This document shows, piece after piece, positions 1 to 64,000 of a stretch of 64,000 nucleotides of DNA. Position 1 is the stretch's first letter. Each line of letters starts with the position of its first letter. The notes under the pieces are model-generated. The model was given only the letters and a program-made list of their open reading frames with translations, searched no databases and had not been told where the DNA came from. The translations under genes were made by a program, and so were the position numbers. This DNA comes from Trueperaceae bacterium (GTDB lineage: Bacteria; Deinococcota; Deinococci; Deinococcales; Trueperaceae): NCBI GenBank assembly GCA_965215565.1, contig CBDCDZ010000004.1, positions 896,001 through 960,000 on the forward strand, in the 5' to 3' direction.

Positions 1-2
1 TC

Positions 3-647
3 TACCGCCAGACACTCGCCGCGCAACCTGACGGAAGCGTCACCATCGTGACGGTAGGTTTTTTGCAGAACTTAGCGGACCTCTTAGCGTCGTCTGCCGA
101 CGCGCACAGCCCGCTGAGCGGGCCCGCGCTCGTCGCGCAAAAGGTCAAAAGACTCGTGGTGATGGGCGGTAGATATCCAGAAAACGATGACACGAAAGAC
201 TTTAATCTGACGGGCGGTCCCGAAGAGGACGTGCAAGCTGCGCAAGCGGTGATAGAAATGTGGCCCACCCCCATCGTGTTTAGCGGCAGCGAAATCGGCG
301 ACGCCATCTTCACGGGGAAAACCCTTATAGACACGCTCCCCGAAAACCCCGTGGCGCACGCTTACGACCTCTTCCCCGGCACCGACAACAATGGGGAGCG
401 CGCCAGTTGGGACCTCACCGCCGTGCTCTACGCGGTACGCGGCGAAGAAGACCTCTGGGGCTTGCGCACGGACAGCCACATCGTCGTTCGTAACGACGGC
501 TCGCACGAGTGGCGAGCCGGCGCGGTGGAGCCCGCTCGCATGGCGCTCGAGCTGAAGGCTCCCGCCGAAGAGGTTAAAACGGTACTTAATAATCTGCTCG
601 CTCAAGAACCCATGGGCGAAGAAGCGTCCCCTCAGCAGGAGCAGTAA
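3..647 (+). CDS. Nucleoside hydrolase family protein, 5' end outside the window
   Basis: Frame open from base 3 (YRQTLAAQPDGSVTIVTVGFLQNL); motifs LVVMGG, DFNL and SWDLTAVLYAV typical of IU-nucleoside hydrolases. Confidence 0.75.
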   Translation, partial: YRQTLAAQPDGSVTIVTVGFLQNLADLLASSADAHSPLSGPALVAQKVKRLVVMGGRYPENDDTKDFNLTGGPEEDVQAAQAVIEMWPTPIVFSGSEIGDAIFTGKTLIDTLPENPVAHAYDLFPGTDNNGERASWDLTAVLYAVRGEEDLWGLRTDSHIVVRNDGSHEWRAGAVEPARMALELKAPAEEVKTVLNNLLAQEPMGEEASPQQEQ

Positions 648-716
648 CGGGCGATTCAGTACAACGTTGTCTGACTGACTGCGCGAGCAATATTCGTATA
701 GAACAGCAGCTTAGAG

Positions 717-758
717 GGTATTTCGAGTCGCCATCTGCGGATGGCGACTCGAAATACC
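717..758. terminator. Perfect 19-bp stem hairpin between convergent genes, likely bidirectional terminator
   Basis: GGTATTTCGAGTCGCCATC-TGCG-GATGGCGACTCGAAATACC. Confidence 0.7.
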
Positions 759-2303
759 TTACCCCTGTACCGCTTCTAAAAACCACCCCGGCAACCTCTT
801 TCTCTGCCGCTTTATAAATGCAGGAAAGTCCGCGTCCAGTACATACGTTACGGCGAAATCCTCGGCGCTGCGCACGCTCCGCCCGTAGGCTTGCACAACG
901 GTCAAGCAGGTGCGCCACTCGTACCAGGCAGCGTCCAGCGTTTTGCGCCGCGCGATCTGCGGGTCGCCCAGATACGGGTAGGGCAACTTGCAGATGACTT
1001 GCCACCTCGAGAGGTTCCCTGCTAGGTCGATTCCTTCGGTCATGCTGGGCGTCAAGAGGACGCTGGGCTCGCGGCTGCGCAGGTGCTGCTCTAGCGCCGC
1101 GTCGCGTCCGTCCGCGCTGTAGTGGGTGATGAGGCGTTTTTGGTAGCGCTTAGGCAAATTGCGCGCGATGTAGGCGGCAATTTTATAGGTATGGGCGTGA
1201 ATGACACCCTTATCGTAAGGGTGAGACTCTAGGAGGTCGGTGATTTCAGCGACGAGCTTAGGCAGGTCACGCTCCAGATGGTGCCGCGTCAACTTAGCGA
1301 CGGGCTTGGGGTAGATCGGGCGGTTTTCGGGCGGAAACTCGGAGCGGACCGCGATGACCTCAGCCTCTTCAGGCGCGACGCCCAAGCTGCGCAGGTAGGT
1401 GGGCGGGTCTAAAATCGTCGCGGAGAGCATCAGGACGCGCTCGCCGAAGCCGAAGAGGAGAGGCTCGGCGAACGCGGATACCCGAACGGGCTTAAAGGTC
1501 ACGCTCTGTCCGCCTTCGCCGCGCTTATGCTCGACTACCCACTCGACATCGTTTTCGGTCCTCGAGTCCGTCAGAAGCCGCAGTCGCCCCAACTGATTGT
1601 CCAGCCACCTCTTGTGTTGCATCTGCTCCAGAGCGACGTCGGCGGGAAGCTGATTCTTTTTAAGTTCTAAGTCAAGCGCTTTGCTGCGCCCTTTGAGGAG
1701 CGGTATCACGTCCTCGGCGAAGTCGAAAAACTCTAAGTCATCAAAAGCGCTCGGAATGCTCTCAGAAATCCCGACGCGCCGCAACGCCACATCCGAAAGC
1801 GTCACCTCGATAAAGCCCATCAGCGCGGCTTCGGCGTTGTGCGCCTCGTCTAAAACGAGCAAGTCACGCGGTCCGAAACCGCCCGAATAGTTGAGTTCGG
1901 CTAAGTAGTAGGCGTAGTTCATGATGGCGTTGTCCGCCGCAACCGCCACGTCTTTTGCCGTGAAGTAGGGGCAGTCGTCGCACTCGGGGAACTTGCGCCC
2001 GGCGATGCACGGCGCGGCGGCGGCGTGCGTCGGCGCGACGAGGCAGGGGTAGTTGCTGCGCCCTTTCATGAGCGCCATGTCGGGAAAGTCGCGAAGGTAC
2101 TGCTCTTGCAGCAACTTCTGTGCGGTCAAAATGTAGGCGCTCTGCGCTTCGCGCGCTAAGGTCACGGCAATCGCGGACTTGCCCGAGCCCGTCGGCGCTT
2201 CGATGACGACAAAGCGTTTGCCGCGCTTAAAAGCGTCTTTCGCCTGCGCGATCGCCTCGCGCTGACCCTGGCGGTACGTTTTGAAGGGGAAGGTCTGAGG
2301 CAC
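759..2303 (-). CDS. DinG/Rad3-family ATP-dependent DNA helicase
   Basis: Q motif, Walker A APTGSGKS, Cys cluster (C..C..CDDCPY), DEAH, SAT, QAYGRSVR. Confidence 0.88.
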   Translation of the reverse strand: MPQTFPFKTYRQGQREAIAQAKDAFKRGKRFVVIEAPTGSGKSAIAVTLAREAQSAYILTAQKLLQEQYLRDFPDMALMKGRSNYPCLVAPTHAAAAPCIAGRKFPECDDCPYFTAKDVAVAADNAIMNYAYYLAELNYSGGFGPRDLLVLDEAHNAEAALMGFIEVTLSDVALRRVGISESIPSAFDDLEFFDFAEDVIPLLKGRSKALDLELKKNQLPADVALEQMQHKRWLDNQLGRLRLLTDSRTENDVEWVVEHKRGEGGQSVTFKPVRVSAFAEPLLFGFGERVLMLSATILDPPTYLRSLGVAPEEAEVIAVRSEFPPENRPIYPKPVAKLTRHHLERDLPKLVAEITDLLESHPYDKGVIHAHTYKIAAYIARNLPKRYQKRLITHYSADGRDAALEQHLRSREPSVLLTPSMTEGIDLAGNLSRWQVICKLPYPYLGDPQIARRKTLDAAWYEWRTCLTVVQAYGRSVRSAEDFAVTYVLDADFPAFIKRQRKRLPGWFLEAVQG

Positions 2304-2490
2304 GCTTTAGGCTATCACGGGAGAGGTAAGGGCGGCGCTTCGGCAAGGGGTGAGAGATTGAGCGTAGAGGTGAGGGTAGTGGCTTTATTTGATAGCGCTG
2401 ATGCCAAAGCAAGGGGTTTCAACACCTTGTTCACCGTGTAGAGATAGTAAAGGGAGCACATGGCGGCATTCGACTCGGAACCACTACCTA

Positions 2491-2622
2491 CAGCAGTTCC
2501 AAGACATACTGAGATAAATGAATGCAGGCATCATCACCGAACGTGCGTGCTAGACATCGCTTTGAACAGTGAGAGCGTTGCTTCGCATCGCTTCGCACAC
2601 TCAAACCAGATGCTACCTGCTA
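2491..2622 (+). mobile_element. Miniature repeat element family A, copy 1
   Basis: AGCAGTTCC...ACTGAGA...GTGCGTGC...AGTGAG...ACCAGATG.TACCTGCTA, shared with about 11 other intergenic copies. Confidence 0.85.
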
Positions 2623-2708
2623 TTAAGTGAGAAGGCAGAGGTAAGAAGTAGGACCTCCGGCCTTTTGAAATCGCTCGAGCCTCCCCGAAGCAGCGAATGT
2701 CGAAGCCG

Positions 2709-2733
2709 AAATATACCCCCTATAGGTATTTTA
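2709..2733. promoter_or_regulatory. CsoR/RcnR-like operator palindrome upstream of trxB
   Basis: ATACC-CCCTATA-GGTAT with AT-rich flanks. Confidence 0.45.
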
Positions 2734-2789
2734 TTGTACAGTTCAACCGCCAGCGAGATGCTATGGTTGATGGAATGCGGGAGGATTCT

Positions 2790-3776
2790 ATGAGCAAACC
2801 ACAACACGAAAAAGTTGACGTCGTTATCGTCGGCGGCGGTCCAGCAGGACTCACGGCAGGCATCTACGCCGGGCGCGGTCAGCTAGACACGGTTATCTTA
2901 GAAAAAGGTCTCCCTGGTGGGCAGATTGCGCAGACGCAAGAGGTCGAGAACTACCCCGGCTTCGATGAGGTCGTGAGCGGTCCCGAACTGTCTCAGCGCA
3001 TGGTGCGCCAAGCGGAGAAGTTCGGCGCGAAGATCGCGATGGAAGAGGTCTCGAGCGTCGAGCAGCGCGGCGTGGACTTTTTGGTCAAGGGCTACGACAA
3101 GACGTACGAGGCTAAAGCCGTCATCGTCGCGACGGGCGCGAACCCGCGTCGTCTAGGCGTACCCGGCGAGGACGAGTTCTACGGGCGCGGCGTCTCGACG
3201 TGCGCGACGTGCGACGGGTTCTTCTACCGGGGCAAAGAGGTCATTGTCGTAGGAGGTGGCGACGCCGCCATCGAAGAGGGTATGTTTCTCACCAAGTTCG
3301 CGGACAAGGTCACCATCGTGCACCGTCGGGGCGAACTCCGCGCGAACGGCGAGGCGCAAAAGCGCGCCTTCGCTAACCCCAAGATGCACTGGGTCTGGAA
3401 CACCGTCGTCGAAGAGGTCTTGGGCGACGAGCAGGTGACGGGCGTTCGAGTGACAAACGTCGAGACGGGTGAAGAGAGTACCTTGAGCGCCGACGGTGTC
3501 TTTATCTACATCGGCCACGTACCCAATACCAAGTACTTAGAAGATTTGGTGCACCTGCGCGAGAGCGGCTACATTGACGTTCGTGACGAAATTTACACAA
3601 ATGTCGAAGGTCTTTTCGCGGCGGGCGACGTTGCCGATGAGGTGTACCGGCAGCTCGGCACGAGCGTCGGCGCGGGCACACGGGCGGCGATGGCGGCGGA
3701 GCGTTACTTAGCGGAGCGCGAGGCGAACGTCGAAATCTCGACCTCCGAAGCGGAGGTGCTGAGCACCGCGCCTTAA
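2790..3776 (+). CDS. trxB: Thioredoxin reductase
   Basis: GGGPAG FAD motif, CATCDG redox motif, GGGDAA, FAAGDV; RBS GGAGG before ATG 2790. Confidence 0.96.
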
Positions 3777-3800
3777 CGAAGCGATGAATCTTCAAGTCAA

Positions 3801-3832
3801 GGACACGGACTTCTCAGGGGTTCGTGTTTTTT
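3801..3832 (+). terminator. Intrinsic terminator after trxB
   Basis: GACACGGACTTC-TCA-GGGGTTCGTGTT followed by a T run. Confidence 0.6.
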
Positions 3833-4000
3833 AGTTTGGGCTCGAGCCACCCAAGCACCTCTTAGCGCTACGAGCAGGGGTAGCGGTTCTGGTAGTTGCT
3901 CGAGCCATCCCTCTCCCCAATTTTTATACAACTCAAAATGTGAAGATTCTGACCCCTCTCCCCCTGCGCTTCTCATAGCGTCTTGGGTATACTGCGTGTC

Positions 4001-5062
4001 GTGTTTAAGTTGCGCTTAGCAGGCTATGTGCTGCGCGAAACGACTTGGCTCTACGCTTTCGGCGTCGCCGCCTTTTGCCTGCTCCTCTCCATCGATACCT
4101 TGACCGTGTGGGCCAGCTACCTCTTAGAGCAAGACGCGACGCTCTTAGACGTAGGACGCCTGATGCTCTACCAAACGCCCTTTTTCTTACATATTTCGCT
4201 GCCCATCGCGGCGGTTTTCGCGGTGCTCTTAGCCACCGGGCGACTCGCCAAGGACTCCGAACTCAAAGCGGCGTACGCGCTCGGCGTGCCGCCTTTTTCG
4301 CTCTTGGGACCGCTGCTCTTTTTTGGGCTCGCCGTGAGCGTCGTTGCGGTGGTCAACAACGGCTACTTGGAGCCGAGGGGCGAGATCGCCCAGGAGGAAC
4401 TCGTCGCCTCGTTCTACAACGCGCGCCCCTCTGCCGAGACGCAGCGCGACGCCTCCTTTACGCAGGAGGAGGGCGTCTACTACGCCGCGCGCATCCGCGC
4501 CGACGAGACGGACCGCACCAGAGCGGGGCTCTCCGGCATGCTGATTTATCGGGATGACGGCACGCTCCTCACCGCGCAGAGCGGCACCTGGGACAGCGCC
4601 GCAAAAACCTGGACGCTCGACAACGTGGAAATCTTGCCGCCCGAGGGCTCGCCGGGTTCGGCGGCGCAGATGACCCTACCCTTCGATTTGGACAACGACG
4701 CCGCGACGAACCTAGCCGAGTCCGAGAAGCTCACGCTAGGCGAACTGTGGGACCGTATTAGAAGCGCAGGCGCGTCGGGACGCGAGTCGCGCGGCGACGT
4801 ATTCAACTTCCACCAGCGCTTGGCTGACGCTTTTAGCGCTGCCATTTTCGTGCTCATTGCAGGCGCGTTGGGCTTGCATATTCGCGGGCGTAGCGCAGGC
4901 TTCGCCTGGACAATTGTCTTGCTCGTCCTCTTCTTCGCGCTCTGGACGCTTTCAGAAAACCTCTTCGAACAGGGAGTGCTCCCGCCCATCATAGCGGCGT
5001 GGTTTACAAGCGCAGTTATCGGTCTGGTTGGCTTCGTGGTGGCGGCGGTGCGGTTAAGGTGA
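4001..5062 (+). CDS. LptF/LptG family permease
   Basis: 3 TM + soluble domain + 3 TM; GRLAKDSELKAAYALG motif; GTG 7 nt after TATACT (leaderless). Confidence 0.85.
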   Translation: MFKLRLAGYVLRETTWLYAFGVAAFCLLLSIDTLTVWASYLLEQDATLLDVGRLMLYQTPFFLHISLPIAAVFAVLLATGRLAKDSELKAAYALGVPPFSLLGPLLFFGLAVSVVAVVNNGYLEPRGEIAQEELVASFYNARPSAETQRDASFTQEEGVYYAARIRADETDRTRAGLSGMLIYRDDGTLLTAQSGTWDSAAKTWTLDNVEILPPEGSPGSAAQMTLPFDLDNDAATNLAESEKLTLGELWDRIRSAGASGRESRGDVFNFHQRLADAFSAAIFVLIAGALGLHIRGRSAGFAWTIVLLVLFFALWTLSENLFEQGVLPPIIAAWFTSAVIGLVGFVVAAVRLR

Positions 5063-6132
5063 ACAAACGCTTCAGCTTCTACCTCATCCGCGAAATCTTG
5101 CCTCTTTACGCAGCTGGTTTCACGGCGCTCCTGATTCTCCTCTTGGGCGCGTACCTCTTGGACATTTTGGCGGGGGCGATCTCGAGAGGCGTCAGCCCCG
5201 CTTTAGTCGCCGAGTTCTTGCTCTACAGCTTGCCGAGCGCGGCAGGCATGGGCATCCCGCTGGCGCTGCTGTTCGCCGCGCTTTTAGGCGTTACCCGCTT
5301 AAACCAAGACAGCGAAATCAAAGCGGGGCTCCTCTTAGGGTTGAGCCCTAGACAGTTCCTCGTTCCGCTGCTCCTCTTAGGGCTCGCAGTCAGCGCGGTG
5401 AGTTTTATCAACAATGAGTTGATCGTCCCCTGGAGTGACCAGCGGGCGCAAGAGGTCCAAAAGGACATCCTCATCCAGAGCCCGCAAGCCCTAGTCGAGG
5501 CGGGTAACTTCTTCACCGACGCGCTCGGGCGGAGCGTCTACATCGAGGCTCTGGAGCCCGGTGGCAACGTGCGCGGCGTGACCGTGATTCAGCCCGAGAA
5601 CTCGCTCGGACCCAAAGAGGTCGTCCGGGCGGAGCGGGGCGTGCTGGACGAAGAGGCGGGGGTGTGGCGCTTAGAGGGGATTCGCTTCGTCAAGTATCGC
5701 CAAGGGCAACCTATCTTGGACGCGCCCGCCACTGGCGCAACCCTACCCGTACGCAACCTCGCGACGAGCAACGTCGAGACGCCCGACCTCACCAAGCTGC
5801 CGATGGGCGAGCTTCTGGCGCGGCTCCGTAACAGCAGCGGTTTCCGGCAGAGCGCCGAGTGGACGGCGCTGCACCGCAAGTTCGCCGAGCCTCTGGCCGC
5901 CACCGCCTTCGCGGTGTTCGCCTTGGCCATCGGGTTATACAGCTTCCGCCGCAACTTCGGGCTCGGGCTCGTCTCGGTGCTCTTCTTGACCTTCATCTAC
6001 TACGCGGTCTGGAGCGTCTCGAAGCTTTTGGGCGCGCAGGGGACGATTCCGGCGTACGTGGCGGGCTGGTTGCCCGTCGCGCTCTACGCGCTAGCGGCGA
6101 GTGTGCTCCTGGCACTTAGTTGGAGGCGGTAG
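5059..6132 (+). CDS. LptF/LptG family permease
   Basis: RLNQDSEIKA motif, HRKFAEP; GTGA overlap with the upstream stop. Confidence 0.85.
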   Translation: MNKRFSFYLIREILPLYAAGFTALLILLLGAYLLDILAGAISRGVSPALVAEFLLYSLPSAAGMGIPLALLFAALLGVTRLNQDSEIKAGLLLGLSPRQFLVPLLLLGLAVSAVSFINNELIVPWSDQRAQEVQKDILIQSPQALVEAGNFFTDALGRSVYIEALEPGGNVRGVTVIQPENSLGPKEVVRAERGVLDEEAGVWRLEGIRFVKYRQGQPILDAPATGATLPVRNLATSNVETPDLTKLPMGELLARLRNSSGFRQSAEWTALHRKFAEPLAATAFAVFALAIGLYSFRRNFGLGLVSVLFLTFIYYAVWSVSKLLGAQGTIPAYVAGWLPVALYALAASVLLALSWRR

Positions 6133-9100
6133 GTGCAGGGTCTGACGCCGGGTCCGCTCAAGCTCGTCCTCTGCACGCTCCTTTTGGCGCTCACCTCGCT
6201 TACGTTCGCCGTACAGATCGACATCCTTTCAGCCAATAGGTTAGAAGTTCGTCCCATCACGCTACCCGACGGGAGCGAGGGCGAACTTATCGTTATCTCC
6301 GGCTCACCCGTGCGGCTGCGCGTGGACGACGACGAGATCACGGCGGAGTATATCGAGTTCGACCGCGAGAGCCGCCTCTTGCGCATCGTTGGGGCGGGCG
6401 ACCTCTCCTACGACGACGTCTCGACGGAGGGCGAGGACTACGTGGTGGACTTGTCCACGCAGGAGTTCACGGTGCAAGATGTGTTCATCTTCACTGCGCC
6501 CATCGATATTCAGGGTGTCAGCGCGGAGCGGCTGCCGGGGCAGGTGAACATCACGGCGGGCGCGTTCAGCCCCTGTAGCCGCTGTAACCAGGACACGCAA
6601 GACTATTCGTTTCGCGCCGAAAGGATGCGTCTCTATCCAGGTGACCGCTTGGTAGCGTTCGACGTGACGGTGCTCATCCGCGACGCGCCCGTGCTCTTCT
6701 TGCCGCTGTTAGTGGTGCCGCTCGGTCCGCAGGAACGTCAGCCGCGTTTCAGCATCAGTCAAGGTACGGGTTTAGTGAGCGACGACAACGGCGCGGAGAT
6801 CGCGCTCGACTGGCCCTACGTGATCGGCGCGAACGCTTTCGGCACGACCTCTTTGCGCTACTACGCCGACGTAACGCCGGGCGCGGGCAACGGCTTTACG
6901 GAGAGCTTTTTCGGCGGGCGCATCGACCGGAGCTATTTCGGCGGCGGCTTCGACCACAACTTCTATACGGAGCAGGGGCAGGGCGACCTGGACTTTTTCT
7001 ACCTGCCCGCCTTTGCGGAGCGGAACACGGACGACGAAGACCCTCCGCGCAACGCGTTCACCTTTCGCTTCGCGTACGCCACCATCGAAGCGTTGAATAT
7101 CCCCCAACTGAGCGTCGAGGTTTTACGCGATGACGACGCGAATCAGCGCATCGGTGAGTACGGCGTGGCGTACAGCGACACGCTTTTCGGGGGGTCTCTG
7201 TACGCTGTAGATGCGCAGTTTCGGACGCGAGGCTACTACGACTTCGACCGGGCTGACGACGTTGCGCTGCCCTCCTACGCGGACCGGAACACGCCCGAAC
7301 TTACCTATGGGCGCGTGACGCTGGAGCCTGCAGAACGTGCGAGCTTCAGCATCGGACCCTTTACGCTGTCCGAGCTGCTTTTAGACCTCGGCGTGTTCGA
7401 GGACTCGAGCAACCCCGGCAACCGCAGCGCGGCGCAGACGCCCAAGTCCACCGCCGGGCGGCTCGTGGAGAGCCACCAGCTCCGTTTGGACACCCTAGAA
7501 CCGCTGCCCGGCTTTAGCATTTCGGGAAACACGACCTTTAGAGGTCAGTACTACACGAACGGCGAGCGGCTCGTGGATTGGGACAGCGAGCTGCGCGCGG
7601 CGCAAGATTTCGGCGTCGGGACGCTCTCCTTGAATTTCACGCGCGACGTCAACCAGGGCGAGACGCCCTTTCGCTTCGACGCGCTGGGCACGGACCAGAC
7701 CCGCACCGCCCTCGCCTCGTCGCTGTCGCTCACGCCCGCCGCGTGGCTCAGCCTGAACGTAGACCAGACCTACGTGTTCGTGGACACCCGCACGCCGGAT
7801 GACGTAGGGGCGGGACCGCTCGAGTCCCGCCTGTCCCTCTTCGGCAACCTCAGATGGTTGGATGTAAGCTTCGCCAACGAGTACGACATAGAGGAAAACG
7901 ACCCCGGCACCTTGGAGACGAACGTCACGCTGACCTCGCCCGACTCGATCGTCACCGGACGCTTCAGCTACGACGTCGTGCAGGACTTTCAGACCACCAC
8001 CACGAACCGCACGGACGGCGCGGCGGAGCTAGAGGACGACTCCGAGACCACCCTCGAGGCGGAACTCGGCTACGCGAACGTGTTCAATGTGGATTTAGCG
8101 GGCGGTACGAGGTACGACGTGAGCGATAATGGTGGTAATGAGGTGATTCGCCGAGAGTACAAACCGTTCACCATCGGCGCGACGATCGGCTCTCTAGACC
8201 AAGCGGATGAGGTGCCTGGCGCGCGCTTTTTCTATGAGCGCGACCTCAACGTTCCCGCGGGGCAAACGGCGGGCGAGACGCGGGAGCTAGGCTACGAAGT
8301 GACCGGACGTTACGGCCCCGTGACCGCCAGGCTGGAGCAGACCTTCGACTTCGCCGACAACGCCGTGGACGACACCCTCTACAACCTCACCTGGGAGGAC
8401 GCGGTCAGCCTCGAGGCGACGGGCTTCACCCTCGTGCCGCCTAGCTTGCTCGGCTTAGAGCCCGAGGACGAGGCGGGCTTCGAATCGGACTTCAGCGTGA
8501 GCGTGCGCGACGAGACGCAGCCCGACGACGAGACCTGGTCACTTACCTACAGCACTACCTTTGACCCGGACCTCGCGAACCGTACGGGCGGCGTAGGGGG
8601 CTACCGGAACTCGCGGCTCCAGTTCCTCGTCGATCTGCCGAGCACCTATATCGGCACTTCGCTGGGCGACATCGGCTTCCGGGTAGACCTCCGCTCCGAG
8701 CTGCTTTTGGCGGACGCGCAACTCGCCCAGACCTACCTCCGCAACGCCGAACTGACGCTCTTTAGCGACTTCTTCTCGCGCGTCGGCGTGCAAGGCAGGC
8801 TCGAGTATAACGCGACGCTGAGCGGCGACGACTTCACCAGGAGCGCCCTGACGCTAGACGAGTTCGGTGTAACGGCGCGCGTGACCGACGAAGTCTACGT
8901 CTCCGCGCTGCTGAACGACGTCTGGGATTTCACGGGCACCAACGCGGCGCAGAGCCCCTTCACCTTCCAGCCGACGCTCTACGTCACCTGGAACCGCTGC
9001 TGCTGGGCGCTCTACAGCTCGCTCGACACAGAGAACGGCACGCTCAGAATCGCGCTGGGCTTTCCGGGTGAAGAGACGGGCTTTCAGCAAGCCTTCGACA

Positions 9101-9135
9101 CGCCGCTCGCGCTGCCGCGCCGCCGCGGAGAGTAG
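6133..9135 (+). CDS. LptD-like outer-membrane beta-barrel protein (1000 aa)
   Basis: Signal peptide, OstA-like N-terminus, FSPCSRC, amphipathic beta-strand pattern, C-terminal CC; operonic with two LptF/G genes. Confidence 0.7.
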   Translation: MQGLTPGPLKLVLCTLLLALTSLTFAVQIDILSANRLEVRPITLPDGSEGELIVISGSPVRLRVDDDEITAEYIEFDRESRLLRIVGAGDLSYDDVSTEGEDYVVDLSTQEFTVQDVFIFTAPIDIQGVSAERLPGQVNITAGAFSPCSRCNQDTQDYSFRAERMRLYPGDRLVAFDVTVLIRDAPVLFLPLLVVPLGPQERQPRFSISQGTGLVSDDNGAEIALDWPYVIGANAFGTTSLRYYADVTPGAGNGFTESFFGGRIDRSYFGGGFDHNFYTEQGQGDLDFFYLPAFAERNTDDEDPPRNAFTFRFAYATIEALNIPQLSVEVLRDDDANQRIGEYGVAYSDTLFGGSLYAVDAQFRTRGYYDFDRADDVALPSYADRNTPELTYGRVTLEPAERASFSIGPFTLSELLLDLGVFEDSSNPGNRSAAQTPKSTAGRLVESHQLRLDTLEPLPGFSISGNTTFRGQYYTNGERLVDWDSELRAAQDFGVGTLSLNFTRDVNQGETPFRFDALGTDQTRTALASSLSLTPAAWLSLNVDQTYVFVDTRTPDDVGAGPLESRLSLFGNLRWLDVSFANEYDIEENDPGTLETNVTLTSPDSIVTGRFSYDVVQDFQTTTTNRTDGAAELEDDSETTLEAELGYANVFNVDLAGGTRYDVSDNGGNEVIRREYKPFTIGATIGSLDQADEVPGARFFYERDLNVPAGQTAGETRELGYEVTGRYGPVTARLEQTFDFADNAVDDTLYNLTWEDAVSLEATGFTLVPPSLLGLEPEDEAGFESDFSVSVRDETQPDDETWSLTYSTTFDPDLANRTGGVGGYRNSRLQFLVDLPSTYIGTSLGDIGFRVDLRSELLLADAQLAQTYLRNAELTLFSDFFSRVGVQGRLEYNATLSGDDFTRSALTLDEFGVTARVTDEVYVSALLNDVWDFTGTNAAQSPFTFQPTLYVTWNRCCWALYSSLDTENGTLRIALGFPGEETGFQQAFDTPLALPRRRGE

Positions 9136-9285
9136 AAAGGGCAGCGGGGTAGAAACAAGGAAGAGAACGCGAAGCGAATAGACGAGCGTAATACCGGCAA
9201 TTAACTCCCTTCAGAAACACCTCTTTATTCAGAAACGCCTCGAGCCGAACATCAATCTAACCTCTTATTCAGATAGGCTAAGACC

Positions 9286-10539
9286 ATGAAACGTCTTCTT
9301 CTTCTCACGCTCCTCGTCCTCACCGCTTGCACGGGTACGACTGAGCAAGGCACGCCCATCTTTCTCGTCGTCGGCTATCAAGCGGACGCGGCGGACGGGG
9401 CGGAGGGCAAGGTGGGGCTCATCGAGGACACCTTCGGGGTCTCGGGAGCCTCCGAGGACAGGCTCTCGTTCGTCACGAGCCGAGACCTGCCTGCCGTCCC
9501 TGTCGCCTACGATTTCACCGACCGCGACAACTTACGAGACACCCTGGTGGTGCTGAGCCGGAACGACGGCAGCGCCAATGTTGCAGATAGCGCCGCCTTT
9601 CTGAGCTTTTTCAATGTAGGGGGCGTCGATCCGGCAGACCCGGCGAACTTTACACTCACGAGAGACTTGCCGCTGAGCACCTTAGACGCCGAGCCCGGCT
9701 TGCCCCTAGACACGGAATTTTGCCCTATCGACGTGCAAGTCAGCAGTGACGGGCGCTACGCCGCGCTGCTCCACGAGGGTACCCCCTGCGGCGCACCCGA
9801 GTTCCAGGCGGTGGACGTCATCGACACGGAGGCCTCGCCGCCCGCGCTGTTAGAGCGCTTCGACATCCAGATCGAACCCGCGAGCCTTTACCTCGCCCAG
9901 GTACCCATAGAGAACGACCGCCTCTACTTCTTTCAGGACGATCCCGCAGGCGTGCAGCTCACTGAGGTCACCCTGCCAGACGAGAACGCGAACAACCCCG
10001 ACATCGACACCGCGCCTGGTGGCGACGTCGAAGAGGTCATCGACATCGCTGACAGCAACCAAGAGGTGGAGGACTTAGGTGTCGTGCGCGCCCCCACCGA
10101 CGCTAACCCCGACCGGCGCGCGCTCGTGGCACTCTTTGACGAGAGCTTCGTGCCTATTGTCAACTACGCCGAGGGCACGCCGGACGACGGCACACGCGAA
10201 GAGACGATTGACGAGAGCCGCAAGATCATCACCGACGACTTCTTGACTACGGAGACGATCTTCGTTTTGGGCGAGGACGAGTTCACCGTCCATCAAAATA
10301 TAGGTGCGGCAGAGGAAGAAAGCGTGAGCATCAGCGCGGCGGACGCCGTTTACGAGCCCAGAAACCGCTTCGTCTTCTTCGTGTCGGACCAACTGGTTCG
10401 CATCTTCGACCCTACGGACTTCACCTTTGGAGAAGATAACGACATCGATATCGACAGCCTACCGACGATCACAGAACTCACCAATCCCGCTTTCATCACG
10501 TGGGCACAGGCGGTGGGGGGCGCGCCTACCGAGGATTGA
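9286..10539 (+). CDS. Acidic lipoprotein, possibly a beta-propeller
   Basis: Lipobox LTAC; SSDGRYAA and YEPRNRFVFF blade-like segments. Confidence 0.65.
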   Translation: MKRLLLLTLLVLTACTGTTEQGTPIFLVVGYQADAADGAEGKVGLIEDTFGVSGASEDRLSFVTSRDLPAVPVAYDFTDRDNLRDTLVVLSRNDGSANVADSAAFLSFFNVGGVDPADPANFTLTRDLPLSTLDAEPGLPLDTEFCPIDVQVSSDGRYAALLHEGTPCGAPEFQAVDVIDTEASPPALLERFDIQIEPASLYLAQVPIENDRLYFFQDDPAGVQLTEVTLPDENANNPDIDTAPGGDVEEVIDIADSNQEVEDLGVVRAPTDANPDRRALVALFDESFVPIVNYAEGTPDDGTREETIDESRKIITDDFLTTETIFVLGEDEFTVHQNIGAAEEESVSISAADAVYEPRNRFVFFVSDQLVRIFDPTDFTFGEDNDIDIDSLPTITELTNPAFITWAQAVGGAPTED

Positions 10540-10602
10540 CAGCAGGATTCATCCTCTATTCATGGCAGCAAGTGGGGTGGGCGTCGGGTGATAGACTACT
10601 CT

Positions 10603-11130
10603 ATGCGGCTCCTTCTTAGCGCCTTTGTCGGCGTTACCCTTCTGGTAACGCTTTTGGTGTTGCTTACGCCCCAGGGCGCAAACGCGCAAGTCAACCAGGA
10701 GGGTGTAGCCGAAGCACAAGCGCAGAGGGCGCGCGGCGCAGACCTCTACGCGCTACGCTGCGCCGTCTGCCACGGCGCAACCGGACAAGGTTTAGCCGAA
10801 GCGCGGCTCGCCTTTCCTGAGGACCATAGGCGCTGCTCGAGCTGCCATAAATGGGGCAACCCCGCGCTCATGGCGAATCCTTTTATGGATAACAACATGT
10901 TCGATGTCGGCGACGCGCCCGCGCTCATCGGTGAGACCGCGCTGACAGGCTTTCCGAACGCCGCCGTACTCTACACCTACGTTCAAGCAACCATGCCCCG
11001 CCACGCGCCGGGTACGTTGACGAACGAGGAATACCTAGACATCACCGCGCATGTGCTCCACCTGAACGGCGCACTTTCAAAAGGTACGCAGATGACAAAG
11101 GAAAATGCTGTGACGTTCGTTCTGCCTTGA
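10603..11130 (+). CDS. Exported c-type cytochrome with two CxxCH motifs
   Basis: Signal peptide (ANA), CAVCH, CSSCH, MP axial-ligand motif. Confidence 0.85.
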   Translation: MRLLLSAFVGVTLLVTLLVLLTPQGANAQVNQEGVAEAQAQRARGADLYALRCAVCHGATGQGLAEARLAFPEDHRRCSSCHKWGNPALMANPFMDNNMFDVGDAPALIGETALTGFPNAAVLYTYVQATMPRHAPGTLTNEEYLDITAHVLHLNGALSKGTQMTKENAVTFVLP

Positions 11131-11167
11131 TGAAAAAGCGCGCCCCAACTGTAAAAAAGGGAACCTC

Positions 11168-11302
11168 ATACCCTTTCCGGTTAAACACGCTACAAAGTAG
11201 TGTGTTTAATCCCGAACAGAGTGAGTAGAAACAGCGACGGATTCCGGTGAGTAGCGGAAAAATGCGAATGCATTTTGTAGTGGATTCACCCGGAATCCGT
11301 AT
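11168..11302 (+). mobile_element. Miniature repeat element family B, copy 1
   Basis: ATAC..TTTCCGGTTAA...GAGTAGAAA...ACGGATTCCG...CCGGAATCCGTAT, also at 32185 and 60715. Confidence 0.85.
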
Positions 11303-11333
11303 CACTAGGTTCCCCTTCATTAAGCGGTATTAA

Positions 11334-11465
11334 TAGCACTTCCAGAACTTACTGAGACAGATTGCCGCAAATATCATCTCTGAAAGTGGGTACTCATCAA
11401 TGTTTTCTACAGTGAGAGTGTTGCTTCGCATCGCTTCGCGCACTCAAACCAGATGATACCTGCTA
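11334..11465 (+). mobile_element. Family A element, copy 2
   Basis: TAGCACTTCC...ACCAGATGATACCTGCTA; 3' half nearly identical to copy 1. Confidence 0.85.
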
Positions 11466-11497
11466 TAAGTTCAGGTCTTGAGATTACGCTGAATCCA

Positions 11498-12550
11498 TTA
11501 CGTTCCACTTCTCGGGTCATTCACATCTCTAAAGGCGTCACCTAAGAGGTTCCAACCCAGTACGAACAGCACGATGACGATGCCGGGGTAAAACGAAACG
11601 TACCAGTAGGCGAAGGGGTCGTTGGGCGGTCCCAAAATCCAATCTCTGGCGAAGGCGATCATCTGCCCCCAGTCCGCGAAGCCGATGGGCGGTCCTAACC
11701 CCAGAAAGCTCAGCGCGGCGGCGGTGATGACCACTGTGCCGATATCCAAGCTTGCGACGATGATGATGGAGCCGATCGAGTTAGGCAACACGTGTTTGAA
11801 GATGATGCCGATATTTCTCGCGCCCAACGCCCGCGCCCCGTCCACGTACTCCTGCTCTTTGACCCGCAAGATGTCGCCGCGCACGAGTCGCGCGTAGGTG
11901 GGCCAGCCCACGATGGCGATAGCGAGCATGATGTTGACGAGCGACTGCCCTAAGATGGTTACGATGACGATGGCCATAATTAAGCTAGGCACGGAGATGA
12001 TCACGTCGGTGAAGCGCATCAAGACATTGTCGATCCAGCCGCCGAAATAGCCCGCGATGCTGCCTATTAAAAGCCCCATAGATAAACTCACACCGATGAC
12101 CAAAAAGCCGATGAAAAAAGCGGTGCGCGTGCCCCAGACGAGCCCGTAGTAGATGTCGTAGCCGCGACTCGAGGTGCCCAAGATAGACTCGGATGTGGGC
12201 GGCTGCGGCACGGGCGAGAAGGTCGTTCGGGGGATGGTGTAACACGACGAGAGGGGCGCACTCGGTAAGGGCTGCGCGAACATCAGTCGCCAGAAGGCAG
12301 GTCTGAGCGGGTTGTTGACCTCACCCACGGTGCGAGCGGAGAGCCCTAAATCGCGCAAGCAGGAGCGCCCTGGCGTGGTGATGAGCGGCGCAGAGATCGC
12401 GACAACCACGAAGAAAAGAACGATGAGCGCACCCGTAATCGCTAGCGGGTTGCGGCGAAAGCGCTTCATCGCTTTGGAGTTCCACCACTTCACGAGGGCG
12501 CTCTGTTCGCGCTCCTGCTGAGCGGGCTGCTGCATACTCGAGCTGGCCAT
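11498..12550 (-). CDS. Peptide ABC transporter permease (OppC/DppC)
   Basis: FRRNPLA N-terminus, EAA loop EYVDGARALGA, NLLGDAFRD. Confidence 0.92.
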   Translation of the reverse strand: MASSSMQQPAQQEREQSALVKWWNSKAMKRFRRNPLAITGALIVLFFVVVAISAPLITTPGRSCLRDLGLSARTVGEVNNPLRPAFWRLMFAQPLPSAPLSSCYTIPRTTFSPVPQPPTSESILGTSSRGYDIYYGLVWGTRTAFFIGFLVIGVSLSMGLLIGSIAGYFGGWIDNVLMRFTDVIISVPSLIMAIVIVTILGQSLVNIMLAIAIVGWPTYARLVRGDILRVKEQEYVDGARALGARNIGIIFKHVLPNSIGSIIIVASLDIGTVVITAAALSFLGLGPPIGFADWGQMIAFARDWILGPPNDPFAYWYVSFYPGIVIVLFVLGWNLLGDAFRDVNDPRSGT

Positions 12551-13608
12551 CAGTTATACCTGATGCGCGGGTCGATCACGCCGTAGAGAAGGTCCACCAA
12601 GAGGTTGGCAATGACAACAATCATCGCGGTGAAAACAGCGAACCCCAGCACCGCCGCGTAGTCGAGCTGGACGGCAGCGGTCGCGCCCCACTGTCCCAAA
12701 CCTGGGTAATTGAAGACCGTTTCCGTGATGACGACCCCGTTGAAGAGGCTGAAAAGCACTAAGCCCGAGAGCGTGATGACGGGGATGAGCGCGTTGCGGC
12801 GGGCGTGCTTATAGTTCACCATGTTTTCTGGTAGCCCTTTTGCCCGCGCCGTGCGCACGTAGTCTTGCGACAAGACGTCCAAAAGCGAAGAGCGCATCAC
12901 CCGCAAAATCTGCGCAGACGAGATGATCGCGAGCGTCGTCACGGGTAAAATCATGTGCAGCACGGCGTTCCAGAAGATGTCGAAGCGTCCGTTGAGAAGC
13001 GAATCAATCGTGAGCAGCCCCGTAGGGCGCTGAAAGTCACTGCTCGCCAACTCCACAACGAAGCGCGTTGAGAGTCGCCCCGGTTCTACGCGAAACGCGC
13101 CGCCCAAAAACTCGGATAAAAACCCGCCCATCATCCCGTAGAAGACCACGAGCAGCCAAATCCCCGCCACGAAGCTCGGTAGTGAGAAGCCTACGATGGC
13201 GGCGACGCGCGTGAACTGGTCGATGAACTTATCTCGGTTCAAGGCTGCCGCCGTGCCGAGCCAGATGCCGATACCGATCACCGGAATAATCGCGTAGAGG
13301 GCTAGCTCCAGTGTGGCGGGGAACCTCTTACGAATCGTCGTCAAGACGGGCTCGTTAGTGACTTTCGAGTAACCCATGTTGCCCTGCGCCACCTGGCTGA
13401 GCCAGCGCCCGTACTGCTGATACCAGGGGTCATCGAGCCCGTAACGCTCGACGATGGCGGGCAAGTTGCGCGCCTGTTGTGGTGTTTGCGCGTAGGTGGA
13501 CGCGCGCTGAATAGGGGTTAAAAGCTGCATGAGCAGCACGATAAAGACGGTGACGCCGAAAAATACGACGGGCAAAAAGAGGAGTCGCCGAACGACGAAA
13601 GCAAACAC
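12550..13608 (-). CDS. Peptide ABC transporter permease (OppB/DppB)
   Basis: DYVRTARAKGL, HARRNALIP, DPRIRY. Confidence 0.92.
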   Translation of the reverse strand: MFAFVVRRLLFLPVVFFGVTVFIVLLMQLLTPIQRASTYAQTPQQARNLPAIVERYGLDDPWYQQYGRWLSQVAQGNMGYSKVTNEPVLTTIRKRFPATLELALYAIIPVIGIGIWLGTAAALNRDKFIDQFTRVAAIVGFSLPSFVAGIWLLVVFYGMMGGFLSEFLGGAFRVEPGRLSTRFVVELASSDFQRPTGLLTIDSLLNGRFDIFWNAVLHMILPVTTLAIISSAQILRVMRSSLLDVLSQDYVRTARAKGLPENMVNYKHARRNALIPVITLSGLVLFSLFNGVVITETVFNYPGLGQWGATAAVQLDYAAVLGFAVFTAMIVVIANLLVDLLYGVIDPRIRYN

Positions 13609-13622
13609 CTTTTACCTCCTGT

Positions 13623-13738
13623 GCAGGTATTATCTGGTCGTCAACACGCTCAGTTAAAAAGTATAGTCATTGAGCGCACAGGTTGAAGATAATACGTGCG
13701 TACATTCAAGTATGAAATACTCTACCAAGAATAGGAAC
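13623..13738 (-). mobile_element. Family A element, degenerate copy between oppA and oppB
   Basis: GCAGGTATTATCTGGTC...CACGCTCA matches the reverse-strand end of family A; the rest is diverged. Confidence 0.55.
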
Positions 13739-13740
13739 AA

Positions 13741-13761
13741 GGAGCGGCGCTGAGCCGCTCC
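13741..13761 (-). terminator. Hairpin after oppA (terminator or mRNA stabiliser)
   Basis: GGAGCGGC-GCTGA-GCCGCTCC. Confidence 0.5.
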
Positions 13762-13781
13762 TCTTGCCTCTCAAAGTCCGT

Positions 13782-15524
13782 TTAGTTCTTCGAGATGTCT
13801 TTCCAGTAGTAGTTGTGCGAAAGCATCGGGTTGTAGTAGACGCCTTGGAGCACCTCACTCGCGGCGATAAACGCGCCGGGTACGGGCAGCGGTACGACGG
13901 GCGCGAGATCGTAGTGAAGCTGCGTGGCTTGCGCGTAGAGTTCTTCGCGCTGGCTCTGATCCGTCGAGGTGTTGGCTTCCCTCAGCACCTGGTCCATCTG
14001 CTCGTCGCTGAAGTTCGTGCGTCCGTCCGGGTAGAAGCCGTCGGAGAGGTAGAACGTGTTGAAGAAGTTTCTCGGGTCGGCGTAGTCCGCGCCCCAACCG
14101 AGCACGAACATCGGCGTCAAGCCCTGGTCGCTACGAGCCAAGAAGTCAGGCCAGGCGAGCGAGCGGATGTTCATCGTGAAGTTCGGGCTCAAGAACTCCA
14201 GGTTCTCTTTGATGATTTCAAGCGCCGCTTGCCGCGTGGTGTTGCCCGCGTTGTAGAGCGCAGTGAACTCGAAGCCGGTGTCGAACAGTTGACCGTCAAA
14301 CGCTTCATTAAAGGCTTGCTCCGCCGCCTCTAAATCGAGCGTGCGAATCGGCACATTGTCGGTGTAGCCGAAGAAGGAGGGGGGCAGCGCCGCTGTTACC
14401 GCCTGACCTTCGCCCTCGTAGATTTGCTCGATAAAGGCTTGCTGGTCGAAGAGGTGCGCGAAGCCGATGCGCACGTTCGGGTCGGCGAAGAAGTCCGACG
14501 GGATGCCCTGACCGTCCAACTGCCCCGAGCCGATGTCCTCATTGTTCTCGGTCACAATGTCGGTGTTGAAGAAAACCGCTGAGACCGAGGTTTCGTTCCA
14601 GTCGGAGTTTTCGTACACGGTGACGCCCGGTGCGCCGCGAAGCTGTACCAATGCCGCGCGGTCGCCCAAGATAGCGCGGTCCGCGTCGCCCTGTTGCAGC
14701 GCGAGGATGTTGGTGGACTGCTCTTCGACGTAGTTGTAGACGACGTTGGTGATGGGCGGTGCGCCGTCCCAATAGTCCGCGAAGGCTTGCCCGACGAAGG
14801 AGTTGCCCGTCCACTCGACGAGTTGATACGCGCCCGTGCCGCTCGCCGCGTTGTGCATAAATTCTTGGGTGAGGTCGCGCCCAATCCAGTCGGTCCAGGT
14901 CGCTTCGGTACCGTCCCACATGCCGTTCTCGATGGCCCACTGGCTGTCTGTCACGCTGAACGCGGTGTACACGAGGATCGAGAGGAACGCGGGGTCGGGC
15001 TGGGTGAGGTTGAGTTGCACCGTTAAACCGTCGTCACCGTCGGGGCACTCAACTGCGCCGTCGATCATGCCCCAGTTGACCTCTTCTTGGTACGCCGCCG
15101 CGTCGCTACCGTCGGTCTGCGTGCCTAAGAACTGGTTGCCGACGAGATAGCTGACCGCGCCTTCGGGGTGCGCGACTACCATACCGCGCTCCAAGGAGTA
15201 CTCCACGTCGCGGCAGGTCATGGTGTTGCCACTATGGAAAGGCACGCCTTCGCGCAGGGTGAAGGTGTAAGTAGTCCCATCTTCGGATACCTGATAGTCG
15301 GTCGCCAAAGCGGGCACGAACTCGTCGATGCTCGCGCCGTCATACGTGTAGAGCGTTTCATAGATGTTCTCTAAGAGCGAACCTGAAGCGGTGTCGTAGG
15401 CCCTGGCCGGGTCGAGTGTAACCGCTTCGCCGAAAGCGGAGACGACGTAGGTGTCGGCGGGGGCTTGCGCCGCGCCGGTCGAAAGTAGACCGAGCAGCGC
15501 GAGTAGGGATAGAGCTTTTTTCAT
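13782..15524 (-). CDS. Peptide ABC transporter substrate-binding protein (family 5)
   Basis: Signal peptide, TLDPA, YETL, SGTGAYQL, GWGADYADP; RBS AGGAGG before ATG 15524. Confidence 0.92.
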   Translation of the reverse strand: MKKALSLLALLGLLSTGAAQAPADTYVVSAFGEAVTLDPARAYDTASGSLLENIYETLYTYDGASIDEFVPALATDYQVSEDGTTYTFTLREGVPFHSGNTMTCRDVEYSLERGMVVAHPEGAVSYLVGNQFLGTQTDGSDAAAYQEEVNWGMIDGAVECPDGDDGLTVQLNLTQPDPAFLSILVYTAFSVTDSQWAIENGMWDGTEATWTDWIGRDLTQEFMHNAASGTGAYQLVEWTGNSFVGQAFADYWDGAPPITNVVYNYVEEQSTNILALQQGDADRAILGDRAALVQLRGAPGVTVYENSDWNETSVSAVFFNTDIVTENNEDIGSGQLDGQGIPSDFFADPNVRIGFAHLFDQQAFIEQIYEGEGQAVTAALPPSFFGYTDNVPIRTLDLEAAEQAFNEAFDGQLFDTGFEFTALYNAGNTTRQAALEIIKENLEFLSPNFTMNIRSLAWPDFLARSDQGLTPMFVLGWGADYADPRNFFNTFYLSDGFYPDGRTNFSDEQMDQVLREANTSTDQSQREELYAQATQLHYDLAPVVPLPVPGAFIAASEVLQGVYYNPMLSHNYYWKDISKN

Positions 15525-16091
15525 AGTCCTCCTAAAGCGAAAAGCGTAGGGTGAAAGGTGTGTCGTTGCAGTATGGACCATTGCGGTATGGACGAAATGT
15601 CTATAGATAGATTGTCTAGTCTAATCTATAGATTGTTCACAGACCAAGCTAGGTAGCATAGAGCGCGTAAGCGCGTCCCTTAAATCCTCCTTTCCCTAAG
15701 ATCACATCGTCATGACCTCATTAGTCTAACAAACTTGCTCACGGTTGCGTCACCTTCTGAATGAAGTCTTAAAAACGGATGACTTCATTAAGTGCGTCCG
15801 AAATAGAACCGCTGATTAACTTCGTGCGCAGATGTGAACATTTGTACACTGAGTTCACCTTACCACCGAAAGCGCCGATGTCTACAGGAGGGAGTTTTTT
15901 AGGTTTTACTACGCCTCCTCGCTTGACTGTCCCGGTTCATTTTATGCATGGCTCAGTCACGTAAGGAAACGTTTTGAGCCTCTCCACGTACCTCACCAGG
16001 CTGCCAGAACGCTCGTCTTGACCTCCGCCTTGGCCTTCGTCTTGACCTCGAGTACACGGCTTTGCCCTCTTTTCGCGGTAAACTTAGCGCG

Positions 16092-16679
16092 ATGAAACGT
16101 ACTCTTTTTGCTCTCGCTTTGCTCACAGGGCTGAGCGCCTGTATGGAACGCTCGGACGCCCTAGCGCCCGTTGTTACAATCACCTCGCCCCAGAGCGGCA
16201 CGGTCAGGACGGCGGAGAACTTGCAGGTCAGCGGTTACGCGCTGGACGACGAGGGCGTCCGGGCGGTGCGCGTGAACGGACTCGACCTCTTAGGCGCGAG
16301 CTTCTACGAGGGGCAGCGCGGCAAGAAGCTCGTGCGCTTCGCGTTTATCCCGCAGTCCGTCGGCGAAGGGCGCTGGGAATCGACGATCGAAGTTGAAGAC
16401 GTCGACGGGCGCGTGAGCACGCTCGACTTCCCGCTGGAAATAGACACGACGCCGCCAACGTTAGAGATTACAGGCACCGAGGGCTTAGCGGAGGGGCGCG
16501 TGCGCGTCGCGGGCGTGGCGAGGGACAACGATCAAGTCGGGCGCGTCAGCGTGGGCGGCACAGACCTCTCGTTCATCCCGGCCGAGCAGGTCTCCTTTTC
16601 GCTCGACGTGGCGCGCGAAGGGCTGGAAATCGTCGTCGTGGACCAGGCGGGCAACCGGATCGTCGAACAGCCCCAATGA
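16092..16679 (+). CDS. Lipoprotein with two Ig-like domains
   Basis: Lipobox LSAC; D..APVVTITSP, DTTPPTLEI and DQAGN Ig-like repeats. Confidence 0.75.
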   Translation: MKRTLFALALLTGLSACMERSDALAPVVTITSPQSGTVRTAENLQVSGYALDDEGVRAVRVNGLDLLGASFYEGQRGKKLVRFAFIPQSVGEGRWESTIEVEDVDGRVSTLDFPLEIDTTPPTLEITGTEGLAEGRVRVAGVARDNDQVGRVSVGGTDLSFIPAEQVSFSLDVAREGLEIVVVDQAGNRIVEQPQ

Positions 16680-16721
16680 CGCGCCCTTCAGCGTGCGCCT
16701 TGAAGGTGTGATGTCTCTGTA

Positions 16722-18182
16722 ATGGACACTGCGATGAAACCTGGAGCGAAACCTGTTTCGCAATCTGCGCCGCCACCTTCGCCTAAGCTTCCCATTTCGG
16801 CGGGCGATGTGCCGGGTTTGGGGAGACGCGCGCTCACCTTGGAAAAGGCGCACGGCAACGGCGACTTGGTGCGCATCGTCGAGGCGTTAGGTATCGGCGG
16901 ACCGCTCGAGGTCGTGAATCCTTGGGAGCTAAGAGACGAAGGAGGACGGCACCTCATCAATGCGGGGGGCTACGCCGCCCTCCCCTTCGGCGAACGCTAC
17001 CCGCCGCTCGTCGACTTTATCCGTACCTATTTCGAAACGAGCACCAGCATGAGCCTGCCGCAGCAGTCCGCCTCGGACTGGCGGGCGGCGCTAGAAACGA
17101 ACCTCGTCGCCCTGCTCTCATTTTACGCGCCGAGCCACGAAGATTCGCAGGTCTTCTTTTCGAACAGCGGCGCGGAGGCCATCGAGACGGCGCTCAAGTT
17201 CGCGCGCACCGCGAGACCTGGCGCTACGCACCTCATCAACTTTACGAAGGGGTATCACGGCAAGACGGCGGGCGCGCTCTCCTTGACGCCTAACGAGGAA
17301 TATCAAGCGCCCTTTAGACCGCTCTTGGGCGGCGTGGTGACGCTGCCTTACGGCGACGCGCAGGCGCTTACGGACAAGGTGACGGAACTCGGCGCGGATA
17401 GGGTCATCGGCGTCGTGTTGGAGCCTATTCAGGGCGAGGGCGGCGTGATTCATCCGCCAGCGGATTTCTTGCCTGCCGTGAACGCCCTCCGTGAGTGCGG
17501 CATCCTCGTCATTGCCGACGAGGTTCAGACCGGCTTGGGGCGCTCCGGGCACCTCTTCGCGAGCGTCGCGGGCGGTTTAGACCCCGATATCCTCACCCTA
17601 GCGAAACCGCTCGGCGGCGGGCTCTTGCCGATAGGCGCGACCATCACGCGGCGCGAGGTCTATAAGACGATGCTGGGCGGTCTGCAGAGCAAGCGCCACT
17701 CAAACACCTTTGGCGGCGGCTCGCTGGCGGCGGCAGTGGGGCTCAAGTCGCTGGAAATCATCGTAGAAGAGAACCTGGCTGAACGCTCGAGAGGTCTAGG
17801 CGAACACGGCTTAGCGGCGCTGAGGAAGCTGCGAGCGTTCTATCCAGACCTCATTCAAGAGGTGCGCGGCGCGGGGCTGCTCTTCGCGCTGCAACTGCAA
17901 CCTGTCGTCTCTCCTAAGGTTTTGGTGGGAGAGTTGCCCGCGCAACTCGGGAGCGCCCTGGCGCTAAGGCTGCTGCACCAGGCGGGCGTGCACGGGTGTT
18001 ACACGCTGAATTCAAGCAGCGTGGTGCGCCTCACGCCGCCTCTCAACATCCCCGAGGAAACCTTCACGGAGCTTCTGGAGCGCGTTGCACATTTCGCGAA
18101 GTGTACGCCTAAGGCCTGGCAACTCCCGCTTAAAACCCCACCTTCTGTACTGGCGGGTCTAGCGCGTCTTGCCCTGAGGTAG
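16722..18182 (+). CDS. Class III PLP-dependent aminotransferase
   Basis: [36 protein letters not shown]. Confidence 0.92.
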
Positions 18183-19506
18183 CTTCGCGGTGGGCTTGGC
18201 GCACCTCCTCTAGGTCCGCTTCGATAAGAACGTCGCCCGCAACCTCCAAGATGAGGTCGGCTTGCTCTATAAGGGCGTCGTTGAGGCGCGGATGATCGTT
18301 GAGCGCACGCAGCACGGCGATAGTCTGCAGGAGGTGCAAAGAGACCATCATATTATCGCCGCTAAAGCGGCGCAGCGGTCCAAAGGTGTTCTTAACTAGG
18401 TCTTTGATGTCCACCTGGGTGTAGATGAGGCGGAGCTTCTCCTCGTCGTCGCAGAAGTACGGCGAATGTAGTTTGCGCGAAGCGAGCAAGTTGAACCCTT
18501 CGCCGATGCGGTTGATACATTCGATGGCTGTAACAGGATCATTGATGCCCGGCGAGAGCGCCCGGAGCGCCACCTCGGTGAGTTGGTCGAACAGAAAGTC
18601 GAAGTCTTGCAGGGGTGTGCGGCGCGGCCCGAAGGTGAACGCGCCGCGCAGCTTCTCCTCCAATTCCTCGGTGAGGCGTTCGCCGGGCCACACCTCTAAG
18701 AGCGGTCTGCGCTCGACCAAAAACGTACCGGGTCGGTGCGGCACTTTGACGATCACGCCGTGTTCCTTCGCGGCGGAGATGAGCCTTTGTACGCCAACTG
18801 TTTGCAGGTAGCTGCTGTGCACCATCGGCACGCTCCGCGCGTCCTCGTCAAACTCGTCAGGAATGGAGGACGCTAAGTCGAGCGCTTCGTCGCTGAGACC
18901 TCGTTCGTGAGAGAGCCGCTCCTCGGGATAGATCTTTTTAATGAGGTCTTCTAAACTCTGCGCGATGTTGGTGATGATACTGGACGCCTGAATCGACTCC
19001 GCTGTGTGATGGATGAAGTAGATAAACACGCCTAAGTTAAAGGCCGCTAGAAGCACTGAGAACGTCACCGCGAGGTGCGGCACGAAAGAGGTCAGCGCGG
19101 CGGCTTCATCCGCCGAGCGAATCGTGCGCAGCACCAAGAGGCAGTAGATAAAGGTGCCGATAAAGCTTCCCAGCACAAACTGGTTGCCCCGGTCGCGCAT
19201 GAAGTTGCCCAGAAGCCGTGGTCCGTACTGCCCCGAGGTGAGCGACAAGACGACCATTGTAATGGAGAACGCTACGCCCGCGACGCCTATCATGGAGCCC
19301 GAAATGGTGGAAAGCAAGGAGCGTGCACCGTCAGGCTGATTGAGGTACACGAACCGGATATCGCGCAGCCAGGTGAGCTTGTCGTCGCCCGTATCAAGCC
19401 ATACTAGAAGCGACGCGAGCAGCACCGAACCCAGAGTCATGAGCCCCGGCAAGAACCAGTAGCTCGCTAAAAGCGCGTCCCAGGTACTCGTGAACCGGTT
19501 ACGCAT
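18130..19506 (-). CDS. DUF2254-like membrane protein
   Basis: SGQYGPRLL, YFIHH and RALSPGINDPVTA motifs. Confidence 0.8.
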   Translation of the reverse strand: MRNRFTSTWDALLASYWFLPGLMTLGSVLLASLLVWLDTGDDKLTWLRDIRFVYLNQPDGARSLLSTISGSMIGVAGVAFSITMVVLSLTSGQYGPRLLGNFMRDRGNQFVLGSFIGTFIYCLLVLRTIRSADEAAALTSFVPHLAVTFSVLLAAFNLGVFIYFIHHTAESIQASSIITNIAQSLEDLIKKIYPEERLSHERGLSDEALDLASSIPDEFDEDARSVPMVHSSYLQTVGVQRLISAAKEHGVIVKVPHRPGTFLVERRPLLEVWPGERLTEELEEKLRGAFTFGPRRTPLQDFDFLFDQLTEVALRALSPGINDPVTAIECINRIGEGFNLLASRKLHSPYFCDDEEKLRLIYTQVDIKDLVKNTFGPLRRFSGDNMMVSLHLLQTIAVLRALNDHPRLNDALIEQADLILEVAGDVLIEADLEEVRQAHREATSGQDALDPPVQKVGF

Positions 19507-19602
19507 AAGATGACCTCTCGCAAGGCGTGGCTGATGAGCAATGCGTCATACGCAACTGGTCCTTCACTTTTAACTGGTTACTCGCTGCTCTTAACTTCTC
19601 TT

Positions 19603-20385
19603 TCATCGCCCGCCACCCGCCGCTTGACCTTCCTTAGCAGCCTCTTCCGTGTAGGGCTGATGCAGCTTGACAGGTTTGGAGCCGCGAAGCCGCAAGTTGA
19701 GCATCTCGACAAAGACCGCGAAGCCCATCGAGAAATAGATGTAGCCTTTGGGGATGTGCTGACCGAAACTCTCCGCAACCAAAGACACGCCGATAAGGAT
19801 CAAAAAGGAGAGCGCCAGCATCTTCACCGTCGGGTGCTGCTCGACAAAGGTGCTGATCGGTCCGGCGGAGATGAGCATGATGCCCACCGCGATCACGACG
19901 GCTGTCACCATCACGCCGAGGTCGTCCGCCATGCCGACGGCAGTAATGACCGAGTCGAGCGAAAACACGACATCTAAAATGAGAATCTGCACGATGACAG
20001 CAGCGAACGAGGGCGCGACTTTGGCGCTCTCGTGCCCCTCTTCGCCCTCCAACTTCTGGTGAATCTCCTGCGTCGCTTTGGCGATCAAGAAGAGCCCACC
20101 CGCGAGCAAGATGAGGTCGCGCCCAGAAATCTCTTGCGCGAATACCGTAAACAGCGGCTCCGTCAAACCGATGATCCAACTGATCGAGAAGAGGAGCAAG
20201 ATGCGCGTGAACATCGCTAGAAAGAGTCCCACGTTGCGCGCTCTAGGCTGCTGCTCCTCGGGCAGCTTAGAGGAGACAATCGAGATAAAAACGATGTTGT
20301 CGATGCCCAAAACGATTTCTAAAAGGGTGAGCGTAAGAAGCGCAACCCACGCTTCTGGGCTACTAACCCACGAAAACAAGTCCAT
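19603..20385 (-). CDS. TerC family membrane protein
   Basis: LEIVLGIDN, DVVFSLDSVITAVG, IPKGYIYF. Confidence 0.92.
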   Translation of the reverse strand: MDLFSWVSSPEAWVALLTLTLLEIVLGIDNIVFISIVSSKLPEEQQPRARNVGLFLAMFTRILLLFSISWIIGLTEPLFTVFAQEISGRDLILLAGGLFLIAKATQEIHQKLEGEEGHESAKVAPSFAAVIVQILILDVVFSLDSVITAVGMADDLGVMVTAVVIAVGIMLISAGPISTFVEQHPTVKMLALSFLILIGVSLVAESFGQHIPKGYIYFSMGFAVFVEMLNLRLRGSKPVKLHQPYTEEAAKEGQAAGGGR

Positions 20386-20470
20386 AGTGGTCCCTTGGGT
20401 GCTCCTGGCTAAAGGTATGTACCGGCGAGTAGGAGCACGGTGAAGTCGGCTTTCACTATACCTTTAGCAG

Positions 20471-20811
20471 TAGCAGGTATCATCTAGTCAGAGACACGCT
20501 CACTTTATAAAACAATGTTTAGCACGCACTTCAAGGGATGATATCTGCGCTCAACTGTCTCAACATGTTGTGGAACTGCTGCAGGTATCAAAGTCAGTCC
20601 CACTAACGTTTGGAACTGGTCAGAGTGTACGTAGAGTTTTGCGAAAAGCTCTCAACGAATCTCAGTGCTGCTTACGATTAGCAGGTATCATCTGGTTTGA
20701 GTGTACGTAAGTTTTGCGAAGCAACACGCTCACTTCATAAAACGATGTCTAACACGCACGTTGGGTGGTGATACTTGCAGCACTCTGTCTCAATATGTCT
20801 TGGAACTGCTA
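20471..20811 (-). mobile_element. Tandem cluster of family A elements (full copies 20471-20580 and 20679-20811, fragment between)
   Basis: Two TAGCAGGTATCATCT...GGAACTGCT units plus a GCAGGTATCA fragment at 20581. Confidence 0.85.
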
Positions 20812-23037
20812 GATAGCAGGTAGGTCATAGGTAGCGCCGGGCGTCTCGGCTTTGAGCGCGCCGAGCGCCGCCGCCTCGAGGTCAGCATCCTGGGTCAACC
20901 GGGCGGAGATACCCAAGCCTTTGAGCGCCCGCGTCCTGAGCACCTTAGCGGACGCGCCGCTCTCCGCGTTCAAGCACCAGAGCACCTGAAAGTAGCGGTG
21001 CTTCGCCTCTTTGTCGGCGCGAAGTTGCCGCGCAGAGAGGGCGGCTTGCAGGAGGTAGGGCGCGGCTTTTGCGCCGTTCCCCGCCGCGAGCCAGTGGCGC
21101 GCGGTGCATTCGGGCTTGCTCTCGGGGATTTGGGCGAGGACGAGCGCGGCGCGTTCGTGGAGCACCTGCGCCAACGCGGCAGGAATACCCGCCAAGACCG
21201 TTTCGTAGATGAGGTCGTGAACGAAGTGTTCGCCCGACAGGATTTGGGCGCGCTGGAGTTCTACTAACCCCTCGGCAACGGACAAGGGCGACATTTCGAC
21301 GAGTTCGGCGAGCGCGTGAACGCCGGGTGTAGGCAGTTCATCCCTGGTGAGCGCCTTCGCCCTCACGACGCGCAGCGCAACGTTGGAGAGCGTCTCCAAA
21401 CGGCGGCGTAGAGGCGCGCTTCCCCGGCTGACGTCACCGAGGTCCAACGTCGGCGCGGCGCTCAGATCGCTTAGCATACTCTTGAGCGCTTCGAGGGTGA
21501 GCATGGGGTTGCCGCCCGCGTAGCGGTGCAAGCGGCGAGCTAAGGAAACGCCGCCTGGCAGCTCGAGGCTCTCGACAAGCTCGCCAACCCCGTCCACGGT
21601 GAGCGGCTCGAGTTCGATACGCAGCCCCGCGCCCGACTCCAAGAGTGGCGCGAGGTAACGCGCGAACGAGGGCGGCGTCTCTTCAGGGCGGTACGCCACG
21701 ATGAGCGACGCCATGTTTTTGTCAGGGGAAAGCTGCCCGAAAGTCTGCGCCATCAGCACGTGGCTGGCGTGATCGATGTAATGAATATCGTCGGAGGATA
21801 GGGCCGCCACGCTGCGCCGTATCCGCGCGAAGAGCGAGGCAACCGCTTCGGTAAAACGCAGGTGCTTGCTAGGGGTATCTAACGGTGAAGGCGTCAAGCC
21901 TGGCGTACCTCGCGAGCGGTGCGGGGCGTGTTGCGGCAAAAGCCGCGCTAAGGCGAGCTGCTCCCAGGGCTCGAGCTGCACCTCTGGAAACGCCTGCAGA
22001 AACCGGTGGATACCTCTGGCGATCACGATATAGGGCGAATGCACGTCGCCCGGTTTCGCTTCGTTGAATAGGGAGCTTCCCAGATTCGTGAAGTCGCGCA
22101 GCAGCCGCGTCTTCCCTACCCCCGCCACGCCCGCCAAAAAGATGACCTGACCCGCCCTCTGCGCCGCCGCAAGCTGCGCCCAGACCGCTTCGCGCCCGAC
22201 GAGGCGCGGCGGGCGCAGCAGTTGGAGCGGAAGCGTGACGCGCGGCGTCGGCAGCGTACGAGCGCGGCTCTTCTCGATGAGGTGGGCGAGTTCCAAGGTC
22301 TCGGCGAGAGGTTCTGCGCCGAGTTCGCGCAACAAGGTGCGCCGACATTCGGCGAAGCGCGCCCGCGCCGCCGCCAGGTCGCCCCGGCGGTAGTGGAGAC
22401 GCATGGCGGCGCGGTAACTCGCCTCGTCCAGGGGGTCTGAAGTGGTGAGCTTTTCGGTCAGCTCGAGTGCGGCTAAGAGGTGGTCCGCTTTCTCCAAACG
22501 CGCAATCTCGCCGCGTAGCGCGGTGCGCCGCGCCTCCTCTACAGCGGCGCGGCGCTGCTCTAACCAGTCGTCAAAGGTGGGCGCGTCGGCGACGCGAACG
22601 CCCGCTAAAAGAGGGGCGGCTGAAAGCGCCAGCGCTTCCTCGTAGCGCCGCGCCCCCATCGCCCTTCCGAACGCCGCTACGTCGCTCGCTACGTTCACGC
22701 GCACTCGCTCACCCTTCTCTTTGGACCCCTCGAGCAGAAGCCAACGCGCCGCGCCCGGCAGTCGCCGCAGTTGGTAGAGCGCCTGGCGCAGATTGGCGTA
22801 CTTGCCTACGCCCCAAAACAGCTCGGCAAGCTCGTCTCTAGAGACTCCTTCGGGTCTCAGCGCGAGCAGATAGAGGAGCGCCCGCCCTTTCTGCGACGAG
22901 AGCTGCAACGGTTCGCCGCGCCACAGTAGGTGCGGCGTGCCAAAAAGCCGCGCGTCTAGAGCGTGATTCGAGTCGCTGGCGGGTCGGGTTGGGAAGGAAA
23001 ACCTCTCGAGTAAGGGGTCCACCGATGTGAAATTCAT
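20809..23037 (-). CDS. SARP/BTAD transcriptional regulator with AAA ATPase domain
   Basis: N-terminal winged HTH, BTAD (FDDWL, DPLDE..YRAAM), Walker A GVAGVGKT, GGNP, FVHDL. Confidence 0.85.
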   Translation of the reverse strand: MNFTSVDPLLERFSFPTRPASDSNHALDARLFGTPHLLWRGEPLQLSSQKGRALLYLLALRPEGVSRDELAELFWGVGKYANLRQALYQLRRLPGAARWLLLEGSKEKGERVRVNVASDVAAFGRAMGARRYEEALALSAAPLLAGVRVADAPTFDDWLEQRRAAVEEARRTALRGEIARLEKADHLLAALELTEKLTTSDPLDEASYRAAMRLHYRRGDLAAARARFAECRRTLLRELGAEPLAETLELAHLIEKSRARTLPTPRVTLPLQLLRPPRLVGREAVWAQLAAAQRAGQVIFLAGVAGVGKTRLLRDFTNLGSSLFNEAKPGDVHSPYIVIARGIHRFLQAFPEVQLEPWEQLALARLLPQHAPHRSRGTPGLTPSPLDTPSKHLRFTEAVASLFARIRRSVAALSSDDIHYIDHASHVLMAQTFGQLSPDKNMASLIVAYRPEETPPSFARYLAPLLESGAGLRIELEPLTVDGVGELVESLELPGGVSLARRLHRYAGGNPMLTLEALKSMLSDLSAAPTLDLGDVSRGSAPLRRRLETLSNVALRVVRAKALTRDELPTPGVHALAELVEMSPLSVAEGLVELQRAQILSGEHFVHDLIYETVLAGIPAALAQVLHERAALVLAQIPESKPECTARHWLAAGNGAKAAPYLLQAALSARQLRADKEAKHRYFQVLWCLNAESGASAKVLRTRALKGLGISARLTQDADLEAAALGALKAETPGATYDLPAI

Positions 23038-23127
23038 AACAGTAAGGTAGTATGGAGAGGCTGAACGCACCCTGACCGGGTTGGGCTCGTTAGTGTCGGG
23101 CTCATCGTAGGGGTCGGTCGGCGTCGC

Positions 23128-23196
23128 TTAAACGTGCCAACTTAAACATTCCGGTTTAAGCATCCGGTCTAAACGCGCCGGTCTAAACGTTATAGA
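23128..23196. repeat. Degenerate ~14-bp tandem repeat, five units
   Basis: TTAAACGTGCCAAC/TTAAACATTCCGGT/TTAAGCATCCGGT/CTAAACGCGCCGGT/CTAAACGTTATAGA. Confidence 0.65.
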
Positions 23197-23353
23197 CGCC
23201 CAACGTTTCAGACCGCGAGAAGGAAGCGTTCGCCCGCGAGCTTGACGCCGCCCCGCCGAACACGTAACAATGGTCTAGCTGAGTTCTGACTAAGCTTTTT
23301 CTCGTCTTAGTGCGGCTCAGACGCTCGAGTCAAGTTTCGTAGGCTGGAATGCT

Positions 23354-23460
23354 TAGCTTTTTCTACCCTCACTGAGCTTGTATCACGCAGATATCATCGC
23401 TTGCCGTGCGCACTAATCAGCGTTCTCGGAAGTGAGACCGGCTCAAGGTGATACCTGCTA
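23354..23460 (+). mobile_element. Family A element, degenerate copy just 5' of the riboswitch
   Basis: ACTGAG...GCAGATATCATC...GTGCG...AGTGAGA...TGATACCTGCTA. Confidence 0.7.
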
Positions 23461-23474
23461 CATACGCTCGAGAC

Positions 23475-23598
23475 CTCATCCAGAGCAACCGAGGGACCTG
23501 ACCCCGTGACGTTGCAGCAACCAACTTTCATCCAAGTGGGTGCTCCTTTCAGACCAAGCGAGCGGGGTCACGATGACCTCTCTCACTGGAAAGATGAG
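23475..23598 (+). ncRNA. SAM-I (S-box) riboswitch
   Basis: P1 CTCATC/GATGAG, CAGAG, GAGGGAC, GCAACC, GGTGC and GAAAGATGAG core motifs, directly upstream of metF-metH. Confidence 0.9.
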
Positions 23599-23705
23599 AA
23601 GGCTCTCGTTTGTGACCCTTCTTCAATTCGCTTACACGCCTACTCAGGAGGGTTCGTCATGACATGTATTCCCGCTACCGGTAAAAAAGCTGAAGAGGTG
23701 CTCTT

Positions 23706-24575
23706 GTGAGCTTAACCCGAAGGCTCGGCAGAGACTTCTCTGTGACCGCGGAGTTAGAGCCGCCCCGCAGTGCAGCGCCAGACAGCGCTTTTAGACAAGC
23801 CGCCGAAGCCCAGCCCTACGTCCACGCCGTGAATATCTCCGACGCGCCGATGGCGAACTTGCGCATGAGCCCTATCGCCTTGGCGCACCTCATTCAGTCG
23901 CGCTTTGATTTAGAGACGATCTTTCACCTCACCTGCCGCGACCGCAATGTGTTAGCCCTCCAGTCCGAACTTTTAGGCGCAGCCGCGTTGGGCGTCAAGA
24001 ACGTTCTTACGCTCACAGGGGATCCGCCCACGCGCGGCGACCACCCCGACGCCAGAGGCGTTTTTGATGTGGACGTGCTCGGGCTCATTAGTTTAGTCAA
24101 AAACCTCAACCGAGGCCAAACGAGGGGGCGTGACCTGGAAGCGCCGACGAACCTCTCCGTCGCTGCGGCTGCCAACCCGAGCGCGAAGGATTTAGAGGTT
24201 GAGGTCTCTAAGTTCAACGCCAAGTTAGAAGCAGGTGCTCACTTTTTTCAAACCCAACCGGTTTTTAGCGTGGAGGACGTGGTGAGGTTTAGAGAGGCCT
24301 TCGGCGGTAAGCCGCCCGCACCCGTCCTTTACGGCGTTTTACCCGTACGCAGCGTGAAGATGGCGAAGACCGTCTCGAAGTGGTGCAACGTGCCGAGTGA
24401 GCTTCTCGAGGGGTTGGAGCGTGACGGACAAGCCGCTGGGCTCCGCTGGGTCAAGCAGCTCGTCGCGGACTTACGCACGCTCGGTGTGGACGGCGTCCAC
24501 GTGTATCCGCTCGGGCGCACGGAGCTGTTAGGAGAATTTTTAGAGCCCACAGAAGAGGTTGTGAGCTATGCGTAA
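23706..24575 (+). CDS. metF: Methylenetetrahydrofolate reductase
   Basis: ELEPP, HLTCRDRN, LTGDPP, FFQTQPVF. Confidence 0.88.
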   Translation: MSLTRRLGRDFSVTAELEPPRSAAPDSAFRQAAEAQPYVHAVNISDAPMANLRMSPIALAHLIQSRFDLETIFHLTCRDRNVLALQSELLGAAALGVKNVLTLTGDPPTRGDHPDARGVFDVDVLGLISLVKNLNRGQTRGRDLEAPTNLSVAAAANPSAKDLEVEVSKFNAKLEAGAHFFQTQPVFSVEDVVRFREAFGGKPPAPVLYGVLPVRSVKMAKTVSKWCNVPSELLEGLERDGQAAGLRWVKQLVADLRTLGVDGVHVYPLGRTELLGEFLEPTEEVVSYA

Positions 24576-24580
24576 GGTAG

Positions 24581-24763
24581 TAGCAGTTCCACTTATCGTT
24601 GCTTGGACGAAGTCATGCGAAGCAACACTTCTTCGCAGATCTCAGTTCGAAGAACTAGCGTTACGGGCAGGCCGCCCTGCCGTTGCGGAACTTCATCATC
24701 TAAAGTGCGTGCTAGGCGATGTTCTCTTTAGTGAGGGTGTAGCTGACCAGATGATACCTGCTA
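24581..24763 (+). mobile_element. Family A element with internal inserts, between metF and metH
   Basis: TAGCAGTTCC...ACCAGATGATACCTGCTA with internal GC-rich hairpin module. Confidence 0.85.
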
Positions 24764-24931
24764 TAGCAATGAGCAACGAGCAATGAGTAAAACCCCAAAG
24801 ATTTTGACTCATTGCTCATACAGGTTACGGCGTAAAGCCAGTCGCGCAGGTCGAGGCTCACGCCGTAGCACTTTACGTGCTCACCTGTTTCAGCGATCAC
24901 CTGTGCTTTCAACTCATTGCTTGAGCATCTC

Positions 24932-28633
<3,702 letters not shown>

Positions 28634-28649
28634 GCTGGTATAATGAGGC

Positions 28650-29225
28650 GTGGCACTGACTCGGTCAACGTGGCAGAGCGAACTAGGCGAACCTCAAAGC
28701 GTGCGCTTTACGCTTCAGGACTACTACAAAATGGCTGAGGTGGGCGTCCTCAAAGCGGATAAGCGCTACGAGCTTCTCGGCGGAGTGGTACTCGAAGTGC
28801 ATCCCATCAGCCCCGCCCACAACTACGCCGTTAAGAGTTTGTCGGATCAGTTCAACACTTGTGTCGGCGAGAACTTTACCGTCTTCTCTCAAGGACCCCT
28901 TCAGTTTGACGACAGTGAGCCCCAGCCCGATGTCATGCTCTTGAAACCGCCCACTGAACAGTACCGGCAACGTCACCCTGTTCCCGAAGATGTCTTACTC
29001 GTCATTGAGGTGGCCAACGCCACCTTGCAGACAGACCGCACGACTAAGCTGCAACTCTACGCAGGCGCGGGCATACCCGAATACTGGATTTTGAACCTGC
29101 AAAAACCGCAGTTAGAGGTGCACCGGAATCCCGACATCCAAGAGGCGCGGTACAGAGAGGTCAAGACGTTTTCAGAAGAAGAGGTTGCTAGGTTCGGTGA
29201 ATGCGAGGTGGCGTGGTGGGAGTGA
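28650..29225 (+). CDS. Uma2/DUF820 family endonuclease-like protein
   Basis: RYELL.G, EPQPD, LVIEV, YAGAGIPEYWI; GTG 5 nt after TATAAT. Confidence 0.88.
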   Translation: MALTRSTWQSELGEPQSVRFTLQDYYKMAEVGVLKADKRYELLGGVVLEVHPISPAHNYAVKSLSDQFNTCVGENFTVFSQGPLQFDDSEPQPDVMLLKPPTEQYRQRHPVPEDVLLVIEVANATLQTDRTTKLQLYAGAGIPEYWILNLQKPQLEVHRNPDIQEARYREVKTFSEEEVARFGECEVAWWE

Positions 29226-29329
29226 AGAATCCCGGTTGCTCTACTTCTGAGAGCACGCCATAAAAAAGAACCCCAAGATATTGAGATTCTTTTTCGAGCG
29301 TTTAGACCCCGGCTCGAGCGGGGTTTAAT

Positions 29330-29728
29330 TTATTCAAGCCACCAATGTAAATCCCCGAAAGCCGCCTCCTTGAATACACGAAAAAAGCCTCTCAATTCTT
29401 CGTACGCATATTTCGGATTTCTCCGAACTGCGTCGGGTGCGGATGCTTTTTCTCTCAAGGTTACGATTGCTGGAGAGCGAGTTCCAGCGGTCATCCGTTC
29501 GGCTGTTTCCAAGCCATATAGCTCTGCAACTAAAGCTACGACCTCTCCCGCTAGACGGAAAGCCTGTCTCGGCTTCAAATTCCAAAAATATTTTTTTAGA
29601 AATGCCCGGCGAGATTCATACCTCTTTTGCGCCTTTTTAAGGCTGTGTTTAGGCCACCGCTCTAAATATAGAGAATATATATCTTGGAAGGGGCGCTTAC
29701 TTAGTGAATTCCTTTCTAAAACTGTCAT
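29330..29728 (-). CDS. Hypothetical basic protein in an AT-rich patch
   Basis: 132-aa ORF, no recognisable motif; hairpins downstream. Confidence 0.5.
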   Translation of the reverse strand: MTVLERNSLSKRPFQDIYSLYLERWPKHSLKKAQKRYESRRAFLKKYFWNLKPRQAFRLAGEVVALVAELYGLETAERMTAGTRSPAIVTLREKASAPDAVRRNPKYAYEELRGFFRVFKEAAFGDLHWWLE

Positions 29729-30104
29729 AAGGTTTTTCTGGTTGACTTTGATTGCATCCTTGCTAATCGTCTGGATTAGAAGGCTGCCTCAAAGTAGCAT
29801 AAACTGTTACAGCAACGATCTTTTAAGCGATACTTCAACTCACCAATATGCAGTTCATTACTGCATTATCTCAGGAACGTTGCCATTTCCCCTACTCAAT
29901 AGATGAGCTTTTTGCACCATAGTTAGATAGAAGATCAAAAAAGGAGGCAAGAGGTTGACTTGTAAGAAACCTGCCGCCTTGCCCTATCCAGAATAGATAT
30001 ATCTGCTTAACCAATATGTACGTGTAAGACACATATCACTTCGATAAGTCGAGCGTCCCTTAAACTGACTTAGTGCTTACCTCTCCCCTACCCCGCAACC
30101 TCTT

Positions 30105-31247
30105 ATGATCCTCATCGTCGGCGCAGGACCCGCCGGGCTCGCCACGGCGTACTACCTCCAGCAGAGGGGTCTCCCCTTTCGCATCTTGGAGAAGGACGCG
30201 GCGGGCGCAACCTGGCGCAACCACTACGACCACTTGCACCTGCACAGCTTAAAGGGCGTTTCGGCCTTGCCGGGGCTCCCGATGCCCGAGGACTATCCGC
30301 CCTTTCCGTCAGGGGAGCAAGTGGCACAGTATTTGGCGGCTTACGCGGCGCACTTCGACTTTCCCACCGAGCGCGGCGTCCGGGTGACGGAGGCGCGTTA
30401 CGAGGATAGCTGGCAACTCACCACGACGAGAGGTCGTTTTGACGCGGAGGTGCTCGTTGCAGCAACGGGCATCTGGAGCACGCCGCACCGCCCTCACTTC
30501 GCGGGCGAAGAGGTATTTACGGGGCAGATTCTCCACTCGAGAGACTACAAGCGCCCTGAGCCTTTTACGGGTCAGCGCGTGCTCGTCGTCGGCGTGGGCA
30601 ACTCCGGCTCAGAGGTGGCGGTGGGGCTCGCCAGACAGGGTACCAAGGTTGACATCGCCGTGCGGAGCGGCGTGAGGATGGTTCCTTACCCTAAGTCGGA
30701 GACGCTGACGCGGTTGACGAGTTGGACGTTGCGTCGTCTGCCCAGAAGCGTCGCGAACCGTTTGCTCAAGCTCGCGCAACGTGACTTTTCGGAGATCGGC
30801 TTACCGCTTCCCGAGAGACCCATTGTAGACGTCTACCCCGTCGTCGGCTTTGGGTTGGTGGAAGAGGTCGAAGCGGGACGTATAGACGTTAAGGCGGGGC
30901 TGTCGCACTTTTCGCAAGAGGGTGTTCACTTTGCAGATGGACAGCGTGAACATTACGACGTGGTGATCTTGGCGACGGGCTACAGACCGAGTTTGGGGTT
31001 TTTAGAGGGAGAGGTTGACACGGACGCTAAGGGCTTGCCGAGGCTCGAGCCCCCCCACGACGTCCGCTCGGTTCAAAACCCCACTCTCTTCTGCGTCGGC
31101 TACCACTACCCCACCAACGAAGCGTGGTTCCAAGCCCTACCCCGCGTTGCCAAAGAAGCCGCTGAGGAGATTGCGCAGACGCACGCTGGAGCTATTCCCG
31201 TGAAGACGCCCGAAAAGGACACCCAAAAAAACATCGTAGGCGCGTAG
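30105..31247 (+). CDS. Flavin-containing monooxygenase (FMO/CzcO-like)
   Basis: GAGPAG, FxGxxxHSxxY, GVGNSG, ATGY. Confidence 0.9.
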   Translation: MILIVGAGPAGLATAYYLQQRGLPFRILEKDAAGATWRNHYDHLHLHSLKGVSALPGLPMPEDYPPFPSGEQVAQYLAAYAAHFDFPTERGVRVTEARYEDSWQLTTTRGRFDAEVLVAATGIWSTPHRPHFAGEEVFTGQILHSRDYKRPEPFTGQRVLVVGVGNSGSEVAVGLARQGTKVDIAVRSGVRMVPYPKSETLTRLTSWTLRRLPRSVANRLLKLAQRDFSEIGLPLPERPIVDVYPVVGFGLVEEVEAGRIDVKAGLSHFSQEGVHFADGQREHYDVVILATGYRPSLGFLEGEVDTDAKGLPRLEPPHDVRSVQNPTLFCVGYHYPTNEAWFQALPRVAKEAAEEIAQTHAGAIPVKTPEKDTQKNIVGA

Positions 31248-31291
31248 CCTGACGCCCCGTTCTCCTCTTTCCCTCACGGTAGGCTCAGAGG

Positions 31292-32056
31292 ATGCTACTT
31301 GCTTTTGACTTAGACAACACGATTATCACGGCGGATGACCGCTTACCGGACGACATCGCCGCGGCGATTCGCTCAGCCAGGGAACGGGGACACGAGGTTT
31401 CCGTTCTGACAGGACGTCCTCACAGCTCGGCCATAGCGTTCATCGAGCGCTTAGAGGTCAGCCATTACAGCGTGAACAACGGGGCGCTTGTCGTGGGCGA
31501 CGGTGAGGTTTTAGAGCGCACCGTGATCCCGCAGCGAGAGGTGCAGGCGTTGGCGAAGCGGTACGTCGGGGACGAGACCCTCGAGTACGCCTTTATGCAG
31601 GGCGACACCATCTTCGTTCGCGACCCCGGCGACAAACGCTGGACCTGGGCGCACACGTCGAACCGCAACGTCGAACCCTTCGGAAACCACGAGGTGAAAG
31701 AGGCGGACAAGATCGTCTTTGCGACAGAGGGGCGCGGCGCGGCGATGTTAGAAGAGATCAGCGCGGCGCACCCCGAACTGGTTCTGTACCTCTGGGGTGA
31801 CGGCTTTTTAGAGGTTACGGGGGAAGGGGCGCATAAGGGAGCCGCGCTCAAACGCCTCTCGGAAGCGTTGTGCGTGCCGCAGCGCGAGACCGTCGCTTTC
31901 GGTGACGGCGTCAACGACGTGACGATGCTGCAGTGGGCGGGGCGCAGCGTCGCGGTAGGGCACGCCTACGATGAGGTGAAAAACGTCGCCGACGAGCACA
32001 TCCCTTCGCCCGAAGAGGGGGGCGTGGCGCGGTGGATCGAGGACAACCTCCTATGA
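31292..32056 (+). CDS. Cof-type HAD hydrolase
   Basis: FDLDNT, TGR, HKG, FGDGVND. Confidence 0.9.
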   Translation: MLLAFDLDNTIITADDRLPDDIAAAIRSARERGHEVSVLTGRPHSSAIAFIERLEVSHYSVNNGALVVGDGEVLERTVIPQREVQALAKRYVGDETLEYAFMQGDTIFVRDPGDKRWTWAHTSNRNVEPFGNHEVKEADKIVFATEGRGAAMLEEISAAHPELVLYLWGDGFLEVTGEGAHKGAALKRLSEALCVPQRETVAFGDGVNDVTMLQWAGRSVAVGHAYDEVKNVADEHIPSPEEGGVARWIEDNLL

Positions 32057-32184
32057 AACAGCGCGAAACGGCAGATGGTACTAGCGTGTAACCCCGGTGA
32101 GTACATCTGCCTCTATCTCGTCCTTTAATTCACTTGTTATTTTGAGACTCCGTGTGCTAAGGTGCGGTGCAAAAGGCACAGTTT

Positions 32185-32308
32185 ATACGGTTTCCGGTTA
32201 ATTCTCAAAAGAATTAACCCGAGCAGAGCGAGTAGAAAAAAATACGGATTCCGCTGAGAACGGAAGAAACTCGAAAGAGTTTATGCAGTGTTCAGCCGGA
32301 ATCCGTAT
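32185..32308 (+). mobile_element. Family B element, copy 2
   Basis: ATACGGTTTCCGG...CCGGAATCCGTAT near-perfect terminal inverted repeat. Confidence 0.85.
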
Positions 32309-32354
32309 GAGACGGCGAAATCAGAGCGGCTTTGAGTGGCGAAGGGGGTATGAG

Positions 32355-32642
32355 ATGGACGCGCAGCCAGTGCTTAGAGAAGACGGACTCGTGACGGTGA
32401 CCAAAGCGAAGCGTGCCCTTCTCACCCTGAGCGAATTTCTCCCTTCGTACCGCGACCTCTGCGGTAACGCGCCCTACTACTACGCAGTCAGTGAGGTGGA
32501 GCGGCTAGAGGGTGAAATTGTGCGGGTCTCGAGTTCCGCCGAGGACCTCTTCCACTTGACCCAGAGCATCGTCTCGCAAACGCACGGCTTAGCCCAGGCG
32601 ATCCGCGCCGCCAAAGGGCGCGGGGTAGAGCCGGACGCCTGA
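32355..32642 (+). CDS. Small hypothetical helical protein (95 aa)
   Basis: AAGGGGG upstream of ATG, host-like codons, followed by an intrinsic terminator. Confidence 0.65.
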   Translation: MDAQPVLREDGLVTVTKAKRALLTLSEFLPSYRDLCGNAPYYYAVSEVERLEGEIVRVSSSAEDLFHLTQSIVSQTHGLAQAIRAAKGRGVEPDA

Positions 32643-32657
32643 TATCAGCTAAACGTG

Positions 32658-32690
32658 GAGGCTGAGTACGTTTGTACTCAGCCTCTTTTT
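32658..32690 (+). terminator. Intrinsic terminator
   Basis: GAGGCTGAGTAC-GTTT-GTACTCAGCCTC-TTTTT. Confidence 0.8.
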
Positions 32691-32727
32691 GGTCCTCGAG
32701 CAGACTCCGATAAATTTTCCTAAGCTA

Positions 32728-32977
32728 GAGCAGTTCCACGACACACTGAGACAGTTGAACGCAGGTCTCTGTCCGCAAGGACTAGCGTTACGGGCAGGCC
32801 GCCCTGCCGTTGCGGGATTTCACCCCTTAAAGTGCGTGCTAATTACGAAGTTTTCCGCAGGAAACAGCGTTTCACAAAGTGAGAGTGTTGCTTCGCTTAC
32901 GAAGTTTCCCTTTCGCGTTCGCGAAAACGGTGTAACCGGGGAAAACTTCGTACACTCTGACCAGATGATACCTGCTA
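32728..32977 (+). mobile_element. Family A element, longest copy, with several inserts
   Basis: AGCAGTTCC...ACCAGATGATACCTGCTA, 250 bp versus about 110 bp for the minimal copies. Confidence 0.85.
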
Positions 32978-33970
32978 CTAGAGCGCTCCGACCTCTTGCA
33001 GGAGTTGCAGCGTGCCCTCCAAGTCGTCCAGATTCGAGAGGTTGATGTCGGGTGTTTCCAGCTCGCTTAGCGGCGTAAGGAGCGGGTTCGTTTCGATGCC
33101 GGGGGTGAGCGGATATTCAAAGACTTCGTCGGCGAAGTGCTGCTGCGCGTTTTCAGACAGTAGGTACGCGACGAACTGCTGCGCCAACTCAGGCTGGTCA
33201 CTGGACGCTAAGATTCCTGCGCCCGCCACGTTGACTAAAGAGCCGATGTCGGCGTCCTCTGGGTAGAGGTTGCGCACCGGAAAGTCGTCGCCTTGCTCGT
33301 CCAAAAAGCGGAAGAGGTAGTAGTGGTTGACTAGGCCAAAGTCGATCTCGCCGCGCCCCGCCGCTTCGATCTGTGAGCTGTTGTTAGGATAGACCTGGAC
33401 GCCATTCGCTATCATTCCTTCCAACCACTCGCGGGTACGCTCTTCACCCTCGACTACGCGCATCGCCGTCACGAACGCTTGAAAGGAACCGTTCGTGGGA
33501 GCCCAGCCGACGCGCCCCTGAAAGCGCGCGCCGGTAAGGTCGAAGACGCTCTCGGGCAGTTCGTCATCGCTGACGTTCTCCGTGTTGTAAGCGATAACCC
33601 GCGCGCGCCCCGTCACGCCTATCCAAGCGCCCTCTTGACTGCGGAAGCGCGCGTCTACCTGCTCTAAAACTTCGCTCGGCAATTCGGTGAAGCGCCCTCC
33701 ATCTTGCAACGCGCCTAGCGCCCCTGCGTCCTGCGCCAAAAAGACATCGGCGGGGCTATTCTCGCCCTCCTCCAAAATCGTCGCGGCGAGTTCGGCGGTG
33801 TCGCCGTAGCGCACCTCCACGTCGACGCCTGTTTCCGCCTCGAAGTCTTCGACGACGGGTTCGACAAACGCTTCGTTGCGCCCCGAATAAACGGTCAAGG
33901 TTTGCGCGAAGGTATGTCCCAGCAAGCTCAATGTTAAGATAAACGCCGTGGCGTTCCGTAGATTACGCAT
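32978..33970 (-). CDS. Iron(III) ABC transporter substrate-binding protein (FbpA/FutA-like)
   Basis: TVYSGR, EGENSPAD, GRARVIAYN, NHYY, EYP. Confidence 0.9.
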   Translation of the reverse strand: MRNLRNATAFILTLSLLGHTFAQTLTVYSGRNEAFVEPVVEDFEAETGVDVEVRYGDTAELAATILEEGENSPADVFLAQDAGALGALQDGGRFTELPSEVLEQVDARFRSQEGAWIGVTGRARVIAYNTENVSDDELPESVFDLTGARFQGRVGWAPTNGSFQAFVTAMRVVEGEERTREWLEGMIANGVQVYPNNSSQIEAAGRGEIDFGLVNHYYLFRFLDEQGDDFPVRNLYPEDADIGSLVNVAGAGILASSDQPELAQQFVAYLLSENAQQHFADEVFEYPLTPGIETNPLLTPLSELETPDINLSNLDDLEGTLQLLQEVGAL

Positions 33971-33995
33971 TTCATCACCCAACTCTTCACAGATT

Positions 33996-34084
33996 TAATC
34001 CCAAGCAACTTAGTCGGGATTAGTGAAAGCATCTTATAAAGGTGCGCGCGGGCTTGTCAATACCTGAGCGTTTGAGTCGGGATT
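33996..34084 (-). promoter_or_regulatory. sigma70-type promoter (TTGACA at 34060-34055) flanked by two related 25-bp operator-like boxes
   Basis: AATCCCAAGCAACTTAGTCGGGATT (33997-34021) and ATACCTGAGCGTTTGAGTCGGGATT (34060-34084). Confidence 0.6.
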
Positions 34085-34556
34085 GATACGAGGTTGCACG
34101 GCTTAGTTTTGCAAACTAAGCCGTGCCTGTCACGGATGGGACGTAAACTCGGCCCAAGCCCGCTCTCAGGCAAAGCCTAGCGGGATCGCTAAAGCTGAGT
34201 CGCTGAAAAGCTCTAACGCCCTCAGTTGGGGTAAGTAAACTGTGCAATTCCGTATAACCTCGAGCCAAAGCCACCGGAGAATTTGAGGGGCTAGAAGAGG
34301 TTCAGTGAATAGTCAGCGGTTCCGTAGGGTGAAGCAGAGAGTCGCAGGTAACGCACTCCAACTAGCATTCCGTGATATATCGAAGCAGAATGCCATAGAT
34401 TTCAACTCGCGACGCCACTCCACGCCTTGCGAGATGCAGTGCGAGCATTTCTGACCCGTTCCGAATACCAGTGAGACCGACCTTAATACCTGTCAAACGT
34501 ACCTAATGGTCTGTATAGATTGATAATGTTCGTGACCGAAGGACATCTACTGTAAA

Positions 34557-34571
34557 TCGGAATCATTCCGA
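34557..34571. promoter_or_regulatory. 7-1-7 palindrome (Fur/PerR-type) upstream of dps
   Basis: TCGGAAT-C-ATTCCGA perfect palindrome. Confidence 0.55.
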
Positions 34572-34642
34572 ATTTGTAGCCTGTGCACTATTAAAAATCT
34601 GACACTTTGTTAGGATAAACATTGTTGAAAGGAAGGTAACAA

Positions 34643-35167
34643 ATGGCAGTTAAAACCGGACAGACCACCATGTTCAACACCCGCATCGACATCGATCAAG
34701 ACAAGCGCGAAGAGCTTGTTAGCTTAATCAACCAGCAGCTTGCCGACACCATCGACCTCTTCACCCAGACCAAGCAAGCGCACTGGAACGTCAAAGGGCT
34801 TGACTTCTTCCAAGTGCACGAACTCTTAGACGACCTTGCCAAAACCGTGCGTAAGCAGAGCGATACAATTGCCGAACGCGCCACCGCACTAGGCGGCGTC
34901 GCACTAGGCACGGCGCGGATGTCAGCAGAAAGCTCCACGCTCAGCGAGTACCCCGTTGACACGTTCGACGTGCCTGCTGTTCTAAATGCAGTAGCTGAGC
35001 GTTACGCCGCATACGCCGCTTCGACCCGCGCGGCCATCAAGTGCAGCGAAGAGTTGGACGAGCCGACCACAGCGGACATGTTCACGGAAGTCTCGAGAGA
35101 AATCGACGAAGCCTTGTATTTCTTAGAGTCTCACTTGCAAGGCAGCCAACCCACCCTAAACCAGTAA
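34643..35167 (+). CDS. dps: Dps DNA-protection/ferroxidase protein
   Basis: KQAHWNVKG, HELLD, DTIAERATALGG. Confidence 0.95.
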   Translation: MAVKTGQTTMFNTRIDIDQDKREELVSLINQQLADTIDLFTQTKQAHWNVKGLDFFQVHELLDDLAKTVRKQSDTIAERATALGGVALGTARMSAESSTLSEYPVDTFDVPAVLNAVAERYAAYAASTRAAIKCSEELDEPTTADMFTEVSREIDEALYFLESHLQGSQPTLNQ

Positions 35168-35182
35168 ATTAGTCAGAAATTT

Positions 35183-35217
35183 CAAGAGGTAGGCTGATAC
35201 CCTACCTCTTGTTTTTT
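35183..35217 (+). terminator. Intrinsic terminator after dps
   Basis: CAAGAGGTAGG-CTGATAC-CCTACCTCTTG-TTTTTT. Confidence 0.85.
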
Positions 35218-35283
35218 ATTTTTTGTTAATCTTGACCCAATGAGTAGACATTGACTTCAGCGCAGATGAGGTATACTTTTTCT

Positions 35284-35646
35284 GTGTTAAACGACAGCCC
35301 TCACCCCACCAACCAGATCGCTCTAGAGAACCGTACCCGCTACACCCTGCTCACCAACCGCAGGCGCACGCTCTTTGAAATTTACAAGCTCACCGAGCGC
35401 ATCGTGCAGCATCCCAACTGGGAAGAAGTTTCAGCGCAGTACTTCGAGTTAGAACTCCTCATCAGCGCTCAACTCGACTGCGCGGAAGGTATGTGTGGTG
35501 GTGTTTGTCACGCGAAGAACGATGTGTTGGAGAGGCGCGTTTGCGAAGCGTATAGGCAACTCAGCATGTTAGCGAAGGTGTGGGTAGCATTGGAAGATAG
35601 TAGAGATATGGGGGAAGTTCTGCGAGGACTCGAGACTGCCGACTAG
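35284..35646 (+). CDS. Hypothetical helical protein with a Cys/His cluster
   Basis: GTG 6 nt after TATACT; CAEGMCGGVCH; terminator at 35672-35704. Confidence 0.6.
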   Translation: MLNDSPHPTNQIALENRTRYTLLTNRRRTLFEIYKLTERIVQHPNWEEVSAQYFELELLISAQLDCAEGMCGGVCHAKNDVLERRVCEAYRQLSMLAKVWVALEDSRDMGEVLRGLETAD

Positions 35647-35821
35647 CCTACCTTAAAATGTTTATAAGGAATAGCGCAGCCATCTACGTGGCTGCGCTAC
35701 TTTTATTTGACAATTTTGCCACAGGAAAAATCAAGCTGTGTTGACACTGAACCTCGAGAAGACTAGCGCAAATGTCTACACAATGCAGATTCTACGTGTC
35801 TCATTTCAGCCTACCTGCTCC

Positions 35822-35863
35822 TTGCTTCCTACTTCTTGCTTCCTACTTCTTGCTTCTCACTTC
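35822..35863. repeat. Heptamer tandem repeat, six units
   Basis: TTGCTTC CTACTTC TTGCTTC CTACTTC TTGCTTC TCACTTC. Confidence 0.8.
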
Positions 35864-35874
35864 ACCAAGAAAAC

Positions 35875-36474
35875 TTAGAGCGCGTCCAAAAACTCCCTTT
35901 TAAGTTCGGTGTCCTCCTTGAACGCCCCACGCATCACGCTCACCCTGGTGCGTGCCCCTTGCTTCTGTACCCCGCGCATCATCATGCAGAGGTGACTCGC
36001 CTCAGACACGACGGCGATTCCTTCGGGCTCCAAAACCTCTTCGAGCGCGTCCGCGATTTGCGCCGTGAGCCGCTCTTGCACCTGCATCCGCCGCGCAAAC
36101 ATGTCGATGAGCCGCGCAAACTTGCTGAGCCCTAAGATGGTTCTGTTGGGAACGTAGGCGAGGTGAACCTGTCCGAAAAAGGGCAGCATGTGATGTTCGC
36201 AAAGTGAATAGAATTCAACCTCTTTAACGACAACCATCTCCGCGCCTTCCACTTTGAAAAGGGCACCGTTCACAACCGTATGAATATCGGTATCGTAGCC
36301 GCTCATGAGGTGCCGCAAGGAGCGTGCGACGCGCTTGGGGGTGCCGACGAGGCCTTCCCTCGAGACGTCCTCCCCCAACCCCGTAATAAGCTGCGTGATG
36401 AGCGAATTCAGGTTGGGTTCAGAAGCTAGCTCGAGAGCGTCAACGTCGGGCTTGGGAAGGGTGGGTTTGGTCAC
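35875..36474 (-). CDS. folE: GTP cyclohydrolase I
   Basis: [35 protein letters not shown]. Confidence 0.96.
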
Positions 36475-36595
36475 TCGGTATCCTCACGTGAAGGGGACGA
36501 ACGGCGTCCTCAAAGGTCTAAGCCAGATTCTAACCGATTTTGCCGCGCCTTGAAGTTCTATCTCTTTATAGGACGCTCGAGCTACACTACCGAGC

Positions 36596-37780
36596 GTGAG
36601 ACTCGAGCAGCGAGACAGTTACCAACGAACCTTTTCAGGCGAAGTCACGCAGGTCATCCGCGAGGAAAACTGCGCGTGGGTTGTCCTCGACCGGTCCCTC
36701 TTTTACCCCACCTCGGGCGGACAACCTCACGACACGGGCACGCTGGGCGAAGGGCGTGTAGTCGACGTCGTGAAAGAGGGTGAAGAGGTCCGTCACCTCG
36801 TCCAAGGTCATTTCGAAGTCGGGCAGCGCGTTGACGGGGAGATCGATTGGAACCGCCGCTACCGCCACATGCAGCGCCACACGGGGCAGCACCTCTTGTC
36901 GCAAGCCTTTATTCGCGTTCATCCAACCTTTGAAACGAAATCGGTGAGTTTGACGAGTCCAGCCTGCACCCTTGACCTCGCGGGCGAGCCAGATGAGGTG
37001 GCGCAGTTGGAGGTTGAAACGCTCGTGAACGTGGTAGTCTATAAGAACCTCGAGGTTCACGCTTTCGAAGTGGACGAAGAAGAGGTCGAGGACTATCCCT
37101 TGCGCCGTCCTCCTAAAGTCCGAGGGCGCATCCGCATCGTGAAGATGGGCGACTGGGAGGTTTCCGCCTGCGGCGGCACGCACCTGCGCCGAACAGCGGA
37201 GGCGGGGCCGGTCAAGCTCCTCAGGTCCGAGCGGATTAAAGGTGGCTTGACGAGAGTCTACTTCGTGTGCGGCTTCGAAGCGTTGGAGGATTACGCCTCT
37301 AAACACACCGTAAGCCGCGACTTAGCGCTCACCTTTAGCACGCAAGTCGAAGCGGTTCCGGGGCGCGTCGCTGCGCTACAAGATGACCTCACAGCGGCGA
37401 AGCGAGAGGTGAACGCTTTACAAACCAAGTTCGCTGGAGCGCTGAGCGAAAGGCTTCTTGCCAATGCTCGAAGAGGTCAACGCGGGCGCATAGTCGAGTA
37501 TCAACTTCCTTCAGATGAAAACGCGCTGCTTAAACCTCTTGCAACGTTGCTCACCGAGCAAGAAGATGTCGTTGCGCTACTTGGCGCGGCGCAAAACGGA
37601 CGGGCGCAGCTCCTCTTCGCGAGAGGTAGCGCGCTCACGCTCGATATGGCGGACCTCATCCGGGAGGTTCTGCCCGTCGTGAATGGGCGTGGCGGCGGCA
37701 AACCCAAGTTCGCGCAGGGGAGCGGGAGCGAGCCCGAGAGGTTGGAAGAGGCGCTCGAGCACGCCGCCAACCTCCTTTAA
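36596..37780 (+). CDS. Alanyl-tRNA editing protein (AlaX-like) with C-terminal DHHA1 domain
   Basis: FYPTSGGQPHD, HTGQH, CGGTH, GRGGG..FAQG. Confidence 0.88.
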   Translation: MRLEQRDSYQRTFSGEVTQVIREENCAWVVLDRSLFYPTSGGQPHDTGTLGEGRVVDVVKEGEEVRHLVQGHFEVGQRVDGEIDWNRRYRHMQRHTGQHLLSQAFIRVHPTFETKSVSLTSPACTLDLAGEPDEVAQLEVETLVNVVVYKNLEVHAFEVDEEEVEDYPLRRPPKVRGRIRIVKMGDWEVSACGGTHLRRTAEAGPVKLLRSERIKGGLTRVYFVCGFEALEDYASKHTVSRDLALTFSTQVEAVPGRVAALQDDLTAAKREVNALQTKFAGALSERLLANARRGQRGRIVEYQLPSDENALLKPLATLLTEQEDVVALLGAAQNGRAQLLFARGSALTLDMADLIREVLPVVNGRGGGKPKFAQGSGSEPERLEEALEHAANLL

Positions 37781-38205
37781 GCTTCCGCTCCGCCTGCTCC
37801 GCTCGGAAAGTCGGTCATCGCGGTCTGCTTCACTACTTTTTCGGCGATGTAGAGCGGCGCGTCCACGCGCACCGCGAGCGCGAGCGCGTCCGAGGGGCGC
37901 GCGTCGATGTCGAACTCCACCCCGCGATTTTCGACGACGAGCCGCGCGTAAAAGGTACCTTCTGAAATATCGGTGACTTCGATGCGCACGACTTTGGCGT
38001 CCAACATCTCGAGCATCGACAACATCAAGTCATGTGACATCGGACGTGGAAACTCCCCGCCGCGACCCGCGACAATCGACATCGCCTCTAATGCGCCGAT
38101 CCAGATCGGCACGATGCTTCCCTCTTCGTCTTTGGCTTTTAAGAGCACGATAAATTGGCTGCCGTCACCGGCGACGGCTACATCCTCGAGAACAGCTTCG
38201 ATCAT
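37777..38205 (-). CDS. Bifunctional nuclease family protein (DUF151)
   Basis: PIWIG..EA, RPMSHDL, DARPSDALALA. Confidence 0.9.
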   Translation of the reverse strand: MIEAVLEDVAVAGDGSQFIVLLKAKDEEGSIVPIWIGALEAMSIVAGRGGEFPRPMSHDLMLSMLEMLDAKVVRIEVTDISEGTFYARLVVENRGVEFDIDARPSDALALAVRVDAPLYIAEKVVKQTAMTDFPSGAGGAEA

Positions 38206-38270
38206 AATGATAGTCTAACGCGCTTGAGCGCTTAGAAGAGTCAAATCAGCAAATACTTGTTTCTGTATGT

Positions 38271-38615
38271 TTATAAATCCAAAACGGCGCGTAAAGCCTC
38301 CTTAATAGAGATTAATTCTTCTTCGCTAAGCCGACCCATGCGTGGCTCGACAAAGCGAGCTTCGGCAACGACGCGAATCTGTGTCACCTTAGCCCAGCTC
38401 TCCCTATTATTTCCACCTGTCCCAGCAGGCAAATAAACCGTTAGTGGAAAACTCGCCTTGGGCTCTCGCGTCGTGAGCGGCACAACGATAGCCGTGCCTG
38501 CATTCCGCAACGTCTCGCGGTGAACGACAACACAAGGTCTGGCTTCGCCTTGCTGCTCGCGCCCCTCTACCGGATTTAACCTGACGCGGTACACGTCGCC
38601 CCTATGGAAAGTCAC
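38271..38615 (-). CDS. mazF: PemK/MazF family toxin
   Basis: RGDVY.V.L.P..G.EQ...RPCVVV, VVPLTT, QIR. Confidence 0.9.
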   Translation of the reverse strand: MTFHRGDVYRVRLNPVEGREQQGEARPCVVVHRETLRNAGTAIVVPLTTREPKASFPLTVYLPAGTGGNNRESWAKVTQIRVVAEARFVEPRMGRLSEEELISIKEALRAVLDL

Positions 38616-38863
38616 TCACGTACCAGCTTGGAGAAATCGTCCATCCCTTCCTCAGCTTCAGCAATCTCGGCGTCTCGGTTTAACTTGGCGACCTCTCTTT
38701 CGATGAGCGCGTCCATTTGGGCACGTAAAAGTCTGTCCGTAGCATTCTCGAAAGCGGCGGAACGGCTCTCGAAAAGTCCGTCTTTGACGAGGCGGTCAAC
38801 TTGAGCAACCATAGCTTCGGGAATCGTAACGCTTACTTTGGTACGTCGCTGTAAAGTTTTCAT
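38612..38863 (-). CDS. Ribbon-helix-helix antitoxin
   Basis: KVSVTIP...VD.LV..G.F.SRS; GTGA coupling to the toxin gene. Confidence 0.85.
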   Translation of the reverse strand: MKTLQRRTKVSVTIPEAMVAQVDRLVKDGLFESRSAAFENATDRLLRAQMDALIEREVAKLNRDAEIAEAEEGMDDFSKLVRE

Positions 38864-38956
38864 ACTATACATCTTACTAAATAAGCGATGATTTGTCAGC
38901 TATTTTTGTTAAGTCGCTTTAGCTCAGACAACCGTCAACCCTGCTAAACTACCCTC

Positions 38957-40381
38957 ATGTTCGAACCCGTCATCGGCTTAGAGATTCACCTCGCTTTGAG
39001 CACCAAAAGCAAGCTCTTCTGCGGCTGCGCCAACGATTCGGTCAACGCAGAGCCCAATACCCATACCTGCCCGGTCTGTTTGGGGCTACCCGGCAGCCTG
39101 CCGACGATCAACCGCGAAGCCGTCGAAAAGTCCATCATGTTCTCGCTCGCGCTCTCGTGTGAGGTGCCAGAAAACACGCAGTTTCACCGCAAGAATTACT
39201 ACTACCCCGACGCGCCTAAAAACTATCAGATCAGCCAGTACGACCGGCCGATCGGCTCACGCGGTCATGTGGACCTCCCCAGCGGCCGGCGCATCGGCGT
39301 CACGCGCTGTCACCTGGAGGAGGACGCGGGCAAGTCGGTCCACCCGGCGTACGCGGACTACAGCCTCGTGGACTTAAACCGAGCCGGGACACCCCTTATC
39401 GAGATGGTCACCGAGCCGGATTTGCGCGACCCGGAGGAGGCGCGGGACTTTCTAAACCACGTTCGCGCCGTCGCGCAGGCGCTAGGCGTCTCGGACGCCA
39501 ACCCCGAAGAGGGCAAGATGCGAGCCGACGTGAACGTCTCGGTGCGCCGTGCGGGTGAGGGGTTCGGCACCAAAGTCGAGGTCAAGAACCTCAACTCGTT
39601 TCGGAGTGTGCAGCGCTCTTTAGAGTTTGAAATCGCGCGGCAGAGCAGGCTTTTGGAGGACGGCGAGCGCGTGGTGCAGTCCACGAGAGGTTGGAACGAG
39701 GGCGGACAGAAAACGTACCTCATGCGCACCAAAGAGGGGGAGGCGGACTACCGCTACTTCCCCGAGCCCGACTTGCCGCCTATGTTCATCTCACAAGCTT
39801 GGCTGGGAGAGGTGCGCGGCAAAACACCCGAGTTGCCTGCAGCAAAGTTAGCGCGCTACCTCTCGCTGGGCGTGCGGGAGTACGACTCGAGGCTCATCGC
39901 TTTCGACGTGGCAGCGGCGCGGTTTTTCGACGCTTCCATAAAGCATTACGGCGGCGCACCGCAGACGCTCGCGAATTGGCTTAACGGCGATGTAGCGGGC
40001 TGGCTCAACGCGCAGGGCGTGAGCATCGGCGCTTCGGGTCTGACGCCTGAGCACCTCGTCTCGCTCGTTAAACTGATCGACGCGGGCACGGTTTCTGGCA
40101 AGACCGCCAAAGACATCTTGAGTGAAGTAATGGGGGGCGGCAACCCCGACGAGATCGTCGAGGCGAGAGGGCTGGAGCAGATGACCGACACGGGCGCAGT
40201 CGAGCAGATCGTAGACGAGGTCATCGCGGCAAATCCCAAGGTTGCCGAACAAGTCGCGGAGAATCCAAAGGCGATCAACGCGCTTTTGGGCAAGGTGATG
40301 AAGGAGACAAAAGGAAAAGCGAACCCGGAGACGGTGCGGAATCTGTTGAGCGAGAAGCTGGGGTTAGTAGAGCAAGCTTAA
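38957..40381 (+). CDS. gatB: Asp/Glu-tRNA amidotransferase subunit B
   Basis: VIGLEIH, RKNYYYPD, HLEEDAGK, EVKNLNSF, DYRYFPEPDLP. Confidence 0.97.
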   Translation: MFEPVIGLEIHLALSTKSKLFCGCANDSVNAEPNTHTCPVCLGLPGSLPTINREAVEKSIMFSLALSCEVPENTQFHRKNYYYPDAPKNYQISQYDRPIGSRGHVDLPSGRRIGVTRCHLEEDAGKSVHPAYADYSLVDLNRAGTPLIEMVTEPDLRDPEEARDFLNHVRAVAQALGVSDANPEEGKMRADVNVSVRRAGEGFGTKVEVKNLNSFRSVQRSLEFEIARQSRLLEDGERVVQSTRGWNEGGQKTYLMRTKEGEADYRYFPEPDLPPMFISQAWLGEVRGKTPELPAAKLARYLSLGVREYDSRLIAFDVAAARFFDASIKHYGGAPQTLANWLNGDVAGWLNAQGVSIGASGLTPEHLVSLVKLIDAGTVSGKTAKDILSEVMGGGNPDEIVEARGLEQMTDTGAVEQIVDEVIAANPKVAEQVAENPKAINALLGKVMKETKGKANPETVRNLLSEKLGLVEQA

Positions 40382-40383
40382 CT

Positions 40384-40494
40384 TAGCAGGTATCATCTGG
40401 TTTGAGACGCTCTCACTTTAAACAGCACGCTCTAGCACGCACTTTACGAGATAATATCTGCGGCACTTTGTCTCAGTATGTTGTGGAACTGCTA
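40384..40494 (-). mobile_element. Family A element, minimal copy filling the gap between convergent genes
   Basis: TAGCAGGTATCATCTGGT...GGAACTGCTA. Confidence 0.88.
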
Positions 40495-40496
40495 AC

Positions 40497-41015
40497 TCAC
40501 ACAAAAATATCCGCCACCTCCGGCAGATTGTGAAACCTATCTGCCAAATCCAGCAAACTCTGGCTCGCCGCCTCTCGAAACGCCAAGATTTCGACGCGCT
40601 TACCGCGGCGCTGAGCAAGCTCCAACATCGGCGCGAAGTCGCCGTCGCCGCTCGCTAAGGCGATCACATCCAGATGGTCCCAGGCTTGCACCATGTCAGC
40701 GGCGATGCCCATATCCCAGTCGCCCTCCAAGACGGGTCTGCCGCCATTGTCCCGGTGCACGCGCACGGTGCGGCGGCGCACGCGGTAGCCGAGCGCGGAG
40801 AGCTTCGTCACAAAGCCGTACGCGGTGGCTTCGCCTTCGCGCTCGACGACATATGCGGTCGCTTGACCTACACGCCGCGCCCGCGCCGCCGTGCTGAGGA
40901 GCTTTTCGTAATCTACATGGGCACTGTAGTAATCACGGGCTGCGTAATAGAGATTCTGCGTATCTACGAAGAGACCGACGCGCTGCTCGGTCCATTCACC
41001 AAGGTAGCTGCTCAC
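40497..41015 (-). CDS. NYN domain (LabA/DUF88) protein
   Basis: FVDTQN, DWD, SGDGDF, ADRF. Confidence 0.9.
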   Translation of the reverse strand: MSSYLGEWTEQRVGLFVDTQNLYYAARDYYSAHVDYEKLLSTAARARRVGQATAYVVEREGEATAYGFVTKLSALGYRVRRRTVRVHRDNGGRPVLEGDWDMGIAADMVQAWDHLDVIALASGDGDFAPMLELAQRRGKRVEILAFREAASQSLLDLADRFHNLPEVADIFV

Positions 41016-41085
41016 TAAAATGACCTCTTGAAAACGGTATTCAACGTCGTTCTAACTTTAGCTTGACAAGATGGACAAGGCACCT

Positions 41086-41610
41086 TTACAAAAACTTCGC
41101 CATCAGTAAATTATCTTCGTAGTGCCCAGCCTCGAGAATCTGCGCGCGCTCACACCCCTCTTGCTCGAAGCCTTGCGAGCGGTAGAGCGCGAGCGCGGCA
41201 CTGTTATTCGCGCGCACGTTGAGCTGAATCTTTTGAACATCGTTTTGCGCCGCCCAGCGGTAGGCGTTCTCTAAAAGTTTTGTCGCCACGCCGCACTGCC
41301 GCCACGCTTCGGCGACGGCGAGCGTAAGCATGGCGACGTGCCGCAGGCGTTTGGGAGTCAGGCGGTGCAGCTCGAGCCACGCGCACACCTCTCCTTTGGG
41401 GGGTAAAGCCACGAGGTAGAGCGTCATCTCATCGCCGAAAGCTCGGAGACGGCGCTCTAAAGCTTGCGCCGAGGGCGGACCGTCGCCCACAAACCAGCGC
41501 CCTTCAGCGTAGATTTCGGCTTGCAAGCTTATAAGTGCGTTAGCGTCACTCGGTCTCGCGTGGCGCACAGTAGGACGGCTCGTAGAGCGCTGGCTTGTCG
41601 CAGTAGACAT
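41086..41610 (-). CDS. GNAT family acetyltransferase
   Basis: V...WRQCGVA, N..A..LY...GF. Confidence 0.88.
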   Translation of the reverse strand: MSTATSQRSTSRPTVRHARPSDANALISLQAEIYAEGRWFVGDGPPSAQALERRLRAFGDEMTLYLVALPPKGEVCAWLELHRLTPKRLRHVAMLTLAVAEAWRQCGVATKLLENAYRWAAQNDVQKIQLNVRANNSAALALYRSQGFEQEGCERAQILEAGHYEDNLLMAKFL

Positions 41611-41750
41611 AGGCTCAATTATAAGGTGTGCAAGACGAAGCGTGAGGGATTTCGGGAACGTTTGGAAAGGAGCGTCTCAGCCTTTCAGCCTTTCAGCCGG
41701 TCAGTTAATCAGGAAAACTCTGACGTGCTGATTCGCTAAAGTGCGCTTAG

Positions 41751-41895
41751 TAGCAGTTCCGAAACATACTGAGACGGATGAGCGCAGATCTCAGTTCGAA
41801 GAACTAGCGGGATTTCATCTCAGAATGTGCGTGCTGCATGATGTTCTCAAGAGTGAGCGCGTTTCAAACCCGAAGCTATACGAAGTAACCTGCTA
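41751..41895 (+). mobile_element. Family A element upstream of metK
   Basis: TAGCAGTTCC...ACCTGCTA with a CTCAGTTCGAAGAACTAGCG insert shared with the 24581 copy. Confidence 0.85.
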
Positions 41896-42009
41896 GTGCT
41901 ATAAGATGTCAGCGAGAACCGAAAAGCCTCTCTGATCCCTCTTGCTATACTCCTCTAGCAAGCGCGTGAGCGCAACCTTTTTCGATTCTCACCTCTATGG
42001 AGACCTATA

Positions 42010-43185
42010 GTGTACCGACTCATCACCTCAGAATCTGTGACCGAAGGGCACCCCGACAAGCTCGCAGACCGCATCAGTGACAGCGTTTTAGATGCGATTT
42101 TGACGCTCGATCCGAGCGCCAGAGTCGCCGCCGAGACCATCCTCACGAAAGGACTCGCGCTCATCGCGGGCGAGATTAGCTGCAACGGCTACGTCGACTT
42201 GCAGCGCATCGTGCGTGACACGGTGCGTGAAGTCGGTTATACGGACAGCGCGTACGGCATCGACGCCGACCACTGCGCTGTTTTAGTCGCCATCACCGAG
42301 CAGTCGCCCGACATCGCCCAAGGGGTGAGCCGCGCCCGCGAAGCTCATTCGGGCGAGCAGTTCGACCAGATCGGAGCGGGCGATCAAGGACTTATGTTCG
42401 GTTACGCGACGGACGAAACCCCCGAGCTGATGCCGCTGCCCATCACACTCGCGCACGCGCTTACCAAGAGGCTCGCTGAGTGCCGTAAGGAAGAGGTCTT
42501 GCCCTACTTACGGCCCGACGGCAAAGCGCAGGTGACGGTGGCTTACGAAGGTGACACGCCCGTCAAAGTCACGGCTATTGTAGTGAGCGCGCAGCACGAC
42601 CCCGACGTGTCAGAAGAGAGGCTTAGGCGCGACATCGAGCGAGAGGTCATCCGCGTAGCGATTCCGGCTGAATATCTAGACGACAAAACCAAGTTTTATA
42701 TCAACCCGACGGGACGCTTCGTCATCGGCGGACCCGAAGGGGACGCGGGACTCACCGGGCGCAAGATCATCGTGGACACCTATGGCGGCGCTGCGCCGCA
42801 CGGCGGGGGCGCGTTCAGCGGCAAAGACCCGACGAAGGTGGATAGAAGCGCGTCTTACTACGCGCGCTACATGGCGAAAAATATCGTAGCAGCGGGCTTA
42901 GCGAAGCGGGCGCAGGTGCAACTCGCTTACGCGATTGGCGTAGCGCAGCCCGTAGGCGTCTACGTGGACACGTTTGGCACCTCGGCGTTAGCCGATGAGG
43001 TGTTGAGCGACGTGCTGACCAAGGTGTTCGACGCGAGACCCGCCGCGATCATCGCGCAGCTCGGCTTGCAGAAACCTATCTATAAAGAAACGAGCGCCTA
43101 TGGTCACTTCGGGCACGAGGATTTTCCTTGGGAGCGCACCGACAGAGCAGAGGCGCTCAGACGTGAGGTGCTCGAGCCAGCCTAA
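42010..43185 (+). CDS. metK: S-adenosylmethionine synthetase
   Basis: [26 protein letters not shown]. Confidence 0.97.
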
Positions 43186-45035
43186 GCCGCTTCGGTATAC
43201 CGTTTTAACCGCGCGTCGCTCAGTTTCGCGCCCGAGACGTTACCTTTGCTCGGTAAGGCGGGGAGGCAATCCCTCACCTTTGGCGCGTGTCGCACTTCAT
43301 ATACCCCGGCGGGGGCGTTAAGAAGCTCCAAAACCTCCCGTTCGATGAGCGGTTTGGAGAAGTAGTAACCCTGCGCGTAACGGCAGTGAAGCGTGTCTAA
43401 AATCGACACCTGTTCAGCGGACTCGACCCCCTCGGAGACCACGTCGAGGTCTAGGTTCTGCGCTAAATTTACGACGGTCCTGACGATTTCCAAGCTCTTC
43501 GCGTCGTGCTTCATCCGGTTGACGAACGACTGGTCAATCTTGATGGTGTCGAGCGGCAAGCTGTGGATGTAGGAGAGCGACGAATAGCCCGTGCCGAAGT
43601 CGTCCATCGCGATGCGCACGCCCAAGTCTCTAAGCTCGCCGAGCACCTTAATTGCGAGCGTCGGGTCTTCCATCACGGCGCTCTCGGTGACCTCGAGCTT
43701 GAGGTAGCGAGGTGCCAAGCCGGTGTCGCGCAAGATAGCGGCGACGCGCTTGACCAAGTCAGGCTGCATAAACTGCTTGCTCGACAAGTTGACGCTGATA
43801 GTGAGGGGCGGGTCCGCCCGTGTACGCTGCCACACACTCATCTGGGCGCACGCTTCGCTCAGCACCCACTCGCCGATCGCGCCAATAAGCCCTGTTTCTT
43901 CAGCGAGGGCGATAAATTCGACGGGCGAAACGAGCCCTCTGCGCGGGTGCTGCCAGCGCACGAGCGCTTCGAAGCCGCTCACTTCGCCATCCTCTAAGGA
44001 GACGATAGGTTGGTACATCAAGAAGAGTTCACCGCGCTCTAGCGCCGAGCGAAGCTCCATCTCGGTCTGCTGTCGCGCCGCGACGCGCTCGAACATCCGC
44101 TTGTCGAAGAGCGAATAGGGCTTTTTACGGCCCTTCGCGTGGTACATCGCGATGTCGGCGTCGCGCAGGATGTCGTCGGTGGAGGCGTAATGCGCAACGT
44201 CCATCACCACACCGATGCTCGTGCTGCTCACCACCTGATGCCCGTCTAAGTTAAAGGTCGTCGCGGTGTAGCGCCCGATGCGGTCTATAACTTGCATGAC
44301 ACTATTGGGTCCGTCTAGGTTCTCGAGTAAAATCACGAACTCGTCCCCGCCTAGACGCGCCACCGTATCCGCGCTGCGCACGCAAAGCTGCAAACGCTTG
44401 GCGAGTTCGGTAAGGAGCAAGTCACCCACCCGGTGCCCCAAACTGTCGTTGATGACCTTGAAGCGGTTAAGGTCCATGAAGAGCACGGCGAAGGTTTGGG
44501 TGGGGTCACGCTTATACTTCTCAAACGCGCCGCGCAGACGGTCCAAAAGCAAGGCTCGGTTGGGCAACCCTGTGAGCGCGTCGCACACCCCTTGCTGCGC
44601 GATGCTCGTCAAGGAGCCCGCGATGCGGTGCGCTTTGCCCGCTTCGTCACGCACGGCGAGCCCTCGGCTCATCATCCAGTGGTAGCGCCCGTCCTGATGT
44701 AACACGCGGTGCTCGCACTCGAATATAGGGATGTCGTCCGCTAAGTGTGCGCTGAGTTGCGCCCCGACACGTTCGCGGTCGAGTGGGTGAATACGTTCCA
44801 ACCAGTCGCTCGACGTGCCGCCGACGATAGGCTCCTCGAGACCTAACAGCGCCTGCCAGCGCGGTGAATAAAAGACCTCACCCGTCTGCAAGTTCCAGTC
44901 CCACAGCCCGTCGTTCATCGCGGCAGCGGCGAGGGCGTAACGCGCCTCGCTCTCCTGCAAGGCTCGTTCGGCCCGAGCGAGCGCTTCGCGCAGCACCTTG
45001 ACATCGGTTTGCGTTTGAAGGGGCGGAGTGCTCAT
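43182..45035 (-). CDS. PAS-GGDEF-EAL diguanylate cyclase/phosphodiesterase
   Basis: PAS (GLWDW, IHPLD), [23 protein letters not shown]. Confidence 0.93.
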
Positions 45036-45178
45036 GCACAGCCCCTCTCTAGTAGGAAAGTGGTTTTTTTAGGTAGCTCAGGTAGCCCAACCCTCTCGGC
45101 GCGCATAGTGTGGGCACGAGCAGGTGGCGTACCTGGTAAATAGTTAAATGCATAGCGCAAGGACAAAGACATAGCACC

Positions 45179-45210
45179 AGTCTACGGATGGGCTGTTACA
45201 AGATTCTTAC
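45179..45210 (-). promoter_or_regulatory. Shared locus box plus -10, upstream of the GGDEF-EAL gene
   Basis: Minus strand GTAAGAATCTTGTAAC-N10-TAGACT. Confidence 0.55.
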
Positions 45211-45386
45211 TTCTCGCGCCCAGAGCGTCACAAAAGGAACTTTTACGGTTTTTACGCTGGCTTTGCGTCACTCCTGTCGCTAAAAATACCGCTAGGAGCG
45301 CTCTGCACTTAGGCACGTCGTCGTTGCATCACACCGGGTAGTCCTTGCGCGCTCGCCCTCAAAAAGCCTCACCCTCAAAAAGCGCT

Positions 45387-45422
45387 GTAAGAATTTCGTG
45401 AGACCCTCTTCTCTATAGTCAA
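45387..45422 (+). promoter_or_regulatory. Shared locus box plus -10, upstream of the S8 gene
   Basis: GTAAGAATTTCGTGAGACCCTCTTCTCTATAGTCAA, 29/36 identical to 50729-50764. Confidence 0.65.
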
Positions 45423-45725
45423 TTCCCGAGGAAAGACACCTCACACTTGTCCAATCTCGAGTGCGCCACATAGGGCACAGAAAGGAGCTTTAGACCGCCG
45501 TAAGACGTGTTGACCTGTCCAAATCCTTTGCGGGCGTCAGGGAGGACGGCGAGCGAGTGACGCGACCGACTTACAAACGGCGTATACCTTAGAGCAGTTT
45601 TAACCGGTCATAAGCTTGAACCGCGCAAAACTTTGATGACGTGCATGTCAAGTAGACCAACCCGTACGGGCGTTCACGACCGGACGACACCTGCTACACA
45701 CCACACGCCGTAGAAAGAAGACATC

Positions 45726-47090
45726 TTGAATCACATAGAGAAGATTACAGAGAGGGTCAAACGAGCGCTGCAAATCGCGCCCGTAGGCTTAGCCTTAGTC
45801 GCCCTCACCGCCTGCGGCGGCCTCGCCCCTGGAGCTGACACCGAGCTGGGTAGCCAGACTGCAGTGCGCTACGACTACTCGCTGAGCGTCGAAGTCACGC
45901 CGCAAGACAGCCAAGCGGACACCGAAAAGCGCTACGGCGGCACGGCTGTCGTGTGGCGTCCTGAGGCGGGCTTCGCTGTTATCGGTATTCAGAGCGGCGA
46001 GCTGACCACACTGAGCGCCGACGCCGAAACTAATCAAGACGCCTTTAGCATCCCGAGTGCGAATGTTGACGCGCAAGGCTATAGCGCTTGGTCTGGCGGC
46101 TATAGTGCTTGGTCCGGCGGTTATAGCGCCTGGAGCGGTGGCTACAGCGCCTGGTCTGGCGGCTCGAGCGAGCCCACCACCTTTGGGGAGAACCTCGACG
46201 CTTGGAAGCAAATTAAACTCGACAAAGGTCAAGCGTTAGCCCCCAAGTTAGGTAAAGGCGTTAAGGTCGCGGTGATCGACACCGGTATTGATGTCAACCA
46301 CCCCGCTCTGCAAGGCAAATTAGCGCCTGCGAACGAGTGGAAAGACTTTATCGACGGCGACGCTTACCCCTTCGATGAGTATGACCACACCCCTGGCGCG
46401 AGCAACGCGGGCTACGGCCACGGTACAGGCGTTGCGGGCGTTGTTCTGCAAGTTGCACCCGAAGCGACGATTTTACCCATCCGCGTCCTCAAACCTGACG
46501 GCTCCGGTGACATCACAAACGTTGCCGCTGCAGTGGACTGGGCGGTTCAGCAAGGTGCTGATGTAATTAACCTCTCACTCGGCGCGTACGTAGACTCGGC
46601 AACTATCTACTACACGATGGTTTATGGCGCTCAGTACGACGTTTACTTCACGGCTTCATCGGGCAATTCGGGCGACGATAGAGTGACGTATCCCGCGATA
46701 ATGGCTTCAGATAACGTCGCTGGCAACCTCGGCATCCTCGGGCGCAACCTGATTAGCGTGGCTAGTGTGGACGGTCAAGGCAAGAAGTCAGTTTTCTCCA
46801 CCTACGGACCTACAGTTGAACTTGCCGCGCCAGGTGAACAGGTCTACACCTTGATACCTGACGGCGGCGTCGCGCACTTCACGGGCACCTCTTTCGCCGC
46901 GCCGATGGCTGCAGGTACACTCGCCCTCGCGTTAGGTGAACTGGGCGACAACTACGGCGGCAACCTCTCGGTGATGGCTCACCAAGAAGGTGATTTGCTC
47001 ATTGGCGACAGCGTTTATCAGGGGTTGCTCGGCAACGGTCAGCTCAACGTCGAAAAGTTCATGAAGCGTGCGCTCCAGGCGGCGCGGTAG
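45726..47090 (+). CDS. Lipoprotein S8 (subtilisin-family) serine protease with a (GYSAWSG)x4 repeat
   Basis: Lipobox LTAC; catalytic triad VAVIDTG / HGT / GTSFAAP; oxyanion SGN. Confidence 0.92.
   Translation: MNHIEKITERVKRALQIAPVGLALVALTACGGLAPGADTELGSQTAVRYDYSLSVEVTPQDSQADTEKRYGGTAVVWRPEAGFAVIGIQSGELTTLSADAETNQDAFSIPSANVDAQGYSAWSGGYSAWSGGYSAWSGGYSAWSGGSSEPTTFGENLDAWKQIKLDKGQALAPKLGKGVKVAVIDTGIDVNHPALQGKLAPANEWKDFIDGDAYPFDEYDHTPGASNAGYGHGTGVAGVVLQVAPEATILPIRVLKPDGSGDITNVAAAVDWAVQQGADVINLSLGAYVDSATIYYTMVYGAQYDVYFTASSGNSGDDRVTYPAIMASDNVAGNLGILGRNLISVASVDGQGKKSVFSTYGPTVELAAPGEQVYTLIPDGGVAHFTGTSFAAPMAAGTLALALGELGDNYGGNLSVMAHQEGDLLIGDSVYQGLLGNGQLNVEKFMKRALQAAR
46077..46163 (+). repeat. In-frame 21-bp tandem repeat encoding GYSAWSG four times
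   Basis: Four units differing only by synonymous changes. Confidence 0.92.
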
Positions 47091-47099
47091 GTGATGGTA

Positions 47100-47486
47100 A
47101 TGGCAACAGTAGCGACAAAAACAGAAGAGAAAGCGACGCTTACCGCCGCTCTCGTGATGGAGTCCAAAGGCTTCGCCCCCGCCGTTCGCAGCGCAGCCTT
47201 TAGCGGCGCGTGGTCCAAGCTCTACCAAGCTGACGACTACTACCTCGACATGACGCTGACCCCCTCGGGCAAGACCGCTCGCTTACAAGGGCAGCTTTTA
47301 GCCGCCGACGGCGGACAGCTTCCGGGCGGCACCGTCGCGCTCTATAGGGGTGAAGAAGTCATCCAAAGCGTTCCCGTCGGCGCAGCCGGCGATTTCTACA
47401 TCGACATTTCGGCGGCGCACCAGTACCGCTTGAGCGTCGAGCTAGACGACACCGTCCTCTCCGTCTCGGGTCTCGACATCGACTGA
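47100..47486 (+). CDS. Small beta-rich hypothetical protein, operonic with the S8 gene
   Basis: Starts 9 nt after the S8 stop; L.GQ...V.L...G.F pattern of a carboxypeptidase-regulatory-like sandwich; hairpin at 47504-47529. Confidence 0.75.
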   Translation: MATVATKTEEKATLTAALVMESKGFAPAVRSAAFSGAWSKLYQADDYYLDMTLTPSGKTARLQGQLLAADGGQLPGGTVALYRGEEVIQSVPVGAAGDFYIDISAAHQYRLSVELDDTVLSVSGLDID

Positions 47487-47783
47487 GGTTTAAGAACTAC
47501 GTTAGAGACAGGGTTTAAGCCCTGTCTCTTCTCCTCTTGGAATCATGAGGATGACGCGCACACTTCTTTCGCAGCTTTTGTACTGACATTCCGCTTGACA
47601 CAAATATTTTATAGAACTTACCTCACGAGTTTGGTGAATAGTCTCTTAACAGCACTTTACGCGATTTCACGTGTACGGCTCACTATGGAGCTTAAACTTC
47701 AATTACAATGACTCACGCTTACGAAAGTCTACGCTGTCCGGTTTACTCACCGCACGTGGCATAAAGATTGTGAACTCTTGAAG

Positions 47784-50732
47784 ATGAACGCAACCTCACC
47801 TCACCCTACTTCTGCACTCGTTCGCCAACTGCTCGAGGAGCCCTCGGCAGAGCGGCGGGCAGCGCTTTGCTTGGAGCATCAAGTGGGGCTAGAATTGGTT
47901 GAGGCGCTCAAAGCTGAGGTAGACAAGCATAAAAATTCGGACGGTGCGCAGGCGCTTTTGGCGGGCGAGAGGTCGCTCGAGGTGAGTGAACTCATCGCTG
48001 ATCCTTTAGCTAAGCCGCTCGGACTCTGGGCGATGGCGTTGGGGCTCACGGCTCAGCGTAAGTTTAGAGAAGCACTGCCGTACTTTGAAACGGCGCGCGC
48101 TCGGTATAAGCATTTGGACCGAGACGTCGACGCAGCGAGAACATCTGTGCGTCAGGTACAAGCGCTCGCAATGATGGGTGACTACCCCGAAGCGTTAGAG
48201 GTTGCTGAGTCGACGCGCGACATATTTGTTGTTGCCGGATTGACTCATGAGGCTGCGCAGGTAGAAAATAACATCGGCGTTATTTATTCACGCTTAGGCC
48301 GAGTCGCCGAGTCCAAAGAGGCTATTCAAAGCGCCCTCGGAGGATTCTCGGATGTTGGTGACAAGGTAGGCGTTGCTCAGGCGCACCTGAATCTTGGATC
48401 GAACTACCAAGAGCAAGACCTCTTCGATGAAGCTTTAGAACATTTACAAGCTGCGTTAGGCATCTTTCAGGAACTCGAGCTTACCGAAGCCGTCGCTGGC
48501 ACCCTTGTCAACCTCGCCATGCTCCACCGCCGCGAAGGTCAAGCCAATCAAGCCCTCCGGCTTCTCAGCCAGGCCAGAGAGGTCTACCGCCAGCTAGAAT
48601 CGAGCCCCGACGCCGCTCTAGCACAGTTAGAAGAAGCGCGGGTCAGCCTCGACTTGCAGCTCTTGGACGAAGCCGAGACGCTCGCGAGCGAACTCATCGG
48701 CACCTTTGCGGCGCGGCAGATGCAGTTAGAGCACGTCGAAGCGCTCGTGGTGCTCGGTACGGTGCGCGTAAGAGCTGGGCGTAACAGCGAAGCGTTGGAG
48801 GCGCTGAGCGCGGCGCGGGATACTTGGCTCGAGCTTGGCAACCCGACGCAAGCGGCGCTCGTCGAGCTGTATATCGCCAACTTGCATCTCAACATCTCGG
48901 AAGCGTTGCAAGAAAAGGCGGAAGCAAACGCCACGTACCGCAAAGCGGCGGAACTTGCAGAGCGCGCCGTTAGAACGCTGCGAGAAGCGGGAGTGCGTTC
49001 AGGCGTCGCCTTTGGTTTGGCGACGTTAGCCGAGGCGCAACTCGCGTTAGGACAAAACGGCAAGGCTGAAGACAATTTGCGAAGGGCCGAAGCGTTAGCG
49101 CAAGACCTCGCCGTGCCCGACCTCATCATCCGCGCGAAGCGGCTCTTGGGCAAAAGCACCGCCCGGCAAGGCGAGCTAGCCGACGCGGAGCGCTACTTTG
49201 ACGGCGCGATTGAGGCGCTCGAGGGCGTGCGCGCCTCCTTGCAAATCGACGAGTTCAAAGCGGCGTACGTCGGCGATAAGCTGAGCGTATATGGTGACAT
49301 GGTTGCACTACTACTGCAGCAAGGACGCACCCGCGAAGCCCTCGAGTACGCGGAGCGGGCGAAGTCGCGGGCACTTTTAGACATGCTTTCTAAGGGGGTG
49401 GAGTCGAGAGCGCCCACCAGCGATCCTATAATAGAGCGGCTCAGCAAGCGTCTCAAAGAGGTGCGGAGCGAACTCAACTGGCATTACTTGAAAGCGGAAG
49501 AGGAGGGCGCGAACGGCTCGCACTGGCAGAAAGTCACCGAGGGCGAGCGAGAGGTCACCTCGCTCATCCGCGAGTTAGAGCGGCTCAAACCCGAAGCGGC
49601 GGCACTCGAGCGCGTCGCGAAGCCTGACTTAGACAAGGTGTTTGAAAGTTTAGGCGAGAATACGGTGCTGCTCGAGTACTTCGGCACTCAGGAGAGCCTC
49701 TCTGCTTTTGTCCTATACAAGGGAGAGGTCCGCGCGGTCACCGACATCGCGTCGCCCGAAGCGGTGCGGCACCACTTAGAGCGCTTGGGGTTCTTCTTCA
49801 AGCGCGTCGCGCAGAGTCGCGGCGGCAACCTCCCCAGCAACTTGCCGCCCAGCGTCTACGCCAACCTCTACGGCCCTGAAATGTTGACGCAGAACGTGAA
49901 CACGCACCTAAAGGCGCTCTACGACCTGCTCATCGCACCGCTAGGGCTCGAGTTTGGAAGTCCCGAATGCCCCGAACAAACGCTTGTCATCGTGCCGCAC
50001 GGTCCCGTTCACGCGGTTCCTTTCGCGGCGCTCTATGACGGGGAGCGGTATCTGCTCGAGCGTTCAGCGCTCGCCTCTGCGCCTAGCGCCTCGGTGTACG
50101 CGCTCTGCAAAGGGCAAGCGCAGCGCCCGCCCGGTCAGATGATGGCGTTCGGCGTGCCCGCTGAAGATATTCCCGCCGTTGAGCAAGAGGTCAAAGACGT
50201 CACCAAGCTCTTCCGCGCCGCGGAAGCGTTTATCGGCGCGGAGGCGTCGCTCGGCACCTTCTACGAACGTGCCCCTCACGCCGACGTGCTCCACATCGCC
50301 ACGCACGGCGTCCATAGACCCGACAACCCGATGTTTTCTGGGCTGCGACTTTTTGACGGCTGGTTAGCGGCGCGCGACCTCTACGGCGTCCAGCTTAGCG
50401 CTTCGCTCGTCGTGCTGCCTGCTTGCGAGAGCGTCTTGGCGAGTAACACCGAAAGTGACGAGCTTTTTGGCATCGCCAGGGGTTTTCTCTACGCGGGTGC
50501 GCCCTCGCTTGTCGGCAGCTTATGGCCCGTTCAAGACGCGCAAACCGCGCAGCTCATGGTGGCGTTTTATAGCGCGTTGCGCCAGGGCTTGGGTACGGCG
50601 GCAGCGTTACGCCGCGCGCAACTCTCCCTACGCGGCGAGCACCCTAACCCCTACCACTGGGCAGCGTTCACTGTCATCGGCGACCCGGAACGCAAGGTCG
50701 AAAGTGGCTGGGTGAGAGAGGTCAGCGGGTAA
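47784..50732 (+). CDS. TPR-CHAT (caspase-like) protease
   Basis: Long TPR array, ERAKSRALLD linker, IVPHG, catalytic LHIATHG and LVVLPACES, GSLWPV, PYHWAAF. Confidence 0.93.
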   Translation: MNATSPHPTSALVRQLLEEPSAERRAALCLEHQVGLELVEALKAEVDKHKNSDGAQALLAGERSLEVSELIADPLAKPLGLWAMALGLTAQRKFREALPYFETARARYKHLDRDVDAARTSVRQVQALAMMGDYPEALEVAESTRDIFVVAGLTHEAAQVENNIGVIYSRLGRVAESKEAIQSALGGFSDVGDKVGVAQAHLNLGSNYQEQDLFDEALEHLQAALGIFQELELTEAVAGTLVNLAMLHRREGQANQALRLLSQAREVYRQLESSPDAALAQLEEARVSLDLQLLDEAETLASELIGTFAARQMQLEHVEALVVLGTVRVRAGRNSEALEALSAARDTWLELGNPTQAALVELYIANLHLNISEALQEKAEANATYRKAAELAERAVRTLREAGVRSGVAFGLATLAEAQLALGQNGKAEDNLRRAEALAQDLAVPDLIIRAKRLLGKSTARQGELADAERYFDGAIEALEGVRASLQIDEFKAAYVGDKLSVYGDMVALLLQQGRTREALEYAERAKSRALLDMLSKGVESRAPTSDPIIERLSKRLKEVRSELNWHYLKAEEEGANGSHWQKVTEGEREVTSLIRELERLKPEAAALERVAKPDLDKVFESLGENTVLLEYFGTQESLSAFVLYKGEVRAVTDIASPEAVRHHLERLGFFFKRVAQSRGGNLPSNLPPSVYANLYGPEMLTQNVNTHLKALYDLLIAPLGLEFGSPECPEQTLVIVPHGPVHAVPFAALYDGERYLLERSALASAPSASVYALCKGQAQRPPGQMMAFGVPAEDIPAVEQEVKDVTKLFRAAEAFIGAEASLGTFYERAPHADVLHIATHGVHRPDNPMFSGLRLFDGWLAARDLYGVQLSASLVVLPACESVLASNTESDELFGIARGFLYAGAPSLVGSLWPVQDAQTAQLMVAFYSALRQGLGTAAALRRAQLSLRGEHPNPYHWAAFTVIGDPERKVESGWVREVSG

Positions 50733-50764
50733 GAATTTTGTCAGGCTGTCTTCCCTATAGTGAA
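50729..50764 (+). promoter_or_regulatory. Shared locus box plus -10, upstream of the HD-GYP gene
   Basis: GTAAGAATTTTGTCAGGCTGTCTTCCCTATAGTGAA. Confidence 0.65.
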
Positions 50765-50830
50765 CGTTATGCTGACTCACGACCCCTCCCCTACTCGCCG
50801 CCACAAACGTTACCGTAAGGGAGTTCAGCG

Positions 50831-52237
50831 TTGACCTCAAAACGTGCCACCGTCCTCATCGTCGACGACCAAGCCTCCATGCGCGAGCTGATCAGACGGC
50901 TGCTAAGACCGCTCGACTTAAACCTCGCGGTGGCGGAAAACGGTTTAGACGCTCTCGGCCGAGCCGCTGAGCTGAGCCCCGACCTTATTTTATTAGACGT
51001 CAATATGGCAGGCTTGAGCGGGTTCGACGTGTGTCGCCGCTTACGCGCTAACCCGGCTTTTGAAGAGACGCCTATCGTCATCGTCACGTCCGAAGACGAC
51101 GAGCGCTCACGCGACAAAGGTTTCGAGGCGGGCGCGGACGACTTTATCAGCAAACCCTTTCACCCTAAGCTGTTGCGGCGGCGCGTCGGGGCGCTGACAC
51201 GCTTGAATCATTCGCGCCGTCTCCACGCCGAACGCTCGCGCTTCGGCGAACTTATCGACCTCTCACCGGACGGCATCATTATTGTAGACAGCAACCAGCA
51301 GATTCGTCTTATCAACCCAGCGATGTTCCGCCTGTTAGGTATTGACGACGAGTATAGGAGCCAAGAGGGGTTAGGCCGCTTTGTGCTGCCCGCCGAGCTG
51401 AACCACTGCCGCGCGAAACTCTTAGAGCTTTTCAAGTTCCCCACTGGGCAGGTGCGCTTTGAAACCACGCTTCTCAAGCCGAGCGGCGCACACGTCCACG
51501 TCGAAGTGCACGGCGCACATTCGAACTGGAACGGCGCTCCCGCTGCCCAACTCATCATCCGCGATGTCACCCAGCGCAAGCTCACTGAGGCGCACCTGCG
51601 CCGCTCGAACACCGAGCTGCGCCTCGCTTACGACACCACCATCGAGGGCTGGGCACGGGCTCTGGAGCTGCGCGATAAAGAGACCGAAGGGCACACGCGC
51701 CGCGTCACCGATATGACGGTGCGTTTAGCCAGGCTCGTAGGCGTAGACGACGAATCGCTCGTGCATATCCGGCGCGGCGCACTCCTGCACGACATCGGCA
51801 AGATGGGCGTGCCTGACCACATCCTGCTCAAGCCAGGCAAGCTCAGCGCCCTCGAGTGGGAGGCGATGCGCGAACACCCGAGCCACGCGCTCACCATGCT
51901 CTCGCCCATCACCTTTTTGCGCCCTGCTTTAGAAATTCCCTACTGCCATCACGAAAAGTGGGACGGTTCGGGCTACCCGTGTGGGCTTAGCGGTGAGGCA
52001 ATTCCTCTCGCCGCCCGCATCTTCAGCCTGGTGGACGTGTGGGACGCGCTCTCCTACGACCGCCCCTACCGCCGCGCTTGGCCTCAAGAGGCTGTGCTCA
52101 CCTATCTACGCGAACGCGCGAGTACCGAATTCGATCCAAAAATTACCGAGATTTTCTTGCGGATGCTCACGAAAAGCCCTGCCCTCGCGCCCGCGAAGCA
52201 AGAGCAGTTGGAGAAACTCGAGCCCGCCCTCGGCTGA
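50831..52237 (+). CDS. REC-PAS-HD-GYP cyclic-dinucleotide phosphodiesterase
   Basis: Receiver (VDD, LDV.M, KPF), PAS, HDIGK, HHEKWDGSGYP. Confidence 0.93.
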   Translation: MTSKRATVLIVDDQASMRELIRRLLRPLDLNLAVAENGLDALGRAAELSPDLILLDVNMAGLSGFDVCRRLRANPAFEETPIVIVTSEDDERSRDKGFEAGADDFISKPFHPKLLRRRVGALTRLNHSRRLHAERSRFGELIDLSPDGIIIVDSNQQIRLINPAMFRLLGIDDEYRSQEGLGRFVLPAELNHCRAKLLELFKFPTGQVRFETTLLKPSGAHVHVEVHGAHSNWNGAPAAQLIIRDVTQRKLTEAHLRRSNTELRLAYDTTIEGWARALELRDKETEGHTRRVTDMTVRLARLVGVDDESLVHIRRGALLHDIGKMGVPDHILLKPGKLSALEWEAMREHPSHALTMLSPITFLRPALEIPYCHHEKWDGSGYPCGLSGEAIPLAARIFSLVDVWDALSYDRPYRRAWPQEAVLTYLRERASTEFDPKITEIFLRMLTKSPALAPAKQEQLEKLEPALG

Positions 52238-52281
52238 GCACCACAACCAGGTTTGAAGGGCGCAGGTCTCACCGCATAGCG

Positions 52282-52392
52282 TAGCAGTTCCAAAATATAC
52301 TGAGGCGGATGACCACAGGTATCATCTCCGAAAGTGCGTGCCAAACGGTAACTCTTAGAGTGAGAGCGTCTCTGACCAGATGATACCTGCTA
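52282..52392 (+). mobile_element. Family A element, minimal copy followed by a related fragment
   Basis: TAGCAGTTCC...ACCAGATGATACCTGCTA. Confidence 0.85.
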
Positions 52393-52500
52393 GCGGTAGC
52401 GGAATTTCATCTCTGAATGTGAAAGCTCCGGTAGTGTTGTGTTGACTAGCGGTGTTTGTGACTAGATGCAGTCGCGTGGGCGCTCCCGCTAGACCTGCTA

Positions 52501-53352
52501 TTAGTGCCACCACACCTCAAAGTCTGGATAATACGCGCTCACGATCGCCTGAAAGAGAAAGTAGTCCACGATGAGGTGGACGATCAAAACCCATAAGAGC
52601 GACTTGGAGCGCTCGTACATCGCCCCTTGCGTGAAGGCGAAGATATAAACGAGAAGAGGTCCGACGCCCCGAAACGCCATTGTCCAGAGCACCGTCGTGT
52701 AGATGACGCTCTGCGCCAAATTCGCCGTGAGATACGGGAAGAGCGAGCGGATAATCGCGTAGGAGACGTTGACAAAGAAGAGTTCGTCCCAAATTCCTAC
52801 TGCGTTGATGCCGAGAAAAAGCCGCAAGAGAGGCTCAGTCTGTGGTTCGGGTGGCAGCATCCAGTTGAAGGGGACTTGAGGGCTCCACACGAAGAAGTAG
52901 AGCTGAAAGACGCCCCAGGCGAGCGGAATAGCTAGGAGCGTATAGAAGACTTCCACCCAGTCGAACTCGTCAGGAAAGAGCTTAAAGGTAATCACGCGCG
53001 GTTTGCGTCGCCAGAGGATGAGCGTAGGTAAAACAATCGCGAGGAGAAAAGCGGTGCCTAAAATAAGCACATGCTCGTTGCTCGTGTCTGTATTGATAGG
53101 CGCAACGCCGAGCACAGCGACGGACGCGGCGAGCGCGAGGTAGCGTAGGGCGCGGTCTGGTGGTTCGCGCAGGAGCGACACAGCGAACCCTGCGGCGAAG
53201 AGCCCGCCGACGCTGTAAGCACCGAAACCGTACGAGCCGAATGCGGTCCACGCGACCGAAGTGACGAGCAAACAAAGGAGTGGAACGAGAGACTGAGGTG
53301 TTTTTAGAACGTCTTCTAAGGTACTTCTGAATGAGGCGGGTAGAGCTGCCAT
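52501..53352 (-). CDS. CPBP (CAAX/Abi-like) intramembrane protease family protein
   Basis: Multi-TM; WDELFF and SKSL....IVH motifs. Confidence 0.7.
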   Translation of the reverse strand: MAALPASFRSTLEDVLKTPQSLVPLLCLLVTSVAWTAFGSYGFGAYSVGGLFAAGFAVSLLREPPDRALRYLALAASVAVLGVAPINTDTSNEHVLILGTAFLLAIVLPTLILWRRKPRVITFKLFPDEFDWVEVFYTLLAIPLAWGVFQLYFFVWSPQVPFNWMLPPEPQTEPLLRLFLGINAVGIWDELFFVNVSYAIIRSLFPYLTANLAQSVIYTTVLWTMAFRGVGPLLVYIFAFTQGAMYERSKSLLWVLIVHLIVDYFLFQAIVSAYYPDFEVWWH

Positions 53353-53381
53353 ACTTCTAAACTATCAGACGCAGGGCGTCC

Positions 53382-54248
53382 CTAACGCCGCTTGCCGCCC
53401 AACCCTTGTGTGATGCGGTCTAGGACAATCGCCATGATGACAATCGCCAAGCCTGCCTCGAACCCGAGGCTGATGTCGAGCGTGTTCACCCCGCGCAAGA
53501 CCTCCGAGCCCAGCCCGCTCGCGCCAACTAAAGCGGCAATCACCACCATCGAAAGCCCCAACATAATCGACTGGTTGAGCCCCGCCAAGATGCTCGGCGT
53601 CGCGGTGGGAAGCTGCACCTTGAAGAGCATCTGCCGCTTCGTCGAGCCGAACGCTTCGGACGCTTCGATGAGGTCATGAGGGACTTGTTGGATGCCTAAG
53701 CTCGTCAGACGAATCAGCGGTGGCAGGGCGAAAATCACGGTGGAGACGATGCCCGGCACGACGCCAATACCGAAAAAGACGATGGAGGGAATTAAGTAAA
53801 CAAAAGCGGGCATCGTCTGCATAAAGTCCAAAATTGGCTTAGTGAGGCGCTCGACTATCTTGTTTGTGCCCGCCAGGACGCCTAGCGGCAACCCTATCAG
53901 CACAACGAAGACCTCAGCTGCAACGACGAGCGCGAGCGTACTGACAAACGACTCCCACAAATTGATGTTGACAATCAGTAAAAGTCCTAACACGCTAAAA
54001 AGCGAGGTGCGCCAGCCGCTCAACCAAAAAGCGAGCGCGGCGAACACCACGATAAGAACGCCGAAGTGAAGCCACTCGAGCCCCCCCACTAGTCCCTCGA
54101 CCAGCCAAAGCACCACCGCACTAAAGCCGTCAAACACGCCCGGAAAGTTCGAGGAGAGTGACTCCACGCCCGACTCGACCCAGTCGCCTACGGGCACGCC
54201 GCGCTCCCACCAGCTTTCCCACCAAATTTGGTCAGATTGAGTAGACAT
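53382..54248 (-). CDS. proW: Glycine betaine/proline ABC permease (ProW-like)
   Basis: LDFMQTMPAFVYLIP, EASEAFG, AGLNQ, GFEAGL. Confidence 0.9.
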   Translation of the reverse strand: MSTQSDQIWWESWWERGVPVGDWVESGVESLSSNFPGVFDGFSAVVLWLVEGLVGGLEWLHFGVLIVVFAALAFWLSGWRTSLFSVLGLLLIVNINLWESFVSTLALVVAAEVFVVLIGLPLGVLAGTNKIVERLTKPILDFMQTMPAFVYLIPSIVFFGIGVVPGIVSTVIFALPPLIRLTSLGIQQVPHDLIEASEAFGSTKRQMLFKVQLPTATPSILAGLNQSIMLGLSMVVIAALVGASGLGSEVLRGVNTLDISLGFEAGLAIVIMAIVLDRITQGLGGKRR

Positions 54249-54510
54249 AGGTTAGGGCCTCCTTGAGTCCGCACTTGGAAGGGTGCCGCTACGACCCGCT
54301 GTAACACCTCGCAACACCTCTTGCGTAACGCTGACCTGCTACGTGTTACTCTAACGTATCACGGTGCCACGCCCGAACAGCTAAACAGTGAAGAGGTGTC
54401 TCGAGACTGCGCCGCGTGCACCTTTATGCACGCTTAGCCCATGCGATAAAACGAGCACCGTGAGGCTCGAGCCTTCAATCCTTAGATTGACCTTGATAAA
54501 GGAGAACCCG

Positions 54511-55428
54511 ATGATTCGATCCCTGTTAGTCCTCGTAACGACGCTATTTCTCTCGTTCGGCGCAGCCCAGAGCGTAGACTTCGGCTACGTCGAGTGGCCC
54601 GGCGTCACCGTCAAGACGCAAGTTGCCGCAAACATTCTAGACGCGCTCGGTTACGACACGAGCACAGAATCTCTCAGCGTGCCCATTATCCTTCAAGGCG
54701 TGTCCGAGGGCGACTTGGACGTGTTTTTGGGCGTCTGGCGACCCAGCATGAACGGGATGATCGAGTCTTACACCGAAGGCGCGGGCGACGGCAGCATCAC
54801 GCTCACCGCGCAGAACCTAGCGCCGACGATCTACCGTCCCGCCGTCCCGACCTACGTCGCGGAAGAGGGCATCACCTCGCTCGCGGACGTTGCCGAGAAC
54901 CCGGAGATGTTTGACAGCGAACTCTACGGCATCGAGCCGGGCAACGACGGCAATACGATTATCCTGGACATGATCGAGAACGACACCTACGGCTTTAGCG
55001 ACTTCGAAATTGTCGAAAGCTCGACTGAAGGAATGCTCTCCGCCGTTGGGCGCGCCATCGAGCGAGAAGAGCCCATCGCTTTCTTAGCGTGGAGCCCGCA
55101 CTGGATGAATAACGTTTACGACATCACGTACTTGGATGACCCCGAGAACGTGTGGGGTGAGGATGGCTTCGTCGCCACGGCGCTCAACGCAGGGTTTGCC
55201 GAAGAGAACGCCAACCTCGAGACCTTTTTCAGCCAGTTCAAAGTGGACCCCGAAACGCAGAACACCTGGATTGACCAATACAGCCGCCAAGAGATGGACC
55301 CCGACACCGTCGCGAACGAGTGGATTGCGACGAACATGGACACCGTGATGACGTGGGTGGAGGGTGTGACCACGGCGGACGGGGAGCCAGCGGGTCCGGC
55401 GCTCGAGTCCGCTTTCAGTTCCAACTAA
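54511..55428 (+). CDS. Glycine betaine ABC substrate-binding protein (ProX/OpuAC-like)
   Basis: Signal peptide, WPG, YGIEPG, WSPHWM; RBS AAGGAG. Confidence 0.88.
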   Translation: MIRSLLVLVTTLFLSFGAAQSVDFGYVEWPGVTVKTQVAANILDALGYDTSTESLSVPIILQGVSEGDLDVFLGVWRPSMNGMIESYTEGAGDGSITLTAQNLAPTIYRPAVPTYVAEEGITSLADVAENPEMFDSELYGIEPGNDGNTIILDMIENDTYGFSDFEIVESSTEGMLSAVGRAIEREEPIAFLAWSPHWMNNVYDITYLDDPENVWGEDGFVATALNAGFAEENANLETFFSQFKVDPETQNTWIDQYSRQEMDPDTVANEWIATNMDTVMTWVEGVTTADGEPAGPALESAFSSN

Positions 55429-55528
55429 ACGAAACCCCTGACGCATAAATAGAAGAAGCGGGAAGTAGGGCGTAGCGAAGACGCCCCTTCCCGCTTCTCT
55501 TTAGTTGAGCAAGAGGTAAAATAGCGTT

Positions 55529-56629
55529 ATGCCCACTGCCACCGTTGACCTCAGCTCTATTAGCTATAACCTCTCGAGGCTCAAAAGCTACCTCAAACCC
55601 GAAACGCGCATGTTGACCGCTGTCAAAGCGAACGCCTACGGTCACGGCGCGGTGGAGGTGGCGAAGCACTTGGAGAAATCCGGTGTGACGTGGCTCGGCG
55701 TGGCGACACGGGAGGAGGCGTTGGAGCTTCGCAGTGCGGGGATAAGCGTGAATATTCTCATCTTCATTCCGGTTTATGACGGTTTGAATGACCTTGTGGA
55801 CGCGGATGTCGCGCTGACGATTGTAGATAAAAGAAGTCTGCATGCGGCAGCGAAGGCGGCGCAAGAGGTTGGCGTGAAGGCTCGAGCCCACCTCAAGGTG
55901 GATACGGGCATGGGACGTTTGGGGCCGCCGCCGCAAGAGGTTGTGGAGCTGGCTAAAGCGGTTGACGCTGCTAAAGAGGTCCATTTAGAAGCGGTTTGGA
56001 CACACTTTGCCTGTGCCGACGAAGCCGAGCGAGAGTACACGAATCAGCAGATGGCGCAGTATGGAGAGGTGTTGGACACGCTCGAGCACGAGAGCATCCC
56101 CATCCCTCTCAAACACGCCGCCAACTCCGCTGGGCTCATCGCCTATCCTGAGGCTCACTTCGATATGGTGCGCCCTGGGATTGCGGTGTATGGCTATCAC
56201 TCGAGCCCAGTGATTGAGAAACTCGAGCCTCACCTCACGCCCGCCCTGACGCTCACCGCGCCCGTCACTTTCGTGAAAGAGGTCAAGGCGGGCACGTCCG
56301 TCTCTTACGGTGCAACCTGGACGGCGTCACGTGATACGAAAGTCGCCACGGTTCGTTTAGGCTACGGCGATGGGCTCTTTCGCACGCTGAGCGGACAGCT
56401 TTGTGTGACGGTGCAGGGTGAGAAAAGACCTCTTGCGGGGCGCGTTTGTATGGACCAAATCATGATTGATGTGGGTGATTTGGACGTGCAGATGGGCGAG
56501 CGCGTAACGCTCTTCGGACCTCATGGGCAAAGCGCGGAGGACTTGGCGAGGATAGTTGACACGATTTCCTACGAACTGCTCACACGGCTCGGTCCTAGAA
56601 TTAAACGGGTTTATGAGAGGTCTGTTTGA
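55529..56629 (+). CDS. alr: Alanine racemase
   Basis: AVKANAYGHG, DTGMGRLG, GRVCMD, TISYE. Confidence 0.96.
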   Translation: MPTATVDLSSISYNLSRLKSYLKPETRMLTAVKANAYGHGAVEVAKHLEKSGVTWLGVATREEALELRSAGISVNILIFIPVYDGLNDLVDADVALTIVDKRSLHAAAKAAQEVGVKARAHLKVDTGMGRLGPPPQEVVELAKAVDAAKEVHLEAVWTHFACADEAEREYTNQQMAQYGEVLDTLEHESIPIPLKHAANSAGLIAYPEAHFDMVRPGIAVYGYHSSPVIEKLEPHLTPALTLTAPVTFVKEVKAGTSVSYGATWTASRDTKVATVRLGYGDGLFRTLSGQLCVTVQGEKRPLAGRVCMDQIMIDVGDLDVQMGERVTLFGPHGQSAEDLARIVDTISYELLTRLGPRIKRVYERSV

Positions 56630-56903
56630 GTTTTAGTGGGGGGGCCCAAACGTCAACTTTCTACAAGAACAGTTCGAGCAACGAACCTGCAAGCCATCTC
56701 TCTTCAAATGTCATGCAAACGTACTCAAAACCACACGCGGACGTACTGGTTTTTGCGCAAAAGAACGCCTGAAGATCGAATTTGTGTAAGGTATTCTCCT
56801 CACTTTTCGTGCCGATGTGGGTTAAACTACACTACTTTGGTAGAGATTGCCTCTTCAGACATTCACCTCGACGAACTGCGAATCAGTAGCTAGGAGCATC
56901 TTC

Positions 56904-57995
56904 ATGGACATCACCGTACCGCCATCTTACCTCTGGGACGACGACAAGCCGCGCACCCAGCCCAACTTGCTCTCGAGAGGAGAGCGCGACCGCCTCATCG
57001 AGCGCGGCTTTTTGGGGCTCTACCGCTGGTACACCGCCCGCAGCCAAGAGACGCGCAACTGGAACGCCGACCGCTCCTTCGAATGGCGCAAAATGCGCCA
57101 CGACCTTTCCGAGCCAATGATTCAGATTCTTCAAGGTTTCTTCGCCGTCGAGCAGTACGCGCCCGACTTCACCGAGAAGATTTTGAACATGGTACGCCGC
57201 TCGCACGGGCGCAGCCACTTCCAGATGCGCTGGGGCTCCGAAGAGGAGAAGCACGCCGACACCTGGGAGAACGCCGTGCTCTTCTCGCGCAGCCGCAGCC
57301 CGCAGTGGTTGGAGCAATATAAGTATGACCTGCGTATGAAGGAATGGCACGAGCCCTGGGACGACCCGCTACGCAACCTCGTCTACACGGTCTTTCAAGA
57401 ACGCGCCACGCAGCTCAACTACCTCAACGCGATGAAGATTGCGCAAGGCAAATCCGACAAGGAGCAGCACAAGCACGACGCTGACCCCGTTCTCGCCAAA
57501 GTCGCGCAGACCATCGCCGTGGACGAAGCGGCGCACTACAACTTCTTCTTAGAGGGCGTGCGGCTCTTTATGTACTACTATCCGCAGCGCACCTTAGAGG
57601 CGATTAAAGACGTGTTGGAGCACTTCACCATGCCCGCCTCCAAGCTCGTCCCCGACTGGGACGCCTTCTTCGAGGCGGTCTACCGCGGCGGCGTCTACGG
57701 TCCGCGTGAGTATGCTAAGGACGTGGTGCAAGTCGTCTTTAGAAACTTAGGTGTCGAGAGCCGTAAGAAGCTCGAGGCCGGCATCAAAAAGACTCGCCTC
57801 GTCCCCACGACGGACGGCAACATACAGCAGTCCGCCCTGTGGGACACCTTCGACTACGGTTTAATCGAGGGGGATGTGAAGCGGCTTTACCGGAAAATTG
57901 GCAAGTACGAAGCCGAGATTGGCTTTGATGAGGTTGACCCAATTATCTTTACGAAGAATCCGGTGTGGCCGACACAAGAGGATGAAGAGGAATAA
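56904..57995 (+). CDS. Acyl-ACP desaturase-like diiron protein
   Basis: W..EEEKH, FQERAT, IAVDEAAH, F.MP; RBS AGGAG. Confidence 0.88.
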   Translation: MDITVPPSYLWDDDKPRTQPNLLSRGERDRLIERGFLGLYRWYTARSQETRNWNADRSFEWRKMRHDLSEPMIQILQGFFAVEQYAPDFTEKILNMVRRSHGRSHFQMRWGSEEEKHADTWENAVLFSRSRSPQWLEQYKYDLRMKEWHEPWDDPLRNLVYTVFQERATQLNYLNAMKIAQGKSDKEQHKHDADPVLAKVAQTIAVDEAAHYNFFLEGVRLFMYYYPQRTLEAIKDVLEHFTMPASKLVPDWDAFFEAVYRGGVYGPREYAKDVVQVVFRNLGVESRKKLEAGIKKTRLVPTTDGNIQQSALWDTFDYGLIEGDVKRLYRKIGKYEAEIGFDEVDPIIFTKNPVWPTQEDEEE

Positions 57996-58014
57996 CGGAA
58001 AAGAAGAGGTTTTG

Positions 58015-58048
58015 AATGCGCTGCAGCTTTCACTGCGGCGCGTTTTTT
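58015..58048 (+). terminator. Intrinsic terminator after the desaturase gene
   Basis: AATGCGCTGCAG-CTTTCA-CTGCGGCGCGTT followed by a T run. Confidence 0.65.
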
Positions 58049-58097
58049 ACGAGCATAAGTTCCGCTTACAAGTTCATCTTGGTATAACAGAACTCTC

Positions 58098-58607
58098 ATG
58101 CGTTGGGCTGACTTCTATTTCAACAGCAAAAGGTATTCGCTCAGTCACCTTGATGATTTAGAGGTCACTTATACGCAACCAGCGAAAGGTAAAAATTCAG
58201 AACGCACCTACAATGTGAAGGTTGAATTTAGCAATCATTGCTTCACAACTGACCGGATGTACGACCCTGCGCTTGAATATATACCAGGTGGAGACAAGAG
58301 AGTTTTTGATTTTGGGCGTTACGAGCTAAGCCATTCACTTCCCCGCATCGTTCAAGAATTGGCAGAGCGCAGATGTTATTTCGCCAGTAGAGTTCAGGGA
58401 AACTTCATGACCGTTGAAGTCACAGTAGATAACGATAACTACGTCGTGTACTTTTACGTCAAGAAGTTCGGTAAGAGATTAGTGCTCATTGTGCAGTCAG
58501 CCTACATCAACGATGATTATGTTCAGAGCTACAACGACAAAAAGATTGGGTTCTTTACCATCTTGTATAAGGTGCAAAAAGGAGAACGAATAAAAAGTCC
58601 ACGCTAA
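58098..58607 (+). CDS. HtrC/YjaZ-like protein (169 aa), AT-rich
   Basis: Motif order W..F, LS.LD, Y.Q...GK, S.HCFT, R.F...RY.L, L.V.SAY, FFTI.Y matches my recollection of E. coli YjaZ (HtrC); not confirmed by search. Confidence 0.7.
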   Translation: MRWADFYFNSKRYSLSHLDDLEVTYTQPAKGKNSERTYNVKVEFSNHCFTTDRMYDPALEYIPGGDKRVFDFGRYELSHSLPRIVQELAERRCYFASRVQGNFMTVEVTVDNDNYVVYFYVKKFGKRLVLIVQSAYINDDYVQSYNDKKIGFFTILYKVQKGERIKSPR

Positions 58608-58754
58608 GAAAGATGGCAGCCTCTATAAAAAGAAGCTGCCGAAATCTTTTATTCTACCGCTGAGCCTTCTTGAGTATACCCACGCTTGGGCGGGAACCAC
58701 TAAAAATGTGGTGAGCATCGGCGCACAGCAAAGGCTGTTCAGTTCACACCGATA
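58604..58754 (-). ncRNA. Putative ~150-nt structured ncRNA convergent with the HtrC-like gene
   Basis: Near-consensus promoter, consecutive hairpins whose mismatches are G-U only on the minus strand, terminator ending at the CDS stop. Confidence 0.7.
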
Positions 58755-58760
58755 GCATAG

Positions 58761-58790
58761 ATAATAGCATAAAAGCGCCTTATTTGTCAA
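58761..58790 (-). promoter_or_regulatory. sigma70-type promoter for the putative ncRNA
   Basis: TTGACA-N18-TATTAT with extended TGn. Confidence 0.75.
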
Positions 58791-59204
58791 TCTTTTGGCA
58801 ACCGCAAAGTCCAAAATCGCCTTCGAAAGCAAGGTCCACTCGAAGCTAACGCACCCTTCCACCCTCAACTTAGCGGCATTTTTGGGCGCGACTAGGGCGA
58901 CCGCGCTTTTTAATCGAAGGTCAATATGCCCTTTTGCTTATCCAGGTGCCGACTTTGCGGTAGCCCTGGCGTTTCTCTTGAAATATCTCAGCCCATTAGC
59001 GTCAATCACTGACTGTCAATTTAGCCTTCAATGACCTCGAGCCCTCCAAAAATTCCCTTTCAACCTCTTGCAAGGCGACTCAAAACGATGTCGTCAGGCT
59101 GACACACCTCTCCCTATAGCTTGTTACCCTACTTGCTCGCAGCTAAGCAAGCTGCAACATCCTGCACAACAAAACTGCACGAAACAAGTCCAAGGGGGCT
59201 TTTT

Positions 59205-60404
59205 ATGGCACCGCTGAGCCGAGAAGAACGCACACCGAACTTACCATCCAAAATACTCCTAAAAGATCAGAACTTATTGCTCGTTTTTGCGGCGACGCTG
59301 GTGGTGACCTCGAGCGTCACCGCCATCACCCCCGCCTTCCCCAACGTCGTGGAGCAACTCGGCGTCTCGGCGGGCGCAGTCAGCTTGATCGTCACGGCGT
59401 ACACCCTGCCCGCGATTGTCCTCACGCCTATTTTGGGTGTTTTCGCCGATAGACACGGGCGTAAGCGGGTCTTAGTCGCCTCGCTTCTCGTCTTCGGGCT
59501 GGCGGGCGGTGCGTGTTTCTTTGCGGATAACTTCAACCTCTTGCTCGCCCTGCGCTTTATACAAGGTGTCGGCGGCGCGGCGCTGCTCTCGACGAACATC
59601 ACGATCATCGGTGACCTCTTTGAGGGCGTCTCGCGCAGCAAGTCGATGGGCTACAACGCGACGGTCAACGGCTTCGGCACGACGCTCTACCCGGCTTTGG
59701 GCGGCGCACTCGCGCTCATCGGCTGGAACTACCCTTTTCTCATCTCCGCCGCCGCCGTTCCGGTTGGGCTCCTGCTGATTCCCTTTCTGAAAATCCCCGA
59801 GCCCAAAAACAAGCAGAGATTTAGCCATTACTTGAGGGGCGTGCAAGAGGTCATCAAGCACCGCGAAGTCGTCGGGCTTTTTATTCTGACAATCGGCGAC
59901 AACATCGCTGTAGTTGGGGCGCTTTTTACCTATTTACCGCTTTACTTAGAAAACACGTATGGAGCGTCTGCGCTCCTCGCGGGCATTGCGATATCGGTGT
60001 GGGCGGCGAGTTATTCGCTCGGTACAACGGTTATCGGCAAACTCACGGAGAAGACGTCACCGAGACTGCTCATCAAAGTCGCGTTTGCGCTCAGTGCGTT
60101 TACGATGGCGACGCTTCCTCTTTTCGGCAGCGCCTTGTGGACGTTCGTGCCTGTTGCGATGCTCGGTATCGCGCACGCGCTTCACTTGCCCAACACGCAG
60201 ACGCTCCTGACCGACGCCGCACCGAGTGGCTACCGGGGTGCACTCGTCTCGCTTCAAACGATGGTCAAGCGTATTGGGGAAACGACAGGACCCCTGCTCA
60301 TGGCAGGGGTCTACAGCGCGTTTGGCGGCGCGGCGGTCTTTTTTGTCGCGGCAGTCGTCGGGCTCTCCATGGTGGCAGTGGCGATGCTGCTGCTAAAATC
60401 CTAG
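59205..60404 (+). CDS. MFS transporter
   Basis: Motif A G..ADRHGRK, LRFIQG, about 12 TM segments. Confidence 0.92.
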   Translation: MAPLSREERTPNLPSKILLKDQNLLLVFAATLVVTSSVTAITPAFPNVVEQLGVSAGAVSLIVTAYTLPAIVLTPILGVFADRHGRKRVLVASLLVFGLAGGACFFADNFNLLLALRFIQGVGGAALLSTNITIIGDLFEGVSRSKSMGYNATVNGFGTTLYPALGGALALIGWNYPFLISAAAVPVGLLLIPFLKIPEPKNKQRFSHYLRGVQEVIKHREVVGLFILTIGDNIAVVGALFTYLPLYLENTYGASALLAGIAISVWAASYSLGTTVIGKLTEKTSPRLLIKVAFALSAFTMATLPLFGSALWTFVPVAMLGIAHALHLPNTQTLLTDAAPSGYRGALVSLQTMVKRIGETTGPLLMAGVYSAFGGAAVFFVAAVVGLSMVAVAMLLLKS

Positions 60405-60407
60405 AGT

Positions 60408-60608
60408 TTAGTTGAATTTTAGCGCGTCAGGCTGGCGCGGGGTAAGTCTGAATGACGCAGCTTCACGCTTCGCAATTTCCAATGCTTCGGAAAAGTTAGA
60501 CGCGAAAACTAAAACCTTTCTGTAGGGCTTGCGGCTATACACGTCGTCCTTGCGGTAGAGGTTGATGGTATATGCGGTGTCCAAATTCAAGTTTCCCCAG
60601 ATGCTCAT
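60408..60608 (-). CDS. Small hypothetical protein (66 aa)
   Basis: Strong RBS AAGGGAGGA before ATG 60608. Confidence 0.55.
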   Translation of the reverse strand: MSIWGNLNLDTAYTINLYRKDDVYSRKPYRKVLVFASNFSEALEIAKREAASFRLTPRQPDALKFN

Positions 60609-60714
60609 AAGCGTCCTCCCTTGCTTATATCCTAAAAAGAATAGACGTAGAGAGGAAAGCAAAAAGTCCACAATGGGGGTGTGAAAAAGCGCCGAAACAT
60701 TAAAAGGGCGTGTA

Positions 60715-60895
60715 ATACCCTTTCCGGTTAAACACGCTATAAAGTAGCGTGTTTAATCCCGAGGAAGAGCCATCAGCCGGTGGTAACATCAACGAATAGC
60801 CAGCACAAGCCATCTACAACGGCATGATACGCCCGGCTGAAGGCTCCTGAGCGAGTAGAAACAAGTACGGATTCCGTTATCACCGGAATCCGTAC
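60715..60895 (+). mobile_element. Family B element, copy 3, with a ~75-bp internal insert
   Basis: First 45 bp nearly identical to copy 1; insert bounded by GAGCC.TCAGCCGG...CCGGCTGA.GGCTC. Confidence 0.85.
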
Positions 60896-60941
60896 AACTC
60901 CTTGCCACCTGTGGTCTCGAGCCTAGAAGTAACCCACGCCC

Positions 60942-63065
60942 TCACGAAGCGTAAAAGTGTTGACCTCCTTGCGCGTAGTCTTTGAGTAGCGCTGCAGGCT
61001 TGAAACGTACACCGTGTTGCTGCTCCAACTTTTCCAACCTCATCACCGCTTCACTCAGCCCGATATGGTCTAAATACCAGAACGGTCCACCCAAAAAAGG
61101 CGGAAAGCCCAGACCAAAGACCGCGCCCACGTCGCCATCTCTTGGCGAGTTGAGCACCTCTTCTTCCAAGCAGCGCACCGCCTCGTTGACCATAACCAAG
61201 GACAGACGTTCTTGTACAGCCTCCTTGCCAAACTGCTTGCGCCCGGAGCCGCCAAAGAATTTGTAAATCTCTTCGTTGACCTCTCTACTCTTCTTTCCCT
61301 CTTCGTACTTGTAGAAACCCTGCTTGTTTTTACGTCCTTTGTACCCCGCCTCGACGACATCTTTACCTTTAGAACTCAGGTTGACGCCGCGCTCTTCCAA
61401 GAAGGGACGCATGACCTCATTAATTTTCGCGCCAACGTCAATACCAACTTCATCTAAGAGCTTAATCGGACCGACAGGGAAGCCGAAGTCCTTCATCGCC
61501 TTGTCGATTTCTCCAATGTCGCCTCCCTCTTCCAACATCACCAACGCTTCATTCATGAAAAGCGAGAGGATGCGTGTCGTGTAGAAGCCGGGCGCGTCGC
61601 CCACGACGACGACGGTTTTGCCTTGCTCCAATCCTGCCTGAAACGCCGTTCCCACAACCCAATCGGGCGTCTTATCGGTTTTGACGATCTCTAAAAGAGG
61701 TAGTTTTTGCACGGGCGAGAAGTAGTGCATTCCCACGACTTGCTCAGGACGTTTCGCCTTCGCCGCCACCTCTTTGATCGGAATCGAAGAGGTGTTTGTC
61801 GCAAAGACAAGGTCTTCTTTCGCCACCTCTTCGACTTCGCTCAGAACCTTTTGCTTGAGACTGACCTCTTCCAGCACGGCTTCAATCACTAAGTCAACCT
61901 TGTCGAACGAGTCGTAATCCTCCACGGGCGTCACACGCTCAGAGATGAGGTCGCGCTCGAATTCGCTGCGCCCCTTGCCGACACGCTTCGAGAGGTCTTT
62001 CCAAATCGCGCCTTTGCCCTTCGCCGCTTGTTCGAAGTTCTGGTCTTTGAGTAAAACCTCGTGCTCGCCCTCCGCGCTCACCTGCGCGATGCCTGCGCCC
62101 ATCAAGCCTGCGCCCAGGACGCCAACGTGCTCGACGTGCTTAGCACTATCTTTATACGGATTTTTCTCCGAGGCGTTCTTGGCGAAGAAGAGGTGAACTA
62201 AGGCCTTGGACTCAGGCGTGAAGACGAGTTCGGCGAAGTTGTCCGCCTCGGCTTGGAGTCCCGCTTTCATTCCTTTTTCCTGCCCGACGCGCACCGTTTT
62301 GATGATTTTAGGCGGCGCGGGGTAGTTGCCGCGCGTGCGCTTTCGGACGCTTTCTTCGGCTTGTTGGTAGACGATGCGGCTTAAAGGAGTACGCTCCAAG
62401 AGCTTGTCACGCCAGCCCTGCGAGTTGCGCTTGGACGTCAGCTTGCCCAAAAGAAGCCCTTGCGCCGCCTCTTTCGCTGCGCGGAGGAGTCCGGGCGGGT
62501 GGATGAGGGCGTCCACTAAACCCATCTTTTTGGCGGGTTTGGCGTAGATGTTTTTACCCGTGAGAATCAGCTCGAGCCCCTTTTGCACCCCCACCAAACG
62601 CGGCAACCGCTGGCAGCCGCCGAGCCCCGGTAAGAGTCCCAAGTTAACTTCGGGCAGCGCGAATTTCGTCTTCTCGTGCTCCGAGGCGATGCGGTACGAG
62701 CAGGCGAGGATGAGTTCTAAGCCGCCCCCTACCGCCGGTCCGTGCACCGCTGCCACGACAGGTTTGCTCAAATTCTCCAAGCGGTTGAAGAGTTCGTGCC
62801 CCTCTTGGATGAGTTCCTTGACCTCTTCGGGCGTTTTGTACTCTCTAAACTCTCCTATGTCCGCGCCGACGATAAAGGAGTCCTTTTTGCGGCTGTAGAG
62901 CACGGCGGCTCGGATGTCGCGCTCTTGCTCGAGCCTGTCCAACACCTCACCAAACTCGCGCATCGCCGCCGTGGAGAGCTTGTTGACCTTTTCGGGCCCG
63001 TCTAAGTAGATAACCGCGACGCCTTTATCTTTTTGCGCGTCGAAGTCGATGTCGAAGTAGGTCAT
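60942..63065 (-). CDS. fadJ: Fatty-acid oxidation multifunctional enzyme, alpha subunit
   Basis: Crotonase motifs GADI, GGGLE, LPEV.LG; HAD motifs GAGLMG, TNTSS, GMHYFSP; GLGFPPF. Confidence 0.9.
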   Translation of the reverse strand: MTYFDIDFDAQKDKGVAVIYLDGPEKVNKLSTAAMREFGEVLDRLEQERDIRAAVLYSRKKDSFIVGADIGEFREYKTPEEVKELIQEGHELFNRLENLSKPVVAAVHGPAVGGGLELILACSYRIASEHEKTKFALPEVNLGLLPGLGGCQRLPRLVGVQKGLELILTGKNIYAKPAKKMGLVDALIHPPGLLRAAKEAAQGLLLGKLTSKRNSQGWRDKLLERTPLSRIVYQQAEESVRKRTRGNYPAPPKIIKTVRVGQEKGMKAGLQAEADNFAELVFTPESKALVHLFFAKNASEKNPYKDSAKHVEHVGVLGAGLMGAGIAQVSAEGEHEVLLKDQNFEQAAKGKGAIWKDLSKRVGKGRSEFERDLISERVTPVEDYDSFDKVDLVIEAVLEEVSLKQKVLSEVEEVAKEDLVFATNTSSIPIKEVAAKAKRPEQVVGMHYFSPVQKLPLLEIVKTDKTPDWVVGTAFQAGLEQGKTVVVVGDAPGFYTTRILSLFMNEALVMLEEGGDIGEIDKAMKDFGFPVGPIKLLDEVGIDVGAKINEVMRPFLEERGVNLSSKGKDVVEAGYKGRKNKQGFYKYEEGKKSREVNEEIYKFFGGSGRKQFGKEAVQERLSLVMVNEAVRCLEEEVLNSPRDGDVGAVFGLGFPPFLGGPFWYLDHIGLSEAVMRLEKLEQQHGVRFKPAALLKDYAQGGQHFYAS

Positions 63066-64000
63066 GCTTGCCCCCCGTTTTTACTTGCGCTCTCTACGTA
63101 ACTCCCGCCTTCATACCGCTCTAAGAGCATCGCGTGACCTAAACCTCCCGCCGCGCACGCCGTGACAAGCGCGATCTGTTTATCCTCTGCGTGAAGGCGG
63201 TGCGCCGCCGTGGTGACGAGACGTGCGCCCGTCGCGCCGAAGGGGTGACCCAAGGAGAGCGAGCCGCCCCAGGGGTTGATCTTGTCCATATCCACATCGC
63301 CGATACGCTTGTCTCGCCCGAGTTTTTCCTTGGCGAATTCGTCTGACTCGACTGCGGTTAAAACTGCCAAAACCTGCCCTGCGAACGCTTCATGAAATTC
63401 AATCACGTCCACATCGTCAAAGGTGATGCCTGCCGCGCCCATAACTTGCGGCACCGCGTACGCCGGACCCAAGAGGAGTTCGTCTTTGGGGTCTTGGGCG
63501 ACGAAGGTGTAGTGGCGTAAGTAGGCGGCGGGCGTGTAGCCGAGGGCCTGCGCGGTCTCTTCTGCCATGAGGAGCGTCGCCGCTGCGCCATCCGTAAGGG
63601 GCGAGGCGTTGCCTGCGGTGACGGTGCCGAACGGTTTAACGAAAACGGGCTTTAAGGTGGAGAGTTTTTCCAAGCTCGTATCTGCACGGAAGGTGTTGTC
63701 GTGCTCTAAAGGCTTGAATTTGGGCGGCACGGCAGTCGGGAGAATTTCGGCGTCTAACTTGCCCGCTTCCGTCGCCTTCGCCGCCGCGTGGTGTGAACGG
63801 AGCGCGTACTCGTCTTGCGCCTCGCGGGAGACGCCGAACGCCGCTGCGAGCTTGTCCGCGCTCTCGCCCATCACCTCGCCTGTCGAATATTCGGAAACCG
63901 AAGGCGCGGTGGGCAAGAGGTCGCTCGGCGAAAGTCCCTGCAAAAACTTGCGGAAGTCCAGCGGATTTTTGTACTTCTGCGTCTCGTAGAGCCGTTTGCG
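63062..64000 (-). CDS. fadI: 3-ketoacyl-CoA thiolase, 5' end outside the window
   Basis: TAGNAS, HEAFA, GHPFGATG, CAAGG. Confidence 0.9.
   Translation of the reverse strand, partial: RKRLYETQKYKNPLDFRKFLQGLSPSDLLPTAPSVSEYSTGEVMGESADKLAAAFGVSREAQDEYALRSHHAAAKATEAGKLDAEILPTAVPPKFKPLEHDNTFRADTSLEKLSTLKPVFVKPFGTVTAGNASPLTDGAAATLLMAEETAQALGYTPAAYLRHYTFVAQDPKDELLLGPAYAVPQVMGAAGITFDDVDVIEFHEAFAGQVLAVLTAVESDEFAKEKLGRDKRIGDVDMDKINPWGGSLSLGHPFGATGARLVTTAAHRLHAEDKQIALVTACAAGGLGHAMLLERYEGGSYVESASKNGGQA

Follow-up and report, generated by a model that had tools for sequence, protein, structure and literature searches.

A gene of the YjaZ/HtrC family and a structured noncoding RNA (ncRNA) that faces it tail to tail form a conserved protein-RNA module, with hosts that include Pseudomonadota, Acidobacteriota, Binatota, Synergistota, Verrucomicrobiota, and Deinococcota. 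The module was found in a 64,000-nucleotide stretch of a Trueperaceae genome (the window). We think that the unit is probably an RNase-like toxin with an RNA antitoxin, where toxicity, binding, and defense are predictions. Computation shows the pairing, the RNA fold, the mobility, and the asymmetry of loss, and it predicts the protein fold and active site.

RESULTS

The initial annotation of the window described a 169-amino-acid open reading frame (ORF) in an AT-rich cassette, with a promoter element 9 nt before the ATG, and both the coordinates and the base composition bear this out. The ORF, at 58098-58607 on the plus strand, has 169 codons, and the GC content of the cassette is 0.43 against 0.58 for the whole window, while GC3 is 0.49 in the ORF against 0.79 in the upstream gene. 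An extended -10-like sequence, TGGTATAAC, lies at 58080-58088, exactly 9 nt 5' of the ATG, and no obvious Shine-Dalgarno sequence precedes the ATG within 58080-58100. Thus, the mRNA of the YjaZ-family gene is probably near-leaderless. The features of the region are as follows.

58042..59025, no strand: variable insert that contains the cassette, flanked by a desaturase-like gene and an MFS gene
58080..58088, plus strand: candidate extended -10-like promoter of the YjaZ-family gene, from sequence
58098..58607, plus strand: YjaZ/HtrC-family protein, 169 aa (PF27200, NF007263, structure model, conservation)
58606..58640, minus strand: predicted intrinsic terminator of the RNA, 10-bp stem 58640-58615, U-rich tail abutting the ORF stop codon
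58606..58753, minus strand: predicted ncRNA of ~148 nt, structural homologue of Escherichia coli SroH (fold, covariation, model R1)
58761..58790, minus strand: predicted sigma70-type RNA promoter, 11/12 consensus positions, extended -10

The site of the insert is variable: the same-genus genome G148 aligns through 58041 and resumes from 59026, the alignment of a second, G206, runs up to 58023, and the insert 58042-59025 was not found at the desaturase/MFS site in two same-genus genomes. G148 has a different AT-rich stretch of ~580 bp at that site (L118, ~922-1501), which suggests an insertion hotspot. A separate element of ~170 bp (window 58797-58968) adjoins the RNA promoter; it ends in a short inverted repeat and matches sequence elsewhere in two same-genus genomes at 83% and 75%.

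By profile comparison, the ORF product is a member of the YjaZ/HtrC family, as its motif order had led the initial annotation to claim. The precomputed family assignment is PF27200 (named YjaZ), and NCBIfam model NF007263 matches over the full length of the protein (residues 13-168 of 169; E = 1.1e-9) with 38.6 bits, a score far below the equivalog cutoff of 324 bits. The structure model (pLDDT 93.6) has a helix at residues 72-86 and strands at 93-95, 103-108, 114-124, and 127-137. BECR RNases are defined by a helix and a four-strand meander with Ser or Thr on strand 4 (PMC3482391), and the model has that helix followed by a four-stranded meander. A BECR (RelE/colicin-like) RNase core is predicted at about residues 37-143. 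Structural matches to BECR/RelE-type proteins were weak but consistent, in favor of the RelE/BECR-like fold that had been put forward for checking: 22 of the 24 best VIA matches are what we take, by title, to be RelE/ParE/YoeB/HigB/BrnT/CdiA-type toxins, and the best BFVD matches are polyvalent/MuF phage proteins. Conserved residues are H17, H47, R68, R74, S78, Y115, and S134-A-Y136. H47 is invariant (110/110 homologues) and position 134 is Ser in 102 and Thr in 7 (109/110); the two supply the N-terminal His and the strand 4 Ser/Thr of a BECR RNase.

On the opposite strand, the RNA promoter has its -35 at 58790, an 18-nt spacer, and an extended -10 that ends at 58761. Shuffled sequence holds on average 1.5 promoters and 4.0 terminators per 3 kb, and a lone promoter and terminator therefore are not above chance in that comparison; the evidence is instead the conservation of both at homologous loci. 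Promoter-like motifs occur at the equivalent position in most of those loci, and the terminator hairpin ends within 15 nt of the yjaZ stop in 60 of the 64 convergent loci in which one was detected (in 5 further loci none was detected). The median hairpin-to-stop distance in the 64 is 4 nt, and overlap between RNA and coding sequence is nil, which agrees with the minimal antisense overlap noted at the outset. The RNA strand folds better than all 200 shuffles (z = -3.64), and model R1 scores the window RNA at 56.9 bits, with the window included in its training set. The RNA is single copy in the genome. We infer that the ~148-nt RNA is transcribed in this genome, and the ~150-nt convergent, structured transcript that was first proposed to end at the ORF stop stands on the same promoter, terminator, folding, and conservation.

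The RNA appears to form a three-way junction that a long-range pseudoknot closes, with the terminator after it. All parts lie on the minus strand.

58717..58753: 5' domain (covariation)
58753-58746 with 58724-58717: helix P1a, 92% of cells paired, double changes in 6/7 pairs
58742-58739: bulge with the 5' strand of the pseudoknot, within the 5' domain
58738-58725: hairpin P1b, within the 5' domain
58660..58715: three-way junction region (covariation and motif-anchored pairing)
58715-58714 with 58667-58666: junction helix P2
58711-58697: junction hairpin P3
58694-58679: junction hairpin P4 with conserved loop
58678-58668: conserved A-rich linker, 3' of P4
58663-58660: 3' strand of the pseudoknot, just 3' of the three-way junction

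What had been called a multi-hairpin RNA is indeed structured and covarying, but it is more than a row of hairpins. Covariation was measured in the 30 of 50 RNAs that share the two-stem 5' domain of the window, in a structure-blind MAFFT alignment. Cells were paired in 81% of cases against 65% in shuffled and 32-46% in slid controls, and double changes numbered 130 against 49 in controls; the covariation check suggested earlier thus came out in favor of a conserved fold. P1a, P1b, and P4 were well supported, while pairing was 52% for P2 and 72% for the pseudoknot, both lowered by one-base register shifts. When pairing was anchored on motifs, the two core P2 pairs were canonical in 49/50 and 47/50 RNAs, alternating between CG, UA, and GC, and the third pair was weak. 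An alignment-free score of cognate pseudoknot strands was 8.72 against 7.44 ± 0.24 and exceeded all 2,000 permutations; restricted to 24 distinct classes, 3 of 5,000 permutations were as high. Moreover, nine SroH-type RNAs share the topology (98.4% paired; 23 double changes versus 8.7), with pseudoknot variation in one of four pairs only, in one sequence. Kinship among the RNAs inflates all of these controls. Two results speak against the junction fold: the minimum-energy fold of the window RNA is a different, long hairpin (-55.5 versus -42.0 for the junction fold without the pseudoknot), and RNAalifold recovered P1 only. The bases of loop and linker are highly conserved and single stranded, and some are invariant.

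The layout of the window recurs in E. coli K-12, as the initial annotation stated: yjaZ (plus strand) ends at 4190325, and sroH (minus strand) spans 4190327-4190487, 1 nt from the yjaZ stop. SroH fits the fold topology of the window RNA. In the comparison with Rfam, the window RNA matched neither the sroH family (RF00372) nor any other Rfam family, L001 and L003 alone among 20 loci reached the RF00372 gathering threshold, and the Rfam model contains the terminator stem alone. SroH is an observed transcript. Among 5,426 E. coli genomes, yjaZ matches 3,741 and the SroH core 3,742, as totals unmatched per genome. Four copies of the module (L063, L088, L034, and E. coli L003) adjoin thiamine genes (thiC, thiazole synthase, or thiH), probably by chance or through a shared insertion site.

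Protein and RNA travel together. We collected 45 loci by the protein: 24 genes from the same phylum (301 genomes), 4 from another phylum (401 genomes), 16 hand-picked plasmid records, and K-12. The RNA was found by profile or covariance model in 38 of them. The profile matched 35 loci and none when loci were shuffled, a count that is partly circular because many matched loci are training sequences; L023, L034, and L114 were found by covariance model R1 only. Another six (L020, L037, L106, L107, L108, and L115) have a promoter, a matching topology, and a terminator by eye only. The last, L013, has no downstream DNA: at the end of its contig, a transposase-like fragment interrupts the locus. Thus, none of the 44 assessable protein-picked loci had yjaZ without the RNA, and the expectation that homologues would carry a convergent promoter and structured RNA was borne out. 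In the reverse direction, a 19-base RNA pattern matched 58 GTDB stretches. In 41 of these, a yjaZ gene or fragment lies no more than 1.5 kb away, convergent in nearly every case; 6 of the 58 look like chance matches, leaving 52 genuine loci. A full RNA stands without an intact nearby gene in 11 of the 52; remnants of the gene are clear at L055 and weak at L091 and L054, and one of the 11 lies at a contig end. Stops or frameshifts break six of the 41 RNA-adjacent genes, although assembly errors may account for some of these. The RNA often occurs without an intact gene, but the gene was never seen without the RNA in assessable loci, as one would expect of a protein that does harm when the RNA is missing. 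The RNA at L065 (1483-1585) immediately precedes an unrelated ORF of ~300 amino acids, possibly DUF3800-like by motif, and has perhaps been re-used by another protein.

The pair is patchy and mobile. A homologue occurs in 724 plasmid records, 370 of them from Klebsiella and many near-identical, and a 2,462-bp ColE1-type plasmid has no sizeable annotated gene other than the yjaZ homologue, which faces a convergent match to Rfam sroH. Within the phylum, 19 of 301 genomes carry a homologue. In the other genomes of the host's own family that were searched, the protein was found in none of 102 and the RNA in none of 110; the host order is also that of the genomes with a Deinococcus plasmid copy. 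Flanking genes vary widely, with replication-type HTH genes, transposases, phage portals, Mob, and restriction genes among many housekeeping genes. A replication-type HTH_36/DnaD-like gene lies upstream of yjaZ in L031, L049, L056, L095, L107, and L117, and such copies may thus ride on small plasmids or integrated elements. A divergent subtype lies between insertion sequences and beside a restriction endonuclease gene on a Klebsiella plasmid (L037, 2477-3190) and is present in several hundred Klebsiella/Enterobacter plasmid records.

Viral contigs also carry the RNA. The window-type pattern gave seven matches, two with yjaZ and four with the RNA alone, and the SroH-type pattern gave 17. By eye, 8 of the 17 are full RNAs; yjaZ accompanies 5 of these and is missing beside the other 3. 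The RNA cores without yjaZ are these.

L099, 2939-3118: directly before a tmRNA match
L100, 1241-1441: right after a tRNA-Cys gene
L101, 2983-3086: amid eight tRNA genes
L097, 2928-3043: RNA core without yjaZ

DISCUSSION

How the RNA acts on its partner is most likely as a folded molecule. The RNA does not overlap the coding sequence, its complementarity to the mRNA is not in excess (-65.4 versus -61.2 ± 4.2 kcal/mol), and no extended complementarity to the 5' untranslated region (UTR) or coding sequence was seen. Moreover, the layout is convergent in the window and most loci but not in all: the RNA lies upstream on the same strand as yjaZ in L022, L033, and L113 only, and in L090 it follows yjaZ on that strand, under a promoter of its own. 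A type I-like mechanism, in which the convergent RNA would pair with the toxin mRNA in its 3' UTR and cause its decay, draws on the predominance of the convergent layout and on the terminators, only 27/64 of which look bidirectional, such that toxin mRNA may run into the RNA gene. Overlap with the 3' UTR would depend on where the mRNA ends and is impossible in the same-strand loci, however, and an antisense RNA needs no covarying tertiary fold, and we consider antisense control hardly probable. Even less probable, and largely refuted, is that a terminator and promoter merely travel with a mobile gene and make no functional RNA. A lone promoter or terminator match does not exceed chance, but coincidence does not account for compensatory changes across phyla or for the observed transcript of SroH.

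We favor, with somewhat better than even confidence, a YjaZ-family RNase toxin that is neutralized by direct binding of the SroH-like RNA in a type III-like manner. The cassette would be a two-gene mobile toxin-antitoxin module and the protein an endoribonuclease of BECR fold. Its active site would consist of His47, which precedes the core helix, and Ser134, which lies on the fourth strand, an arrangement like that of the colicin D/PBECR-like branch, and tRNA or mRNA would thus be the likely target. The RNA, made from its own strong promoter, would fold into the compact pseudoknotted junction, bind the protein, and neutralize it, perhaps with the conserved single-stranded loop and linker as a recognition site or pseudo-substrate. 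If transcription stopped by plasmid loss or phage takeover, the RNA would decay and free the nuclease, and the result would be addiction and probably abortive infection.

The main counter-evidence to an RNA antitoxin is that an sroH deletion in E. coli is viable and reported to be envelope-stress sensitive, as described in PMC5389530 and PMC13572404. A chromosomal toxin that is weak or poorly expressed could explain the viability. SroH overexpression is unremarkable in the account of PMC4606813, and PMC3318445 lists sroH as lost in several E. coli lineages. The viable deletion would also suit a ribonucleoprotein whose RNA serves as a cofactor, guide, or sensor to activate or aim the nuclease, or whose protein is a catalytically weak RNA chaperone or processing enzyme. 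Such a particle draws on the same pairing and fold evidence and on the highly conserved loop and linker, but the RNA outlasts the protein and, in assessable loci, never the reverse, which speaks more for a protective RNA than for a cofactor that the protein requires, and the RNA alignments show no variable guide-like segment or repeat array; we regard it as unlikely. An autonomous catalytic or regulatory RNA, such as a self-cleaving ribozyme or a trans-acting small RNA, with the protein as passenger or maturase, seems to us improbable. The compact pseudoknot with invariant single-stranded bases, the stand-alone copies in phage tRNA regions, the full-length and processed forms reported for SroH, and the binding of SroH to kbl mRNA in vitro that is described in PMC6172242 all speak for it. 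It is at odds, however, with the lack of any Rfam ribozyme or riboswitch match, with the RNA's own promoter and terminator, and with a yjaZ gene or fragment beside the RNA in 41 of the 52 genuine RNA-first loci, across phyla.

With ToxIN, CptIN, and TenpIN, the favored toxin-antitoxin pair shares a predicted endoribonuclease beside a pseudoknotted ncRNA and carriage on plasmids and prophages, and to that extent the type III-like label first given to it holds. Membership does not. Those systems have tandem antitoxin repeats in a promoter-repeats-terminator-toxin operon, a short H-type pseudoknot, and a ToxN-like toxin fold, whereas the cassette has one RNA unit per locus, a separate RNA promoter that is usually convergent, a supported ~110-nt three-way junction with a long-range pseudoknot that is not H-type, and a predicted BECR protein. 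Tandem repeats and a single operon are given as defining features in PMC13682666. Neither ToxN, CptN, nor TenpN was among the matches listed in the sequence and fold searches, which point to BECR. We rejected membership on the grounds of single copy, own promoter, mostly convergent layout, and a toxin fold that is predicted to differ.

BECR RNases (RelE/ParE, BrnT, colicin D, CdiA-CT, and PBECR) share the helix and meander, the N-terminal His, and the Ser/Thr on strand 4, but the YjaZ-family model has an extra N-terminal hairpin and C-terminal helix, and the flanking genes examined include no conserved protein antitoxin or immunity gene. To our knowledge, the known BECR members use protein antitoxins. 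The txpA/RatA loci, a convergent type I system of Gram-positive bacteria, likewise place a toxin gene tail to tail with a ~150-nt RNA; their toxin is a small membrane peptide, whereas here it is a 169-amino-acid folded protein and predicted enzyme, with no coding overlap and no fixed orientation. E. coli yjaZ/SroH is closest, with a homologous protein, the same layout, and the same RNA topology, although the sequence of the window RNA has diverged beyond Rfam detection. Finally, AbiF-RCd22 is described as a toxin neutralized by direct binding of a neighboring ncRNA that is active in cis and in trans, in an anti-phage context (10.1101/2025.04.15.648962). In that account, AbiF belongs to the Abi_2 proteins and has a link to Cas13 ancestors, and its RNA has two repeated motifs; we saw no homology to the YjaZ cassette, and unrelated toxins evidently can use an RNA antitoxin.

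Phage-borne copies of the RNA alone recall the antitoxin mimics of ToxIN/CptIN/TenpIN-type systems, and it is possible, as a hypothesis, that they are antitoxin decoys. A bolder reading, which we hold tentatively, is of a widespread and undescribed YjaZ-SroH RNA-antitoxin family that serves plasmid addiction and abortive phage defense and that some phages counter with stand-alone RNA decoys in their tRNA arrays. It would comprise, at the same somewhat less than even confidence, the first BECR/RelE-fold RNase known to us under a single, independently transcribed, pseudoknotted RNA, and E. coli K-12 might carry such a pair unrecognized next to rpoC. No publication that connects yjaZ with sroH was found in the literature searched (open main texts, two 2026 preprints included). 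For two long-standing E. coli K-12 orphans, yjaZ/htrC and SroH, the work offers one testable function, and it gives SroH its first structural model. If this is true, RNA-antitoxin systems would gain a new toxin fold and gene layout, and the RNA-only phage copies would be a new lead to RNA-based anti-defense. The family is present on hundreds of plasmid records and may help plasmids persist.
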